This document shows positions 1 to 64,000 of a stretch of 64,000 nucleotides of DNA, piece after piece; position 1 is the stretch's first letter; each line of letters opens with the position of its first letter. Under the pieces are notes generated by a model. It was not told where the DNA came from. It did no database searches and saw only the letters and a program-made list of their open reading frames with translations. Source of the DNA: a bacterium. Its GTDB lineage: Bacteria > Omnitrophota > Gorgyraeia > Duberdicusellales > 4484-171. The position numbers were made by a program, and so were the translations under genes. The stretch lies in assembly GCA_021796115.1 (NCBI GenBank), contig JAJYOP010000002.1:6842-70841 (forward strand), in the 5' to 3' direction.

Positions 1-282
1 TTTTGCTTCGTCGATGCAGCGGCTTACTAACTTTGTGCCAATTTTTTTATGCTGAAATTTTGGTAAAACAACTAATGATTTAACTTCGCCTAAATCCTGC
101 CATCCTACCGCATGCAGTGCGCAGGCGCCAATGATCTTTTTCTTCTCCTGGTAAACCCAGAAATCCCTTATATTTTCATAGATATAGTTTAAGGAACGCC
201 CCAGGACTTTTCCCTTTTTCGACCATGAATTTATCAGCGCGTAGATTTCTTTCGCGTCAGTTAGTTTCGCTTTTCGTATCAT
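1..282 (-). CDS. GNAT family N-acetyltransferase (3' end runs off window)
   Basis: Not in ORF track. Reverse translation from ATG 282-280 gives MIRKAKLTDAKEIYALINSWSKKGKVLGRSLNYIYENIRDFWVYQEKKKIIGACALHAVGWQDLGEVKSLVVLPKFQHKKIGTKLVSRCIDEAK. This has a GNAT-like core resembling short ArgA-type acetyltransferases. It overlaps the upstream gene by 26 nt. Confidence 0.65.
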   Translation of the reverse strand, partial: MIRKAKLTDAKEIYALINSWSKKGKVLGRSLNYIYENIRDFWVYQEKKKIIGACALHAVGWQDLGEVKSLVVLPKFQHKKIGTKLVSRCIDEAK

Positions 283-859
283 CTTTGCGTTTCGTATCGT
301 TAAAGAATATGGTAATACCGCATAAATACATATTAACATTTATGCCGCTGTTGGGGTGTTTTAAGGCGGCATTAGAGAGGTGCCGATAGCGATATTCCAA
401 ATTCAAAGCAATATCATTTGTTATGCGGTATTGAAGGCCCGCTGCTCCCTGCGGGAGAAAATTATATTGAGTGGATTGCTCTTTTGTGTGCTGGCTCATG
501 TAAAGCACGCCTAATCCACCTTTTACATAAGGCTGCAATCTGTCAGTAAGCGGAAATCCATATTTGAGAAGGAAATCTGAACCTGCTTCAATATTTGAGT
601 TCGGTTGAATGACCGTATTAAGGAAGGGTTCTAAAATAAAATCGAAACTGCCTTGAGTATTCAGGCCAATCTTTCGTATGGCTGGTTTTAAATCAAAATT
701 TATACCGACCAATAAAGGTACTGCGTTGTAATCTTTTTCGGTGTTGTCGAGATGGCCGGTAAAGTATCCGGTAAGAACATCAATTGATTCAATAGCATAG
801 GCATTAATAGAAAATAACGCACAGGCTAAAAAAAGTACACCTAAAATAATCTTTTTCAT
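257..859 (-). CDS. Outer-membrane beta-barrel, PagL/acyloxyacyl-hydrolase-like (lipid A deacylase family)
   Basis: Signal peptide MKKIILGVLFLACALFSINAYA. Alternating beta-strand pattern. C-terminal RYRHLSNAALKHPNSGINVN matches the His-x-Ser-Asn motif of the PagL family. SD AAGGAGGGG lies upstream. Confidence 0.55.
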   Translation of the reverse strand: MKKIILGVLFLACALFSINAYAIESIDVLTGYFTGHLDNTEKDYNAVPLLVGINFDLKPAIRKIGLNTQGSFDFILEPFLNTVIQPNSNIEAGSDFLLKYGFPLTDRLQPYVKGGLGVLYMSQHTKEQSTQYNFLPQGAAGLQYRITNDIALNLEYRYRHLSNAALKHPNSGINVNMYLCGITIFFNDTKRKDDTKSETN

Positions 860-881
860 TCGTTCCCCTCCTTAAATATAA

Positions 882-910
882 ATTTTAAAGGATAAATGGC
901 AGGATGTCAA
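882..910 (-). promoter_or_regulatory. Sigma70-type promoter TTGACA-17-TAAAAT for the PagL-like/GNAT pair
   Basis: The minus strand reads TTGACAtcctgccatttatccttTAAAAT, ending about 22 nt before the start codon at 859. Confidence 0.5.
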
Positions 911-939
911 ACAATTTTGAGGATAAATTAACGAAAATG

Positions 940-2274
940 TTATTGGGAGGTGACGGGCTGCGATTGAGTTATGTTTTGAGGCTGTGCTGATTCTTGTGTT
1001 TGATTTATATTTGATTGCGTTGTGCTTTGCTTTTGAGTTGTTCCTTGAGGGATGTTCTCAATTTTTGCAAAAAAGTCTTTTAATGCGTAGTAGGATTTTT
1101 TTGGAATCCTCGCATTTAGGCCGTTCTTATCTTTCTCTTTATCTGACAGGCCGACAATACCAAACCACTCTTCATTCATATTAAGGCCGTTATTTGCTTT
1201 TATATCAAAGAAATATGAGCCATTTGACCAGCCGGCTTCGGTATTATGCACACACCAGTCGGCAGTATAACCTTCATCATGTTTCCACCATTCATCGCTC
1301 CATTCAAATAAAGAACCGCCGATGCAATTGCCGCTTTTATTTTGGCTAAATACGGTATGGTCGTAAATATTTTGCCATTGGGAAAGTATATATTCAGCTT
1401 GAATGTTTTCTGCCGGCTTTTGCAAATAAGCATCATAGGAATCAGCTCCGAATTCAGAAAGAAAAATAGGTTTATCAAAATAACCTCTTATCTGATCAAA
1501 AAGATTGCCAAACTTCTTGCCTCTGTAAGCAATAATTGCCAGTACATCGACATCAGGGCAAAACTTCGAGGCAATATCAAGAAAACTTTGCTCACCATTT
1601 CCGAACGCAACTGGATGATTTTTATCTATTTTTTTTATGCTTTTAGCTAAGTTATTTATAAAGGTGTAGTAAATTTCCGCTCGTTTGTCTTGTTTAGATT
1701 TCAAGTCGTTTATTTTTTCTATTTCCGGTGATGTCCAGTAACAGATTTTTCCGGAAAAGGTATAGCTATTCTCATTGCCAAGCACCCACATTAAAAGCCC
1801 TTTTTCGTCTTTTAGCGTCTCGACAATTTTCAGGACGCGTTCTTTAGTGCTTTTCTGGAAATCTTTGTCGGCATAATTAACTCCCGGATATGACCAGAGC
1901 CCAAGCCAGTCGCTGACAATAGTATAGATGCCAAATTTTTCATACATGTCATGGATGAATTCTTTAACCTTATTCAGGTCTTCCCCTGTTGAATAAATCC
2001 TTACGCAATTTATACCCGCTTCTTGCATCAGCTTTCCGTCAATAAGCCACGGCTTACTGGGATCCGACAAGAATTCGTAATCGTAGCCTTTACATATGGG
2101 TGTAGGGTTATAAATGACGCCTTTAATCAAAAATGGTTTTCCGTTAACGGCAAGGTAGTAACCTTTTTCCGGTGTGGTTTTGATTTCTATTTTGGAGTTT
2201 TCAGCGAAAGCATTAAAAGGCAAGAAAAAAGTAGAATAAAGACAGATCAATGTAACAATAATATTTTTTTTCAT
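940..2274 (-). CDS. Secreted clan GH-A-like (beta/alpha)8 glycosidase, family unresolved; paralogue of the C-terminal half of 3627..5939
   Basis: Signal peptide present. Motifs: NGKPFLIKGVIYNP, INCVRIY, VLGNENSY (putative acid/base), LSEFGADSY (putative nucleophile), FEWSDEWWK. Q/T/S-rich C-terminal tail. ATG at 2274 is preferred over TTG at 2295. Confidence 0.6.
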   Translation of the reverse strand: MKKNIIVTLICLYSTFFLPFNAFAENSKIEIKTTPEKGYYLAVNGKPFLIKGVIYNPTPICKGYDYEFLSDPSKPWLIDGKLMQEAGINCVRIYSTGEDLNKVKEFIHDMYEKFGIYTIVSDWLGLWSYPGVNYADKDFQKSTKERVLKIVETLKDEKGLLMWVLGNENSYTFSGKICYWTSPEIEKINDLKSKQDKRAEIYYTFINNLAKSIKKIDKNHPVAFGNGEQSFLDIASKFCPDVDVLAIIAYRGKKFGNLFDQIRGYFDKPIFLSEFGADSYDAYLQKPAENIQAEYILSQWQNIYDHTVFSQNKSGNCIGGSLFEWSDEWWKHDEGYTADWCVHNTEAGWSNGSYFFDIKANNGLNMNEEWFGIVGLSDKEKDKNGLNARIPKKSYYALKDFFAKIENIPQGTTQKQSTTQSNINQTQESAQPQNITQSQPVTSQ

Positions 2275-2294
2275 TTTTTCAAGCAGGGATGCCA

Positions 2295-2345
2295 ACGGAT
2301 GGCTACGGATGTCACGGATTAATCCGTGACATCCGTTAAATCCGT
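2295..2345. repeat. ACGGAT/ATCCGT word array with a perfect 32-nt palindrome (2305-2336)
   Basis: ACGGAT occurs at 2295, 2305 and 2314. ATCCGT occurs at 2322, 2331 and 2340. Within the palindrome the word period is 9 nt: ACGGATGTCACGGATT|AATCCGTGACATCCGT. Confidence 0.9.
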
Positions 2346-2353
2346 ATTTACTA

Positions 2354-3532
2354 TTATTTTTCGTACTTTATATCGTCAAGGTAGAAGACAATTCCTTCAG
2401 GATCATTGACGTCGATATTCGTTGCCCAGCAGAAACCGCCTATTATATAGGAGAGGTCTTTGCCTTTTAAATCGATTGTGTACTGTGTCCAATCCTTTGA
2501 TAATTGAACCGGGCCGATACTTACGCTGTCGGAATCGATATATTCGCCGCTTGAAATTCCGCCAACCTTAAACTCATTAATAACTTCACCGCCCTTGTCC
2601 CCCCTTGCCCAGAAGGTAAGTTTTGTTGCGCCTTGAAGGTTATAGCCGGCATTAGGAACATTACCCCAGTTATTTGCTGGCTGCTGCCAATACATGCCTG
2701 CCCAGCGCGTTCCAGAATTGTTTTTATACTCAATTCTAATGCAGCTGTCTCCGCTAAAGGGCAAATTTTTCCATTTCGTATCCAATTTTAAATCTTTTGC
2801 CGCGGTTGCCGGCATCCATCCACTGGGAACAAAATGGTTATCTAACGAACCTGCGTCAGCATAAACGTAAAAGGGAAAATTAATCTTTGCCTCTTCTTTT
2901 TTCAATGTTGGATCATAAGTATAATGGATATCGTCAAGATAAATTGTTTCTCCATCCGGGCCTACCTGGTCGGCATTGAGAATGATGCATAAACCGCCAT
3001 TGATATAGTGTAAATCCTTGTCAACAAGGTTTACGGAATATTCCTGCCAATCTTTGGTAAGTTTTATTGGCCCGTATTCAACGCTTGTTGAATCTGGAAA
3101 AGCAACTGCGTCTCCGCTTGGAGTCTTGGTGATCCCGCCGACTTTTACTAAAGTTATAACTTCACCACCATTTTTACCTTTTGCTTTAAAAACTAATTTG
3201 TTAAATCCAGTCAGGTCAACGCCGGTATCCTTTGTACCCCAGTTATTTTGCGATGATTGCCAGTAAATACCGGTCCAGCCGTTGCCCTGGCTCTTTTTTG
3301 CGCTGTATTCGATTTTTATATCCGTTGAGCCGCTTGCCGGCGATTGTGTGTCCTGATCGGTAAATTTAAGATCGCCGTAATCGCCCATCCAGCCGCTAGG
3401 AATAAAATGATTTGAAGTCGCACCTTTATCGGTATAAACATCAAATACTTTTTCGGCTTTCTTTTCCTCGGCTGCCATTGAGATGCCACACACCATTAAA
3501 GCCACCAGAAGTAACCCTAAAACTTTACGCAT
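2354..3532 (-). CDS. Secreted protein with two tandem carbohydrate-binding-module-like beta-sandwich repeats
   Basis: Signal peptide present. Internal duplication: NHFIPSGWMGD...IKIEY...GWTGIYWQ...NNWG...GGEVITLVKVGGI versus NHFVPSGWMP...IRIEY...RWAGMYWQ...NNWG...GGEVINEFKVGGI. SD AAGGAGGG precedes ATG 3532. Confidence 0.5.
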   Translation of the reverse strand: MRKVLGLLLVALMVCGISMAAEEKKAEKVFDVYTDKGATSNHFIPSGWMGDYGDLKFTDQDTQSPASGSTDIKIEYSAKKSQGNGWTGIYWQSSQNNWGTKDTGVDLTGFNKLVFKAKGKNGGEVITLVKVGGITKTPSGDAVAFPDSTSVEYGPIKLTKDWQEYSVNLVDKDLHYINGGLCIILNADQVGPDGETIYLDDIHYTYDPTLKKEEAKINFPFYVYADAGSLDNHFVPSGWMPATAAKDLKLDTKWKNLPFSGDSCIRIEYKNNSGTRWAGMYWQQPANNWGNVPNAGYNLQGATKLTFWARGDKGGEVINEFKVGGISSGEYIDSDSVSIGPVQLSKDWTQYTIDLKGKDLSYIIGGFCWATNIDVNDPEGIVFYLDDIKYEK

Positions 3533-3563
3533 TGCTTTCCCTCCTTTTGTTGACACAAACTAC

Positions 3564-3622
3564 CACGAATCAGACCATTCTTCCATTCGTGAATATTTGT
3601 TTTTAATTCGCGGTCATTCATG
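3564..3622. repeat. CACGAAT/ATTCGTG heptamer words forming a hairpin
   Basis: CACGAAT at 3564-3570 pairs with ATTCGTG at 3585-3591. Related words ATTCGCG (3606-3612) and ATTCATG (3616-3622) follow. Confidence 0.8.
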
Positions 3623-3626
3623 TTTA

Positions 3627-5939
3627 TCAATTCCACAAATCCTTATACATAAAATACGTTTTTTTAAGTTGTCTGAGAAACGGTGAATGTTTGCCATCAC
3701 CCTGGCCGGCTACGCCCAGCCACTCTTCATGCATGTAACCGTCCAGAAACGGCCCGGCAAAAAGGGCTTTTTTGTCATGATAGAAAGGGTTATAAGCTTT
3801 CCACCATTCATCAAGCCATTCAAAGACAACTCCGCCAATCGAATTTCCTGCTCCGTAACCACAGGAATTGCAATATATATCAAGCCAGGCGGTTTTGTGG
3901 TATTGGGCCTGGAATTCTTCGCTTTCCTGCATGGAATAGCCTTTTGCGATAGAAGGCGCGCCGTATTCGGTAACCATAACCGGTTTGTCAGCAACTCTTT
4001 TTACTTCATCCCAAAGGTCAAGGAAACCATATTTGCCGCGATAACAGTTCGTACCGTAGATGTCGATATCCGGGCAGTTTTTCGCAAAAACATCAAGGAA
4101 TAATGTATCTCCGGAAGCAATTGCCACCGGCCGTTTTTTCGGGTCAAGCGATTTTATCAACCGTGCCGCTTCGTTGGCAAACTTAAAAAAGCTTTCCGGC
4201 TTTTTGTCTGCGTTGCAAGCCACGCCATACACATTTTCATTACCAATGAGCCAGATTAGGATTCCGTCTTCATCACGGAATTCAAGGACCATTTCCTTAA
4301 TGCTTTTGAGCATATTTTTCTTCTGCTCGTCGTTGTCGTAATCAGTGCCGGGATTCCAGGAAGCCCCGCTGCCAATGGCATATTTTCCGAGGAAATCGCC
4401 TAATATGGTATATATACCATATTTTTCGTATAATTGTCGAATAATTTGCTTATTTATCTTGAATGGCTGGTGGTATATTCGTATGCAATTGACCCCCATT
4501 TCTTTCATTAGCTGGAAATCTCCCACTGCATTTTCGCCTTTATCTTGTATGTTATTTTGATTAGCATCGACCCAAGCTTCAAAGGGCGCGTCAATTATAC
4601 CGTTTTTATTGACATCCTGTAAAGTCCAATTTTGTTGCGTACCTTTATCAGGAGATTCCCCCACCCTTGTAGGCGCATAGGTTATGCCTTTAATCATAAA
4701 AGGTTTATTTTTTACCAATAATTGCCAGTCGCCATTAGCGTATTTTACCAGTTTCACTCCGCCATCGCCCATCGTCTGGACAATTTTGCCTGATTTTCTT
4801 GCTTTTTGCTGGCAGATATCAGTTTTTGCGCAAACCTTATCCCACAAGCTGACTTTTACCAGTTTTCCTGGATTTACCAGAAAGACGTCGTTTCTTATCT
4901 CATTATCAAATCCGTTTATGATTTCAACTGATGCATCCTCCAGTTTCAATCCCAGCTCCGGATGGTTCTTTAAAATATATTTTATACGGTATAGCGCGGA
5001 CTTGCCTATATACCATGGCGTATGCCAGTATGTCCAGCCATAAGCGTTGGGAAAATGGACTAAAACCGCATAGTAAGCTTTTACCGCTTGCTTGAAATCG
5101 CCGCTTCGCTCAAGGATGTCGCCGATAAAAAATTGCCGTACACCTTCCGGCTCGGGCGCGATGTTCCATTTATAAAAGGCGGTTTTGTAATCGCGACCGT
5201 TAAGAATTTTCCAATGGTCGATGTTTCCTAAATGTTTTTTTATTTTGACAAATTCAGGATCAAACTTCAACGAACTGGTGTTGGGGTAAATGCCTTCTCC
5301 GGCTTCTTTTGCCAGGCCAATCTGATCTTTGATGACGTATTTATAATCTTTTGTGCCGACATTAGTGAATTCGCCATATTTTGTGTAGTCAACCGGAAAT
5401 CGGCCTTCATCGCAAAGTTCAACCTTCACTTCTTTTTCCGGCTCCCACATGTTATCTTTTATCTGGCCTTTAATTTCATCAATGATGGTTTGCGAAGTTT
5501 CTTTTATTGACCAGAAAGTCCCCCTTGAGGGGTCAAACGACTGAGCAAAAGGATATTTTTTGATTACTTCTTCCAGAATTTTTATCGCCTCATCATATTT
5601 GGCTTCATCACGTAAAGTTTCGCCTTTAATAAAATAACAGACAGCGACGTCATTCATCACTTTATAGGCGGTTTCCTCATTCTGTGGCGGGAACGCATTA
5701 AGCGGAGCAGCTAATTTATCGGCTTCAGCGGAAAATTTTGCAATACATTCGTCGCAGGTTTTATAAACTTCTTCTAATTTTCCCTGGCCTTGCAAGGCCC
5801 AGGCGTTTTTGACGTATTCGCTGGAATCTTCTTGTTGGGCGTAAGAAAAAATAATGGAAAACGGAAGGCAGAAAATGGAAAGAAAGAAAACGAAAACTTT
5901 AATCCATCTTCTATTCTCAATTTCCCATCTTCTATTCAT
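3627..5939 (-). CDS. Secreted TPR-like N-terminal region fused to a clan GH-A-like glycosidase domain
   Basis: N-terminal hydrophobic anchor or signal. Helical repeat regions. Then KNKPFMIKGITYAP, two DxNxNG-type Ca-loop-like motifs (DVNKNGIIDA, DANQNNIQD), VNCIRIY, LIGNENVY, VTEYGAPS, FEWLDEWWK. Confidence 0.6.
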   Translation of the reverse strand: MNRRWEIENRRWIKVFVFFLSIFCLPFSIIFSYAQQEDSSEYVKNAWALQGQGKLEEVYKTCDECIAKFSAEADKLAAPLNAFPPQNEETAYKVMNDVAVCYFIKGETLRDEAKYDEAIKILEEVIKKYPFAQSFDPSRGTFWSIKETSQTIIDEIKGQIKDNMWEPEKEVKVELCDEGRFPVDYTKYGEFTNVGTKDYKYVIKDQIGLAKEAGEGIYPNTSSLKFDPEFVKIKKHLGNIDHWKILNGRDYKTAFYKWNIAPEPEGVRQFFIGDILERSGDFKQAVKAYYAVLVHFPNAYGWTYWHTPWYIGKSALYRIKYILKNHPELGLKLEDASVEIINGFDNEIRNDVFLVNPGKLVKVSLWDKVCAKTDICQQKARKSGKIVQTMGDGGVKLVKYANGDWQLLVKNKPFMIKGITYAPTRVGESPDKGTQQNWTLQDVNKNGIIDAPFEAWVDANQNNIQDKGENAVGDFQLMKEMGVNCIRIYHQPFKINKQIIRQLYEKYGIYTILGDFLGKYAIGSGASWNPGTDYDNDEQKKNMLKSIKEMVLEFRDEDGILIWLIGNENVYGVACNADKKPESFFKFANEAARLIKSLDPKKRPVAIASGDTLFLDVFAKNCPDIDIYGTNCYRGKYGFLDLWDEVKRVADKPVMVTEYGAPSIAKGYSMQESEEFQAQYHKTAWLDIYCNSCGYGAGNSIGGVVFEWLDEWWKAYNPFYHDKKALFAGPFLDGYMHEEWLGVAGQGDGKHSPFLRQLKKTYFMYKDLWN

Positions 5940-5944
5940 CGTAA

Positions 5945-6823
5945 TTACCCTACAACTGCTCCGGCAGTTAAACCCTTGATGATTTGTTTTTGCATTTTTA
6001 GATAAAGAAGTATTATCGGCAGTGCGGCAAGCGCAAGAGCTGCCATAATCAGTGTATGCTGGATTATATTACGGTTGTATATTTCCATCAAGCCTACTTG
6101 AAGAGGCATTAAGTTATCTTCAGTAAACATTAATGAGGCAAGGACAAATTCGTTCCATACGGTCATCGCATTAAAAATAATTACGACCGCAAGCGCCGGA
6201 GCAACTAAGGGCAACCCGACATTCCACCAGATTTGAAGCCGGTTGCAGCCGTCTATACGCGCGGCATCTTCCAGGTCGCGCGGCAGCTGGTCAAAGAATG
6301 TTTTTAAGAGGTAAATACTCAAAGAGAGACCCATGTTGACCATGGCAAAAATGTATCCGCTGCGTTCAGCGATACTGTATGGCTTTAAGAATGGAAATGC
6401 CGTATTAAAAAGGACGAAAAATTTATTCAGTAATATATAAACTGGGACAAACCCGGCAGGCAAAGGTATCATCATCGCTGCAAGAAACATGAAAAATATA
6501 ACATTTTTTCCCGGAAAATTCAATCTGGCAAAAGCATAAGCCGCAAGCGAAGAAAAAATTACGATAAAGAAAACCGTAACAAAAGTATAAAAAACGCTAT
6601 TTATGAAATAAGAACCGAGTTTTTCTTCGAAGATGACTTTATTATAATTTTCAAGGGTGGGAGGCGAAGCAAGCTTCATGCCATAATCCTCTCGAAACTG
6701 TTGTTCGGTTTTAAATGAAACGTTAAGCATCCAAAGGAGCGGATAAATACAACTCAAAGCAACGCTTATTAGAAAGGTATGCAGCAGTATTAAAATAATT
6801 ATTTTTTTAAAGTGATAATACAT
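5945..6823 (-). CDS. ABC sugar transporter permease (MalG/UgpE-like)
   Basis: Six predicted TM segments. EAA loop DLEDAARIDGCNRLQIWWNVGLPLVAP. ATG at 6823; an alternative GTG at 6841 abuts the hairpin. Confidence 0.85.
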   Translation of the reverse strand: MYYHFKKIIILILLHTFLISVALSCIYPLLWMLNVSFKTEQQFREDYGMKLASPPTLENYNKVIFEEKLGSYFINSVFYTFVTVFFIVIFSSLAAYAFARLNFPGKNVIFFMFLAAMMIPLPAGFVPVYILLNKFFVLFNTAFPFLKPYSIAERSGYIFAMVNMGLSLSIYLLKTFFDQLPRDLEDAARIDGCNRLQIWWNVGLPLVAPALAVVIIFNAMTVWNEFVLASLMFTEDNLMPLQVGLMEIYNRNIIQHTLIMAALALAALPIILLYLKMQKQIIKGLTAGAVVG

Positions 6824-6841
6824 ATTTTTAAACTCAAACAC

Positions 6842-6955
6842 TAAACTCTAAATCCTAAATAAACCACAAACACAAAACTCTAAACTCAAAACGTTTTGAG
6901 TTTAGAGTTTTAATTTTGAGTTTGTTTATAATTTAGGATTTCGAGTTTAGAGTTT
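6842..6955. repeat. Compound inverted repeat of AAACTCTAAA words with a perfect 38-nt palindrome (6874-6911)
   Basis: Arms AAAACTCTAAACTCAAAAC|GTTTTGAGTTTAGAGTTTT. Outer imperfect arms at 6842-6870 and 6917-6955 carry the same word. Confidence 0.9.
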
Positions 6956-6964
6956 CTCATGGTT

Positions 6965-7867
6965 TTATGTCGGCAATACGCCCCAACGCTTCCTGATCTT
7001 TTTTGAAACGTAAAGCATGGCAAATGAGATGGCAATCAGCATAATGCCAAGCACAACGCCTTCGGCACAGGCCAAACCTACCTGGCTGCCGCGAAGATGG
7101 TTGTATATCCTCATTACCGGTACCTCGGTAAGCCCTCCGGCTCCTCTTGTCAAAGCCAGTATCATTGCAAAGGCCTGCATTGTGCCTAAGATGGTAAGCA
7201 CAAGAACCATGGCGATTACCGGCGTAAGAAGCGGCAGGGTCACTTTCCTGAAGGTTTGCCAGGAATTTGCGCCGTCTATACGTGCTGCCTCGTATAATTG
7301 TTCGGGTATGGTTTGCAGGCCGGCAAGCAGGATTACGAATGCCCAGCCAAAGCCTTTCCAGCAATGGACTAGTGCTGTGGTAAGGAGCACCTTATTTCTA
7401 CCGAGCCAATCCGTAACCGCAAAACCCAAGCCGGCTTTTCTTAACCATTGATTTAATATTCCCGGATCAGAAATGAGTATTTCTCGCATTAATAACCCGA
7501 TAATTATTTCCGATAAAACAGGCAAAATAAAAAATATGACGCGGTAGATTTTTCCTGTGCGGGTTGCTTTGTCTACGCCAAGCGCGAGAACGAAGGCGAG
7601 TATATTTTGAAAAGTAAGCGCCCAGAAAGTGATGAATCCTCCATTATACATTGACCTCCACCAGTCTTTATCATAAAGGAGCACTTCTTTGAAATTTGAC
7701 CAGCCTACGAATTCAAGGCTCGATATGGCATCGCCGCGGTGGAAACTTAAAATGAAAGTGTATATGAATGGGTAAATGTAAAACACAGAAAAGATTAGAA
7801 ATGCCGGAAGGACAAAGGAGAAATTTTTGAATTTGTCGGTAAAGCTGTTAGTTCCGTTATTGCTCAT
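6965..7867 (-). CDS. ABC sugar transporter permease (MalF/UgpA-like)
   Basis: Multi-TM protein. EAA loop QLYEAARIDGANSWQTFRKVTLPLLTP. Confidence 0.85.
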   Translation of the reverse strand: MSNNGTNSFTDKFKNFSFVLPAFLIFSVFYIYPFIYTFILSFHRGDAISSLEFVGWSNFKEVLLYDKDWWRSMYNGGFITFWALTFQNILAFVLALGVDKATRTGKIYRVIFFILPVLSEIIIGLLMREILISDPGILNQWLRKAGLGFAVTDWLGRNKVLLTTALVHCWKGFGWAFVILLAGLQTIPEQLYEAARIDGANSWQTFRKVTLPLLTPVIAMVLVLTILGTMQAFAMILALTRGAGGLTEVPVMRIYNHLRGSQVGLACAEGVVLGIMLIAISFAMLYVSKKIRKRWGVLPT

Positions 7868-7902
7868 TTTTGTTGAACCTAAATCGTTTATTGATTGCGT
7901 CT

Positions 7903-7936
7903 CACGTATCAGTTAATACATGTTACCTGATACGTG
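7903..7936 (-). promoter_or_regulatory. Intercistronic 10-bp hairpin between the binding-protein and permease genes
   Basis: CACGTATCAG (7903-7912) and CTGATACGTG (7927-7936) are perfect complements separated by a 14-nt loop. Confidence 0.6.
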
Positions 7937-7948
7937 ATACATATCCAT

Positions 7949-9247
7949 TTACGGTTGGCTCAAAACTCGCTGTTTTACCTCGTCTATTTCTTTCGCAACC
8001 TCTTCAGGGGTTTTTATGCCCATAACAATCTGCTGCAAACCTTGATCCATAACTTCAATTACGCGCGAATCTTCGTTGTACGGCCACGTATTTGGATGGG
8101 TAAGCATCTTAAAACTGCCGGTAAGCGTTTTAAGTATCGGAGGAAAAGCGTTTTCGCATCCCTTTATGGATGGAAGATTGTTCGTTTGTTTTACTAAAAA
8201 TTCCTGTTGTTCTTTTCGGGTTAACCATTCTAAAAATTTTACCGCCTCTTCTTTATTCGGAGAATGGGCATTGACCATAAATGATGAACCTGCTCCTCCC
8301 CACACTTTTACAGGAAATTTATCCGAAACTTTTGGCAATGGGAAAAAACCATAATCCATATTTGCGCCAAGTTGTTTATAGACATTAACCGCCCATGTGC
8401 CATTAAAGGAAAAGGCGGCATCGTTTTTCGAAAAAGCATCTTCTGATTCTTTATTTATCATGGTTGTTATGTTAGGGGCAAGAATTCCTGCATCCCGGAT
8501 CTCGGCAAATAATGAAAAAACTTCTATCCAGTCTTTATCTGTGTAATGCACCTCTCCTTTTAATGTTTTAAAGAACTTTTCCTCGCCCATCAAATTTATT
8601 GCCCATTCAGAAGCTAGACAGTCAAGCAGCCAACCTTCTCCCCAGCCACAAACAAATCCATTTACACCTTTTTTCACTTTTACTTTTCTTGCCTCCTGGA
8701 TAAATTCATCAAAGGTTTTTGGCGGATTGTCAGGATCGATGCCTGCCGCCCGAAGGACAGCTTTATTATAAACAAACTGCATGATAGTCGTATCTATGGG
8801 CACGCCATAGATACCTTCAGGGATTTTAAAAATATTATCGGGTGTAAAACTTACTACAGCTATAGTTTCAGGGTAGAATCGCTTTCCCCATAGCGAATTA
8901 TCTTTTTTCATATAGGGAGAAAGATCTAAAATGTGCCCGGCTTTGATAAAAGAGGCCAGAGTCCTTTTCTCGCCTAAAATTCCAAAAATATCCGGAAGAT
9001 TTTCGGCTCTGGCGGCAGCGATAACTTTTTGTGAATAAATATCTGGCGGTGAAAACAGCTTGAACTCAACCTCGATGCCAGTTTTGTCTTTGTATTGCTT
9101 TGCCAGGTCATTAAAGGCATCTTTTCGGTCATTCATCCAATGCCAGATAACAATTTTATTCGCTTTAGGTTTTTGCGGTGCGCAGGCAGAAATTAATATG
9201 ATAAGTAAAAACGCAAGACACTTTGGCAGACTTTTGAATTTAACCAT
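7949..9247 (-). CDS. ABC transporter extracellular sugar-binding lipoprotein (family 1 SBP)
   Basis: MVKFKSLPKCLAFLLIILISAC lipobox. The length and pattern are typical of sugar SBPs. SD AAGGAGGGGG precedes ATG 9247, so the longer ORF to 9322 is unlikely. Confidence 0.8.
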   Translation of the reverse strand: MVKFKSLPKCLAFLLIILISACAPQKPKANKIVIWHWMNDRKDAFNDLAKQYKDKTGIEVEFKLFSPPDIYSQKVIAAARAENLPDIFGILGEKRTLASFIKAGHILDLSPYMKKDNSLWGKRFYPETIAVVSFTPDNIFKIPEGIYGVPIDTTIMQFVYNKAVLRAAGIDPDNPPKTFDEFIQEARKVKVKKGVNGFVCGWGEGWLLDCLASEWAINLMGEEKFFKTLKGEVHYTDKDWIEVFSLFAEIRDAGILAPNITTMINKESEDAFSKNDAAFSFNGTWAVNVYKQLGANMDYGFFPLPKVSDKFPVKVWGGAGSSFMVNAHSPNKEEAVKFLEWLTRKEQQEFLVKQTNNLPSIKGCENAFPPILKTLTGSFKMLTHPNTWPYNEDSRVIEVMDQGLQQIVMGIKTPEEVAKEIDEVKQRVLSQP

Positions 9248-9386
9248 TATCCCCCTCCTTAAAATATATAAATAGTCCACAGAAAAGATGTATACTTTAT
9301 CATATTTTTTGTTTGTGCGCAAATAATTTATTGCGGCTTTGCAAGGCGGTTTTTGCCAGCACGAATTATGAATTTAACCTACTAAG

Positions 9387-9465
9387 GTTACACAGGTCAC
9401 GTTAAATGCAACCTTCGTAACTTTCATAATATCCGTAACTTTCGGAACCCGGGATTTATCCGTGC
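9387..9465. repeat. 9-nt-periodic GTTAC/GTAAC pentamer array
   Basis: GTTAC at 9387 and GTCAC at 9396. Then GCAAC 9408, GTAAC 9417, ATAAT 9426, GTAAC 9435, GGAAC 9444 and GATTT 9453, each on a 9-nt step. Contains ATTTATCCGTG at 9454-9464. Confidence 0.85.
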
Positions 9466-10326
9466 TTAATCAAAAATTACCGTTTTGTTGTTGTAAACCA
9501 AAATTTTTCTATCCAAATGTAACCTCACAGCTCTGCCAAGAACTATCTTCTCTAGGTCGCAGCCTTTCATCTTTAGGTCGTCAAGGGAATCTCTGTGACT
9601 TATCCTTGCCGTATCCTGTTCGATAATTGGGCCAGCGTCGAGCTCTTGGGTAACATAGTGGCTGGTTGCCCCGATTATTTTTACCCCCCTTCTGTAAGCC
9701 TGGCCATAAGGATTCTCGCCGACGAATGCCGGCAAAAATGAATGATGAATATTAATTATCCGGTTTGTAAACAAATTGACAAAATTTTTTGAAAGAATTT
9801 GCTGATAACGCGCTAAAATTATCAAATCGATTTTTTCTTTCTTTAGAAGCTCGATGATTTTCTTTTCTGTCTCCTGCTTATTCCCCTTTTTTACTTTAAA
9901 TTGGCAAAATTTTATCTTGAAGTTGTCAGCAATCTTTTTAGCGTCAGAATGGTTGCTTATTATTAAAGGAAAGTTACACCGCAGTTGCCCCTCTTCGCGC
10001 CTTAACAGCAAATCATACAAGCAGTGCGTATGCTGCGATACAAAAATTGCCGCGCGCTGTATCTCGCTGCTAAAGCTTAGCTGGTATTTCATTTTAAATT
10101 TTATAGCTAATTTCGAAAACTCGGAAGTAATTTCCTCTTTAGGTATGCGGAAACCTTTTAGAGACCATTCTATCCGCATGAAAAATGTATTGGTTTGATT
10201 GTCGATATGCTGGTCGGCGTGTTCGATATTCCCGTTATTTTGATAGATAAAGTTAGAAATTTTGGCGGTGATACCTTTCTGGTCCGGGCAAGATATTAAG
10301 AGTATCGCAGTTTGCATATCCATCAA
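9466..10326 (-). CDS. purU: Formyltetrahydrofolate deformylase
   Basis: N-terminal ACT-like domain plus a formyltransferase core (IINIHHSFLPAF, GATSHYVTQELDAGPII). Confidence 0.9.
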   Translation of the reverse strand: MMDMQTAILLISCPDQKGITAKISNFIYQNNGNIEHADQHIDNQTNTFFMRIEWSLKGFRIPKEEITSEFSKLAIKFKMKYQLSFSSEIQRAAIFVSQHTHCLYDLLLRREEGQLRCNFPLIISNHSDAKKIADNFKIKFCQFKVKKGNKQETEKKIIELLKKEKIDLIILARYQQILSKNFVNLFTNRIINIHHSFLPAFVGENPYGQAYRRGVKIIGATSHYVTQELDAGPIIEQDTARISHRDSLDDLKMKGCDLEKIVLGRAVRLHLDRKILVYNNKTVIFD

Positions 10327-10364
10327 TTATATAATATTTTTGCGCGAAATCAACACTTTATTCT

Positions 10365-10393
10365 TTGCAAAACAACAATAAGTATGGTAAACT
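10365..10393 (+). promoter_or_regulatory. Sigma70-type promoter TTGCAA-17-TAAACT upstream of the tandem ftsH
   Basis: TTGCAA at 10365-10370 and TAAACT at 10388-10393. The leader contains the inverted repeat GGTAAACT...AGTTTACC. Confidence 0.4.
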
Positions 10394-10447
10394 TTAAAGG
10401 GTCGCAAATTTTACCTAGTTTACCCTAAAAAAAGGAAATCCACGCTT

Positions 10448-13400
10448 ATGGGTTCAAAAAGATTCCAGATATTTTGGCGGTTATATTGGGTTAGAATCCT
10501 TATCATTACCATTTCAATAATTCTTTTTATATCCTTAATATTCTTAGTCATTGCCAGCATTAATTCTTATGTGCACATGGAATCTTTCTATAAGGAACAA
10601 ATGAAAGCCAGCATGGGCGTTCAGTTGTATTTGTATATTGTTGGAGGCATAATCACTGGAATAGTTTATGTTTATTTATTTGTGACAATGATGTATCGCG
10701 GAGGCGATGTAGGCGAGTTTAGCAAGATGCAGACAAAAGCAATTAAAGGCCAAGATATCGGCATAGCCTGGAGAGATGTAATTGGCATGAAAGAGGCAAA
10801 ACGCGAAGCTTGGGAAGTTGTAGAATTGATTCGGGAAAGAGCGCGCCTGGAAAAGATGCGTGGGCAGGTTATAAAAGGTGTGGTATTCATTGGCGCTCCT
10901 GGTGTAGGTAAGACATACCTTGCGAAAGCAATTGCTACCGAATGCGGAATGCCTTTTCTCTCCGTTCTCGGGAGCGAACTTGAAGGCGTATTTGTCGGAT
11001 TAGGAGCGCAAAAAATACGTAAATTATTCAAAAACGCGCGGAATCTAGCCGAGCTTAACGGCGGATGCATTATTTTTATTGACGAGATTGATTCAGTGGC
11101 CAGACCTCGCCGGGCTGGCGTTGGGTTGGGTGGCGCGGAAAGTTACAATATGGCAGTAAACCAGTTGCTTGCGGAAATCGATGGTTTGAGACAAAAAGAA
11201 TACAACATTGTTGTAATTGCTGCAACAAACGTTGCTGAGGAAGAGTTGGATCCAGCATTGATGCGCGCCGGAAGATTTGACCGTAAAATCTATATTGGCT
11301 TGCCGAGCCTTGATGACCGGCAGGATTTATTTAATTTCTATCTTAACAAAGTGCAATATGACCGGCAAAGTGTGAGAGTCGATCGCCTGGCGCGTCTCAC
11401 CGTTGGCAATACCCCGGCTGATGTTGCCAATATAGTAAAAGAAGGTTCGCTTATCGCGGCGCGTAAGAAGAAATACGTAATTGCTATGTCTGACCTTGAA
11501 GAAGCACGGGAAAGAATTGCTTTGGGCATAAAGCTTAATGTTAAAATGAGTGAAAAGGACAAAAAGATTGCCGCATACCATGAAGCCGGCCACGTTCTTG
11601 TTACCTATCTTTTAGTGCCGACGAAGGATGTATTTAAGGCAACTATCATTCCGCGCAAAGGTTTAGGCGGTGCAAGCTGGGTGGTAAAAAAAGAAGAGGC
11701 TTTTATCCCTGATAAAGAAGACCTTTTGGGAGAAATAAAAATACTTTTAAGCGGTTATTGCGCGGAAAAAGTAAAATTCGGCATTACCTCCTCCGGCGTC
11801 AGCGATGATTTGAAACGGGCAAATGAGCTCGCCGAAAAAATGGTTACCTTATGGGGCATGGGCACCTCTGGCGCAACTTCTGTGACGAATAATCCATTTA
11901 GCCAGCACGATATTGCCGAGAGAGATAAAGATAGCATAATTACCAATTGTCTTAATGAAGTAAATGAGGTAATGAGGAAAGAGCTGCCGATTTTCGAAAA
12001 GCTGGCCACGGAACTTTTAGCCAAGGAAGAGCTGGATTATGATAGTATCGAAGAAATATTTAAAAGTTTCGGAAAGACCCGTTTGACAGGAGTAAAAATA
12101 GAAAAAAAGGAAAAAGAAATCGGATGGGATGATGTTATTGGAATGGAAGAAACGAAAGAAGAAGCTAAAGAAATTGTCAGCCTGATAAAAGATAGAACGC
12201 ATGTGCAACAAGTTGGCGGAAGGATTATCCGCGGGCTGCTTATGTTTGGCCCTCCGGGTTGCGGCAAAACCTATCTTGCCAGCGCTATGGCAAATGAAGC
12301 CGGCGTGCCGTTTTTAAGCCGTGTTGGCTCAGAATTTGTCGAAATGTATGTTGGGGTAGGCGCAAGCCGCATCCGGCATCTTTTCCAGGAAGCCAAGGAG
12401 TTGGCTCTCTCTAAAGGCGGTTGCGTCATTTTTATCGATGAAATTGACGCTTTAGGCGGTAAACGCGGCGACGCCACAAGCGGCGGAGACCGGGAATATA
12501 ACCAGACACTCAATCAGTTGCTTGCCGAAATGGACAGTTTTAAAGAAAAAGAAGAACAATACAATATCGTCATTATCGGCGCAACTAACATGAAAGAAGA
12601 ATTTATGGATCCTGCCCTGCTTCGTCCGGGCCGGTTTGATAGAAAAATATACGTTGATTTACCGACTTTTGAAGACCGCAAAAAGCTTTTTACTTATTAT
12701 TTAGATAAAGTTAAATATAATTCTGCAGATATCGATCCGCAAAAATTTGCCGGCATAACCCATGGCTGGTCTCCTGCTGATATTGCCAATCTAACCAGGG
12801 AAGCAGCGCTTATCACTGTAAGAAACAAAAAGGACACAATTGGCATTAGAGAAATGGATGAAGCAAGGGAAAGAATTAAAATGGGCCTTAAGCGAAAATT
12901 AACCCAGTCAAAAGATGTACTCAAAGCAACTGCTTACCATGAAGCCGGCCACTGCGTATTGCAATATTATAGTAAGATGTCCTTTCCGTTTAAGGTTTCG
13001 ATTGCTCCACGCACGCGCACTTTGGGATTGGCCTGGGGTGCATTTGAAGGCGATACTCCAAGCGGCGACAAGGAAGAACTTTTGGGCCATATTCGCGTAT
13101 CCTTGGGCGGCTACGTAGCCGAAAAGCTAAAATTAGGGACATCTACCGAGGGTGTAACCCAGGACTTTAAAAATGCCTTAAGAACAGCTCATTTTATGGT
13201 TTGGGCGGTAGGCATGGGTAAATCCGGGCTCATTGGAAACTTTGAGGAAGCACTCTATTTTACCAATCGGCAGCAACAACCGTTTTTATCGGAAGAAATG
13301 AAGGCAAGGTTAGATAATGAAACGCAGGAAATCTTACAACAATGCCTTAAAGAAGCCGAAGTAATTTTAGAACGTGAATCAGAAGTGCTTGAGCGTATCG

Positions 13401-13513
13401 CAGAAGCACTTATTGCGAAGGAAGATTTGATTTATCCGGAAATAAAGGAACTTTTTGACAAGTATACAAAAGAAAAACCTGCACACCGCTCCATAGACAC
13501 AAAAGAAGTTTAA
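10448..13513 (+). CDS. ftsH: Tandem-module FtsH-like ATP-dependent zinc metalloprotease (TM-TM-AAA-M41-AAA-M41)
   Basis: Two TM helices. Walker A appears twice (GAPGVGKT, GPPGCGKT), Walker B twice (FIDEID), SRH twice (DPAL..GRFDR) and HEAGH twice. Confidence 0.85.
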   Translation: MGSKRFQIFWRLYWVRILIITISIILFISLIFLVIASINSYVHMESFYKEQMKASMGVQLYLYIVGGIITGIVYVYLFVTMMYRGGDVGEFSKMQTKAIKGQDIGIAWRDVIGMKEAKREAWEVVELIRERARLEKMRGQVIKGVVFIGAPGVGKTYLAKAIATECGMPFLSVLGSELEGVFVGLGAQKIRKLFKNARNLAELNGGCIIFIDEIDSVARPRRAGVGLGGAESYNMAVNQLLAEIDGLRQKEYNIVVIAATNVAEEELDPALMRAGRFDRKIYIGLPSLDDRQDLFNFYLNKVQYDRQSVRVDRLARLTVGNTPADVANIVKEGSLIAARKKKYVIAMSDLEEARERIALGIKLNVKMSEKDKKIAAYHEAGHVLVTYLLVPTKDVFKATIIPRKGLGGASWVVKKEEAFIPDKEDLLGEIKILLSGYCAEKVKFGITSSGVSDDLKRANELAEKMVTLWGMGTSGATSVTNNPFSQHDIAERDKDSIITNCLNEVNEVMRKELPIFEKLATELLAKEELDYDSIEEIFKSFGKTRLTGVKIEKKEKEIGWDDVIGMEETKEEAKEIVSLIKDRTHVQQVGGRIIRGLLMFGPPGCGKTYLASAMANEAGVPFLSRVGSEFVEMYVGVGASRIRHLFQEAKELALSKGGCVIFIDEIDALGGKRGDATSGGDREYNQTLNQLLAEMDSFKEKEEQYNIVIIGATNMKEEFMDPALLRPGRFDRKIYVDLPTFEDRKKLFTYYLDKVKYNSADIDPQKFAGITHGWSPADIANLTREAALITVRNKKDTIGIREMDEARERIKMGLKRKLTQSKDVLKATAYHEAGHCVLQYYSKMSFPFKVSIAPRTRTLGLAWGAFEGDTPSGDKEELLGHIRVSLGGYVAEKLKLGTSTEGVTQDFKNALRTAHFMVWAVGMGKSGLIGNFEEALYFTNRQQQPFLSEEMKARLDNETQEILQQCLKEAEVILERESEVLERIAEALIAKEDLIYPEIKELFDKYTKEKPAHRSIDTKEV

Positions 13514-13541
13514 AAACTATCCATTAACCTTACGATTATAA

Positions 13542-14375
13542 ATGTTATTCGAAAAAAAAGCCGCCAGAAATTTCCTTGTTAAACTAATCTGTTTTCTTCT
13601 GATTTTTGTGGTATCTTGCCAGCCAAGCAAGCCTACCTATTCCCGTAAAGATATCAAATCCGCCATAAAAAACCTCTGCAAGCACGAATTCAATATCGAT
13701 GTAAAAGTTTGGGAGGTTGGGGATACAATTTGGGTTTATTTACCATTTGTGAAAGTATTAAATAAAGAACGCACAAATTTTAGCGCGGAATTTTCTGAAA
13801 AAAGTAATAAGGTAATGGTTTCCTTGGTGCGAATAATCTTAAGTATGGACAAAAGGCCGCAATTTTATTGTTTTGTGGCTTCAGATATTGATACAGGTTT
13901 TGATTTCTATCGTGTCTGGTATGTTGAAGACCTGAAAATGCTTGCCGCAGATTTTATTTCGCGTGGCGAATTTTTTGAACGCCAGGGGATTCTCTCTCTT
14001 GAAGACGCTAAAGCAATCGGCGATACTCAAGGCGATCATATCGAAAGGCATAATATAACTTTGGGCGAATTTATATCGTATCTTATCGAGCAAGATATCG
14101 AAAGAACGTTTACCGCAGAGAAAATGAAAGAAAAGTTTAAAATAAACGAGCTTAATTCAAAATTTTCTCATGGCAAAATCGAAGTAAGTTTTAATATTGT
14201 AGCTAAAAGCCATGAACAAGGATTACCTTCTCCGTTTGATGTGGCGATTAAGAGCGTGAAGAAATTTCTTAAAATATATAATTATCCGTCGGAGATAACC
14301 GAAGTAACTGTAACCGATTCGGCCAGTAATAAATTGCGCTTTTATACAATAAAAGCCTTACGCGAAGAAAAGTGA
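13542..14375 (+). CDS. Hypothetical lipoprotein, probably co-transcribed with the tandem ftsH
   Basis: Signal plus lipobox (LLIFVVSC). Starts 28 nt after the ftsH stop. No recognisable catalytic motif. Confidence 0.5.
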   Translation: MLFEKKAARNFLVKLICFLLIFVVSCQPSKPTYSRKDIKSAIKNLCKHEFNIDVKVWEVGDTIWVYLPFVKVLNKERTNFSAEFSEKSNKVMVSLVRIILSMDKRPQFYCFVASDIDTGFDFYRVWYVEDLKMLAADFISRGEFFERQGILSLEDAKAIGDTQGDHIERHNITLGEFISYLIEQDIERTFTAEKMKEKFKINELNSKFSHGKIEVSFNIVAKSHEQGLPSPFDVAIKSVKKFLKIYNYPSEITEVTVTDSASNKLRFYTIKALREEK

Positions 14376-14383
14376 AGCTCAAC

Positions 14384-14483
14384 GAACCAATAGTCGTGGT
14401 TTCTGATTTTTCAAGGTTCCGCCGTGGAGCGGAATCCTGAGCAGAAAGCCATTAGGCCATATCCTTGCAGGCGCGGCTTTCTG
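14384..14483. terminator. Hairpin cluster between convergent genes (candidate bidirectional terminator region)
   Basis: Three hairpins: AACCA/TGGTT followed by TCTGATTTTT; TTCCGC-cgtgga-GCGGAA (14417-14434); CAGAAAGCC...GGCTTTCTG (14442-14483). Confidence 0.4.
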
Positions 14484-14498
14484 TCGAATGGATGATTT

Positions 14499-14945
14499 TT
14501 ATATATCTATCCCCTCTCCGTTATACGGAGGCCTTGGCTTTGATTTTTCTTCTATCGGCCTTCCTGTAGCTTCTATGGTAAGAGAGTTTGCGGTTAATTT
14601 CTTCCCCTTGTCTTCCACGCTAAAACCTTCAATAGTAAATACGCCTGGCTTTGGGCACATAAGATTTAAGATTAATTTCTCTTCAAAATGTATTCCACTC
14701 TCTTTTGCAGTATAACTTCGCTGTTCAGCCTTTGAAACAATTACAAAATTTTTGAATTCAGGAAGTTTTAATTTTGGAGCCATAAATTCACCGTTGGCTT
14801 TTGCGACATAAGTAAATATTTCGCCGGTAGTAACTTTGTTTTTGTTTACTGTCGCCGCTAATGTAGCGGTTTCTTCAGAGAAAACAGCGTTAAACGGTAT
14901 AATGCAACATAAGCAAAGAAGAATGGAACTAAATAATTTCAACAT
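14499..14945 (-). CDS. Small secreted protein, BatD-N-terminal-like
   Basis: Signal peptide MLKLFSSILLCLCCIIPFNAVFS. Beta-rich. Loose resemblance to BatD-type domains. Overlaps the purN 3' end by 17 nt. Confidence 0.35.
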   Translation of the reverse strand: MLKLFSSILLCLCCIIPFNAVFSEETATLAATVNKNKVTTGEIFTYVAKANGEFMAPKLKLPEFKNFVIVSKAEQRSYTAKESGIHFEEKLILNLMCPKPGVFTIEGFSVEDKGKKLTANSLTIEATGRPIEEKSKPRPPYNGEGIDI

Positions 14946-15528
14946 GTCTGCCCCTTATTTTTAATTTCTTTTCCGCATATAATTTAATCGCAAGCGGATA
15001 TAGTTTGTGTTCTACTCTATGGATTTTTTCCTCAAGTTCCGGCAAAGTTAATCCTTTCTGAATATTGATTGACTCTTGTAATACAATCGGTCCGTTGTCC
15101 ACCTTTTCATCTACGAAATGGACGGTTACCCCGGTAACTTTACTACCGTGGTTATACGCCATTTGAATTGCCGTATCTCCCTTAAACGCTGGCAGTAATG
15201 CCGGGTGGATGTTTAAAATTTTATTTTTGAAGGCTTTTACAAATTCGGAGCTGAGTATCCGCATAAATCCGGCCAGAACTATCAAATCAATTTTTTCCTT
15301 TTTTAAAAATTTTACCAGTTCTTTATCGAATTCAAGCCGCGAATCGAATTTACGCGGGTCAACAAAGATATCGCGAATTTTCAAGCGCGCTGCCCTTTTT
15401 CTTACGAAGGCCTTTTCTTTATCAGTGAGTACCAATTTTATATTCGCTTTAACGCGGCCTTTTTTTACAGCTTTTGCGATAGCCTCAAAATTTGTCCCAT
15501 TACCTGATGCTAATATTGCGATATTCAC
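14929..15528 (-). CDS. purN: Phosphoribosylglycinamide formyltransferase
   Basis: MNIAILASGNGTNFEAI, NIHPALLPAFKG, TGVTVHFVDEKVDNGPIV. GTG start at 15528. Confidence 0.9.
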   Translation of the reverse strand: MNIAILASGNGTNFEAIAKAVKKGRVKANIKLVLTDKEKAFVRKRAARLKIRDIFVDPRKFDSRLEFDKELVKFLKKEKIDLIVLAGFMRILSSEFVKAFKNKILNIHPALLPAFKGDTAIQMAYNHGSKVTGVTVHFVDEKVDNGPIVLQESINIQKGLTLPELEEKIHRVEHKLYPLAIKLYAEKKLKIRGRHVEII

Positions 15529-15606
15529 CCAGCCCTTCCTTTTTTAAAATTTATTGATACTTTTCATTGTCCCAACCCTTTTATGTTTTATTTTGGAAGG
15601 GCTGGG
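15528..15606 (-). promoter_or_regulatory. 12-bp helix pairing the last codons of the MFS gene with the purN SD and start
   Basis: CCCAGCCCTTCC (15528-15539) is the exact reverse complement of GGAAGGGCTGGG (15595-15606). The spacer is 55 nt. Confidence 0.5.
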
Positions 15607-16871
15607 TTCATCATTTGCCTATCCTCTTTATTTTCTTTCAGGAAAAAATACGAAGAAAACATGGTTATTATACTTATGGCAATAATTATTGTAAAGGGAG
15701 TAAATTTTTCTGCCAAATAGGAAGCGGTAAACATAAAAACAATGAATGTCAGATGTATGATTATTTCAAGCGAGCTAAAAATTCTGCCCCAGAATTTATT
15801 TTCACTCTCATTATGGATGAGTGTATTTATAGCAATCGCGATTGGCGAGGCAATTAATCCGATAATAAAACAAGAAAAAAACGCAAATAATTTATGGGGA
15901 TACATTTTAAGCAGCGTAACGAATGCGCATAAATATAGGGAAGAAAAAAATAATGAAACGCTGGTAACTTTTTTAATGGAAAATTTTGCTCCGATTCTGC
16001 CATAAAAAAGCGAACCAAAAAACAAACCAGCTCCGCAGCCGACAGCAAGCCATCCTAAATCGAAGGTTACGGTTTTTAGTGTTTTTTGTATGAAGACGAT
16101 AAAAATTGTATAAAGCGAACCGATGAGCGCAAACAAAAGGAATTGAACCTTTGCGGCATAGCGGGTTTCTTTTGAGCTCAAAATATATTTCAAGCCTTCT
16201 TTTGTTTCATATAGGAAAGAATTTTTAGCTTTTATAATCGCGTCTTTACCAAGGTTGATAATATCTTTTGGGTTAAATTTTGCGCGTTTGTCAATCCGCA
16301 CTAGGCTTATCGCCAGGCAGGAAATTAAAAACGTAAGCGAATCGATAAAAAAGGCCCACTCTACGCCCCACTTTTGTACCATCATACCCCCGAAACCAAA
16401 ACCTAAAACCGCAGCTATGGTTGCGGTAATGGAAATCAATGAATTGGCAATGAAAAAATTTTTCTTTTCAACTAAAGAAGGTATCAAGGCCATTTTGGCG
16501 GGAATAAAAAATCTGCCGACGCAAAAAGATAAAAATATCAATACATAAGCAACCGGCATCGAACGAAAACGCACGGCAGCAAAGGGAACGAGAAATATAA
16601 AAATGCCTCGCAGGAGGTCGCTTATATACATAGTTTGACGCTTATCCCAGCGGTCGACATAAACTCCGGATATGGGCGAAATAAGAAATACGGGTATTAT
16701 CGCAAGGCTGAACATTTTAGCCAAGCCAAGCGAAGAGCCTGGCGCAACTTTATAAACTAAACCGATAAGCGCCATTTGCGTGAGCCTGTCGCCGAATTGA
16801 GACACAATCTGGCTCATCCAGACAAGGAAAAAGTTACGGTTGCGTAATACTTTGAAATAATTTGTTTCCAT
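15588..16871 (-). CDS. MFS transporter
   Basis: About 12 TM segments. N-terminus METNYFKVLRNRNFFLVWMSQIVSQFGDRL is typical of MFS exporters. Start moved to ATG 16871 because the longer ORF reads through the ACGGAT repeat. Confidence 0.8.
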   Translation of the reverse strand: METNYFKVLRNRNFFLVWMSQIVSQFGDRLTQMALIGLVYKVAPGSSLGLAKMFSLAIIPVFLISPISGVYVDRWDKRQTMYISDLLRGIFIFLVPFAAVRFRSMPVAYVLIFLSFCVGRFFIPAKMALIPSLVEKKNFFIANSLISITATIAAVLGFGFGGMMVQKWGVEWAFFIDSLTFLISCLAISLVRIDKRAKFNPKDIINLGKDAIIKAKNSFLYETKEGLKYILSSKETRYAAKVQFLLFALIGSLYTIFIVFIQKTLKTVTFDLGWLAVGCGAGLFFGSLFYGRIGAKFSIKKVTSVSLFFSSLYLCAFVTLLKMYPHKLFAFFSCFIIGLIASPIAIAINTLIHNESENKFWGRIFSSLEIIIHLTFIVFMFTASYLAEKFTPFTIIIAISIITMFSSYFFLKENKEDRQMMNPALPK

Positions 16872-16881
16872 GATGTTGTAA

Positions 16882-16957
16882 ACGGATGTCACGGATTGTT
16901 GCGGATTCAGGCGGATGTATTTATCCGTGGCATCCTCAACCACCCGTTTGCATCCGT
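16882..16957. repeat. ACGGAT/ATCCGT word array between tRNA-Thr and the MFS gene
   Basis: (A/G)CGGAT occurs at 16882, 16891, 16901 and 16911. ATCCGT occurs at 16923 and 16952. Contains ATTTATCCGTG at 16919-16929. Confidence 0.85.
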
Positions 16958-16964
16958 GTTCACG

Positions 16965-17037
16965 AGCCCACGAGAGGGGTCGAACCTCCGACCTGCGCTT
17001 TACGAAAGCGCTGCTCTGCCAACTGAGCTACGTGGGC
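16965..17037 (-). tRNA. tRNA-Thr (anticodon CGU)
   Basis: Cloverleaf read by hand: acceptor GCCCACG/CGTGGGC, D-arm GCTC..GAGC, anticodon stem GCGCT/AGCGC with loop TTCGTAA, T-arm GGAGG-TTCGACC-CCTCT. No encoded CCA. Confidence 0.9.
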
Positions 17038-17143
17038 GAAAAATCGTTATGTAGTTTGTTATTGGTAGTTCGTAGTTTGTTTAAATAAGACCGGCATCCC
17101 TCATCCACCCAATTACAAACTACCAACTATTCTCTTCTTGTAG

Positions 17144-17172
17144 ATTGTAACAAAAACAGAAAAATATCACAA
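17144..17172 (-). promoter_or_regulatory. Sigma70-type promoter TTGTGA-17-TACAAT upstream of tRNA-Thr
   Basis: The minus strand reads TTGTGAtatttttctgtttttgtTACAAT. The predicted leader of about 100 nt contains the TAGTT word hairpin. Confidence 0.45.
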
Positions 17173-17313
17173 GCATTTTGAAATAGTTTTCACAAAATTA
17201 ATGTGTTTCATTACCCCCTCGCTCCTTTCAGTCGTTTGGGGGTAATTCGGCTACGCAACTTTTCTGCGCTCTATTTGGTCGCTTGAAAAGTTGCTGCCTC
17301 ATTAAAAAATTTC

Positions 17314-17342
17314 TTGCAAGAGTCAGTAAATATTGTTAAATT
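17314..17342 (+). promoter_or_regulatory. Sigma70-type promoter TTGCAA-17-TAAATT directly upstream of nspC
   Basis: TTGCAA at 17314-17319 and TAAATT at 17337-17342. The ATG at 17350 lies only 7 nt after the -10 element and has no SD. Confidence 0.4.
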
Positions 17343-17349
17343 AAATTAT

Positions 17350-18453
17350 ATGAAAATAAAAACGCCTTATTATTTTATTCACGAAAAAAAAATATTGCAA
17401 AATTTAAAAAAATTTGATTATCTCCGAAAAAATTCAGGCGCAAAAATCATACTAGCCTTGAAATGCTTTTCTACCTGGTCAGTTTTCCCATTAATGAAGA
17501 AATATATGGACGGCACGACTTCAAGCTCATTATATGAAGCACGTTTAGGCCGGGAAAAGTTTGGCAAAGAAGTTCATGCTTACGGTGTGGCTTTTTCTAA
17601 AGAAGAAATAGGCGAAATAAAAAAATATGCCGATAAGGTAATTTTTAATTCCCTTTCTCAATTGAAGATGTTTTATCGGGAAGTTAAAAATTTAAAAATC
17701 GGTATACGGATAAATCCGAAAATCAGTTATTCGCGCTTTACGCTTGCTGATCCGGCAAGAAAATATTCCCGGCTTGGGGCAGTTGATAAAAAAGCCATTC
17801 TGGGTATAGCAAATCTTATCAGCGGAGCAATGTTTCACTTTAATTGCGAGAACGATAATTTTGAGAATTTTTCGCAAAACTTAGATACAATTGATAGAAA
17901 CTTTGGCAATATTTTAAAAAAGTTAAAATGGGTCAGCCTTGGCGGTGGGATTTATTTTACTAAAGCCGGTTATCCACTGGAAAAGTTTGCAAAAAAAATA
18001 AAGCAGTTTTCCGATAAGTTCGGCATCGAAGTATATCTTGAACCAGGAGAGTCAGCTATAACGCAATCTGCAGAGCTTGTAACCAAGGTGCTTGATGTCG
18101 TGCATAATGAAGCAGATGTTGCGATAGTTGATTCCTCTACTGAAGCCCATATGCTTGATTTACTTACTTATCGCTTGACTGCAAAAATTGACGAAAAATT
18201 TTTAGGAAAGTTTAAATATATACTAGCTGGAAGATCGTGCCTTGCCGGAGATATATTCGGTACTTTTAATTTTAAATCACGGCTTAAGGCCGGAAGCATA
18301 ATACGGATTAAAGATGTTGCAGGCTATACCATGGTTAAGAAAAATTGGTTTAACGGTCTTCAGATGCCTTCTATAGTTATAAAAAGATTAAATGGCGCAA
18401 TAGAAGTTATGCGTCATTTTGGATATAGAGATTTTAAAAATAGCTTGTCATAA
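17350..18453 (+). CDS. nspC: Carboxynorspermidine/carboxyspermidine decarboxylase
   Basis: MKIKTPYYFIHEKKILQNL start. Alanine-racemase-fold PLP decarboxylase pattern (LALKCFS, SLGGG, EPGE.., CLAGD) at the typical length. Confidence 0.8.
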   Translation: MKIKTPYYFIHEKKILQNLKKFDYLRKNSGAKIILALKCFSTWSVFPLMKKYMDGTTSSSLYEARLGREKFGKEVHAYGVAFSKEEIGEIKKYADKVIFNSLSQLKMFYREVKNLKIGIRINPKISYSRFTLADPARKYSRLGAVDKKAILGIANLISGAMFHFNCENDNFENFSQNLDTIDRNFGNILKKLKWVSLGGGIYFTKAGYPLEKFAKKIKQFSDKFGIEVYLEPGESAITQSAELVTKVLDVVHNEADVAIVDSSTEAHMLDLLTYRLTAKIDEKFLGKFKYILAGRSCLAGDIFGTFNFKSRLKAGSIIRIKDVAGYTMVKKNWFNGLQMPSIVIKRLNGAIEVMRHFGYRDFKNSLS

Positions 18454-18457
18454 ATAC

Positions 18458-18552
18458 GTTACAAATGTTACGAAAGTTATGTAGGTTACATTTAAATCAA
18501 TAACGTTTAATGTAACTTTTGCAACCCTCATAACATCCGTAACCTTCGTAAC
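18458..18552. repeat. 9-nt-periodic GTTAC (x4) / GTAAC (x5) inverted pentamer array
   Basis: GTTAC-type words at 18458, 18467, 18476 (GTTAT) and 18485. GTAAC-type words at 18512, 18521 (GCAAC), 18530 (ATAAC), 18539 and 18548. All steps are exactly 9 nt. Confidence 0.9.
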
Positions 18553-18578
18553 GTTATTAATTAGGAGGATGAAATACG

Positions 18579-19811
18579 ATGAAAAAAAATGTACTGATTG
18601 TTGGTGCCGGCGGAGTTGCGCATGTGGCTGCACATAAATGCGCCATGGCCAATGATATCCTTGGTGATATCTGCATTGCTTCGCGAACGAAAGTTAAATG
18701 CGATAAAATCATCGAAAGTATTAAATTAAAAAATCACATAAAGGACAAAACAAAAGAAATATATTCACGCGAAATAAACGCTCTCGATGTTTCCGCTATG
18801 GTCAATTTGATAAAAAAAACTAATTCGCAAATCGTAATGAACCTCGCGCAGGCTTATACTAACATGTCTATTCTTGAAGCATGCATTAAGGCGGGGGTTG
18901 CTTATATGGATACTGCCATACATGAAGAGCCGAATAAGGTTTGTGAAGACCCGCCTTGGTATGCAAATTATGAATGGAAAAGGAAAGACCGATGTAAGGA
19001 AAATGGCATCACAGCCATTTTGGGTATAGGATTTGACCCTGGCGTAGTGAATGCCTATTGTGCTTTAGCCGTAAAAAAATATTTTGATACGATAGATACC
19101 ATTGATATTCTTGATGTTAATATCGGCAATCATGGAAAATATTTTGCAACTAATTTTGACCCGGAGATCAATTTCCGGGAATTTAAAAAAGTCTGGACCT
19201 GGATTGATCGAAAATGGGTAATGGAAAGGGTCCATTCAATAAAAAAATTCTATGATTTCCCAGTCGTAGGCAAGCAGCCCGTCTATTTAAACGGCCACGA
19301 TGAACTGCACTCGTTATCAAAGAATATCGATGCAAATACTATACGTTTCTGGATGGGTTTTAGTGACCATTATATAAATGTTTTTACCGTTCTTACCAAT
19401 TTGGGGCTTACTTCGGAAAAACCTATTAAAACGGCAGAGGGGTTAGAGGTTGTGCCGCTAAAAGTTTTAAAGGCTATTCTGCCTGACCCATCTTCGCTTG
19501 CACCCAATTACACAGGGAAGACATGCATTGGAAACCTTATAAAAGGAAAAAAATCTGGCAAAAATAAAGAAATATTTATTTACAATATTTGCGATCATAC
19601 CGTCTGTTATAAAGAAGTTGAATCGCAGGCGATTTCTTATACTGCCGGTGTTCCGCCGGTCGCCGCAGCGATATTGATTGCAAAAAATATTTGGGATGTA
19701 AAAACAATGGTTAATGTGGAAGAATTAGACCCAGAACCTTTTATCGGGTTATTAAATCTCATGGGCTTACCAACAGAGGTAGTAGAAAGAGATACTTACT
19801 CTGATTTTTAA
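18579..19811 (+). CDS. Carboxynorspermidine synthase/dehydrogenase (saccharopine dehydrogenase family)
   Basis: MKKNVLIVGAGGVAHVAAHK Rossmann motif. About 410 aa, adjacent to nspC. SD AGGAGG upstream. Confidence 0.8.
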   Translation: MKKNVLIVGAGGVAHVAAHKCAMANDILGDICIASRTKVKCDKIIESIKLKNHIKDKTKEIYSREINALDVSAMVNLIKKTNSQIVMNLAQAYTNMSILEACIKAGVAYMDTAIHEEPNKVCEDPPWYANYEWKRKDRCKENGITAILGIGFDPGVVNAYCALAVKKYFDTIDTIDILDVNIGNHGKYFATNFDPEINFREFKKVWTWIDRKWVMERVHSIKKFYDFPVVGKQPVYLNGHDELHSLSKNIDANTIRFWMGFSDHYINVFTVLTNLGLTSEKPIKTAEGLEVVPLKVLKAILPDPSSLAPNYTGKTCIGNLIKGKKSGKNKEIFIYNICDHTVCYKEVESQAISYTAGVPPVAAAILIAKNIWDVKTMVNVEELDPEPFIGLLNLMGLPTEVVERDTYSDF

Positions 19812-19881
19812 TTTCGAAAAAAATATTTCGATGGTCGGGGGCTGTTCGATAAAAAAATTTGCAAAAAAAATAAAAATTTTC

Positions 19882-19910
19882 TTGCAAATTCACGAGAAAT
19901 GTGTTATAAA
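19882..19910 (+). promoter_or_regulatory. Sigma70-type promoter TTGCAA-17-TATAAA with a TGn extended -10
   Basis: TTGCAA at 19882-19887, tgtTATAAA at 19902-19910. This predicts a leader of about 290 nt before ATG 20207. Confidence 0.45.
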
Positions 19911-20206
19911 AAAATTAAATAGTATTTTAGTGATAATGTGCATGAGAAGAAACGAAAAAAAATTTTATAAAAAAGATGGCAGCCCAAAAATCTTCAATTA
20001 CTGACGACCATTCAAACAGCGCAAGGGCTCGGCTCCTTGAAGAACCCTTGCCTCCTGCCTCAAACACTCTTCTTGTAAAAGTAAACGAAATATTGGCGGA
20101 TGGTAAATTTAGGGAGTTGAAGCTTAAAAATAAAAGTATAGAATTGGAAACTAATATTTTAAATAAAAGTTCAACGGATAATTCTAAAAGGAGGAAACAT
20201 AGAGAG

Positions 20207-20566
20207 ATGAAAAAAACAGTGTTTGGCTACGAATTAGTCATGGATCTTTCTGGGTGTGATTTGGCGGTTATGAGTTCAAAGAAAAAACTTGCAGAATATG
20301 TTGATAAACTTTGCAAGCTTATAGATATGAAAAAATATGGCAAGGTGCAATTACCATATTTTGGTCTGGAAAAACCGCACACAAAAGGATATTCACTTTT
20401 GCAATTTATAGAAACCAGTTCTATCACCGGGCATTTTTCTGAATATTGGCGTAAAAGCTATATCAATGTTTTTTCCTGCAAACCTTACGACCATAAACTG
20501 GCCGCAGAATTTACGAAAAAGTTTTTCGGGGCAAAACACGCAAAAATCCACCTGCTTGTACGCTAA
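20207..20566 (+). CDS. Small AdoMetDC-fold (SpeH/SpeD class 1b-like) pyruvoyl-type decarboxylase homologue
   Basis: 119 aa from the ATG preceded by AAAGGAGGA. GYELVMDLSGCD and FIETSSITGHFSEY align by eye to B. subtilis SpeD GRHVISELWGCD and ISESHLTIHSFPEH. The in-frame upstream extension to 19976 is considered unlikely. Confidence 0.6.
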   Translation: MKKTVFGYELVMDLSGCDLAVMSSKKKLAEYVDKLCKLIDMKKYGKVQLPYFGLEKPHTKGYSLLQFIETSSITGHFSEYWRKSYINVFSCKPYDHKLAAEFTKKFFGAKHAKIHLLVR

Positions 20567-20576
20567 AGAGGTCTTT

Positions 20577-20882
20577 CTATTCTATTATCTTCAGGATAGT
20601 TAAGCCATGCGGCAATTGTTTTTTAAGTTTTTCTTGTAATTCCTGAGGCGTTATATTTTTGCTGAAATAAAAGGTTACTTCCTCTTCTCCCTCCACGCCT
20701 AATTTTAATGCCCGAGAAAAACTAAGTTTTACTCTCGGACGAAAACCTTGAGTGAAATAAAGCGGCAATTCTGCTCTTCTTAAGGCACGTTCTAATACGA
20801 GGCCTAAATCGATTTGGGAGAAATAAATCATTTCATCACTTTTTTTAATCACAGCTTTTATTAAAAACCTTTGTTCATTCAT
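20577..20882 (-). CDS. Short DUF2344/TIGR03936-like radical-SAM-associated protein
   Basis: IDLGLVLERALRRAELPLYFTQGFRPRVKLSFSRALKLGVEGEEE matches the family N-terminal half. It is only 101 aa. Confidence 0.55.
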   Translation of the reverse strand: MNEQRFLIKAVIKKSDEMIYFSQIDLGLVLERALRRAELPLYFTQGFRPRVKLSFSRALKLGVEGEEEVTFYFSKNITPQELQEKLKKQLPHGLTILKIIE

Positions 20883-22530
20883 GTTTTTTTAAATTGCATT
20901 CCGGTAATCCCGTATTGATAAATGACCAGGGAAAGTTTATGGTTTCCGCTTTTAAATAAGCGGCGCAATCGATATGGTTTTTAGACATTGCTTCTTGCCA
21001 GATTAGCCAGTTTCCTGCGGCATTCCGGTTATTGCAAGATGCTTTAGAAACATCCAAGATAACCGAAGAAAATTTTCTGTCTGCCCTTGAGATTATCGCT
21101 TCTAAAATGCTTTTTTCTACCGGCGATATCGAAATATTAATACTGCGGCGTTTGGGTAAACCATTTTTAACTATATTTATCTTGTCAAGAAGAGTATCCT
21201 TTTCAGCCATTGTTGCATCCTCCCGGAGCGAAAATGGTTTTGGCACAAAAACATTAATGCTGACATTCAAAGAAAGATGGGTTTCTTGATTAAGCTTTTC
21301 TAAAAATAATCCAATCGCTCTCAGATCTTCCTCGGTCTCCTCTTTGAAGCCGATCATAAAATAAAGTTTTATGTGCTTGAGATTGAAGGTGCGTATTAAC
21401 CTTGCCGTTTCAAAAAGTTTTTTTATGTCGATTTTCTTTCCAATATGATTGCGTAAGGAATCATTTGCACTTTCAATAGCGACGGTCAGGGAAGTTTTAC
21501 GTAAAAGATGCAATTTGGAATATAGTTTTCCAAGAATATCGTCCGCTCTTAAAGAAGGAAGCGCCAATCCTATCCGTTTTTGCTTAAACTCAGCAAACAA
21601 AATATCTATAAGTTCCTCGATTTGTGAATAATCGGAGCTGGATAGCGATAATAAAGAAAAATTTTCATACCCGCTGTTTTTGTATATTTCTCTTATGATA
21701 CGGCAGACTGTTTCGGCTTTTTTTTCTCGATAGGGATAATACATTGCCCGGGCCTGACAAAAAGTACAGCGGTTTGGGCACCCTCGTGCAATTTCGATAG
21801 GTACTCTGTCGTGAACTATTGCCGTATGCGGAGTAAGCCATTTTAAAGGATAATGACTTTTATCCAGATTGCTAACGTAAGTCCGTTTAACCGGCAATTT
21901 GGCATATGAATAAATCTTATTGAATTCATATTTATCATTTTTAAGTTCCGCAGAATAAAAAGCCGGGACATAAAAGCCTTCGATTTCGCAAAGCGCTTCC
22001 AGCCGGCTTTTTTTATCTTTGTATTTGCGCAAAACTTCAATAAACGAGGCGGTACCCGCTTCAAACTCCCCGATATAAAACACATCGACGAAATCAGCCA
22101 AGCTTTCAGGGTTTGCGATGCCTCCGCCAAGAACGATTAAATCTTTTCTTGCGCGGGAAAAAAGAGGTATTTTTGCCAGGCTCAAAATATATAAAAAATT
22201 AACAAAATTCAACTCATAATTAAAATTGAATCCCAAAACTTCGAAATTAGCTAAAGGAGTTTTTGTTTCCAGCGAAAATAGTTTTTGGTTATTGTTGAGC
22301 AAAAAGTTATTAAAATCTTCGCCGGGAAAAAATGCTCTTTCACAGACTATATCGTCAGAATCATTTAATAGAGAGTAGATTATCCGAAGGCCTAAGTTGG
22401 ACATTCCGATTTCGTAGGAATCAGGATAGCAAAGGCATATCGGTATACGTTTATTATGGGATTTTTTGATAACATTCCACTCGTTACCAATATATCTTTG
22501 GGGATGTTGGAATAATTTGAAGTCTATCAT
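20875..22530 (-). CDS. B12-binding-domain radical SAM protein (TIGR03960-like)
   Basis: Cluster ARGCPNRCTFCQA (CxxxCxxC). N-terminal B12-binding-like region. Overlaps the downstream DUF2344 partner by 8 nt. Confidence 0.75.
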   Translation of the reverse strand: MIDFKLFQHPQRYIGNEWNVIKKSHNKRIPICLCYPDSYEIGMSNLGLRIIYSLLNDSDDIVCERAFFPGEDFNNFLLNNNQKLFSLETKTPLANFEVLGFNFNYELNFVNFLYILSLAKIPLFSRARKDLIVLGGGIANPESLADFVDVFYIGEFEAGTASFIEVLRKYKDKKSRLEALCEIEGFYVPAFYSAELKNDKYEFNKIYSYAKLPVKRTYVSNLDKSHYPLKWLTPHTAIVHDRVPIEIARGCPNRCTFCQARAMYYPYREKKAETVCRIIREIYKNSGYENFSLLSLSSSDYSQIEELIDILFAEFKQKRIGLALPSLRADDILGKLYSKLHLLRKTSLTVAIESANDSLRNHIGKKIDIKKLFETARLIRTFNLKHIKLYFMIGFKEETEEDLRAIGLFLEKLNQETHLSLNVSINVFVPKPFSLREDATMAEKDTLLDKINIVKNGLPKRRSINISISPVEKSILEAIISRADRKFSSVILDVSKASCNNRNAAGNWLIWQEAMSKNHIDCAAYLKAETINFPWSFINTGLPECNLKKHE

Positions 22531-22541
22531 TTTATATAGAG

Positions 22542-22573
22542 GTTACGAAAGTTGTGTAGGTTACGAAGGTTAC
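22542..22573. repeat. 9-nt-periodic GTTAC array (four direct units)
   Basis: GTTAC 22542, GTTGT 22551, GTTAC 22560, GTTAC 22569. Positions 22542-22564 match 18467-18489 at 22 of 23 nt. Confidence 0.9.
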
Positions 22574-22607
22574 AATTTAATCCATTATTTTTGCAATATC
22601 AGCAACA

Positions 22608-23705
22608 TTATTGTTGCCTGCAAATATTAAAAAATATACCTAGCAGCATGAAGCTTACTAATAAATGCGTGCCGCCATAGCTTACAAAAAGAAGCGGAAC
22701 TCCCACAACCGGCAGGATGCCGAGAGTCATTCCGATATTGATAAAGACATGCAAAAAGAAAAGGAAGGCGGTGCCTAAAATGACAAACCTGGCGAAATTA
22801 TCTTTTTGATATTTTGCAACACGGCTGATGTTATTGATAACCGTTATATAGATTAAAAAAAGAAAGAAACAACCAATAAACCCCCACTCCTCAGCGATAA
22901 CGGTAAAGATAAAATCGGTATGCCTTTCCGGAAGGAAATTAAATTGATTTTGCGTCCCGGAAAGAAAACCCTTGCCGAAAAACTTTCCTGAACCTATTGC
23001 TATTTTTGATTGTATTATAGTATAGCCTGCGCCTAGCGGCTCGGCGTTAGGATTCAAAAAAACAATGAGCCGCTTTTTCTGATAATCCTTCATGTGATTC
23101 CAGACAAAAGGCGAAATTAACAGCGCAGCGATTATCATTGCCACGAAATATCTTTTTTTATTCGCGGAAGCAAAGCCCATCAGGAAAAATAAAAAAATAA
23201 GAATTAAAGCAGTGCCTAAATCCGGCTGCTTGGCGATCAATATGACATTGAACATTACCAGAGTAAAAGGGACCAGAGCACCCTTTATAAACCCTTTATT
23301 TACATCATGTACAAAGAATCTAGCCAAAAGAAAAATCGTTATCAATTTTGACAACTCCGAAGGCTGGAAATTAAATCCCCCAACGTTAAGCCAGCGTTGC
23401 GCACCAAGTGCACGCCTGCCAAATAAATCAACCGCAAGCAACAATAGTATGTTTATTACGTAAAAGACATACGCAAAATCGAACCAAATCCGATAATTTA
23501 CCAGCGAAAAGATAATTAAAATTACCCAGGCGATAACGACCCAGATTATTTCTTTGTAAAATATGTCCAGGTCTTCCATTTTACCTGCCTGATGCAAACT
23601 GCTATATATTGATGCCAAGCTTATTGCGGTTAAAATTAAGAGGCAGATGGCTACGATTTTACGGGGAGTATAATTCAATTGTTTGTTAAATATGGCGCTT
23701 ATCAT
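22608..23705 (-). CDS. rodA: Rod shape-determining SEDS protein RodA
   Basis: FtsW/RodA/SpoVE family TM pattern (NFQPSELSKL, PDLGTALI, PERHTDFIF). Immediately downstream of PBP2. Confidence 0.9.
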   Translation of the reverse strand: MISAIFNKQLNYTPRKIVAICLLILTAISLASIYSSLHQAGKMEDLDIFYKEIIWVVIAWVILIIFSLVNYRIWFDFAYVFYVINILLLLAVDLFGRRALGAQRWLNVGGFNFQPSELSKLITIFLLARFFVHDVNKGFIKGALVPFTLVMFNVILIAKQPDLGTALILIFLFFLMGFASANKKRYFVAMIIAALLISPFVWNHMKDYQKKRLIVFLNPNAEPLGAGYTIIQSKIAIGSGKFFGKGFLSGTQNQFNFLPERHTDFIFTVIAEEWGFIGCFFLFLIYITVINNISRVAKYQKDNFARFVILGTAFLFFLHVFINIGMTLGILPVVGVPLLFVSYGGTHLLVSFMLLGIFFNICRQQ

Positions 23706-23706
23706 A

Positions 23707-25413
23707 TTACAAAATCTTTTTTTCTTTTAACTGGCCGAGAAATTCCAGCGCAACCTTTACTGATTCATAGCTTGAGCCGGCATTTTCCAGAAAAATACAA
23801 ATTGTGTACTTGGGGTCATCATAAGGAAAATATCCAACAAACCAGCCATGTGCGCCTCCGCGGGCCTGGGCAGTTCCGGTTTTTCCGGAAATTTTTAAAG
23901 CGAGCGAATTAAGAATTCTCGCCGTCCCCCCATCATTTTCAATAACTCCCCTAAGGTCATTTTGCAATATTGCTAATGTTTCTAACGGGATGCCGGATTT
24001 AACCGGTTGAGTAACGGCAATGCTCGTATCGCCGATTTTATTAATTATGTGGGGCCTTACAATGTAACCTGCATTGGCAAAAGTATTAAATACCAGAGTA
24101 TTCTCTATTGGCGATGCCAAAATATAACCCTGGCCGATAGAAAGATTTAAAGTATCTCCCATATACCACTTCTTGAAAACTCCCCAGCTAGTTCCGGGAA
24201 CAATCCCCTTATTCTCATACGGCAAATCTATGCCGGTTAACGAATTAAGGCCAAGCTTTTCTGCCCACTTTGTGATCTGTTCTCTCCCGGTAAGCATACC
24301 CACGTTATAAAAATAAACGTTACAAGAGTGGGCTAGGGCAGCATAAAGATTTTGCAGGCCGTGAGCATGCTCGCAGTGGAATTCCGCATTGCCCAGTTTT
24401 AATTTCCCAGTGCAATTAAAAGTTGTTGAGGTAGTAATTTTTTTTGATTCGAGCGCCGCAATGGCTACTACCGGTTTAAAAGTCGAGCCTAAAGGGTAAG
24501 TTGATTGTATCGCCCGATTTTGCAGCGGCCGGCGCTTATCTTTAAATACCTCAGTTAATTCATCCGCGCCAGTTACGAAACTATTGGGGTTAAAGGAGGG
24601 TGAAGAAACTAAAGCCAAGATACCCCCATTTTTAGAATCCATAAATATGAAAGCGCCTTTTTTATCTTTCATTGCGCTATAGGCCGCTTTTTGCATATTT
24701 AAATCAAGGGTCAAATAAACGTCATTTCCTCTTTGCGTATTTAATTTACCGAGAAAACCAGCGATTTGGCCCTGGGCATTTATTTCAATAAGATCTCCTC
24801 CGTCTTTTCCTCTAAGATAATCATCATAATACTCTTCAATGCCGGTTTTTCCTATACGCTCAGACGGTGAATAGCCGTATTTCTTGATATTTTCCGGAAA
24901 GGCAGAGGCATCCTGGACATAGCCAAGAACATGGGCAAATTCATAAGGGTATAAGTATAATCGTTTCGGTTCAGGATTTATCAGGACATCATCACCGAAT
25001 TTTTCTTTTATTTTGAACGCAGTTTTTTTGTCAATATCCGGGATTATGTCTACCGGGCTGAATTGATTTTGAAATTTGCGGTTATAATTACGGTCAAGTC
25101 TTTTAACATCGGAATTTATGTAGACAGAGATACTTTTAAAAAGTTTATCTTTTTTATATTTTATTTGATAGGGTATAACGGAAATATTAAAAGACGGAAT
25201 ATCTTTGGCAAGAAGTTCTCCGTTTCTGTCGTAGATATTACCGCGCAGTGAACGTTCGGGAATTACCCGGACATAATTATTTCTTGCACGAATAAGATAG
25301 TAATCCCCTTTAAGAATCTGATAATAAAATAACGAAATTAACAGTATACTAAAACCGCCAACGCAAATGCTTGTAAAAAATGCATCAAAGTTGTTTCTTT
25401 TAAAACTACTCAT
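23707..25413 (-). CDS. mrdA: Penicillin-binding protein 2 (elongasome transpeptidase)
   Basis: STFKP (SxxK), SCN (SxN) and KTGT motifs. N-terminal TM anchor. Confidence 0.9.
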   Translation of the reverse strand: MSSFKRNNFDAFFTSICVGGFSILLISLFYYQILKGDYYLIRARNNYVRVIPERSLRGNIYDRNGELLAKDIPSFNISVIPYQIKYKKDKLFKSISVYINSDVKRLDRNYNRKFQNQFSPVDIIPDIDKKTAFKIKEKFGDDVLINPEPKRLYLYPYEFAHVLGYVQDASAFPENIKKYGYSPSERIGKTGIEEYYDDYLRGKDGGDLIEINAQGQIAGFLGKLNTQRGNDVYLTLDLNMQKAAYSAMKDKKGAFIFMDSKNGGILALVSSPSFNPNSFVTGADELTEVFKDKRRPLQNRAIQSTYPLGSTFKPVVAIAALESKKITTSTTFNCTGKLKLGNAEFHCEHAHGLQNLYAALAHSCNVYFYNVGMLTGREQITKWAEKLGLNSLTGIDLPYENKGIVPGTSWGVFKKWYMGDTLNLSIGQGYILASPIENTLVFNTFANAGYIVRPHIINKIGDTSIAVTQPVKSGIPLETLAILQNDLRGVIENDGGTARILNSLALKISGKTGTAQARGGAHGWFVGYFPYDDPKYTICIFLENAGSSYESVKVALEFLGQLKEKKIL

Positions 25414-25861
25414 TTTCTGCTTGCGGAATTTTTAACCACGGCGACAGAATATAATTAAGAAGAAAAAAGGCTACGCTTGAGTGTATAAGAAATAATAGCG
25501 AAAAAAAGTATGGTACTCTGTGGATATAAATATTATTTACCATCAGATGAATGATAAGGGCAGCATAGAAAATAAAGAAGAATGCCGCTTTTTTTCGAAA
25601 ATTATGCAAAAAATAATATATAAAAATTACTATCAGGGCAAACTCGAAAATATTGAACGACACACTTGTCGTAGATGCGGCATCCTTAAAATAGCCGAAA
25701 ATAATTCCAAAAATTAATGCTGTTTGCAGGGGGTAATTTATCGCGATAAAAATAATTCCAAGAAAAGTAAATTCGGTAAATAATGAATAACCAAACGGCT
25801 TTGTGAGGTCGAGCAAAAGAAGTATCAATAATGAAAATAATATGCGTAAGTTTCGTGTCAC
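25406..25861 (-). CDS. mreD: Rod shape-determining protein MreD
   Basis: Small polytopic membrane protein between mreC and mrdA, overlapping both neighbours. Confidence 0.75.
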   Translation of the reverse strand: MTRNLRILFSLLILLLLDLTKPFGYSLFTEFTFLGIIFIAINYPLQTALIFGIIFGYFKDAASTTSVSFNIFEFALIVIFIYYFLHNFRKKAAFFFIFYAALIIHLMVNNIYIHRVPYFFSLLFLIHSSVAFFLLNYILSPWLKIPQAENE

Positions 25862-26583
25862 TTTATTATAAATATTTTGTTTAGAATCGAGTTGCTATTA
25901 AAAGGCCTTACCTTGACTTCAAAAAAAAGGTTTTCCTTATTCTCGTTTATCTTCATAACCCTACCGATATAAATGGGGTATGAAGCCAGAGGTATTTTAA
26001 ACCAAACTATGTCGTTAAGATTTATTTTGTCGGAATTATCGATATAAAGGATTCTTAACGAGTCTAATCCGCCCTGGAGCATCCCCATAGCATCGTTGCC
26101 AATGAAAACGGGAAGGCTAAATTCTGGATCATCAATAAGCATAAGCCGGCCATAGTCATTCGTAACCGAAATTATTTTGCCGACTAAATAGCCGTTGTCA
26201 TCGATTGCATACATCCCATTTCTTATCCCTTTATTTTTGCCGGCATTAACGAGCACTATCCTCCTCCAGCTTGACGGATCAAAGGATATAACATCTGTGC
26301 CTACAACATCAATGTGTTTTTCTGTTCTAAATTCCAGTGCCTTTTTTAGTTTGTTATTTTCGTCTTCAAGAAGTTTTGACTTTTTCAACGCTAACGATAA
26401 CAATAAGTTATCTTTTTCAAGTTTTTCGATAACTTTCCGGCTTTGATTAAAAACTGGGAGGCGTTGGTCAGAAAATAAGATTAGGATGTTCGCGATAAAA
26501 CCTTTAAACGGAAGTAGCAACAGCAACGCGAACAAAAGGCATAACGCTATGTGTTTGGATGTGATTTTAGAAGCTGGATACAA
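25858..26583 (-). CDS. mreC: Rod shape-determining protein MreC
   Basis: TM anchor, coiled-coil segment ([14 protein letters not shown]-like), beta-rich C-terminal domain. Position after mreB. Confidence 0.8.
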
Positions 26584-27643
26584 GGGAAATCTTCTTTAAG
26601 AATCTGGGGTCTTCCAGGATTTTACCAGTTCCCAGGGCAACTGACGTTAAGGGGTCATCTGCCACAAAGCACGCAAGTCCTGTCTGTTCAGATAATAATT
26701 TATCCAGGCCGCGTAAAAGAGAGCCTCCGCCGCAAAGAACTATGCCTTTTTCGATTAAATCAGCGGCGAGTTCTGGGGGTGTTCTTTCCAGGGTAACTTT
26801 TGTGGCCTCAATTATTTCTTTTACGGGAACCTGCAGGGCTTCACGCACCTCTTCCGAGTTGATACGTATAAACTTAGGAAGACCCGTAATCAAATCCCTG
26901 CCTCTTACTTCTATGGTTAATTCTTCAGCCAGCGGCCAGGCCGAACCTATTTTAATCTTTATTTCTTCTGCAGTACGCTCGCCAATCATAAGATTGTACG
27001 CTTTTTTCATATGTTCGATTATGGCTTCATCCATTTCGTCTCCGCCGACGCGTATTGAGCGGGCAAAAACCGAACCACCTAAAGATATTACAGCAATTTC
27101 CGTAGTTCCTCCACCGATATCAATAACCATGTTTCCTTGAGGCTCGGTTATCGGCAAGCCAACTCCAATAGCCGCGGCTAATGATTGTTCCACAGGAATA
27201 ACCTCTCTGGCGCCGGCTTTAATCGCGGAATCTTTTACTGCGCGTTTTTCTACTTCGGTAATACCGGAAGGAACGGCAATTACGATTCGTGGCCTTCGGA
27301 AATTACTGAAAATATTCGGCGGGTTAACTTTATTAATAAAGTAGCGCAACATCTCTTCGGTTACATCAAAATCGGCAATAACTCCGTCCTTCATTGGCCG
27401 GATTGCCGAAATACTTCCGGGAGTTTTGCCAAGCATGCGCTTTGCTTCTTCTCCAACCGCAAGCACAGCTCCGCTATTTTTATAGATCGCAACCACAGAT
27501 GGCTCACAAAGCACTATACCTTCACCGCGTAAATAAACCAGGGTGGTTGCCGTACCTAAATCAATACCGATGTCGTTAGCAAACGCACCTAAAAGTGTGC
27601 TTATGCCTCTTGTGGCCGAACTGATTATTTTAGTTGGTTGCAC
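26567..27643 (-). CDS. mreB: Rod shape-determining actin homologue MreB
   Basis: [50 protein letters not shown] start preceded by GGAGGG. Confidence 0.95.
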
Positions 27644-27669
27644 GTAAGCCCTCCAGACAAGTTATAGAA

Positions 27670-27698
27670 ATGATAACAAAGCGCTGCCTGCTTGTCAA
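27670..27698 (-). promoter_or_regulatory. Sigma70-type promoter TTGACA-17-TATCAT for the mre operon
   Basis: The minus strand reads TTGACAagcaggcagcgctttgtTATCAT. Confidence 0.55.
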
Positions 27699-27738
27699 CA
27701 AGAAACACTAATTTAGCCTCAAAATTATGTAAACCAAA

Positions 27739-29394
27739 CTATTCTTTAAATACTGCGCCGCTTGATGCCGACTTGACTATTTTAGAATATCGATAGAGAT
27801 ATCCTGATTTTACCTTAGCGGGGAGTATTTTTATTTGTTTTTTGCGCTTTTGTATCTCTGCGTTGGAAATTAAAAGTTCTATTTTTCTTGCCGGGATGTC
27901 GATATTTATAGCGTCGCCGTCTTTTATATAAGCAATCAAACCTCCCAATGCGGCTTCGGGTGAGATGTGGCCTATGCATGGTCCTCTTGTTCCGCCGGAA
28001 AATCTTCCGTCGGTAATCAAGGCAACACTTTTATGCAGGCCCATACCGACAATTGCGGATGTTGGAGAAAGCATTTCTTTCATGCCTGGTCCGCCGCTGG
28101 GGCCTTCATAACGCACGACAACGACATCACCTTTTTTTACTTTTCCATCAAGAATGCTTGCCATTGCTCCTTCTTCTGAATCAAAGACTATAGCTTTGCC
28201 TTTAAATTTAAGCGCATCAACTTCAACTGCTGATTGCTTAACCACAGCGCCTTCGGGCGCAAGATTACCGTAAAGTATGGCAATACCGCCTTCGTTTCTG
28301 TAGGCATTATTTAACGGGCGGATTACGTCTTCATCGTAAATTGTCGCGGACTCTGCGATTTGTTTAATGTTTTGTCCGGAAACCGTGGGGTTATCTTTTA
28401 AGTTAGCGAGAAAGCGTTTCATAACTGCCGGAATGCCTCCCGCATTATCAAGGTCTTCCATGTAATAGTCTCCGGCTGGTTCTAATTTAGTGATGTTTTT
28501 TGTCTTATGGCTGATTCTATCGAAATCATTTAAGCCTAATTTCACTCCAGCCTCGTGGGCTATTGCCATAAGATGCAAAACCGTATTTGTTGAGCCGCCC
28601 AGGGCCATATCTATGGTTATAGCATTTTCAAGGGCCGACTTATTTATAATATCTTTCGGTTTTAAGGACGAATTCACAAGCTCAACAATCCGCTGACCGC
28701 TTTCATAGGCGATTCTTAATTTTCTGCTTAATGCCGCGGGGGTCGTTCCGCAATAAGGAAGAGACAGCCCCATACTTTCCGTAAGGCAAGCCATTGTATT
28801 TGCGGTATACATCCCCTGACAGGAACCGCAAGAAGGGCAAGCCTCGCATTCAATAACCCTTAACTCCTCCTTCCCTATGGTTCCTGCCTTGGCCCTTCCC
28901 ACTGCTTCAAATGTGTCGTGTACCAAAGCCAGGCGTTTTTTACCAAAGTGCCCGGCAAGCATAGGCCCGGCAGTAACAACGATTGTGGGGATGTTAACAC
29001 GCAAAGAACCCATCATCATTCCCGGAGTTATTTTGTCGCAATTAGTGAGTAAAATTAAACCATCAAGGCTGTTTGCTGAAGCTATTGATTCGATAATATC
29101 GGCAATAAGTTCGCGTGAAGGAAGCGAATATTTCATTCCTTCATGCCCCATGGCGATTCCATCGCAGATACCTGGAACCCCAAAAATAAAGGGCGTACCG
29201 CCTTTATTCTCTATTCCGCGTTCGATGTAACGCTCAAGGCCACGCATGTTGATATGGCCGGGGATAAGATCGGTAAAGGAAGAGGCTATACCGATAAAAG
29301 GCCTGCCAATATGGGAACGGTGCAGCCCTGTTCCGTACAATAATGCTCTGTTTGGAAGTCTTTCTATGCCATTTTTTATCTTATCCGAACGCAT
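27739..29394 (-). CDS. ilvD: Dihydroxy-acid dehydratase
   Basis: IlvD/Edd family signatures ([37 protein letters not shown]). Confidence 0.95.
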
Positions 29395-29476
29395 TTTTAT
29401 CCCCCAGTTTTATAAGCAGAGTGTCGCAAGTAGAGAGAAATTATTATCATTATGGTAACTAAAGAATTCAATGTTT

Positions 29477-30880
29477 TTAATCCGCACCCTCAAGCTCGCC
29501 TAAATCCTTTTCTTCTTTAAGAAAATCTTCTTTTTTCTTCTGGACAGGTACTGTTTTTACATATTCATTTACGTAATTTTTTGTGCCTTTTATGCGAAGC
29601 TTATCGAACAGGAAAGAAAATTCTTCTTCCAGAGTCAAAGAAATTTTATTTTTCCACTCTTTTGGAAGAGAATGAATTTCTTTCTTAAACGGCCCTAACG
29701 CGCTTTTGCGTGTTTTGTAAATAAACTGGTCGTTAGTCATATCGGGTTTCTTTTCTGCCGCAAAATTACTATGCAGCCAGTTATAAATTTTTTCTTTCAA
29801 AGACAGCGGTAAATAATCATAAACTATATTCTGGAATTGTGTCGCAAGATGGATTTCTGCGCATTCAACTTCCGGAAAGGTATGAAACGCTTCGTTGGGA
29901 AGAGTTGATGCGCCATGTTGCACCGCACCAGCCATGCCGTAATCTTTTCGCGCGATTTCCGACAATTTTTTTAAAGTATCGAAATCGATATTTACTTTTG
30001 CGATTGAACCGTCGGGAAGTACCACTCCACCGTGAGAAGTCCCGGTTTGGATGCTAATTTTCGATATCCCTTTTAACTTTCCGATTTCTTTACGATACCC
30101 TTTAATGTACGCATGCAACTCATCAGGAGTTGAATTTTTTCCTCCCACCTCTCCTATCTCGCCGCCGATAGAAATTTCAATGTCTTTTGGTTGCAGGCTG
30201 CGAATATATTTGGTAAGAAGCGCACAAACATCATAGTTAAGTTTTTGCTGTTCGTCGTGGCTCGGTTTTGATAAATCAACTAATGTCGACGTATCTATGT
30301 CAATATTGTAAAATGATGCAGAAATTGCTTCCTGTATTAATTCTTTTAAAGGGTTTATCTCCTTGTCTTTGTTTTCAAAAAAATTTTTTGCTTTTACCTG
30401 GAAGTGGTCGCCTTGAATGAAAATAGGCCCGCTATAGTTTTCTTTTATTGCCGCAAGTATCAGCGCGGAAGAATATTCCAGCGGCCTCTGGCCAGTGTAG
30501 CCGATTTCGCTTTTTGCAATTTCAAAAATGAACGAACCGGCATTTATTTTGTTTGCCGCACGAAAAACTGCACGCGCCAAATCGAAAGTCAAGGTTCTTA
30601 TATTCATAGCCGGAACAGTAAAACCCTTGATTTCCCCCTTGCCTCTTGCCTCATATAACCCCTGGATTGATGAAGGCACTACGTTTAACTGTAATCCTGT
30701 ATTGTACGCCACCCAGTAACAAACTTTTTTTAGATGAGCTGAATCAGAAAGAATCATAGTGTCTAGCAAATCATCAGCCATTTTTCTGCGGAAAAGCTCG
30801 GGATTTTTTATTACAATTTTGCCGTTTTCCTCTACCAAAATTTTTCCATCAAAAATCTGCGACTCAACTCTGTAAACCAT
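29477..30880 (-). CDS. Class II ketose-bisphosphate aldolase family protein (long form)
   Basis: GFTVPAMNIRTL, IFIQGDHFQV, NIDIDTS, QTGTSHGG, VQHGAST. SD AAGGAGGAG precedes ATG 30880. Confidence 0.7.
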   Translation of the reverse strand: MVYRVESQIFDGKILVEENGKIVIKNPELFRRKMADDLLDTMILSDSAHLKKVCYWVAYNTGLQLNVVPSSIQGLYEARGKGEIKGFTVPAMNIRTLTFDLARAVFRAANKINAGSFIFEIAKSEIGYTGQRPLEYSSALILAAIKENYSGPIFIQGDHFQVKAKNFFENKDKEINPLKELIQEAISASFYNIDIDTSTLVDLSKPSHDEQQKLNYDVCALLTKYIRSLQPKDIEISIGGEIGEVGGKNSTPDELHAYIKGYRKEIGKLKGISKISIQTGTSHGGVVLPDGSIAKVNIDFDTLKKLSEIARKDYGMAGAVQHGASTLPNEAFHTFPEVECAEIHLATQFQNIVYDYLPLSLKEKIYNWLHSNFAAEKKPDMTNDQFIYKTRKSALGPFKKEIHSLPKEWKNKISLTLEEEFSFLFDKLRIKGTKNYVNEYVKTVPVQKKKEDFLKEEKDLGELEGAD

Positions 30881-30937
30881 TTCTCCTCCTTTAATGAGCA
30901 CAGCATTTTTTAGCCGCAAGAGGGCGAAAAAATACTA

Positions 30938-31108
30938 GTGCGAATTACCCCCGAACGATGAGACTGTCTTTTTGCCTGCGTAAGCGTGCAAAAAGACTTA
31001 GTCGAATCGTCCCAAGCAAAGCTTGGGACGAAGTAATGGGGTTGCTCACAGATATTCACAGATTGGAAATCGCGAATGAGTGCAAATATTTATCTGTGAA
31101 CATCTGTG
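30938..31108. repeat. Composite intercistronic repeat block of four hairpins plus GTCGAAT-type linkers
   Basis: GCGAATTACCCCCGAACGA at 30940-30958. 10-bp hairpin 30966-30975/30988-30997. TTAGTCGAATCGTCCCAAGCAAAGCTTGGGACGAAGTAATGGGG at 30998-31041. CACAGAT x2 / ATCTGTG x2 stem at 31047-31108. Confidence 0.85.
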
Positions 31109-31115
31109 TGATTTT

Positions 31116-32069
31116 TCAAGTAAGAATTTTAATCAGCCGGTAATAGCTCTCCACTTCCATATCTTTTGATTTGATCGCGTCTTCAAGGGGCAGTAAAAAC
31201 AAATTACCGTTTTTAAGAGAGACACATTTGTCGCTTTCCCCGTCTTTTATGGCTTCTACAGCCTTATTCCCATATCGTGCTGCAAGTATCCGGTCAAATG
31301 CTGTCGGCCTCCCCCCTCTTTGTATGTGCCCAAGAACGGTTTCCCGGGTCTCAAACTCGGTTATTTGCGTAATTTTGGCGGCTACATCCTGAGCCTTCGC
31401 TTTTCCTTCGGCAGTAATAATTATCCAGCTTATTTTGCCGCGGGCATTTCCTTCGGTAATTTCTTCGCACATTCCTTCGATATCTAAATTCTTTTCTGGT
31501 ACAATCACTTCTTCGCATCCGCCGGCAAGCGCGACTCTTAGCGCAATGTAACCACAATCGCGGCCCATAACTTCCACCACAAATATTCTTTCAAGCGAAG
31601 TTGCGGTGTCGCGTATTTTATCAATTGCATCAAGGGCAACATTCACGGCAGTGTCTGTGCCGAGTGCTGAATCCACGCCGTTTATATCATTATCGATTGT
31701 CGCAGGAACGCCGATAACTTTTATCCCGTATTTTTCACAAAGAACATGTGCGCCAGTCAACGAACCATTGCCACCAACAACTATAAGGCCGTCGAGCTGA
31801 TTATTCTTTATCGTTTTAAGCGCATCAAGCTGACCTTCTTCCGTAAGAAAACGTTTTGCGCGCGCAGTTTTTAAAATGGTGCCGCCGGAATTTATTATTC
31901 CGGAAACCGAACGATGAGTAAGAACCGTGGTCTCGGAATTCATTAACCCTTCATAGCCCCGTATTATCCCGACAATTTCAATACCATAGGAGTCTGCAGT
32001 TCTGACAATTGCCCGGATGCAGGCGTTTATGCCTGCACAATCCCTGGTTAATATGCCTATCCGTTTCAT
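31116..32069 (-). CDS. pfkA: 6-phosphofructokinase family protein with a non-canonical nucleotide-site motif
   Basis: PATIDNDI, MGRDCG and GHIQRGGRPT are conserved. The N-terminal SGGDAPGMN is replaced by TRDCAGIN, and GGDGS by GGNGS. Confidence 0.8.
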   Translation of the reverse strand: MKRIGILTRDCAGINACIRAIVRTADSYGIEIVGIIRGYEGLMNSETTVLTHRSVSGIINSGGTILKTARAKRFLTEEGQLDALKTIKNNQLDGLIVVGGNGSLTGAHVLCEKYGIKVIGVPATIDNDINGVDSALGTDTAVNVALDAIDKIRDTATSLERIFVVEVMGRDCGYIALRVALAGGCEEVIVPEKNLDIEGMCEEITEGNARGKISWIIITAEGKAKAQDVAAKITQITEFETRETVLGHIQRGGRPTAFDRILAARYGNKAVEAIKDGESDKCVSLKNGNLFLLPLEDAIKSKDMEVESYYRLIKILT

Positions 32070-32135
32070 TTAAGGCCACCTAATTTGTGTTCTGCGTAAC
32101 ACGTATCACATGCGACATGCTACGTGCTACATGTT

Positions 32136-33392
32136 TCAAGTCCCCATCTGCCAGCTTGAAAGATATTTTTTCTGTTCCGCAGTTAACTTATCGACTTTAA
32201 TGCCCATTGACTCAAGTTTGAGAGAGGCAATCTTTTTGTCGATATCCTCAGGAACGGTAAAAACGTTCTTATCGAGGTTTTTGTAATTTTTTGCGATATA
32301 TTCAGCGCTTAAGGCCTGATTAGCAAAAGACATATCCATAACGCAGGCTGGATGGCCTTCTGCCGCGGCAAGATTTATAAGACGGCCTTCGCCAAGCAGA
32401 TAAATCTTCTTTCCGGTTTTAAGGGTATATTCATCGATAAAATCCCTGACGGGCCTTTTTGCTTTGCTCATCGCCTCAAGCGATTTAATATCGAGTTCAA
32501 CATTAAAATGTCCGGTGTTTGTGACAATAGCGCCGTCTTTCATGATTTCAAAATGCTCTTTTCGTATTACATTTATGTCTCCGGTGACGGTTACGAAAAT
32601 ATCGCCGATTTTTGCCGCGTCCTTTATCGGCATGACACGAAAACTGTCCATCGTCGCTTCAAGGCCACGCAATGGATTAACTTCGACAACGATTATTTTT
32701 GCGCCAAGGCCTTTGGCTCGCATGGCCAAGCCTTTGCCGCACCAGCCGTATCCGCATACCACAAAATCTGAACCGGCAATAAGTTTATTTGTGGCCCGAA
32801 TTATTCCGTCCATGGTCGACTGGCCGGTTCCGTAGCGATTATCGAAAAGGTGTTTTGTCTGGGCATCGTTTACGGCAATAATCGGGTAACGTAATTTGTT
32901 TTCCTTCGCCAAAGCGCGTAAGCGTATTACGCCTGTGGTTGTCTCTTCCGTCCCGCCGATAATGTTACCGTGCATTTTATCTGGACGCTGATGAATGGTG
33001 CTTACCAAATCCGCTCCGTCATCCATGGTGATGTCAGGTCTTTGCGCCAAAACAGACTCGATATGGCTGTAATATGTCTTTGTGTCTTCGCCTTTTATGG
33101 CATATACGCCGATACCGTTATTTTTTACCAGCGCCGCTGCAACATCATCCTGCGTAGACAATGGGTTGGACGCGCAAAGATTCACTTCTGCTCCGCCTGA
33201 CTGTAATGTCTGCACCAGCACTGCGGTTTCTGTGGTAACGTGCAGACAACAGGCAACCTTTAAGCCTTTCAATGGTTTTTCTTTTTTGAATCTTTCGCAA
33301 ATCAGTCTAAGCACAGGCATGTCATTGCCCGCCCATTCGATTCGTGATATGCCTTTTTTGTTTAAGTTTATATCTTTAACATCGTACTTCAT
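32136..33392 (-). CDS. ahcY: Adenosylhomocysteinase
   Basis: [50 protein letters not shown] precedes ATG 33392. Confidence 0.95.
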
Positions 33393-33431
33393 AATCTCCT
33401 TTTTTAAACACGCGTTACCGCAAATTTGGGA

Positions 33432-33489
33432 ACGAATTCCCACGCATGGAAAAATAGATTTATCCGTGGTAATTCGTGTTTAATTCGTG
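33432..33489. repeat. ATCCGTG/ATTCGTG word array with a 13-bp imperfect inverted repeat
   Basis: ACGAATTCCCACG (33432-33444) versus CGTGGTAATTCGT (33465-33477), complementary at 12 of 13 positions. Words at 33462, 33472 and 33483. ATTTATCCGTG at 33458-33468. Confidence 0.85.
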
Positions 33490-33500
33490 GATATTTGTGT

Positions 33501-34667
33501 TCATAATTTTGCCGCTTGTTTTTTTAAAGTTGTAGCCATATCGGTAATTTCCCAGCTAAATTCCGGTTCCTGCCTGCCAAAATGGCCGTAACAGGCGGTT
33601 TTTCTGTAAATCGGCCTGAGTAAATCAAGAGTTTTAATCATTCCCTGCGGAGTAAGGTCAAAATTTTCCCGTATAAGTTTAACTATCGCCGTGTCGGAAA
33701 CTTTTCCGGTTCCATAGGTATCGACAAGTATTGCCAATGGTTCAGCTTTTCCGATAACATAAGCAAGGTGAATCAAGCATTTATCGGCAATGCCTGCGGC
33801 GACGATGTTTTTCGCGACATAACGCGCCATATAAGCTGCGGAACGGTCAACCTTGGTGGGATCTTTTCCGGAGAAAGCTCCGCCTCCTGAAGCAACCATT
33901 CCGCCGTAGGTGTCGACAACAATTTTTCTTCCGGTCATGCCGGTATCGGACTGCGGTCCGCCGATGACAAATTTTCCAGTTTCATTTATGTAATATTTTG
34001 TATCTTTATCGATAAATTCTTTTAAAATCGGCTTTGCAATTACTTCAATAAGCTCCTCTCGTGCTTTTTTGGTAATTTTTTTCTTATCCGTTTTTGGATC
34101 AAGTATATCTTCTGTGTGTTGACAGGCAAGCACCACAGAATCAACTCTTTTCGGATGGCCATCATGATATTCAACGGTTACTTGAGATTTTCCGTCCGGG
34201 CCAAGATATTTTAATATGCCGTCATGCCGGACATCTGCCATGCGTTTTACCAGTTTATGGGCAAGGGCAATCGGAAGCGGCATAAGCTCTGGTGTTTCTT
34301 TGCAGGCGAAACCTACCATCATCCCCTGGTCTCCGGCTCCACCGGCATCTACGCCTTGCGCAATGTCAGAAGACTGGCTATTGATTGTATTTATAATCGC
34401 ACAGGTATGGTAATCAAAACCATATTTTGGATTATCGTATCCAATCTGTTTTATAATCTGGCGCGCAAGTTTATGAATGTCGACATAGGCGGTTGTAGTA
34501 ATTTCGCCACCGACAATAAGAAGCCCCATGGTGACAAAAGTTTCGCAGGCAACCCGGCCATCAGGATCATATTTTAAAACCTCATCGAGTACGCCATCAG
34601 AAATTTGATCGCATAATTTATCCGGATGCCCCTCGGCAACCGATTCCGATGTGAAATAAAACTTCAT
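33501..34667 (-). CDS. metK: S-adenosylmethionine synthase
   Basis: [37 protein letters not shown]. Confidence 0.95.
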
Positions 34668-35341
34668 TATTTTAACCCTCCTTTGGTATTTTCCGCCGAT
34701 ACTTGGTCGACGGTATTTTCTATTGGTGTATTTTCTGCTGGCATATTTTCTCCATTTGGTAATGCTGCCTCTACCAAATTATCTTTTTTTGCCAGGACCA
34801 TAAAATCTTCTATCTTGGGCAAATCTTTAAGCGAGTTCAAACCGAAATATTCAAGAAACTTTCTTGTTGTAACGTATAAAAACGGCCGGCCGGGAACTTC
34901 TTTACGGCCTTCAATTTTTATAAGCCCCAAATCAGTAAGATGGTTAGTAACCGCATCGATATTTACGCCCCTTATTGATTCAATTTCCGCACGGGTAATC
35001 GGTTGTTTATATGAAATAATCGCAAGGGTTTCAAGGGCCGCCACGGAAAGTTTCTGCTTTCCTCTTTCGCGGTACATTTTTTTAACCCACAACTCATTGT
35101 CGGCAGAAGTGCACATCTGGTAGCCACCGGCTACCTTTATTATTGATATGCCAGCCAGGCGTTCAAGATATTCCTTTGTCAATTCCTCAATGGCTTCTTC
35201 GATTATTTTTTTATCGATGCTAATGATTTCGCAGATCTCTGTAATTTCTATCGGCCGCTCATTAACAAAGAGTAAAGATTCGATTATTGATTTTATATTT
35301 CTTTTGTCCAGCTGCGCACTATTTTGGTTTTCCAGAGCCAT
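34667..35341 (-). CDS. scpB: Segregation and condensation protein B
   Basis: Tandem winged-helix pattern ([34 protein letters not shown]). C-terminal acidic tail. Confidence 0.8.
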
Positions 35342-35356
35342 ATATTTGTTTGTAAA

Positions 35357-35968
35357 TTATTTACGCTGCCGATAAATTTCGTTTAATAAATCTTCCACGT
35401 TATCTATGTCAGGTTTAGCCTCGAGCGCTTTTTTGACCATTTCGTCGATTTCTTTACTATTGTATTGCAAGCGTTTTAAAATACCGCAAGCTTCTTCAAT
35501 GATTTCTTTTTTTACGGGGGCCCTGGTTTCCTTTTCGCTTTTTAACAAGGCGAATCTTCCGACTTTACCCTGAAGCGAGGCAATAATCTGTTTTGCTTTT
35601 TGGATACCTATGCCGTCAAGCGTTTTTAAAAAAGCTAGGTCGCCATCTTCAATAGCGCGCGCAATAAGGGCAATCGGCTTATCAAAGGCCTTCAAAGCAA
35701 CTTTCGGGCCAATTCCGGAAATACTGATGAATTTTTCAAAGAATTCCTTTTCCAGGTCATCCACAAAACCTATCATTACCGGGACACCCCGGTTTTGATC
35801 CATGTTAAAGTAATAATAGATAACCAGTTCGACAATTCCGTCGCTGTTTTGATTAAGGCGGCCGGAAACAGTTTTTGGAATATGAACTTCGTAACATATG
35901 CCGGCAATATCAATGACCGCTTTATTCTCGTCTTTTTTTACCAGATTTCCACGAATTCTTGAAATCAT
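35357..35968 (-). CDS. ruvA: Holliday junction branch migration complex subunit RuvA
   Basis: MISRIRGNL, HhH motifs (ISGIGPKVAL, LDGIGIQKAKQI). Adjacent to ruvC. Confidence 0.9.
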   Translation of the reverse strand: MISRIRGNLVKKDENKAVIDIAGICYEVHIPKTVSGRLNQNSDGIVELVIYYYFNMDQNRGVPVMIGFVDDLEKEFFEKFISISGIGPKVALKAFDKPIALIARAIEDGDLAFLKTLDGIGIQKAKQIIASLQGKVGRFALLKSEKETRAPVKKEIIEEACGILKRLQYNSKEIDEMVKKALEAKPDIDNVEDLLNEIYRQRK

Positions 35969-36459
35969 TGCACAATCATTTTAAGGTTTCGTACCTTTTC
36001 TTCATGGACGAAGGCAATAACCAGCGAAAGCGCATCCGCCGTATGGATTGATTTAACTTCCCCACCGGTAAAATTCTCCGCCATTTTTTTTACCTGGCTG
36101 GAATTTACGCTCCCTTTTCCTAAGAACGCTTTCCTTGCTCTTGTCGGAGCATATTCAAATAAATCAGTATGGCTTTTCTTTGAGAGTAGGACCACAACGC
36201 CTCTCACCTGTGCAAGTATCCCTAATGTTGTTGGATGGCGATAGTGCGAATACAATTTTTCTAAAATAATAACTTTCGGTTTGTATCTTTCAATTTCTTT
36301 TTCTAATTCGATATAGATAAATTCAAGCTTTTCGGGAAAAGTTTGTTTTCTTGCTGTTTTTATTTCACCTTCTTTTATCAGCTGAACTTTTGCACTTTGA
36401 ACTCTACAAACACAATAACCACAAACCTGTAAGCCCACGTCAATGCCGCAAACTATCAT
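35965..36459 (-). CDS. ruvC: Crossover junction endodeoxyribonuclease RuvC
   Basis: GIDVG start, RNase H-fold length. C-terminal ADALSLVIAF motif. Confidence 0.85.
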   Translation of the reverse strand: MIVCGIDVGLQVCGYCVCRVQSAKVQLIKEGEIKTARKQTFPEKLEFIYIELEKEIERYKPKVIILEKLYSHYRHPTTLGILAQVRGVVVLLSKKSHTDLFEYAPTRARKAFLGKGSVNSSQVKKMAENFTGGEVKSIHTADALSLVIAFVHEEKVRNLKMIVQ

Positions 36460-36479
36460 AATCTATTTTGCTCTACCCC

Positions 36480-36551
36480 CCCCTCACTTCGTCCCAAACA
36501 AAGCTTGGGGCAATTCGACTAAATTATTTTTCAGATTTCCTATCTGAAAAA
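36480..36551. repeat. Second copy (inverted) of the GTCGAAT/CCCAAGC hairpin repeat, plus a 10-bp AU-rich hairpin
   Basis: The reverse complement of 36480-36522 is TTAGTCGAATTGCCCCAAGCTTTGTTTGGGACGAAGTGAGGGG, aligning to 30998-31041. Hairpin TTTTTCAGAT-ttcct-ATCTGAAAAA at 36527-36551. Confidence 0.85.
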
Positions 36552-36563
36552 TAACAAGTTTCA

Positions 36564-37325
36564 TTATTCCATCTCGGAAGCGATCTTTTCCATCAACTCA
36601 TCGGAAATGTCAAAATTGGCATGCACCTTTTGAACATCATCCTGTTCTTCGAGCGCTTCAATAAGGGAAAGTAGCGCTTTAGCATCTGCTGCATTAACTT
36701 TTACCTTTGAGCTTGGCACCATGGTAATTTCTGCTTCTTCTGTTTTTATGTTATTAGCTTTCAGGGCATCTTTAAGCTTTTCAAAATCCTTCGGATCGCA
36801 AAAAATTTCATAATTTTTTTCGCCAGTCTGGACATCTTCGGCTCCGGCATCAAGCGTTATGGTATATAAATCGTCTTCATTTTTAACCTGGTTTTTATCG
36901 ATAAAGATATCACCTTTTTTCTTGAACATCCAGGCAACAGAGCCTGCTCCGGCAAGACTTCCGCCTTTTTTGGAAAAAATATTGCGTATTTCAGCTGATG
37001 TTCTGTTTTTGTTATCGGTCAGGGTTTCTACGATAAGAGCTACCCCTCCTGGAGCGTAAGCTTCAAACAAACAACTCTCATAGGTAACGCCTTCAAGTTC
37101 CCCTGTCCCCTTTTTAATCGCCTTTTCGATATTATCCGACGGCATGTTCGCAGTCCTTGCTCTGTCGATTGCCGTACGCAAGCGCGCATTATTGTCAGGA
37201 TTTCCGCCGCCTTCACGTGCCGCAACCGTGATTTCGCGTATAAGTTTCGTAAATAATTGGCCGCGCTTTGCATCAGCTGCGCCTTTTTTATGTTTAATAC
37301 TTGCCCATTTTGAATGACCGCTCAT
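36564..37325 (-). CDS. YebC/PmpR family DNA-binding transcriptional regulator
   Basis: MSGHSKWASIKHKKGAADAKRG is the canonical N-terminus. SD GGAGG precedes ATG 37325. Confidence 0.9.
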   Translation of the reverse strand: MSGHSKWASIKHKKGAADAKRGQLFTKLIREITVAAREGGGNPDNNARLRTAIDRARTANMPSDNIEKAIKKGTGELEGVTYESCLFEAYAPGGVALIVETLTDNKNRTSAEIRNIFSKKGGSLAGAGSVAWMFKKKGDIFIDKNQVKNEDDLYTITLDAGAEDVQTGEKNYEIFCDPKDFEKLKDALKANNIKTEEAEITMVPSSKVKVNAADAKALLSLIEALEEQDDVQKVHANFDISDELMEKIASEME

Positions 37326-37395
37326 AATGACCTCCAGTTTGAAATCGTAATTTCCAAGCTCCAATTTCCAAACAAATTACAATTTCCAATTATTT

Positions 37396-37791
37396 TTATA
37401 TAAGAAAACCTATTGCCTCTTCGGCTAATTTATCGGCCTCTTCATTCTTTTCCCGATCGATATGCGTTATACTAAACTCTTCAAATTTAGCGATTATATT
37501 CTTTGCCAAAACAAAGAGTGGATAGATATTTTTATTTTTAACTTTATATTTTCCATTTATCTGCTCGCAAAGAAGCTGGCTATCGGAAAAAACTTTAGCT
37601 TTCTTTTGATTCATATCCATGCTTTCTACTAATGCAAAAATAAGTGCCATATATTCGGCAAAATTATTTGTTTGTATCCCGAGATATATTCCTTCTTTTT
37701 TTACAAGCTGACCGCCATTGTAAATTAAATAACCTACGGCAGCTTTTCCGGGATTGCCTTGCGAGGCTCCATCAATATAAATTTCAATCAT
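37396..37791 (-). CDS. rnhA: Ribonuclease HI family protein
   Basis: IYIDGASQGNPG, NNFAEYMAL, FSDSQL, EEADKLA (DEDD carboxylates). Confidence 0.8.
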   Translation of the reverse strand: MIEIYIDGASQGNPGKAAVGYLIYNGGQLVKKEGIYLGIQTNNFAEYMALIFALVESMDMNQKKAKVFSDSQLLCEQINGKYKVKNKNIYPLFVLAKNIIAKFEEFSITHIDREKNEEADKLAEEAIGFLI

Positions 37792-38519
37792 AAACTAAAA
37801 TCTTCGGGGATATATAAAATACGTACGCAATTTTCACAAAGAACCAATTCGCTGTACATTTTTATTTCGTTTATTTTTTGGGCGGTAATACGCATGTGGC
37901 ACGCACCGCAATTTTCCGTATCGACATTAACCGGCGACACTGCAAGCCCGGAGCGGGTTTTAATCAATTTTTCATATTTAGCCAGGATATTTTTGTCAAT
38001 ATCTTTGCTGAGAATAACTTTCTTCTCTTCGAGGCTTTTTAGCTTCGCCTCAATTTCTCCTATCCGGCTGGTTAAACCGCTTTCGCTTTCTTTATGTTTT
38101 TTTTCCTCTTCGGCGAATGCATTTTTCTCTTCTTTGCTTTTTTTGTCGGTATTTTCGATTTCGTCAAGCACCTTAAGCACTTCTTCTTCAAGCAACGAAG
38201 CGTCAGCTTTAAGCGATGCGATTTCGGTAAGTTTTGCCTGATACTCTTTATTGGTTTTTAATTGGAAAAGTTGCCCCTGAGATTTTTTTATCGCATCTTC
38301 TTTTGTCGCTAGGTTGAGTTCTTTTTCTTTCTTTTTAAGCTGCAATTGTTTAGCATTTTCCAGTGACAATTCGAAAGCTTTCTTTTTTCCCTCAAATTCT
38401 TTTTTTAACGCATCTAGCCTTTGAGGTATTTCGGCTTCTTTTTTAAATGAAAGCGTGTAGAGTTCTGTATCTACCTTTTGAAGCTCAACCAGTTTGCGTA
38501 TCTCGTCTTTTAGGTCCAT
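37788..38519 (-). CDS. COG1579-type coiled-coil protein with C-terminal C4 zinc ribbon
   Basis: MDLKDEIRKLVELQKVDTEL start. Long coiled coil. CGAC...CENC at the C-terminus. The ORF-track extension to 38600 reads through tRNA-Val. Confidence 0.7.
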   Translation of the reverse strand: MDLKDEIRKLVELQKVDTELYTLSFKKEAEIPQRLDALKKEFEGKKKAFELSLENAKQLQLKKKEKELNLATKEDAIKKSQGQLFQLKTNKEYQAKLTEIASLKADASLLEEEVLKVLDEIENTDKKSKEEKNAFAEEEKKHKESESGLTSRIGEIEAKLKSLEEKKVILSKDIDKNILAKYEKLIKTRSGLAVSPVNVDTENCGACHMRITAQKINEIKMYSELVLCENCVRILYIPEDFSL

Positions 38520-38541
38520 ACTAAAAATATTTTTTAAAAAA

Positions 38542-38615
38542 TGGGCGTATCTGGACTTGAACCAGAGACCTCTGCGATGTGAGCGCAGCGCTCCAACCAT
38601 CTGAGCTATACGCCC
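38542..38615 (-). tRNA. tRNA-Val (anticodon CAC)
   Basis: Acceptor GGGCGTA/TACGCCC. Anticodon stem CTGCG/CGCAG with loop CTCACAT. T-arm TCTGG-TTCAAGT-CCAGA. Confidence 0.9.
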
Positions 38616-38755
38616 GTGTCTCTCGTCCTGTGTCTATCGGCGTTGTGGCTCGTTTCGTCTACCGTTGAGCGTCTTACGTAAAATGCAACCAATATAAGAA
38701 GCGCAGCCTCCCCGAAGGGGACTGTGTAACCACAACCGATTAACGCAATCTCACC
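38616..38755 (-). other. GC-enriched structured spacer between two tRNAs (candidate small RNA or processed spacer)
   Basis: CCCC-UUCG-GGGG-type hairpin (minus strand CAGTCCCCTTCGGGGAGGCTG). Long-range complementarity between ATCGGTTGTGG and CCACAACGCCGAT. Clearly more GC-rich than other spacers here. Confidence 0.3.
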
Positions 38756-38829
38756 TGGGCCCGCAGGGATTCGAACCCCGGACCAATTGATTATGAGTCA
38801 ACTGCTCTAACCAGCTGAGCTACGGGCCC
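38756..38829 (-). tRNA. tRNA with CAU anticodon (elongator Met or lysidine-type Ile2; not initiator)
   Basis: Acceptor GGGCCCG/CGGGCCC. Anticodon stem GTTGA/TCAAT with loop CTCATAA. The TGGTC variable loop and overall sequence resemble E. coli ileX more than metT, which is not decisive. Confidence 0.85.
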
Positions 38830-38904
38830 GAAAAAAATGTAAATATCCAGGGTTATTCCGTAATTCTTTTTCGGCAACAGTTGCTACTTTATTGAAAATA
38901 ATAG

Positions 38905-38933
38905 ATTATAGCAACTTATATAAGGCATATCAA
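38905..38933 (-). promoter_or_regulatory. Sigma70-type promoter TTGATA-17-TATAAT for the tRNA pair
   Basis: The minus strand reads TTGATAtgccttatataagttgcTATAAT, about 75 nt upstream of the CAU tRNA. Confidence 0.6.
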
Positions 38934-39000
38934 GCATTTTTTACCGCATTTTGCAAGGAAAAATAAAGGTTGTAACGGATGAATCACCTTTAAGGCAGGT

Positions 39001-41019
39001 TTACGCTTTTTCTTGAATAAGCCGTTTGAATTCGTCCTCATTTAGTATAGTTAAATGTAGCTCTTTTGCAATTTTATATTTGGAGCCAGGATCTTTGCCG
39101 ACAACAATAAAATCGGTAGATTTGCTTACCGACGAAGACCATTTTCCACCAAGAGATTCAACTAGCCGCCTGGCTTCATCCCGGGAAAGACTTTCTAACT
39201 CGCCGGTGAAAACAAAGGTTTTTCCGGTTAGTACCGTCGTTTTTATTTGCCTTTTTTCTTCCTGCAAATTAAGACCGGCGTTTTTGAATTCGTTAATAAG
39301 TTTTCGCGTCTGGCGCAAAAAGAAAAAATTAACAACGGATTCTGCCATTACCGGGCCCATTTCCGGTATTTTTTCGAGGTCTCCGGTTTTTAAGGTGAAG
39401 AATTTGTTAATATTATTATATTTAGCCGTAAGCAGGGCTGCGGCTTTCTCTCCAATGTGGCGTATACCCAAGCCATAAAACAAACGAGAAAGCGGCCGAT
39501 TTTTACTTTTCTCAATTGCGGCAATAAGATTAATGGCTTTCTTTTCAGCGAATAAAGGCAACTTAAGCAAATCTTCTTTTTTAAGATTGTAGATATCGGC
39601 CAGGCTTTTAACATACCCCCGATTAACCAGTTCTTCAATTACGCTTTCGCCCATGCCTTCGATATCCATACAAGTGCGCGAAGCAAAATGCAGGAGCGAT
39701 TGTTTTATTTTTGCCGGGCAATTTGCATTAATGCAATACCAATATACCTCTTCTTCCTTTTCTTTGGAAATTGGCTGCCGGCAAACCGGGCATTGTTTTG
39801 GCACTTGAATTTTTTTAATATGCGCCGGCCTCATCGAGCTAATAACTTTAATAATTTTCGGGATAACCTCTCCTGCTCTTTCGATAAGGACTGTATCTTT
39901 TTCGCGCACGTCAAGCCTTTTAATCTCATCAAAATTATGCAAGGTTGAGCGCGAAATAGTGACTCCGGCGCACTCTACAGGCTTAAGTAATGCCACGGGG
40001 GTAATTATACCAGTCCTGCCGACGCTAAATTCTATTTTTTCAACCACAGTTGTAGCCTGATGCGCGGGAAATTTATAAGCTACCGCCCACCGCGGCGATT
40101 TCATGGTAGTTCCAAGGATATCCCGTAATTTGTAATCGTCCACTTTTATAACCATACCATCTATTTCGTAACTTAATGCATCGCGTTTGCCCTCCCACTT
40201 CATGCAATAATCTATGGCTTCATCTAAATTAGTGCAGAATTTATTATGCTGATTAACCCGCAAACCCCAGTTTTTTACTTTTTCAAAAAAATCCCTGTGG
40301 GTTTTAAATTCAGCCCCGCGAGACAAGCCGAATGAGTGTACAAGGCAATTCAGATTTCTTTTGGCAACCAGTGATGGCGAAAGTAATTTTAGCGATCCGC
40401 TAGCCGCATTGCGCGGATTGGCAAAAAGTTGCTCGCCGTTTTTAAGGCGCACTTTATTAATTATTTCCAGCTCTTTTTTATCCATGTAAATCTCGCCTCT
40501 TACCTCTAGGAGCTGGGGAATATTCTGACCGATTAACTTTAAAGGTATGGATTTTATGGTCCGGATATTTGCAGTCACATCTTCTCCGACTTCGCCATCA
40601 CCTCTTGTGGCACCTACAGTGAGCATCCCGGATTTATAGATAAGCGAGCAACTCACCCCGTCTATCTTCGGCTCAACTACATAATGCAATTGAAAATTAC
40701 CCTTAAGCATTTTTTTTATTTTCGTTTCCCAATCCTTAAGTTCTTCCACCGAATAAGTATTATCGAGCGAAAGCATTTTGATTTCATGTTTAACGGTGGC
40801 AAAGCCCTCAAGAATGCCTCCGGAGACTCTTTGTGTCGGTGAATCAGGAGTTAAGAATTGCGGATATTTTTCCTCAAAACTTTTTAAATGTTTTAGAAGA
40901 ACATCATATTCTTTATCGGAAATTTCCGGTTGCGATAAAACATAATACTTATAGTCGGCACCACGAATCTCTTTTTTTAATTTTTCAATTTCTTTTTTAA
41001 CTGTTTCTGGATTTTCCAT
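39001..41019 (-). CDS. ligA: NAD-dependent DNA ligase
   Basis: Adenylation motif EPKIDGVS. Zn finger CPVC...C..C. HhH and BRCT regions. 672 aa. Confidence 0.95.
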   Translation of the reverse strand: MENPETVKKEIEKLKKEIRGADYKYYVLSQPEISDKEYDVLLKHLKSFEEKYPQFLTPDSPTQRVSGGILEGFATVKHEIKMLSLDNTYSVEELKDWETKIKKMLKGNFQLHYVVEPKIDGVSCSLIYKSGMLTVGATRGDGEVGEDVTANIRTIKSIPLKLIGQNIPQLLEVRGEIYMDKKELEIINKVRLKNGEQLFANPRNAASGSLKLLSPSLVAKRNLNCLVHSFGLSRGAEFKTHRDFFEKVKNWGLRVNQHNKFCTNLDEAIDYCMKWEGKRDALSYEIDGMVIKVDDYKLRDILGTTMKSPRWAVAYKFPAHQATTVVEKIEFSVGRTGIITPVALLKPVECAGVTISRSTLHNFDEIKRLDVREKDTVLIERAGEVIPKIIKVISSMRPAHIKKIQVPKQCPVCRQPISKEKEEEVYWYCINANCPAKIKQSLLHFASRTCMDIEGMGESVIEELVNRGYVKSLADIYNLKKEDLLKLPLFAEKKAINLIAAIEKSKNRPLSRLFYGLGIRHIGEKAAALLTAKYNNINKFFTLKTGDLEKIPEMGPVMAESVVNFFFLRQTRKLINEFKNAGLNLQEEKRQIKTTVLTGKTFVFTGELESLSRDEARRLVESLGGKWSSSVSKSTDFIVVGKDPGSKYKIAKELHLTILNEDEFKRLIQEKA

Positions 41020-41024
41020 AGTAT

Positions 41025-41750
41025 TTATAGACCTATAAAAAGTCTTGAAGCAAGCATTTGCGGCAGGCCTGCTTTAATAATTTTCTCTGCCGCAAGATTA
41101 ATATTATAATCTAAGCGCACGATTCTTGCCAGTTTTTCCTCTGTATCATAAATGCAGAACGAAAGTCTTCTGTCTCTATCCCGCGGTTGGCCAATGCTGC
41201 CCACATTTATAATATAGCGCTCATTATCCTTAATGGCGATTTCCGTATAAGGATGGAAAAATGCTCCGCCGGAACTCTCGTAATAGATTTGCGCTTTGTG
41301 GGAGTGCCCAACAAAAAGTATTTGTTTTTTAAAAAGCGTGAAATTCATCCGGGCATCGTTTAGACCTAGCAAATAATGAAACTCTTGCGGGTCATTAAGT
41401 GTTCCATGCACACAGAAAAAATTCTTTTCTTCGTAGATAAGCGGGGATACATTGATAAATCTGGTTTCTTCCTGGCTGATTATTTTTTTTGTCCAGATAA
41501 TCGCCTCTACTGCATATTCGTTAAAATATTCAGCGTCTAGTTTATCAACTACCCCCCAATCGTGGTTACCAGCAATAGAAACCGGATTTAAATCGGAAAG
41601 TAACGCGATAACTTCTTTAGGGTTTGCGCCGTAGCCCACAATATCGCCCAGAAATATATAGCGGTCTATTTTTTCTTTTTTGCAGAATCGTACAGCTTCC
41701 TTGAAGGCCTCTAGATTGCTATGGATATCGGAAATGAATGCGTAGCGCAT
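41025..41750 (-). CDS. Metallophosphoesterase (YfcE/MJ0936-like)
   Basis: ISDIHSN, LGDIVGYG, GNHD, GHSH motifs. Confidence 0.8.
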   Translation of the reverse strand: MRYAFISDIHSNLEAFKEAVRFCKKEKIDRYIFLGDIVGYGANPKEVIALLSDLNPVSIAGNHDWGVVDKLDAEYFNEYAVEAIIWTKKIISQEETRFINVSPLIYEEKNFFCVHGTLNDPQEFHYLLGLNDARMNFTLFKKQILFVGHSHKAQIYYESSGGAFFHPYTEIAIKDNERYIINVGSIGQPRDRDRRLSFCIYDTEEKLARIVRLDYNINLAAEKIIKAGLPQMLASRLFIGL

Positions 41751-41755
41751 GAAAA

Positions 41756-42034
41756 CTAACGCAAAAATTTTATATAAAAACCTGTTTCTTTGCTAAGCGA
41801 AGCGATCTCCTCTTTTCCAACGCCGGAAATATAACTTTTAAACCCCGTCCTTAAATCATCTAAAAATTTTTTTATATCCGCTTCGTCTCCTTCGATTTCA
41901 AGCTCAACTCTGCCATCAACCAAATTTGCGGCCCAGCCCGTTAATGAATATTTCTCGGCAAGCGCGCGCGCCGTATAACGGAAGCCTACCCCCTGAACAG
42001 TACCGGAAAAAATGAAATGGTATCTTTTATGCAT
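41756..42034 (-). CDS. acyP: Acylphosphatase
   Basis: SGTVQGVGFRYTA and GWAANLVDGRVE signatures. 92 aa. Confidence 0.85.
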   Translation of the reverse strand: MHKRYHFIFSGTVQGVGFRYTARALAEKYSLTGWAANLVDGRVELEIEGDEADIKKFLDDLRTGFKSYISGVGKEEIASLSKETGFYIKFLR

Positions 42035-42036
42035 AT

Positions 42037-42966
42037 TTATTCGAATTTGTCGCCCACGGCCACCTTATGCCCGATAACAAACGAATAAGCATCCATCTCA
42101 TTTTTTCCTTGCGGCTTGAGACGCTTTATTTTCAATAAATTTCTTGTCGTCGAGACATAAATGCCTTCTTTGTCGATTCTATCGATTATTGACGGCTTAT
42201 TTTGTGGCTGCTCAAAGATTACTTCGGAATCGATAATTTTTATCATCTTATTTTTATAATATGCATAAGCTGACGGCCAGCCAAGTGTCGCACGCACTAA
42301 ATTCCGTATGCGTATTGCCTCGGTACCCCAATTTATCTTTCCATCTTCTTTGGCTAGTTTTGGCGCAAAGGATGAAAATTCTTCGCTCTGCGGTTTTAAA
42401 GCGCAGATACATTTTTTAAGCCCGGGTATCGCTTCGATCAAAACTTTAACGCCCTCGATAGCCAGCTTCGCGTGTAAAGTGTAGGCATTGTCAGCATCGT
42501 TTATCGGAATCTTTTTCTGCAAAACCACGTCTCCGGTATCAAGCCCTTCATTCATTTTAAAAATTGAAACCCCGGTCTCTTTATCGCCGTTGATTAATGC
42601 CCAGTTTATGGGCGCGGGACCACGATAAGCCGGAAGCAAGGAAGGATGGACACCAAGCGGAGCAATTTTTGGCAAAGAAAGCAATTCTTTTGGCAAAATC
42701 TTTCCATAATCAGCAATTATAAACAAATCTGCCGCAAAGCCAGCTATTTCATTAATAACCTTTCCGCTTTTAAGCGAAGATGGTTTTATTAGCGCTATGT
42801 TTGTCTTTTGTGCATATTCGCTTACTTCAGTAGGGTTAGATTTCAGGCCTCTTCCTTTGGGTTTGTCCGGTTGGCTGACAATAAGCGCCGGCACAAACCC
42901 GGCACGGCAAAGGTTCTCCAAGACGATGAGGGAAAATTTTGAACTTCCGAAATAAATAATTTTCAT
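42037..42966 (-). CDS. fmt: Methionyl-tRNA formyltransferase
   Basis: MKIIYFGSS, HPSLLPAYRGPAPI, ETGVSIFKM..LDTGDV. Confidence 0.9.
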   Translation of the reverse strand: MKIIYFGSSKFSLIVLENLCRAGFVPALIVSQPDKPKGRGLKSNPTEVSEYAQKTNIALIKPSSLKSGKVINEIAGFAADLFIIADYGKILPKELLSLPKIAPLGVHPSLLPAYRGPAPINWALINGDKETGVSIFKMNEGLDTGDVVLQKKIPINDADNAYTLHAKLAIEGVKVLIEAIPGLKKCICALKPQSEEFSSFAPKLAKEDGKINWGTEAIRIRNLVRATLGWPSAYAYYKNKMIKIIDSEVIFEQPQNKPSIIDRIDKEGIYVSTTRNLLKIKRLKPQGKNEMDAYSFVIGHKVAVGDKFE

Positions 42967-42969
42967 AAC

Positions 42970-44760
42970 CTATCTCATTACTGCAGCGACCTGTAAATGT
43001 GAAGTGCGGAAATCAGTTATAATTTTTTTAACTATTTTCCGCAACTCCATGCCATCTTTCGACTTTAATATCACAGAATAACGGAATTTACCCCTTAATT
43101 TATAAGGTTGCTCCTTTAAGGGGCCATGGGCATTCACATTTTCCGCTTTAAATTTTTCAAATAATTCATTTGTGCGCTTAATCAAATTACTTTCGTTATG
43201 AGCGCGCAGTGTAATTTTAGCAACCGTGCCAAAAGGCGGAAGCATCAGCTCATGTCGAAGCTCAAGTTCTTTTTCGTAGATTCCCGTCCATTCGGCGTTT
43301 ATGAGCTCAAAAAGATAATGGTTTTTATTGCGCGTGAAAACATAAAAGTTTTCTTTAAACATCCTTGAGAGGTTTTTTATATAGAGATACGTATCAAAAG
43401 TGGCATCATAATCCAACCGGGACATTTGATAGTCAGCATCGAGTAAAAATCCATTATCGAATTTTTCTTCCGTATAAAGCGCGCCGAGTATTTTTGAAGT
43501 TGCAAGCACAATCTGGGTGTCAGGCTTTCGAAAATCCCATTCGGCAATTTTTACTTCAGGAAAAATCTGGCGCAGTATTAATTCTATTTTTTCAAGGCCA
43601 ACACCGGAGCTGCGAATATATCCGCTGTTGCATAAATCGCAGGTTTTTGAAATGTCGCGTTCCGCCCCGCAATATGGGCATATCCCCTTATTTTTAACCA
43701 GAGAAAGCTTCAAGAATCCTGAACAATTCGAACAGTGGAAAATATACCCGCAGGAAGAACACGCAAGATACGAACCAAATCCGGTTTTGTTCCATAAAAT
43801 CACGACACGCTGCCCCAGGGCGAGATATTTTTGTAGAAATTGGACAAGAACCGGGCTTATTAACTGGCGCCGGTATTCCCCGATATTTACGATTTTTACT
43901 TCGGCCCTTTCTCTACCTTTATCAATTAACTGTATTTTTTTATGCTTAATAAGATTGTAAGCATAAAGGCTGGGATAGTTTGCGCTAAAAATAACATCGA
44001 GATTTCTGGTTTCCGTCAACAAAATTGCTAAATCAAAAAGATGATAAAAGGGTTTTTCTTCTTGAAAATAATACGGGCTATTTTCCTCTTCGATTATAAG
44101 CAAGGCGAGATCTGATGGATAATAAAATAACGCAACCCGCGTACCCAAAATTAAAGATTTTTCTCTGGTCCGAGCCCAATTCTCGAACAACTCTTTTTCA
44201 TTTTGATAGCTATGAATAATCTTTACATTGCTGAAATCTTTCTCGATCAACTTTTGCGCTTCAGTGAGAAGACTAATTTGAGGAAAGATTACAAGGACAG
44301 AGCCATTTTTTAATTTTTCCTGCGCAAAGTTGTGCCAATAATCATAGCGTTCTTTAAAATTCTCCGCTTTAACGAAAACTTTTTTATGAGGTTCGGAAAG
44401 CTTTTGTTTTGCCGGTACGTTTATGGATACCTTTTTTGGTTTACAAAGATATTTTGGCAGCATCATAAAAAAAAATTCACTTTGTTCGTAAGGATAATAC
44501 GTGCTTAATTTTTTAGCAAATTTTATATTCTCCGGAGATAATGCAGGATTTGAATCAAGCACATTGCTAACCGGCTTAATTTTTTGAATACGCGTCGTCG
44601 AATGTATACCGGTTAATATACCAACCTGATTCTTCCCTCTAAAATCAACCAGAAGACGGGAGCCTATGCTAGGATTCATATCTTTTCCTAGCAAATAATC
44701 GAATTCTTGTGTCAGTCCTAACGGCAATGCTACTTTAGCAATTCTCATTTTTATCGGCAA
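42970..44760 (-). CDS. priA: Primosomal protein N' (PriA) homologue lacking Walker A and DEEH motifs
   Basis: N-terminal 3'-DNA-binding-like domain. Cys-rich zinc region CSSCGYIFHCSNCSGFL...CPYCG...CDLCNS. C-terminal domain present. No GxGKT anywhere, and IEEENS replaces DEEH. ATG at 44748 is an alternative to TTG at 44760. Confidence 0.7.
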   Translation of the reverse strand: MPIKMRIAKVALPLGLTQEFDYLLGKDMNPSIGSRLLVDFRGKNQVGILTGIHSTTRIQKIKPVSNVLDSNPALSPENIKFAKKLSTYYPYEQSEFFFMMLPKYLCKPKKVSINVPAKQKLSEPHKKVFVKAENFKERYDYWHNFAQEKLKNGSVLVIFPQISLLTEAQKLIEKDFSNVKIIHSYQNEKELFENWARTREKSLILGTRVALFYYPSDLALLIIEEENSPYYFQEEKPFYHLFDLAILLTETRNLDVIFSANYPSLYAYNLIKHKKIQLIDKGRERAEVKIVNIGEYRRQLISPVLVQFLQKYLALGQRVVILWNKTGFGSYLACSSCGYIFHCSNCSGFLKLSLVKNKGICPYCGAERDISKTCDLCNSGYIRSSGVGLEKIELILRQIFPEVKIAEWDFRKPDTQIVLATSKILGALYTEEKFDNGFLLDADYQMSRLDYDATFDTYLYIKNLSRMFKENFYVFTRNKNHYLFELINAEWTGIYEKELELRHELMLPPFGTVAKITLRAHNESNLIKRTNELFEKFKAENVNAHGPLKEQPYKLRGKFRYSVILKSKDGMELRKIVKKIITDFRTSHLQVAAVMR

Positions 44761-45819
44761 TTAAAGCCTGCAGATTTTTTCTATTGTTTCTTTTAGAACC
44801 GGGCGGATATCGTTGAATTTTATCGGATAATCAGCTTTCAGCTCAGCTTCGCGCCGGATTAAATAATTTAAAGCCTCCATGAAGTCGTCTGGATTGCGGA
44901 CGAATCTTCCAATGTTATGCTTTATCAATATTTTCATATTTTCTTTTTCCTGGCCCGGGATATAACGCAGGAAAATAAAGGTTTTCCGTTTATATGTTCC
45001 CTCAAAGGTGGTCAGCCCTCCGGGCTTGGTCACCAAAACAGAACTAATTTGAAAAATTTCCCATATTTCCTCTGATGAAGGCAAAAATTTAAGATTATCC
45101 ATTTTAAAGCTTTCAAGATACGCTTTAAGCCCAAGATTTTTCCCGTAAATAACGAAAATATTAAATTTATCTTTTATTCGGTTTAAGATTTCGCTGAAAA
45201 AAGGAAAATTCCCGCGTAATGATGACATAAAAAGAATAACTGGCCTTGAGTCAAAAGCAAATTTTTTTCGCAAGCCCATCTCGTCTAATGGCTGCAAAAA
45301 ACCATCCCTTAAGGCAACATAACCGGTGGTGATTCTTGCCGGATCGATACCGCATTTTATTAAATCATTTTTCGTTTCTTCAAGCGGCACAAAGTAAGCA
45401 TCCACTTCTTTATGGCTCCAAAACGGGTGCGCCCGTAAATCAGTAACGATTACAATAAGCTTAATATCGTATTCTTTTTTGAGCTTGGCAACAAAGCTTA
45501 AGGGGAAAAAATGTGTCGCCACTACAACTTTTGGCTTGGTCTTGCGTAAATATTCGAAAAATGGGAAAAAAATGAATTCCTGGACGCGTTCCCAGAAATA
45601 ATGCATAAATCTGTTTTCTGTGGAAACAAAGAGGAAGTTCCAAAGAAAATGGACGCGCTCGGTAGTTAAAACGTAGAGGTAAAGATATATTTTTTTAATG
45701 AAGGGGTAGGAAAAATCAAGAAGGTCTACGCACTCTGCCTTAAGAAAATTCTTTAGCGCGCAAGCTGCACGTTTGTGCCCTTCGCCGAAACTTGCATGAA
45801 CGAGGAGAATTTTATCCAT
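44761..45819 (-). CDS. GT28-type glycosyltransferase (MGDG synthase/UgtP-like)
   Basis: KILLVHASFGEGHKRAACAL N-terminal motif. MurG-like two-domain length. Confidence 0.65.
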   Translation of the reverse strand: MDKILLVHASFGEGHKRAACALKNFLKAECVDLLDFSYPFIKKIYLYLYVLTTERVHFLWNFLFVSTENRFMHYFWERVQEFIFFPFFEYLRKTKPKVVVATHFFPLSFVAKLKKEYDIKLIVIVTDLRAHPFWSHKEVDAYFVPLEETKNDLIKCGIDPARITTGYVALRDGFLQPLDEMGLRKKFAFDSRPVILFMSSLRGNFPFFSEILNRIKDKFNIFVIYGKNLGLKAYLESFKMDNLKFLPSSEEIWEIFQISSVLVTKPGGLTTFEGTYKRKTFIFLRYIPGQEKENMKILIKHNIGRFVRNPDDFMEALNYLIRREAELKADYPIKFNDIRPVLKETIEKICRL

Positions 45820-46360
45820 AATGTGAACATATATAATAAGACGCTATTAAAAGATTATCAAAAATATAATCCGGTTCGAATTCCCACTTGCTGCGATTGG
45901 AAATTTTTTCTTTTCCTGATAAAACAAGGACAGGTTTTGCGCCAAATTCCTTTGCCGCCTTCATGTCGCGAAAAGAATCGCCGATAAAGAATGAGACCGT
46001 AGGGATTTTCTTTAAGTCATCAACCGCCTTATGCATCATCCCGGTTTTGGGCTTGCGGCAGGCGCATTCAGATTCCTGCCTGTGTGTGCAATAATAAATA
46101 CCATCGAGACCGGTTTTGTATTTTTTTAATTCACTAACCATTTTTTTATCGATGTCCTCGAGAGTTTTTGTAGAATAAATTCCTTTTTCAACCCCTGCCT
46201 GATTTGAAATTACAAAAAGGACAAAGCCTTTTTCTTTTAAATTCTTTATAGCCTGGATACTGCCAGGTATGAATTTAAATTCTTTAGGCGAGGCTACATA
46301 ATTTCTATCGCCGGGATATTTGTTTATAACACCATCTCTATCTAAAAATACTATCTTCAT
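45812..46360 (-). CDS. gmhB: D-glycero-D-manno-heptose 1,7-bisphosphate phosphatase (HAD-IIIA)
   Basis: FLDRDGVIN, SNQAG, zinc motif CTHRQESECACRKP, GDS..D. Confidence 0.8.
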   Translation of the reverse strand: MKIVFLDRDGVINKYPGDRNYVASPKEFKFIPGSIQAIKNLKEKGFVLFVISNQAGVEKGIYSTKTLEDIDKKMVSELKKYKTGLDGIYYCTHRQESECACRKPKTGMMHKAVDDLKKIPTVSFFIGDSFRDMKAAKEFGAKPVLVLSGKEKISNRSKWEFEPDYIFDNLLIASYYICSHYG

Positions 46361-46365
46361 TTCTT

Positions 46366-47082
46366 TTATTTTAATCGCTGGCTGCCAAAAAGTAAATGGT
46401 AAATCTCTTTTTGACGCAAAGATTTATATTCCCCGCTTTTTAATTCTCCGAGTTTGAGGCCCCCTATTCTTATACGCTTTAGAGATACAATAAAATAACC
46501 GAGGTTTGAGAAAATCCTTCGCAAGTGCCGTTTCTTTCCTTCAGAGATAACAACATGGCAGAATGTCCGGCCGTTGCGATTGCTTATAATTTTTATCCGT
46601 TTTACCTTAAGTAATTCTCCTTCGGATAATATGCCTTTCTTCGCCTTTTCGATATCCTGTGAAGTTAACTCACTGTTCAGGGCCGCATCATATTCTTTTT
46701 CTATTTCAAAGCTTGGATGTGTGACTCGGTAGCATAAATCACCGTCATTGGTAAGAATTATCAACCCGCTTGTATCCTTGTCCAATCTTCCAACGGGGAA
46801 AATTCCACGAGAGCTTTCCGGAAAGAAATCAACCACTTTTTTATCCGCAAATATGTCTCTACGGGTTGAAATTACGCCCCTTGGCTTATTAAAAATAAAA
46901 TAAACGCGGCATTTGTGCGAAATAATTTGGCCGTCCACGTATACTTTTTGCTTTGGCAATACTCTATAATACGGCTTATCGATTATTTTACCGTCAACCG
47001 CCACTTTACCGGCTTTGATTAAGGCGTCTGCTTTTCTGCGCGAACAGTATCCGCTTTTGCTTATTGCCAGGTTTAAATTCAT
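46366..47082 (-). CDS. RsuA/RluB family pseudouridine synthase
   Basis: N-terminal S4 domain. Catalytic GRLDKDTSGLIILTNDG. Confidence 0.85.
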   Translation of the reverse strand: MNLNLAISKSGYCSRRKADALIKAGKVAVDGKIIDKPYYRVLPKQKVYVDGQIISHKCRVYFIFNKPRGVISTRRDIFADKKVVDFFPESSRGIFPVGRLDKDTSGLIILTNDGDLCYRVTHPSFEIEKEYDAALNSELTSQDIEKAKKGILSEGELLKVKRIKIISNRNGRTFCHVVISEGKKRHLRRIFSNLGYFIVSLKRIRIGGLKLGELKSGEYKSLRQKEIYHLLFGSQRLK

Positions 47083-48326
47083 AATGCAACTCCCGATAGG
47101 GCCCCGGTAATTACATTTTCAATGTAAACGGGAATAATTTGCCCGATTATTTTATTTTTTGAAAAATTATTATTCATTTTAAATTTAACTTTAATGTAAT
47201 TTTCGCTATAACCGCTAAAAAATCCTTCACTATTTTCCTCCGCTACGACATTAAGGGTTTTCCCGGTAAACTTAGTTTTATATTCCAACGAAAATCTATC
47301 GGCTAATTTCTTTATTAAACCATACCGTTCGACAGCTTTTTTGTTGTTGATTTTTTGCCCGGAAAATTTAGTCATTTCACGCGGCGAGAAGGTAAAAATA
47401 TGCATCCGCATTGGTTTTATTTCCTGTATAAAGCTTAAAGTATTTTTAAAATTGCTTTCTTTTTCGTCGGGAAATCCGACAATAAGGTCGCAGCTTATAG
47501 CAATGTCCGGATCCTGCTTGCGCAATTTCGCCACAATTTGCCGATATTCTTCTACTCTTTCTTTTTTATTCATTGCCTTTAAGACGCCATCGTCACCGCT
47601 TTGAAATGGTAAATGCAGATGCGGGCACATTTTCGGATGGTTAAAAAGCGTTATCACTTCATCGTTGATTGAAGAGGGTTCGAGAGAGCTTAAACGCAGT
47701 CTGCCGAGCGAACTTAGCGTAAGGAGTTCATTAAGCAAATTAACTAAACTATTTTTGGGGGTTAAATCTTTTCCGTAAAGCCCTAAGTTTATTCCGCAAA
47801 GCACTATTTCTGTGTGTTTTTCACTGAGCCGTTTTGCTTCTGCGATTATTTCATTTTTGTCTCGGCTGCATGATTTTCCGCGTAAGTAAGGAACTTTGCA
47901 ATATGCACAAAAATTATCGCAACCATCCTGAATTTTTAAAAACGCTCGTTGATTAGAACATTTATCCAGGTTTAATTTCCAAATACCATCTTTTGATGGG
48001 TTTTTACCCTTAACTATATCGACTAAAGATTGTTTATCTTCCTGGCTAACGATAAAATCCGCACCTAATTTCTCTATGGATTCTTTATTCTCCTTGACCC
48101 AACAGCCGCAAACCGCTACTTTTGCTTGAGGATACGCTTCTTTTATTTTTGCGAGGAGCTTTCGCGAGCCAGAATCAGCTTTTGCCGTAACCGAGCAGGT
48201 ATTTATGACATAAAGATCGGCAAGGCCATCAGTAAGCTCAAATCCCGACGAGGTAAAATCCTTTTTTAAAGCTTCCGTTTCATATTGATTGACCTTGCAG
48301 CCTAATGTATAAAATTTTACCTTCAT
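47079..48326 (-). CDS. mtaB: MiaB-like methylthiotransferase, probably MtaB
   Basis: MKVKFYTLGCKVNQYE (UPF0004 domain), radical SAM CDNFCAYC, TRAM-like C-terminus. The ORF-track extension to 48530 crosses a repeat-rich spacer. Confidence 0.8.
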   Translation of the reverse strand: MKVKFYTLGCKVNQYETEALKKDFTSSGFELTDGLADLYVINTCSVTAKADSGSRKLLAKIKEAYPQAKVAVCGCWVKENKESIEKLGADFIVSQEDKQSLVDIVKGKNPSKDGIWKLNLDKCSNQRAFLKIQDGCDNFCAYCKVPYLRGKSCSRDKNEIIAEAKRLSEKHTEIVLCGINLGLYGKDLTPKNSLVNLLNELLTLSSLGRLRLSSLEPSSINDEVITLFNHPKMCPHLHLPFQSGDDGVLKAMNKKERVEEYRQIVAKLRKQDPDIAISCDLIVGFPDEKESNFKNTLSFIQEIKPMRMHIFTFSPREMTKFSGQKINNKKAVERYGLIKKLADRFSLEYKTKFTGKTLNVVAEENSEGFFSGYSENYIKVKFKMNNNFSKNKIIGQIIPVYIENVITGALSGVAL

Positions 48327-48442
48327 ATTTATATGGGAATTCGGTTTACGGTTGCGATGCTCGTTCCTCTCGCTCAGTACGCCCTGAGCGAACGAAGTGA
48401 GTCGAATGGCGTAACTGCAACCGACAGGCGTATTACGACAAA

Positions 48443-49153
48443 TTAATTCAGCAGGTATTTTACAAGACCGGTTAAGAAAACACTTGCGGTTTCCACACGC
48501 AGGATATTCTCCGCTAATTTTATAAAACAAAAATTACGGTTCTTCATTTTATCTATTTCCTGCGGAGAAAAATCGCCCACTGGCCCGACTACGAGGAGAA
48601 TGTTTTCTTTATCGCCAATTTTTATATCTTTTATATAGCTTCCTTCGATATAAGCACATATTTTCGTTTTGTAATCCTTTTGGATTAATTCGTCAAAATT
48701 CAAAATGTCTTTAATCTCAGGAGTCCATAAGCGTTCGGATTGGCGTGTTGCCTCTAGAACTACTCTTTTCCATCTTTCTAGTCTAGCCAATGAAGGGTTT
48801 TCTCTAATACTGCGTTCGCAAATAAATGGCTGAAAGGTATCCACTCCTAATTCTGTGGCTTTTTCCAAGATATATTCCAGTCTTTGTTCTTGTATTAAAG
48901 GGATAGCCAGGACAATTTTCATTTTTATTTCGTTCTCCTGGCGATTAGCACTTCGATTAATAAGTAAGAGCTGTTCACGGCTTATATCGCCGATTTCATA
49001 AACGAATTCTTTGCCGCTGCCGTTAAAAACATAGACCTTTTCGGATTTTTTAAGCGAAAGAACGTCTTTTATTTTGTGCAATGTTTCCTTGCTTTCAATC
49101 GTAATGCTTTCGTTTATTTCCGCATCGGGCAGATATATTCTTGCTTTTGACAT
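48443..49153 (-). CDS. rsmE: 16S rRNA (uracil1498-N3)-methyltransferase
   Basis: RsmE/SPOUT pattern (IEKATELGV, LVVGPVGDFSPQE, LAENILRVETA). Confidence 0.8.
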   Translation of the reverse strand: MSKARIYLPDAEINESITIESKETLHKIKDVLSLKKSEKVYVFNGSGKEFVYEIGDISREQLLLINRSANRQENEIKMKIVLAIPLIQEQRLEYILEKATELGVDTFQPFICERSIRENPSLARLERWKRVVLEATRQSERLWTPEIKDILNFDELIQKDYKTKICAYIEGSYIKDIKIGDKENILLVVGPVGDFSPQEIDKMKNRNFCFIKLAENILRVETASVFLTGLVKYLLN

Positions 49154-49154
49154 T

Positions 49155-49928
49155 CTATTCCCCTAAATCCCTTTCGTTAAAAACTATCGCACGGAATTTA
49201 TAAATAACCGCGCTTTTATCCTTGTATGCGTCTTTGGGGAGCCCGGCTTTATAACATAACTGCTCAAGATAAGTTTCTTTATCCCAACCCTGCTCAACCG
49301 GCACCTGCGGAAGGAAAATTCCAGAATAAAATCCTTTTTGAATCAGAAGACCGTCTTTGCCAACTTCTATTTCATCCAGGTTTTTTATCTTTTCAAACGG
49401 CGCAAGCACAGAAATCTCTATCTCAATATCTTTAAGTTCGTTATAATTTAACGGCTCAAAACGTGGATCATTTACTGCAGAGTCAATGGCAACATTGGAA
49501 ACTACCAGATAAAGCGGCGTATCACTAACTATGCGCCCAATACAACCGCGCAAATCTCCGTTTTTCTTTAGCGTTACAAAAGCGCCTCGTTTTTCGTTAA
49601 GCGCCGGTGATTTTGCTTTAAATTCAGGCACTTTATTGTTGTGCAGGTAGCTTTCAATACTTTTACGCGCAATATCTAACAATTCTTTCTTTTCGTTTTT
49701 ATTTAAAGCAAAATCCTGCATTTTCTCCTCCTTTGGTATTATTTTTCCATTTACACTTTCAATCTTAGCCTCTTTAAAGGCATCATCGACAAAATTATTC
49801 AGTTTGCTTGAGTCGAATGGATAAAATGAACTGCAGAATTTGCATTTCTTTGCATTTTCAGCATTAACGCTTGTATATGAAATCGCAAACAAAAATAATA
49901 AGACGATGGCATTTTTTATCCGCATCAT
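49155..49928 (-). CDS. AMMECR1 domain protein with an in-frame signal-peptide-bearing N-terminal extension
   Basis: RGAFVTLKKNGDLRGCIG is the AMMECR1 core. N-terminus MMRIKNAIVLLFLFAISYTSVNA. An internal ATG at 49721 is preceded by AAGGAGGAG, so a 188-aa cytoplasmic form is equally plausible. Confidence 0.65.
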   Translation of the reverse strand: MMRIKNAIVLLFLFAISYTSVNAENAKKCKFCSSFYPFDSSKLNNFVDDAFKEAKIESVNGKIIPKEEKMQDFALNKNEKKELLDIARKSIESYLHNNKVPEFKAKSPALNEKRGAFVTLKKNGDLRGCIGRIVSDTPLYLVVSNVAIDSAVNDPRFEPLNYNELKDIEIEISVLAPFEKIKNLDEIEVGKDGLLIQKGFYSGIFLPQVPVEQGWDKETYLEQLCYKAGLPKDAYKDKSAVIYKFRAIVFNERDLGE

Positions 49929-49949
49929 AAAACAATTTGAAATAAAAAA

Positions 49950-50022
49950 TGGACCGGAGCGGATTCGAACCGCCGACCTCTTCGTTGCGAACGAAGCGTT
50001 CTCCCAACTGAACTACCGGCCC
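49950..50022 (-). tRNA. tRNA-Ala (anticodon CGC)
   Basis: Acceptor GGGCCGG/CCGGTCC with G3:U70. Anticodon stem CTTCG/CGAAG with loop TTCGCAA. Confidence 0.9.
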
Positions 50023-50133
50023 GAATAATCAAAAAACCGCACTGCGTAATTATTAATTTCACTAAATGAATAGATATTTTGGCAGAGAAACCTTATTCTG
50101 TCAAGAAAGGCAAAAAGGTTACTTAAGAAGGGG

Positions 50134-50520
50134 TTAATTATGATAGTCTATTGTTGCAAATACGCAAAAAGGAGATGGCGATGCGGCATCGCAACTATAA
50201 GCTTGGCCATTTATAGCAACATAATTAAGAACGCCCCGTGCCACTATAGCAACCGTCGTTGGAAGGGTATTACCAGGAATTGGAATCAAATAAGATACTC
50301 CTGACCCCGGTGTTGCTGCAGGGGGCGCGATTGAACCTCTGCGCAATTGTTCTAGGACGTCAACTATACCTGCTTGAGCCGCATAATAAGCGCGGGTTCT
50401 CCTGATTTTATGTTCGGCGATGCGGGACTCGCTGGTCATGAGGCTTAAGGCAACCAAAGCAAGCGTACTAAGAACAAGCATTATACCCACCACAACTACT
50501 AATATAACAGCTTTTTTCAT
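50134..50520 (-). CDS. PilX-N-terminal-domain-like membrane-anchored protein
   Basis: Hydrophobic N-terminal helix followed by SESRIAEHKIRRTRAYYAAQAGI, resembling the PilX_N pattern. No G/FTLIE prepilin cleavage site. Confidence 0.4.
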   Translation of the reverse strand: MKKAVILVVVVGIMLVLSTLALVALSLMTSESRIAEHKIRRTRAYYAAQAGIVDVLEQLRRGSIAPPAATPGSGVSYLIPIPGNTLPTTVAIVARGVLNYVAINGQAYSCDAASPSPFCVFATIDYHN

Positions 50521-50539
50521 TAGCACCTCGTTTGTTTCG

Positions 50540-50743
50540 CTAACCTTTTCTTAAATTTATTTTGTAATCCCCATTCTCAAACCATACCACCACGTGACCT
50601 TCGCGTGCTAACCAGCCTAAACTCATAAGAATAACTTCTTTTGGTTTTTCGATCCCCAAAAGAAGGTCAGAAAGCATAACTTCTCCATGATCATCAAGAA
50701 AATGCCAAATTTCACCGGCTACAATGCCAATTTCCGTAATCAT
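50540..50743 (-). CDS. Small winged-helix protein (DUF2582-like)
   Basis: AGEIWHFLDDHGEVMLSDLL...LMSLGWLAREGHV resembles the DUF2582 winged-helix pattern. Confidence 0.5.
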   Translation of the reverse strand: MITEIGIVAGEIWHFLDDHGEVMLSDLLLGIEKPKEVILMSLGWLAREGHVVVWFENGDYKINLRKG

Positions 50744-50751
50744 ATTTTAAT

Positions 50752-50967
50752 TCATTTATTTAAACTGCCGCAAAATTGACAACGCCAGTATTCTAATGAC
50801 GGTGAGACAAAATATACTGACGCACACACATTGCACTTTTCGCGTCTTAGCTGAATATTTTTTCTTCCAGTTGCCTTTTTTCCTTCCTGAAAAAGCTCAA
50901 AAACAAACCATGCGATAATGCCAATACATAATGCTATGCTCAAAAAAAACGATAATTCAATTTTCAT
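50752..50967 (-). CDS. Small membrane protein with C-terminal zinc ribbon
   Basis: One TM helix, then CNVC...17 aa...CQFC. Confidence 0.45.
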   Translation of the reverse strand: MKIELSFFLSIALCIGIIAWFVFELFQEGKKATGRKNIQLRREKCNVCASVYFVSPSLEYWRCQFCGSLNK

Positions 50968-50968
50968 T

Positions 50969-51532
50969 TTATCTTACCACCGTGTCAAGCTTTGTCCAGA
51001 AAAATTTGTCCTCTAAAAACATTGAAGCTTGCCTGAGATATTCTTGGGATGAAACATTGTCTTGCGAACTAACCGATAATTTTTCCGGAAATGAAAAAAC
51101 AACCTTGCCATAGGGAGAAACAAAAGCCCTATAAGAAATTTTCTCTTTTTCTTGAGATTGCATGCTTTCCGGTTTTTTCCACAGATACAATGGCGCAAAA
51201 TTGTTTTTCAGGTGCCTCTCTTCTTGAAGGTCATCTAAAAACAGAGAAATTTTCTTTGCACGTTGCTCTTTTATTTTTAAATCCGGCTTTTCTAAAGAAG
51301 AAATGAAAAACTCTTTATTAACATCCAGGCCGCGGATAAACGGTATATTGTTTATTGCGCGCGTATCCTCTGGCGCCTTTACGGATGTATAATTCCTGTC
51401 CAGTACTTCCGGCCAAATTAGGACATAAGGCACAAGTTGTGCCGTAACATAGAAGCGAAAAACAAAAAAGAAAACAGCATGCAATAGAATTGAGAGCAAA
51501 AAAGCAAATAAAAGTATTTTAATTTTTGGCAT
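50969..51532 (-). CDS. Membrane-anchored hypothetical protein
   Basis: N-terminal TM helix. The C-terminal region is loosely TonB-C-like in pattern only. Packed 1 nt from the next gene. Confidence 0.4.
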   Translation of the reverse strand: MPKIKILLFAFLLSILLHAVFFFVFRFYVTAQLVPYVLIWPEVLDRNYTSVKAPEDTRAINNIPFIRGLDVNKEFFISSLEKPDLKIKEQRAKKISLFLDDLQEERHLKNNFAPLYLWKKPESMQSQEKEKISYRAFVSPYGKVVFSFPEKLSVSSQDNVSSQEYLRQASMFLEDKFFWTKLDTVVR

Positions 51533-51545
51533 CGAGTCAATATTA

Positions 51546-51573
51546 ATTATATAGTTTACTGGCGTTCAATCAA
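51546..51573 (-). promoter_or_regulatory. Sigma70-type promoter TTGATT-16-TATAAT for the four small genes
   Basis: The minus strand reads TTGATTgaacgccagtaaactaTATAAT, ending 13 nt before ATG 51532. Confidence 0.5.
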
Positions 51574-51618
51574 GATTTTTAAATATTAGCAAAATTCCGC
51601 TATTTTTGTTGAAAAGTC

Positions 51619-52530
51619 TTATCTTTTTGCAAAAAAATAACCCTGACAGGTCCCTCTTTTCTCAAATTCTTTCTTAATTTTTAATATAATTTCGTTTTTT
51701 TTATTTATCCACGGCGGAGCAATGAGATGTGCGGGATTTGCGCTTGATACTAATCTCAATACAACGATGTTTTTCGGTATTTTTTCCAAGAAATCGCATA
51801 CCATCCGTACATATTGATCTTCCTCAAGCAACTTTACTTTTCCAGAGCCGTATAATTTATTTAAGACCGTATCTTTTAAAACATGTAAAACATGAAACTT
51901 TATACCGTGTATATCAAACGCAGCTATCTTTTGAACGTCATCGATAGCCGCACTAAAAGCCTGAGCCAGGCCGAGTATTACATGAACGCCTGTATTTATA
52001 TCGTATTTTCGAGTTATCTTTATGGCTGATAGAAAATCTTCATAGGTGTGTCTCCGGTTAAGCATAGCCAGCATATCATCATTCGTAGTCTGAAGTCCAT
52101 ATTCAAGCCAAACCAGATATTTTTCTTTATAGGATGAGATAAGTTTTATTTTTTCCTCATCAATACAATCCGGCCGCGTAGAGATAAAAATTCCCACGAT
52201 TTCCGGAAATCTTTTTGCAATATCGTATCGTTCTTTCAAAGTTTCGATATCAGCATAGGTATTGGTAAATGATTGGAAATAGAGTATAAATTTTTTGACA
52301 TTACTTTTTTTGGCAAGATAAGAAATCGAAGTTTCTATTTGTTTGGATATTTCAACGTTTCGCCCGGCAAAATTACTGAAAGCCTTATTGTCGCAATAGA
52401 TACACCCTTTCTTACTTAAAGTTCCATCGAGGTTTGGGCAACTAAAACCGGCATCTATACTTATGCGGTGAACTTTCTCGCCAAATTTTTCCCGTAAATA
52501 ACGATTGAATGAATAATATGGCTCTTCCAT
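51619..52530 (-). CDS. TIGR01212 family radical SAM protein
   Basis: GFSCPNLDGTLSKKGCIYCDN is the family-specific cluster motif. About 300 aa. Confidence 0.8.
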   Translation of the reverse strand: MEEPYYSFNRYLREKFGEKVHRISIDAGFSCPNLDGTLSKKGCIYCDNKAFSNFAGRNVEISKQIETSISYLAKKSNVKKFILYFQSFTNTYADIETLKERYDIAKRFPEIVGIFISTRPDCIDEEKIKLISSYKEKYLVWLEYGLQTTNDDMLAMLNRRHTYEDFLSAIKITRKYDINTGVHVILGLAQAFSAAIDDVQKIAAFDIHGIKFHVLHVLKDTVLNKLYGSGKVKLLEEDQYVRMVCDFLEKIPKNIVVLRLVSSANPAHLIAPPWINKKNEIILKIKKEFEKRGTCQGYFFAKR

Positions 52531-52554
52531 GGCCTATTGGCACTCTTTATGTAA

Positions 52555-53079
52555 TCATCGAATACTATAAACGCATCCGCAATATTTTTGCCGGTATAAG
52601 TTGTATTTTTTTGCCAGTTCCAGCGTCTTCTTAAAGCCATCTTGCTTTTTAAAATCAATGGATAAAAAGGCAGGCAGATCTATTTTCTGGCCTAAACTTG
52701 TTATGATCTTACTATCTTTGTGCGGGCTAACGGTCAGTGTCGTGGTAAAGAAGTCAAAGCCCCTGTTCCTTGCCTCTTTTTGGGTTGCCACAAGCCGAAG
52801 CCGATAGCAAATAAGGCAGCGCTCTTTACCTTCTTTAGAATCTTTATAATCCTGACACTCACTAAACCATAGCGTTTGTTCGTATGGGCCTTCGCTTATT
52901 TTAGTCTTTGTAATTGCGGATACTTCCTCGGCCGCTTTCTTCCGCTTAAGATATTCTTCCTCGGGGTAAATGTTTGGATTGAAAAAAAAACTTTCTACGT
53001 AATAACCCTCTGCTTCCAGGCGTTCAATACAGTAAATTGCGCACACTCCACAGCACACATGCAGTAATACTTTCTTCAT
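52555..53079 (-). CDS. queH: Epoxyqueuosine reductase QueH (DUF208)
   Basis: LLHVCCGVCAIY N-terminus and C-terminal YRQKYCGC motif. Confidence 0.8.
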   Translation of the reverse strand: MKKVLLHVCCGVCAIYCIERLEAEGYYVESFFFNPNIYPEEEYLKRKKAAEEVSAITKTKISEGPYEQTLWFSECQDYKDSKEGKERCLICYRLRLVATQKEARNRGFDFFTTTLTVSPHKDSKIITSLGQKIDLPAFLSIDFKKQDGFKKTLELAKKYNLYRQKYCGCVYSIR

Positions 53080-53254
53080 ATATTTAAAGCCAAATCGGCA
53101 GTCTGTAGTTGATAGTTAATAGTTTGTTTAAATGAAACGACGTGTTTTTAATCTCCCTCCGCAGCCCCCCCTAGGGTTTTAGGGTCTTCCCTAAAAGGTA
53201 TAGGAAGCCCTGCCCCCTCCAGGGTTAGGCCTCTTCTTTATAAAGGTAATTAGG

Positions 53255-54052
53255 CTAAAGACCGAAATAATCTTTTATGGTAATAAACTTGATTTTTTTT
53301 TCTGCTTCCGGCAAGACTTTGTGAAGAACAAAGAAAGTATTTTTTTTCGGGTGAGCAATTATGATAATTTTTCCTTTTCGCGTTGCATGGTTAATAAGAT
53401 CTTTTAGCCTATTTTCCATAAGCTGTAAATCGCTTAGGCTATCAAAAAAACCTTCATTGTCTGCGCAGGGCACGCCCTCCTCTTTGGCAACTTTGCAGGC
53501 TACAGAAGCTTTAGATGTGCGGCTATCGATAAAAACCAGACCATTTTTTTTAACCGCAATTAAAACTTCACGCATCAATTCAGGATTTTCTGTGGCTCGC
53601 GAACCCATGTGATTATTTACTCCGATAGAAGTTCTTATGTAATTCAGGTAATAGCGCAAAAGTGCCGAACGTTCAGATTTAGCAAGAGAGCTGCCTATGA
53701 ATCGGTATTTGTTTGTTTTAAATTTTTCCGCATTCTTTGGTTCCAGCGGCAAATGAGTAAGTACTGAGAATCCATAACGTGAAGATAAATTTGCAATGTC
53801 TTTTGAGAGCTTTAAACCCGGTAATATTGAAACTGTCACGGGAATATTCAAAGAATTTATTTCCTTTAAATCACGATAACTTTCCCCTAAATCATCGAAT
53901 ATTAACGCTACCTTAGGCTTTTCGCGAGGCATAGGCCTGGTTATAATTCGCTTTATGCCAATGCCTGGCCTTGGCCGATAAAAATATTTATAGAAAATGA
54001 GCGGAGTGGCTAAAATCAAAAGCAAGATAATTATTTTGAAACTTTTACTCAT
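53255..54052 (-). CDS. Divergent polysaccharide deacetylase family protein (YibQ-like)
   Basis: TM or signal sequence, then VALIFDDLGES and NNHMGS motifs. Confidence 0.7.
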   Translation of the reverse strand: MSKSFKIIILLLILATPLIFYKYFYRPRPGIGIKRIITRPMPREKPKVALIFDDLGESYRDLKEINSLNIPVTVSILPGLKLSKDIANLSSRYGFSVLTHLPLEPKNAEKFKTNKYRFIGSSLAKSERSALLRYYLNYIRTSIGVNNHMGSRATENPELMREVLIAVKKNGLVFIDSRTSKASVACKVAKEEGVPCADNEGFFDSLSDLQLMENRLKDLINHATRKGKIIIIAHPKKNTFFVLHKVLPEAEKKIKFITIKDYFGL

Positions 54053-54681
54053 AGTTTTTCCTTAAACGCCAAATATGCGGCTTTGGGATTTTTAGCTTTT
54101 AAGATTGCGCTTCCTACGCATGCATAATCCGCGCCGCTAGCCATAACACGCGTTATATTATCAAGTTTTAGCCCGCCATCTATGCCGGTACATTTTTCCG
54201 GGTATAGCTTTTTGAATTTCGAAATTTTGTCCAATACCTCCGGTATAAATTTCGAACCATAGAATCCAGGGATAACTGACATAAAAAGGACACTATCAAC
54301 CAGCACCAGAAGATGCTCTAAGGCACTTATTTTAGTGTCAGGATTGATTGCGATTCCAGCTTCAAAGCCGGCCGTTTTTATTTCCTTGATAACTTTTTCA
54401 TGATTTTCTTTTATTTCAAAATGAAAAATTATACGCCTGGTACCTAAGTTTTTAAACATCCCTAACCATTCTAAAGGTTTCTCAACCATAAGATGAGCCT
54501 CGTTTTTTATTGATAAACGTAAATTCGACATATCGTTTATGACTATACTTTTTGAAGAAACAAATTTACCGTCCATTATGTCGATTTGCGCATAATTACA
54601 GAAACCGCTGCAAAGAGTGCACATAGCCATTAATTCTTGTTTACTTTGTGTAAGAATAGCGGGAACAATCATCTTTTGCAT
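54049..54681 (-). CDS. rpe: Ribulose-phosphate 3-epimerase family protein
   Basis: AQIDIMDGKFV, AHLMV, FHFE, INPDT, MSVIPGFYGSKF, GIDGG, VGSAI. Confidence 0.7.
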   Translation of the reverse strand: MQKMIVPAILTQSKQELMAMCTLCSGFCNYAQIDIMDGKFVSSKSIVINDMSNLRLSIKNEAHLMVEKPLEWLGMFKNLGTRRIIFHFEIKENHEKVIKEIKTAGFEAGIAINPDTKISALEHLLVLVDSVLFMSVIPGFYGSKFIPEVLDKISKFKKLYPEKCTGIDGGLKLDNITRVMASGADYACVGSAILKAKNPKAAYLAFKEKL

Positions 54682-54688
54682 TTTTTCT

Positions 54689-55843
54689 CTAATTTTTTGC
54701 GTCAGTTTTTGTAAAATATTTTTTCAACGTATTAATGACTGCCTGGTTGGGTGTAAAATTTTTCGTACGCCAGAAATCGATAATCTTGTCTTTTTCTTTA
54801 AACCAAAGCGGAATATAATTTTCCCACCCATAGACCGGGCCTTCCCGTTTTACGTATTCATTATTGGGGAAATATTGGTAAATCCCGTCAGGAAAGACAT
54901 GACCGGAAATTGCTTTATAAGTCCAGTAGGTATAGCTAAAATTAAATTTTTCAAACACATTTAACATGCTGGAAAGATAATCGGACTCGCCCCATAAACC
55001 TCCGCGCCAATTTATTCCGAATTCGCCTACGAAAATATCGGTTTTATTTTTGCGGGAAAACTCAAAATACGGCAAAAGCGCATGTTCTATTTTTTCTTCG
55101 TCCCAGGATTCGTTATCGATCATACCGGGAAATTTATAAAATGGAATAAAGTTAAATGTATAATTAAGCGGAAAATAGGTATGTATACTTACGGAAACAT
55201 TTTCGTCAAGCAAATCCGCGAGAAAATCTATGCGCTGGGCCCAAACATCACCTTCGAGAAATATTTTATGTTTTTTATCTATCGCGCGTATACATCTTAT
55301 GGCTTTTTTATAAAATTGAGCCAAAAGCGTAATCGGTTTATCGCTAAGGACCGGTTCATTTAAAATATCAAACCCTATAAGCGCAGACTCTTCCTTAAGT
55401 TCTTCAATTACTTTCCCCCAAATATCTATAACCTGGTTTCGGTAAGTTTCTTTTTCCCAAAAAAGCGCTTTGCCTGCTGAATCAGAATGCCAATCGCAGT
55501 TTTGTGCGCCAGGCGCGGCATGCAAATCAAGGATTATACCCAGGTTATACTTTTTTGCGAAAGACAGTGCTCTTTTTAAATAAGAAATCCCCTTTTCATT
55601 CTCAATGATAAGGCGGTAATTAAACGGAACCCGTACGGCATTTGCGTTTATTTTAGAAATATTGGAAAAGTCTTCTTCGCAAATAAAATTATCGCGAAAA
55701 AATATTTCAAATTCACGAAGTGCTTGTGCGCTGTTTTGTTTTTTAAAATTTGCCTTAAAAATACTTTCGGCTATATTTCGGCCACCCAAAATATACCCTT
55801 CCATGAGAAGCCAACCGCCAAGATTCACACCTTTTAGTCTCAT
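54689..55843 (-). CDS. Glycoside hydrolase family 5-like protein, no signal peptide
   Basis: GVNLGGWLLMEGY, DILNEPV (acid/base), FVGEFG (nucleophile). Confidence 0.7.
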   Translation of the reverse strand: MRLKGVNLGGWLLMEGYILGGRNIAESIFKANFKKQNSAQALREFEIFFRDNFICEEDFSNISKINANAVRVPFNYRLIIENEKGISYLKRALSFAKKYNLGIILDLHAAPGAQNCDWHSDSAGKALFWEKETYRNQVIDIWGKVIEELKEESALIGFDILNEPVLSDKPITLLAQFYKKAIRCIRAIDKKHKIFLEGDVWAQRIDFLADLLDENVSVSIHTYFPLNYTFNFIPFYKFPGMIDNESWDEEKIEHALLPYFEFSRKNKTDIFVGEFGINWRGGLWGESDYLSSMLNVFEKFNFSYTYWTYKAISGHVFPDGIYQYFPNNEYVKREGPVYGWENYIPLWFKEKDKIIDFWRTKNFTPNQAVINTLKKYFTKTDAKN

Positions 55844-56136
55844 ATTTCTTTATCGCCGTAATAATTTTTCGAGATTGCAGGATGATTTTTGTAGGCGCAA
55901 AGCCAATCGTTTTTCCAGGAAGTGTTGATAATTTTTTTTATGGGAACACAATTAAAGTTTTCTCCGCCTATTGTTTTTCTGGTTCCCAAGCGATTCGGAT
56001 ATATTTCGCAAAAATACTGCTTATTGCCGTCTTTTTTTAAATGCTGGCAAGGGTCATCAAAGGCGCCGCAGCAGCCTCCGCATCGCCGGCAAATACTTTC
56101 CCAATACGGTTCCTCCGGTGTTTTATCCTGCTGCAT
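55840..56136 (-). CDS. YkgJ family cysteine-cluster protein
   Basis: CRRCGGCCGAFDDPC pattern. 98 aa. Confidence 0.6.
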   Translation of the reverse strand: MQQDKTPEEPYWESICRRCGGCCGAFDDPCQHLKKDGNKQYFCEIYPNRLGTRKTIGGENFNCVPIKKIINTSWKNDWLCAYKNHPAISKNYYGDKEI

Positions 56137-56283
56137 GACTTTATATTATATCAAATTCTGAATCAAAAAAACACTTAAATTAGCGGTTATGAAATCGGAA
56201 GGCTGGAGGGTTTCAGGTAAAACGATTGATATGTAAGACTTTGTCTACCAAGTAGTTAATACAGTTTCTAGGCATGGGTTTCT

Positions 56284-57543
<1,260 letters not shown>

Positions 57544-57564
57544 TCAAGTATTTCCAACGAACGA

Positions 57565-58800
57565 TTAAACCGGCGGTTGCATCGTAAATATTTTTCTGGC
57601 AATTTCCGGATATTTTGCCACAAACTTTAATTCATCTTCAACCAGCGGTTTCTGATTGTGGACATTAGCGTATCGCACAAGCTCAAGTACTTTTTTGGCT
57701 TCCTCATTATTTGCAAATTTTATTTCCAGCTGATCATAAACATTGCCAAAACCTTTAATTCCTGAATATTCTCCAACAGTAATTTTCCTTCCGGTATCGA
57801 TAATTTCTGGTTCCCCCCTGCCTAGTTCTTCATAATCGTAAAGCTCATAATTACGCCGGTCTTTTAAGGCACCGTCAGCATGAATACCTGATTCATGGGC
57901 AAATGCATTAGCACCTACGCCCGGTTGATTTATCGGTATCGGAATACCAAAAGCGTATGATGCATATTTGCTTATTTTCCATGCGGTTTTAAGATCAATT
58001 TTTTCATCAAGTTTATATTTCTCCATGCCGTTACCGTGTTTAATCGCCAAAATTACGCTCACCAGGTCGGCATTGCCTGCTCTTTCGCCTACGCCATTGA
58101 TGCAGGTATTTATGTAGGCATCTACACCGCTATCGATAGCTGCCTTAGCGCCGCCTATTGAAGAAGCCACCACCAAACCAAGGTCGTTATGACAGTGTAT
58201 TTCTGTAGAAATTTTGACCTTGCCGAGAATTTTTGACAAACGTTCATATATCGAAAATGGCGTATCACAGCCCAATGTATCGCAATATCTAAACCTGTCA
58301 GCTCCAGCCTCTTTCGCCGCTTTGATAAATTCAATTAAGTATTCAATTTTCGAACGCGATGCGTCTTCGGCGTTTATACCGACAGCTTTTATTCCTAGTT
58401 TTTTTGCAAGCTTAATCGAGTCAACTGCGCTTTTTATTATTTCTTCATAATCCAGCTTGCCCTGAAATTTATGTTTAATCATTTGGTCGGATGTTGAAAT
58501 CGAGAGGTTTATATATTTTAGTTCCGGAACATTTTGTACGGCAAGCTCAACATCTGCGGTAATGGCACGAAGCCACCCCGAAAGCCGGATACGCTTAATT
58601 ACCTTATCTTCGGCTAATTCCAGATTGGCATTTAAATAATTTATTTCATGATTAGTCGTTGGGAAACCAAACTCGCTTTGGTAAATTCCCATCTCGTCAA
58701 GATATATGTTTATCATCGTCTTCTGAAGCTTAGATAAACATATCCGTGAAGTTTGCACCCCGTCACGGTTGGTAACATCAACCATATAAATTTTTGCCAT
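57565..58800 (-). CDS. HMGL-like aldolase: homocitrate/citramalate/2-isopropylmalate synthase family
   Basis: VDVTNRDGVQ, HCHNDLGL, HESGIH. The substrate cannot be resolved by eye. Confidence 0.7.
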   Translation of the reverse strand: MAKIYMVDVTNRDGVQTSRICLSKLQKTMINIYLDEMGIYQSEFGFPTTNHEINYLNANLELAEDKVIKRIRLSGWLRAITADVELAVQNVPELKYINLSISTSDQMIKHKFQGKLDYEEIIKSAVDSIKLAKKLGIKAVGINAEDASRSKIEYLIEFIKAAKEAGADRFRYCDTLGCDTPFSIYERLSKILGKVKISTEIHCHNDLGLVVASSIGGAKAAIDSGVDAYINTCINGVGERAGNADLVSVILAIKHGNGMEKYKLDEKIDLKTAWKISKYASYAFGIPIPINQPGVGANAFAHESGIHADGALKDRRNYELYDYEELGRGEPEIIDTGRKITVGEYSGIKGFGNVYDQLEIKFANNEEAKKVLELVRYANVHNQKPLVEDELKFVAKYPEIARKIFTMQPPV

Positions 58801-58822
58801 AATTTTCCTCCCGGTATAATTG

Positions 58823-60553
58823 TTATTTTTTTGGAAAAAGTTTTTCTAGCTGCGCTGGATTTATTTCGAATACCTTGAATATCCTGTTATTATTGACTAA
58901 AATAACATTTCCGGAAGTTATGTTAAGATCCTCCATCATTTTATCATTTTGCAAAATTAAATTCGCAACTTCTTTGGAATCAGCCGCCTTCATAATCTTT
59001 TTATAATCAATACCGCAAGTTTCAAGAGATTGAACGTATGATTTATTTTTTATATCTTTAAAACGCGCAATTAAATAATCAGGAAATTTATTTGGAAAAA
59101 CTTTTTTCACCGCATAGGCAATTGTCTTTTCCTCTTGTGGATAGCCTGCATTTTTTGCCGTTTTGCTAATGACTAAATGCACATCAAGAGTTATCCGTTT
59201 TTTTACGCAAAACTGGCGTAAATCTTCCAGCGTATGTGATTCGGCTTTTTGGTAGGGATTTATAAAGAGATCGATCCGGTTAGGAATCTCTTTCCTGTCG
59301 AGAAAAAGGAAAATTCCCGATAAGTCAGGTCTTGCAAGGATTTTTCCATTTTTTTCTTCAAAAAATGCCGAGGCCCGTAAAAAGGTAGGGTTCTTTTTTA
59401 CATCCTCTGGAAGTATAAAAGCCGGCAAAGTGGTTATGGAATATTTATTTATGAGATCAGCCGCCTCGCTGCTTTTATAGTCAATAGTTGTAAAGTTAAC
59501 TCCCATAAGTAAATCCTGGAGCATTTTTTCAGAAAATTGAGTTACGCAAAATTGACAGTTTGTATCAGTTATCAAAATAATGTCAATTTTTTGCGGCTCA
59601 AAATAAGCGCAAGCTGCAGTTAATTCACCGGGGTTCTGGCAGGTAGGAATAAATCCTTCTTTCTTGCTGCAATCGCTATCTTTAAAACAAGCCGGAATCG
59701 TTTTTTTAATTTGCTGGTTTTCCTTTGCCGTTAAAGACAGGGGTATGCGTCTAAGCTTATAACTAATAATCTTATTCAATTTGACATCCAAATCTATCAC
59801 CCTAACATCTTTTGCTAAATATGATGGCCTGACTATAATTGTTTCGCCTATTTTTTGTTCAGGCTGGAAATAATCTAAAATATTCCCGCTGGATAATATC
59901 AATTTAATATCGCTAAATTTTTTGGCGATATTCGAATTTTCTGTATCGCCCAGGGAGGATAATAAGATAATAAAATCAACTTTGCCTTTTAGCTCCGCTA
60001 GGGTGTTAGTCAGCGCTTTATCATAATCGCCGGCGTTTAGACCGACAGTTTTATTAATGCTTTGCGGGCTAAGACCGATTACTCCGACATTAAAACTTTT
60101 GAATTGCTTCATGTAATATGGCAGAACCCCTTCGATATTAAGATTGGTAGAAATTGTTTTAAATTTATTTTTTTTGACATTGTTCTTAAAAAAATTGGCG
60201 CCAAAATTAAATTCTGATTCCCCGGGCGTAACTGCATCATAGCCCATAGCCTGCATTGCCGAGTAGTTGAAAATGCTTCGTTTCTCATCCATCCGTGGGT
60301 TCAGGCTTCCTTCATCGAGTAATCCACCGGCCGTAAAATTTCCGGCATCTAAAATCAAAACGTTCGGATTTTTTGCCTTTATATCCGCGATAACCGCTGC
60401 CCTTCTTGCAATGCCGCCTCCGACAGAAGCCGGACAATGGCCGCAAGGGTATAATGAAGCATATGAATTTCCTGTATAGATAATCGTTAATTTATGTGCG
60501 TATGTTGTGCAGGGCAAAATGATAAGACAAATTGCTATGAGCAATTTTTTCAT
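58823..60553 (-). CDS. Secreted 5'-nucleotidase-fold pseudoenzyme with CxxC motifs and C-terminal thioredoxin-like region
   Basis: Signal peptide present. 5'-NT scaffold with substituted ligands (YTGNSYA for HTNDHHG, AGN for GGD, GESEF for GNHEF, SSGN for GHSH). CGHC near the N-terminus. CQFC in a Trx-like segment. Confidence 0.45.
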   Translation of the reverse strand: MKKLLIAICLIILPCTTYAHKLTIIYTGNSYASLYPCGHCPASVGGGIARRAAVIADIKAKNPNVLILDAGNFTAGGLLDEGSLNPRMDEKRSIFNYSAMQAMGYDAVTPGESEFNFGANFFKNNVKKNKFKTISTNLNIEGVLPYYMKQFKSFNVGVIGLSPQSINKTVGLNAGDYDKALTNTLAELKGKVDFIILLSSLGDTENSNIAKKFSDIKLILSSGNILDYFQPEQKIGETIIVRPSYLAKDVRVIDLDVKLNKIISYKLRRIPLSLTAKENQQIKKTIPACFKDSDCSKKEGFIPTCQNPGELTAACAYFEPQKIDIILITDTNCQFCVTQFSEKMLQDLLMGVNFTTIDYKSSEAADLINKYSITTLPAFILPEDVKKNPTFLRASAFFEEKNGKILARPDLSGIFLFLDRKEIPNRIDLFINPYQKAESHTLEDLRQFCVKKRITLDVHLVISKTAKNAGYPQEEKTIAYAVKKVFPNKFPDYLIARFKDIKNKSYVQSLETCGIDYKKIMKAADSKEVANLILQNDKMMEDLNITSGNVILVNNNRIFKVFEINPAQLEKLFPKK

Positions 60554-60575
60554 ATCTACCTCCTCGTTGAATAGT

Positions 60576-62156
60576 TTATAATTTAATACACCGTAAAGAT
60601 ACGATATTCGGATTGGAAGAAATTTCTTTTATGACTTTTTCATCCAACGGATTATCCAGGTTAAGTATAGTAAGCGCTATGTCGTTGGGTGCGCGTCTGC
60701 CCAAACTCATTCCCGCGATATTTATCTTATGATTCCCAAGAACAGTGCCAAGAAATCCGATAGTTCCAGGTTTATCCCAATTGTTAATGACCAGCATATG
60801 TTTCGATGGATAAACCTCAGTATAAACATCATCCATTTTTACAAACCGCGCTTCTTTATTTGCAAAAAGAGTCCCCTCGAGAATTTTTTCTTCTTTATCG
60901 GTAACGATTTTTACGCGTATAGAGTTTGCATATTCCTCTTCTTCGCGAATCTTAACCTGCTCTATTTTGATTGCGCGCTCTTTGGCGATTTCCAGAGCAT
61001 TAATATAATTCACATCTTCACCGAGAGACTTAGAGAGAAAACCTTTTAAAAAAGCTAGGGTCAGAACGTCAACTTTATATCCGGAAATTTCGCCAAGATA
61101 AAAAAGTTTTATTTCCTTTGCCGCACCATCGACGATTTGAGATAGGAATTTACCCATTTTTTCGGAAAGCTCGAAGTACGGTTGTATGATTTTATAAGTT
61201 TCGGTATCGAGCTGAACATAGTTAGCCGCATTGCGTATCGCCTTGCCCAATAACGCATCTTTTATGCAATGCGCAATTTCAATGGCCACGTTAAGCTGCG
61301 CCTCTTCGGTGGATGCACCAAGATGTGGAGTAAACACAATATTATCAAGCTCTAAAAGCGGTGAGCCGGTAGGCGGTTCGTTAATATATACATCCACTGC
61401 CGCGCCGGCTATTTTCTTGTTTTTTAGCGCCTCATACAAAGCCTGTTCGTCAACCAGCTCGCCTCGGGCGCAGTTAATCAAAAAAGCTTTAGGTTTCATT
61501 ATCGCCAACTGTTTAGCGGATATCATATTCTTGGTTTCTTCCGTTACCGGGGTATGCAAAGTTACAAAGTCCGCTTTTTCAAGCACTTCTTCAAGGGTTG
61601 CCATTTTTATGCCGATTTTTTCCGCTACATCCTGGGAAACAAAAGGATCCATGGCAATAACTTCCATGCCAAAACTCAAAGCGCGCTTGGAGATTTCTTT
61701 ACCAATTCTCCCCAAGCCGATAACGCCTAAAACTTTGGAACTAAGCTCGACCCCCTTGAATTTCGAACGATCCCAGCCTTTATTCTTTACCGTCATATGG
61801 GCAAACGGGATATTTCTTGCTACAGCAAGCATCATTGCAAAAGCATGCTCGCAGGTAGAAATCGTGTTTCCCCCGGGAGAATTCATTACGATTATGCCTT
61901 TCTTGGTCGCCGCTTCTAAATCAACATTATCTAGGCCGACCCCCGCCCTTCCGATTGCCTTCAAGTTTGTGCCGTATTCGATTATATCCTTTGTGAATTT
62001 TGTATCGCTACGCACGATAGCTGCATGATACTCGCCGATAATTTTTTTAAGCTCTTCCGGCGCCAGTTTATATTTGCAATCCACGGTAAAACCCGCGTCT
62101 TGTAAGATTTTTATTCCTTCTTCAGACAATTTATCGCAAACAATCACCTTAAGCAT
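60576..62156 (-). CDS. serA: D-3-phosphoglycerate dehydrogenase (long form with ASB and ACT domains)
   Basis: MLKVIVCDKLSEEG, GVIGLGRIGKE, NCARG, TPHLGAST, C-terminal ACT. SD GGAGG precedes ATG 62156. Overlaps the upstream gene by 8 nt. Confidence 0.9.
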   Translation of the reverse strand: MLKVIVCDKLSEEGIKILQDAGFTVDCKYKLAPEELKKIIGEYHAAIVRSDTKFTKDIIEYGTNLKAIGRAGVGLDNVDLEAATKKGIIVMNSPGGNTISTCEHAFAMMLAVARNIPFAHMTVKNKGWDRSKFKGVELSSKVLGVIGLGRIGKEISKRALSFGMEVIAMDPFVSQDVAEKIGIKMATLEEVLEKADFVTLHTPVTEETKNMISAKQLAIMKPKAFLINCARGELVDEQALYEALKNKKIAGAAVDVYINEPPTGSPLLELDNIVFTPHLGASTEEAQLNVAIEIAHCIKDALLGKAIRNAANYVQLDTETYKIIQPYFELSEKMGKFLSQIVDGAAKEIKLFYLGEISGYKVDVLTLAFLKGFLSKSLGEDVNYINALEIAKERAIKIEQVKIREEEEYANSIRVKIVTDKEEKILEGTLFANKEARFVKMDDVYTEVYPSKHMLVINNWDKPGTIGFLGTVLGNHKINIAGMSLGRRAPNDIALTILNLDNPLDEKVIKEISSNPNIVSLRCIKL

Positions 62157-63285
62157 AGAAAACCTCCTGTAACTTTGCAACCGATGCACCAACCTTGAAG
62201 TTTGCGTATCCGATTTCGCGTAAAACTTTCTCAAGTATCGAAAAGCACATAATCAGGTCTTGCTCGTTAATCCAGCCCATATGTGCGATTCTGAAAATCT
62301 TTTGCTCAATTTCTCCTTGCCCGGCGGCAATGCTTATGCCGTAATCCTTACGCATTTTCTTAACGATATCTTTGGAGTTAATGCCGTCAGGAGAAACGAT
62401 TGCCGTGACCGAAGAAGATGGGTGTTTTGAATATACTTTTAACCCCAAAGCTTCGGCGGCATCACGGGTAGCTTCGGCCATTTTTTTGTACCGGATCCAC
62501 ATATTTTCAATGCCATCTTTTTTAATCAAATCAATGCTCTCTTTCAAACCCACAATCAAATTAACTGCCGGAGTAAAAGGCGTATCGTTTTTCTCATAAG
62601 CCTTTAAAGCCTTGTTTATACTGAAATAATATTTCGGTAACGTGGAGTTTTTCAGGAAATTTTTTGCTTTTTCGCTGATGCTTATAAACGCAAGACCCGG
62701 CGGAAGCATAAAGCCTTTCTGGGAACCGCTGACAACGATATCGACTCCCCATTCATCCGTAGCTAAAGCATCTTGACCAAGGCCGCTTATAGCATCAACC
62801 ACCAGTAAAACATTTTTATCTTTAGTTACTGTAGCAATACCTTTTACATCAAAGACCGTTGCCGTTGAAGTTTCGCATAAGGTTGTAAGTACCCCCTTTA
62901 TGTCTTTGTGAGTTTCAAGCATTTTTTTGACATCTTCAGCTTTAGGCGTATCTGCCCATTCAATCTTCATCTCTATCACTTCAAGGCCAAAGGCTTTTGC
63001 GATTTCCGCCCAGCGTTCACTGAATTTTCCGCCGACAGTTACCAAAACTTTATCTTTAGCAGAAAAAAAATTACTTACCGCGGCTTCCATTGCGCCGGTT
63101 CCGGAAGAGGCAAATGTTAAAACCGGACTCCTTGTGCAAAAAACGTATTTGAGGCCTTCGTTAGTTTCTTTCAGTATTTCGATAAACTCATCCGTCCTGT
63201 GGTGCATTATTTCTTTGGCCAGAGCCTCTCTTATCAAAGAAGGAACCGGAGACGGGCCTGGTGTCATTAAATATTTTCTTTTCAT
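62149..63285 (-). CDS. Class V aminotransferase (AGXT/SerC-like), likely phosphoserine aminotransferase by context
   Basis: LMTPGPSPVP, DAISGLG, SGSQKGFMLPPGL (PLP lysine). Translationally coupled to serA. Confidence 0.75.
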   Translation of the reverse strand: MKRKYLMTPGPSPVPSLIREALAKEIMHHRTDEFIEILKETNEGLKYVFCTRSPVLTFASSGTGAMEAAVSNFFSAKDKVLVTVGGKFSERWAEIAKAFGLEVIEMKIEWADTPKAEDVKKMLETHKDIKGVLTTLCETSTATVFDVKGIATVTKDKNVLLVVDAISGLGQDALATDEWGVDIVVSGSQKGFMLPPGLAFISISEKAKNFLKNSTLPKYYFSINKALKAYEKNDTPFTPAVNLIVGLKESIDLIKKDGIENMWIRYKKMAEATRDAAEALGLKVYSKHPSSSVTAIVSPDGINSKDIVKKMRKDYGISIAAGQGEIEQKIFRIAHMGWINEQDLIMCFSILEKVLREIGYANFKVGASVAKLQEVFYA

Positions 63286-63423
63286 AGTTATCTCCTTTTA
63301 ATTTTTAATCCCGTGCTAGATACCCCGGGCTTTGCCGAAAAATGAATGTAATTGTGGATCTTTACTCGGGAGGAAGCCCCAGTCTAAAGATCGGGAAGAC
63401 TTCACTGTTTTTATTGTTTCAAA

Positions 63424-64000
63424 CTACTTGGCTTGTTTAGTCGGCATTATCACTTCATCAACTATGCCGTATTCTTTTGCTTCTTGAGCACTCATGAAAT
63501 AATCTCTGTCAGTGTCCTCTCTAACTTTATCAATCGATTTTCCAGTATGTGCCGCAAGGATTTCGTTTACCTTCTCGCGCATTTTAAGTATCTCTTTGGT
63601 TTGGCGTGAAATATCTTCCGCACTGCCCTGCACTCCGCCCCACGGCTGGTGAATCATAATTCGAGAATTAGGGAGCGTGAAACGCTTGCCCTTGGTGCCT
63701 GCACAAAGCAAAATAGCACCCATTGATGACGCCTGGCCTACACAATAAGTTGCGACATCGCATTTGACAAATTGCATGGTATCGTATATAGCCAAGCCTG
63801 CAGTAATCACTCCTCCGGGGCTGTTTATGTAAAGATTTATATCCTTGCTTACATCTTCCATCTGCAAAAAGAGCATTTGCGCGATTATTACATTTGCAAC
63901 GTTATCATCAATAGGAGTGCCGATAAAAACTATCCGGTCTTTAAGCAGGCGGGAGTAAATATCGTATGCCCGCTCAATTCTGCCTGATTGCTCGATGACC
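63424..64000 (-). CDS. clpP: ATP-dependent Clp protease proteolytic subunit (5' end beyond window)
   Basis: The reading frame stays open to the window edge (..[37 protein letters not shown]..). Catalytic GQASSMGA and IMIHQP. Confidence 0.95.

Follow-up and report, generated by a model that had tools for sequence, protein, structure and literature searches.

The closest described systems to the repeat considered here are the REP, BIME and REPIN sequences of Proteobacteria, in which GTAG-tagged REPs are mobilised by RAYT tyrosine transposases (PMC3733652, PMC3116915). A REP is defined as a self-palindromic unit of 20-40 bp, with a stem of 5-13 bp and a loop of 2-20 nt, that carries an unpaired GTAG or CGTC tetranucleotide tag at one end and is associated with a RAYT, an IS200/IS605-type Y1 transposase gene; REPs are dispersed, occur in multiple copies and lie in spacers, mostly downstream of ORFs (PMC3733652). 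The window analysed here, a stretch of 64 kb from a genome of the Omnitrophota, contains three GTTAC pentamer arrays that behave in a similar manner. Like REP, BIME and REPIN sequences they are short non-coding palindromic repeats, dispersed and located mostly just downstream of ORFs within transcription units; they occur in either orientation, their abundance depends on the lineage, and they persist for a long time at some sites. The hairpin unit of about 100 nt is also REPIN-like. Unlike in REPs, the arms are direct arrays of GTTAC plus four nucleotides and not self-palindromic, and only the whole element of 95-105 nt folds. There is no unpaired GTAG or CGTC tag: the ends TTTAG and CTAAA pair together, and GTAG is found only as an internal spacer of one arm (the B arm). 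Pfam annotation of the element-bearing DNA, comprising the window and about 16 kb of flanks (~80 kb), revealed no RAYT or other transposase and no cognate helicase. The REP/BIME analogy of the original prediction thus holds for behaviour (dispersed, intergenic, both orientations, filled and empty sites) but not for the features that define a REP.

Bacterial MITEs, such as Correia/NEMIS, RUP and ERIC, provide a second comparison. The present element resembles them in being small and non-coding with inverted-repeat ends, in having filled and empty sites among relatives, and in inserting beside or over gene 3' ends, with which it is co-transcribed. It differs from MITEs in that the entire element is an inverted repeat built of reiterated pentamer words. 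Moreover, no parent insertion sequence is known, and no consistent target-site duplication is visible in the comparison of filled with empty sites or in the flanks of 10 copies, which are so A+T-rich and diverged that one could be hidden. Inverted arms composed of tandem sub-repeats are also found in Drosophila foldback elements and in the heptamer arrays of cyanobacterial STRR sequences. These have short tandem units of variable number and fold-back potential in common with the element described here; their hosts and unit sequences are unrelated, and the shared building principle does not imply homology.

The sole near-complete copy in the window is locus 1 (18453-18557, minus strand), which is flanked by an nspC-like decarboxylase gene (stop at 18453) and a carboxynorspermidine-dehydrogenase-like gene (start at 18579). 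Direct reading and a period scan show a forward arm of four nonamer modules (18458-18489, plus strand) with GTTAC at 18458 and 18467, GTTAT at 18476 and GTTAC at 18485. The modules are of the B type, with AAAT, GAAA and GTAG as spacers. The A+T-rich centre that follows (18490-18511), read directly as ATTTAAATCAATAACGTTTAAT, has 3 G/C bases in 22 nt and contains a small palindrome of its own. Beyond it lie five inverted modules (18512-18552, plus strand), with GTAAC at 18512, GCAAC at 18521, ATAAC at 18530 and GTAAC at 18539 and 18548, which together are the complement of an A-type arm with GAAG, GGAT, GAGG and AAAA as spacers. The step is 9 nt throughout both arms, and the pentamer starts, the 22-nt spacer and the strict step are all as the original prediction had given them. 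When read on the minus strand the order is A arm, centre and inverted B arm. In this direction locus 1 scores 97.5 bits (E=6e-22) with R1, a covariance model built from nine copies of the family, against 68.4 bits on the plus strand.

The other two loci are decayed copies, both on the minus strand. Locus 2 (9373-9448; 26.9 bits with R1, E=0.0003) has a five-unit A-type arm at 9408-9448, a centre of 7 nt and only two units in the other arm (9387-9400). It is located 17 nt past the stop codon (9466) of a purU-like gene and about 125 nt ahead of the called start (9247) of a solute-binding-protein gene. The two forward units that had been predicted are present, whereas instead of six or more inverted units five are clear, at 9408, 9417, 9426, 9435 and 9444. 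Locus 3 (22537-22629; 27.2 bits with R1, E=0.0002) has retained an intact B-type arm, with the four forward units described before at 22542-22573. It does not consist of this forward arm alone, however, since a degenerate second arm is found at 22593-22624, with GCAAT at 22593, GCAAC at 22602, TTGTT at 22611 and GCAAA at 22620. The degenerate arm stays on the 9-nt step and runs into the 3' end of rodA, where it overlaps the last codons. The 14-mer GTTACGAAGGTTAC occurs exactly at 22560-22573 on the plus strand and at 18539-18552 on the minus strand, with one-mismatch copies that include 9408-9421, and direct reading of a 23-mer shared by loci 1 and 3 gives agreement at 22 of its 23 positions; both observations bear out what had been reported earlier.

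Two variants complete the inventory of the window, which amounts to three copies and two variants in 64 kb. The first is a mini-element at 2296-2353 (20.9 bits with R1, E=0.009), which occupies the entire 58-nt spacer separating two co-directional genes. It reads GGCT-ACGGAT, GTC-ACGGAT, TAAT and then the inverse units, and its nonamers are related to the GTTACGGAT module. The second is another ACGGAT-type array at about 16870-16940, a weak match to R1 (E about 5) that has the 17-mer AACGGATGTCACGGATT in common with the mini-element.

A chance origin of the GTTAC arrays is excluded by shuffle counts and by the period scan. The pattern GTTACN4GTTAC, with at most one mismatch, matches the window 15 times where 1.51 matches are expected, and none of 100 shuffles reaches 15. 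Phased runs of at least three units were found only at period 9 when periods 6-13 were scanned, and shuffled sequences contain 0.015 such runs on average. A coding repeat was also rejected, as the arrays of the window lie outside ORFs.

Alignment of family members gives a mean column identity of 81% and defines a full element of about 105 nt. It consists of TTTAG, five modules of GTTAC plus GRAD, the centre, five inverted modules of the same type and CTAAA, and taken as a whole it is an imperfect inverted repeat that has arms of about 45 nt and contains no ORF. The modules of the A arm are GTTAC followed by GAAG, GGAT, GAAA (GGGAA) or GRAK. The inverted modules of the B arm have their own fixed spacers, namely CTTC, CTGC or CTAC, YTTC and ATTC. 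The two arms can therefore be distinguished by spacers that differ at fixed positions, and these arm-specific spacers are conserved, as is the A+T-rich centre of 21-23 nt with the consensus ATTAAAACCTCGTGATTTAWT. Because the centre is conserved and the arms are distinguishable, the three loci are homologous members of a single family, as opposed to freely arrayed words. On their sequence, they are one intact and two decayed copies of a single non-coding palindromic element of about 105 nt.

Conservation could reside in the words or in the base pairs that they form. The covariation test used an alignment of 13 sequences with the full hairpin drawn in, and as a control the 3' partners were shuffled among the sequences. 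Paired cells amount to 80.5%, compared to 82.0% with shuffled partners, a comparison of limited power with 13 related sequences. For the spacers only, 67.3% of the cells are paired against 71.9% after shuffling, and one double-sided change is found where 4.2 are expected. All modules have a conserved mismatch at the fourth position of the spacer, and RNAalifold favours a register that is slipped by one module. Pairing thus appears to be a consequence of both arms matching one word consensus. Within the limited power of 13 sequences, the data support conservation of the words, the phase, the differences between the arms and even the mismatches, but not of base pairs. The original prediction that the pentamer and its phase are conserved, and not the pairing, agrees with these results, and the covariance-model test suggested with it, which sets word-only conservation against compensatory change, detects no covariation.

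The distribution of the element was examined by pattern scans. With one genome per species the pattern was found at only eight places, three of which are Candidatus Omnitrophota MAGs with an identical design, and a metagenome scan found the same element at at least eight loci; the arrays are thus not confined to the window. The homologues of the dehydrogenase beside locus 1 are 82-87% identical, and all named ones are from Omnitrophota/Omnitrophica, including Ca. Velamenicoccus archaeovorus, which places the window in this phylum as well. To judge from these scans, the element is present in some Omnitrophota lineages only. Copies from different genomes are 82-92% identical, which makes them as alike as copies within one contig. 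Within the family, divergence is greatest for the window copies, which are 66-72% identical, and in view of this divergence nothing shows recent movement in this genome. The metagenome contigs also contain a second, larger class of GTTAC arrays with the modules GTTACAAGR or GTTACATGR, a period of 8-9 and a G+C-rich centre. The contigs in question have a G+C content of 0.52-0.65, and the arrays occupy short spacers, of which 23 are tandem, 6 convergent and 1 divergent.

The position relative to genes is highly uniform. All 16 family members examined are in short spacers between co-directional gene pairs, 0-30 nt after the stop codon of the upstream gene. They are usually near the next start, and some supply or overlap the stop codon. 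Loci 1-3 follow the same rule, as had been stated for all three arrays, and the genes around them have polyamine, cell-wall and transport functions. The element occurs both ways round relative to transcription; for orientation relative to replication, GC skew in short loci is inseparable from coding-strand bias.

Comparison with related genomes reveals both empty and filled sites. In five relatives (L409-L413) the site of locus 1 is empty, the spacer between nspC and the dehydrogenase gene being 11-36 nt against 125 nt here. At the site of locus 3 there is no element in either L411 or L413, which have the same gene order with a radical-SAM/rodA junction that is 30 nt long or overlapping. A search with R1 of 101 kb from these five relatives found no family member. 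On this comparison, and relative to its close relatives, this lineage evidently acquired the element at loci 1 and 3. At two orthologous locus pairs the element has been retained, with about 85% identity in the element and about 75% in the flanks. The members of one pair, L102 and L139, differ by an indel of 18 nt or two units, and the arms of L102 are unequal (5 vs 3 units). In the other pair, L089 has a G+C-rich hairpin of 29 nt nested in one arm. The aligned copies show that the element can gain or lose whole nonamers and decay to one-armed remnants.

Those relatives that have a similar G+C content have compact, weakly folding spacers, and many spacers of the window and of the element-bearing contigs fold strongly. 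In the window and in other element-bearing Omnitrophota contigs, many spacer hairpins have arms that consist of tandem units of 7-11 nt with other words. In the window and related contigs these words include ACGGAT, CACAGAT, GAGTTTA, TAGTT, CATGCTA, TCAGTC, GATGCTA and AAATCCA. Some of the hairpins recur across loci and genomes, and for the TAGTTTGTTTAAA and GATACGTGATACAT families such dispersal is in part evident.

With moderate confidence we regard the repeat as a non-coding, non-autonomous mobile palindromic element, similar to MITEs and REPINs and belonging to some Omnitrophota lineages, in which the arms are rows of protein-recognition words. In line with the protein- or ribonucleoprotein-recognised array that the original prediction favoured, we infer that a protein reads the GTTAC modules, assembles on the facing arms and moves the element. 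In such a mechanism a domain that recognises GTTAC would find 4-5 sites lined up in each arm, the two sets being opposed on either side of a centre that melts readily. The protein could then oligomerise head-to-head on this DNA, whether in duplex form or extruded as a hairpin, and would act in trans to copy the element or to move it. The number of units may afterwards be altered by slippage. A transposase is one candidate for this protein; an initiator-type helicase or nuclease is another, because similar viral arrays are situated downstream of SF3 helicase genes, as described below. Since the element lies inside transcription units, a long imperfect hairpin is expected in the mRNA, but such a hairpin is probably incidental and not what the element exists for. 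The fact that the same genomes hold periodic-armed hairpins with many other words suggests that a process independent of any one word also shapes these hairpins. Slippage and template switching may be behind the unit turnover and some of the other-word arrays.

The retention at orthologous sites, with an identity above that of neighbouring spacer DNA, could alternatively reflect a host function. The arrays would then have a cellular function as DNA, by binding a host factor, for example a nucleoid-associated, segregation-related or roadblock-type protein that polymerises on GTTAC words phased at 9 bp, and spread of the element would be secondary. The nearly invariant pentamer and phase, without covariation, are in agreement with this. 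So are the copies in separate genomes that stay near one consensus, the strong over-representation of GTTAC arrays elsewhere and the second GTTAC class, which is likewise in short spacers. However, the element is missing at the same sites in five close relatives and from the 101 kb searched in them, so it must be dispensable. Decayed one-armed copies persist, a candidate protein was not found, and one sequence-specific factor cannot explain the co-occurrence of hairpins with the same architecture and unrelated words. We therefore consider a host-factor array unlikely.

A different perspective comes from replication origins that are recognised by SF3-helicase initiators. Examples are SV40 site II, with GAGGC pentamers in inverted pairs, the ori of staphylococcal pathogenicity islands, and ori/crr of P4. 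The Omnitrophota element has in common with such iteron origins that sets of a short word face each other around an A+T-rich centre, with 4-5 units per arm in this case. A first degenerate scan of viral contigs mainly gave simple tandem 9-mers. The design with GTTAC arms followed by GTAAC arms at 9-nt spacing was found at at least 120 viral loci, at least 65 of them outside long open frames, and the swapped arrangement of arms at the same spacing at 118 loci, with 61 outside long open frames. Two control words of the same composition gave 13 loci (7 outside long open frames) and 15 loci (3 outside), and the GTTAC design at other spacings gave 43 loci at 8 nt and 29 at 10 nt. Among the matches listed, 55 of 120 viral and 36 of 120 metagenome loci with the GTTAC pattern are inside long open frames. 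Many of these encode collagen-like Gly-Val-Thr repeats, GTT and GTA both being codons for Val. Such coding loci (roughly 40-45% of the viral GTTAC loci) were removed before the comparison with the control words, and the excess persists: outside coding sequence, inverted arrays of GTTAC occur in viral contigs about 10-20 times as often as those of control words.

Clustering of the genes that flank the non-coding viral arrays shows a recurrent association with helicases. A VapE-like protein (PF05272) is encoded at 34 of the listed loci and a D5/P4-type protein (D5_N, DUF5906, Pox_D5) at 14, and the array is where the gene ends in either group. Another recurrent neighbour of viral GTTAC arrays is a P-loop protein of the DUF3631 type. 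Taken together, a VapE-, D5/P4- or DUF3631-type helicase match is present at 52 of the 221 viral loci listed, and in 37 of these 52 matches the array is within 300 nt of the 3' end of the helicase gene. In the helicase-linked arrays the G+C content between the arms is 0.38, compared to 0.51 for the locus. By analogy, the viral arrays look like iteron origins.

The viral arrays next to VapE, D5/P4 and DUF3631 genes use the same word as the Omnitrophota element, at the same phase of about 9 nt. GTTAC nonamer arrays might be a cross-phylum iteron code for SF3 initiators of the VapE, D5/P4 and DUF3631 types. The chromosomal copies in some Omnitrophota and the analogous arrays in higher-G+C soil bacteria would then be orphan binding arrays, either footprints of a hitherto undescribed replicative hairpin element or decoy origins of the host. 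In the decoy variant the arrays would defend the host by titrating the initiators of invading phages or satellites, much as in plasmid incompatibility. The window copies differ from SF3 iteron origins in that they are located between housekeeping genes, not beside an initiator gene, and that there are at least 3-4 of them in 64 kb. The exact family consensus is not found in the viral collection; the exact B-arm consensus has no match in viral contigs, and accordingly no viral master copy of the family is known. We consider so general a code distinctly unlikely.

A role in RNA has to be considered in view of the folding of locus 1, with -40.3 kcal/mol (z=-7.0) for the minus strand and -26.6 kcal/mol (z=-5.0) for the plus strand, which is the sense strand. 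As a hairpin in a polycistronic transcript, the element could act in cis by blocking 3' exonucleases, by causing partial termination or by providing a processing site for RNase III, and so tune the relative expression of its neighbours, as some REPs do. Its position, always between the stop codon and the next ribosome-binding site of co-directional pairs, would be suitable. Canonical terminator-like sites are not enriched in the window (23 vs 22.5 in shuffles), so other structures might serve instead. The element itself is not an intrinsic terminator: the stems are A+T-rich, no U-tract or T-run follows, and the terminator scan does not list the arrays, which agrees with the original view that these are not simple terminators. 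The covariation score below the shuffled expectation in the 13-sequence alignment argues against an RNA hairpin that is kept by covariation, as do the absence of compensatory changes and the conserved mismatches. Orientation relative to transcription is not fixed. When G-U pairs are included, the strand that folds better is the antisense one, relative to the flanking genes, in 11 of 16 elements and the sense one in 5, which means that the transcript would contain the weaker-folding strand in 11 cases. Spacers in general show no bias, as among 53 co-directional ones better folding belongs to the sense strand in 27 and to the antisense strand in 26, and a sense-strand bias towards G-U wobble pairs was looked for but not found. 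The unequal arms of a retained copy (L102) and the relatives that have the same operons without the element also do not fit a hairpin function. Rfam at gathering thresholds detects tRNAs only, with no known RNA family matching the element, and permissive E-values add just sub-threshold matches to miRNA-precursor hairpins. Sites of the CsrA type, judged by the SELEX consensus for CsrA, were rejected for the GGA motifs of the A arm, as the strand with GGA would be engaged in base pairs and is in most cases the antisense one. A function as cis-acting RNA is therefore very doubtful.

It is most improbable that the arrays are a mutational by-product, in which spacer palindromes grow by slippage of 7-10-nt units and template switching between arms without any mobile element or binding protein, because, even though the many periodic-armed hairpins of unrelated words in the window and related contigs and the whole-unit indels between orthologous copies would fit, the same sequence of ~105 nt is found again at loci that are unrelated and in other genomes, with 82-92% identity, arm-specific spacers and a conserved centre, and the GTTAC excess of ~10-20-fold over words of the same composition would be left unexplained.

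A mobile palindromic element with rows of protein-recognition words would add a new type of repeat to the Omnitrophota. A literature search on GTTAC repeats, Omnitrophota repeats and STRR-type arrays returned nothing relevant, and according to this search no dispersed repeat family has been described for this uncultured phylum. Arms made of nonamer words are an unusual building plan among the dispersed intergenic palindromic repeats of bacteria. The element may also serve as a lineage marker that separates genomes with hairpin-laden spacers from close relatives in which the spacers are compact. Its architecture provides a link to more than 100 viral arrays, many of which are at the 3' ends of replicative-helicase genes, and this neighbourhood makes a GTTAC-binding domain a concrete biochemical candidate. 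Should helicase initiators of this kind read the chromosomal copies, the element would be relevant to the competition between satellites, phages and hosts for replication factors.

GTTAC is not the only word from which periodic intergenic hairpins are built in this genome. The arms of many other hairpins consist of tandem 7–11-nt units of different words, and such structures are found in the window at 3557–3626, 6842–6964, 7868–7948, 30920–31115, 32070–32135 and 33444–33500, and on other contigs at 1797–1855 and 2712–2776 of L108 (Omnitrophota), 6043–6116 of L039 (an Omnitrophota MAG) and 5881–5963 of the metagenome contig L128. The arm words at these loci are CACGAAT, GAGTTTA, GATAC, CACAGAT, CATGCTA, TTCGTG, TCAGTC, GATGCTA, GTAGTTT and AAATCCA. 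L108 carries a 4-kb operon with a periodic-armed hairpin in each spacer. Strongly folding spacers are, like the GTTAC element itself, absent from the related genomes L409 and L411–L413, which have a similar G+C content. Two more periodic arrays, composed of CCGGATA-type and ATCCGC-type units with a step of about 9–11 nt, were observed outside the window in the same genome (L414, 12431–12764; L416, 4035–4232).

Further repeat families are dispersed over several spacers. Besides the GTTAC element, a second such family is made of 7-nt (G)TAGTT units terminating in TAGTTTGTTTAAA; it is present in two spacers of the window (17040–17090 and 53095–53135) and in another Omnitrophota MAG (L039, 6043–6116). 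A third family, with 7-nt units GTTACCT, GATACGT and GATACAT, shows the swapped arrangement in which the GTAAC arm precedes the GTTAC arm, and is common to the window (7900–7945 and 32080–32110) and other Omnitrophota contigs (L089, around 2970–3025; L121, 3′ of a tRNA gene). A small repeat centred on the hairpin CCCAAGC-AAA-GCTTGGG, with flanks GTCGAAT..GACGAAGT, occurs in either orientation and recurs in three or more spacers (window, around 30985–31030 and 36490–36530; L414, around 11110–11150). Short G+C-rich hairpins of about 24–30 nt, for example GCCTCGCCTTGCTCGGCAAGGCGGGC, interrupt an arm of the GTTAC element or are inserted next to one: around 2735–2765 of L089, inside the element at 2729–2835, within 2499–2638 of L093, and adjoining 1046–1113 of L103. 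The orthologous copy of the L089 element in L121 is free of this insertion, and the G+C-rich hairpin looks like an even smaller mobile hairpin nested in the GTTAC element.

Among the coding sequences of the window, the gene at 10448–13513 (+ strand) encodes an FtsH-like protein of 1021 amino acids, about 1.5 times as long as FtsH normally is, in which two AAA modules are followed by an M41 peptidase domain.

GTTAC arrays also form a large second class in metagenome contigs of higher G+C content (0.52–0.65; L040–L159). Their units are GTTACAAGR or GTTACATGR with a period of 8–9, the centre is G+C-rich, and the outer units decay to GTTAAAAG. These arrays lie in short spacers at many different loci, the flanking genes being mainly co-directional, and they match no Rfam family.

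Pattern searches for GTTAC/GTAAC arrays have a trap in 9-nt coding repeats for collagen-like Gly-Val-Thr stretches. Since valine is encoded in them by either GTT or GTA, such repeats mimic arrays of forward and inverted units; they occur in L048, L088, L092, L109, L148, L150 and many of the viral contigs (L160–L380). Non-coding inverted GTTAC/GTAAC arrays are about 10–20 times commoner in the viral contigs than arrays of control words of the same composition. Often the 3′ end of a gene for a VapE-like, D5/P4-type or DUF3631 helicase is no more than 300 nt away, and the arrays adjoining a helicase gene have an A+T-rich centre. By analogy, the non-coding viral arrays are probably origins of replication.

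The contig of the window itself carries a satellite- or prophage-like gene cluster about 4.3–9.4 kb beyond the window start (L414, 15206–20260), with genes for a DUF5659 protein, a 468-aa P-loop protein, a small terminase, a tyrosine integrase and a large terminase. The P-loop protein is a distant relative of DUF3631 proteins, and immediately 3′ of its gene is a periodic TTGTA/TACAA hairpin array (16880–16990). This layout of gene and array parallels that of viral helicase gene and GTTAC array, but the word differs.
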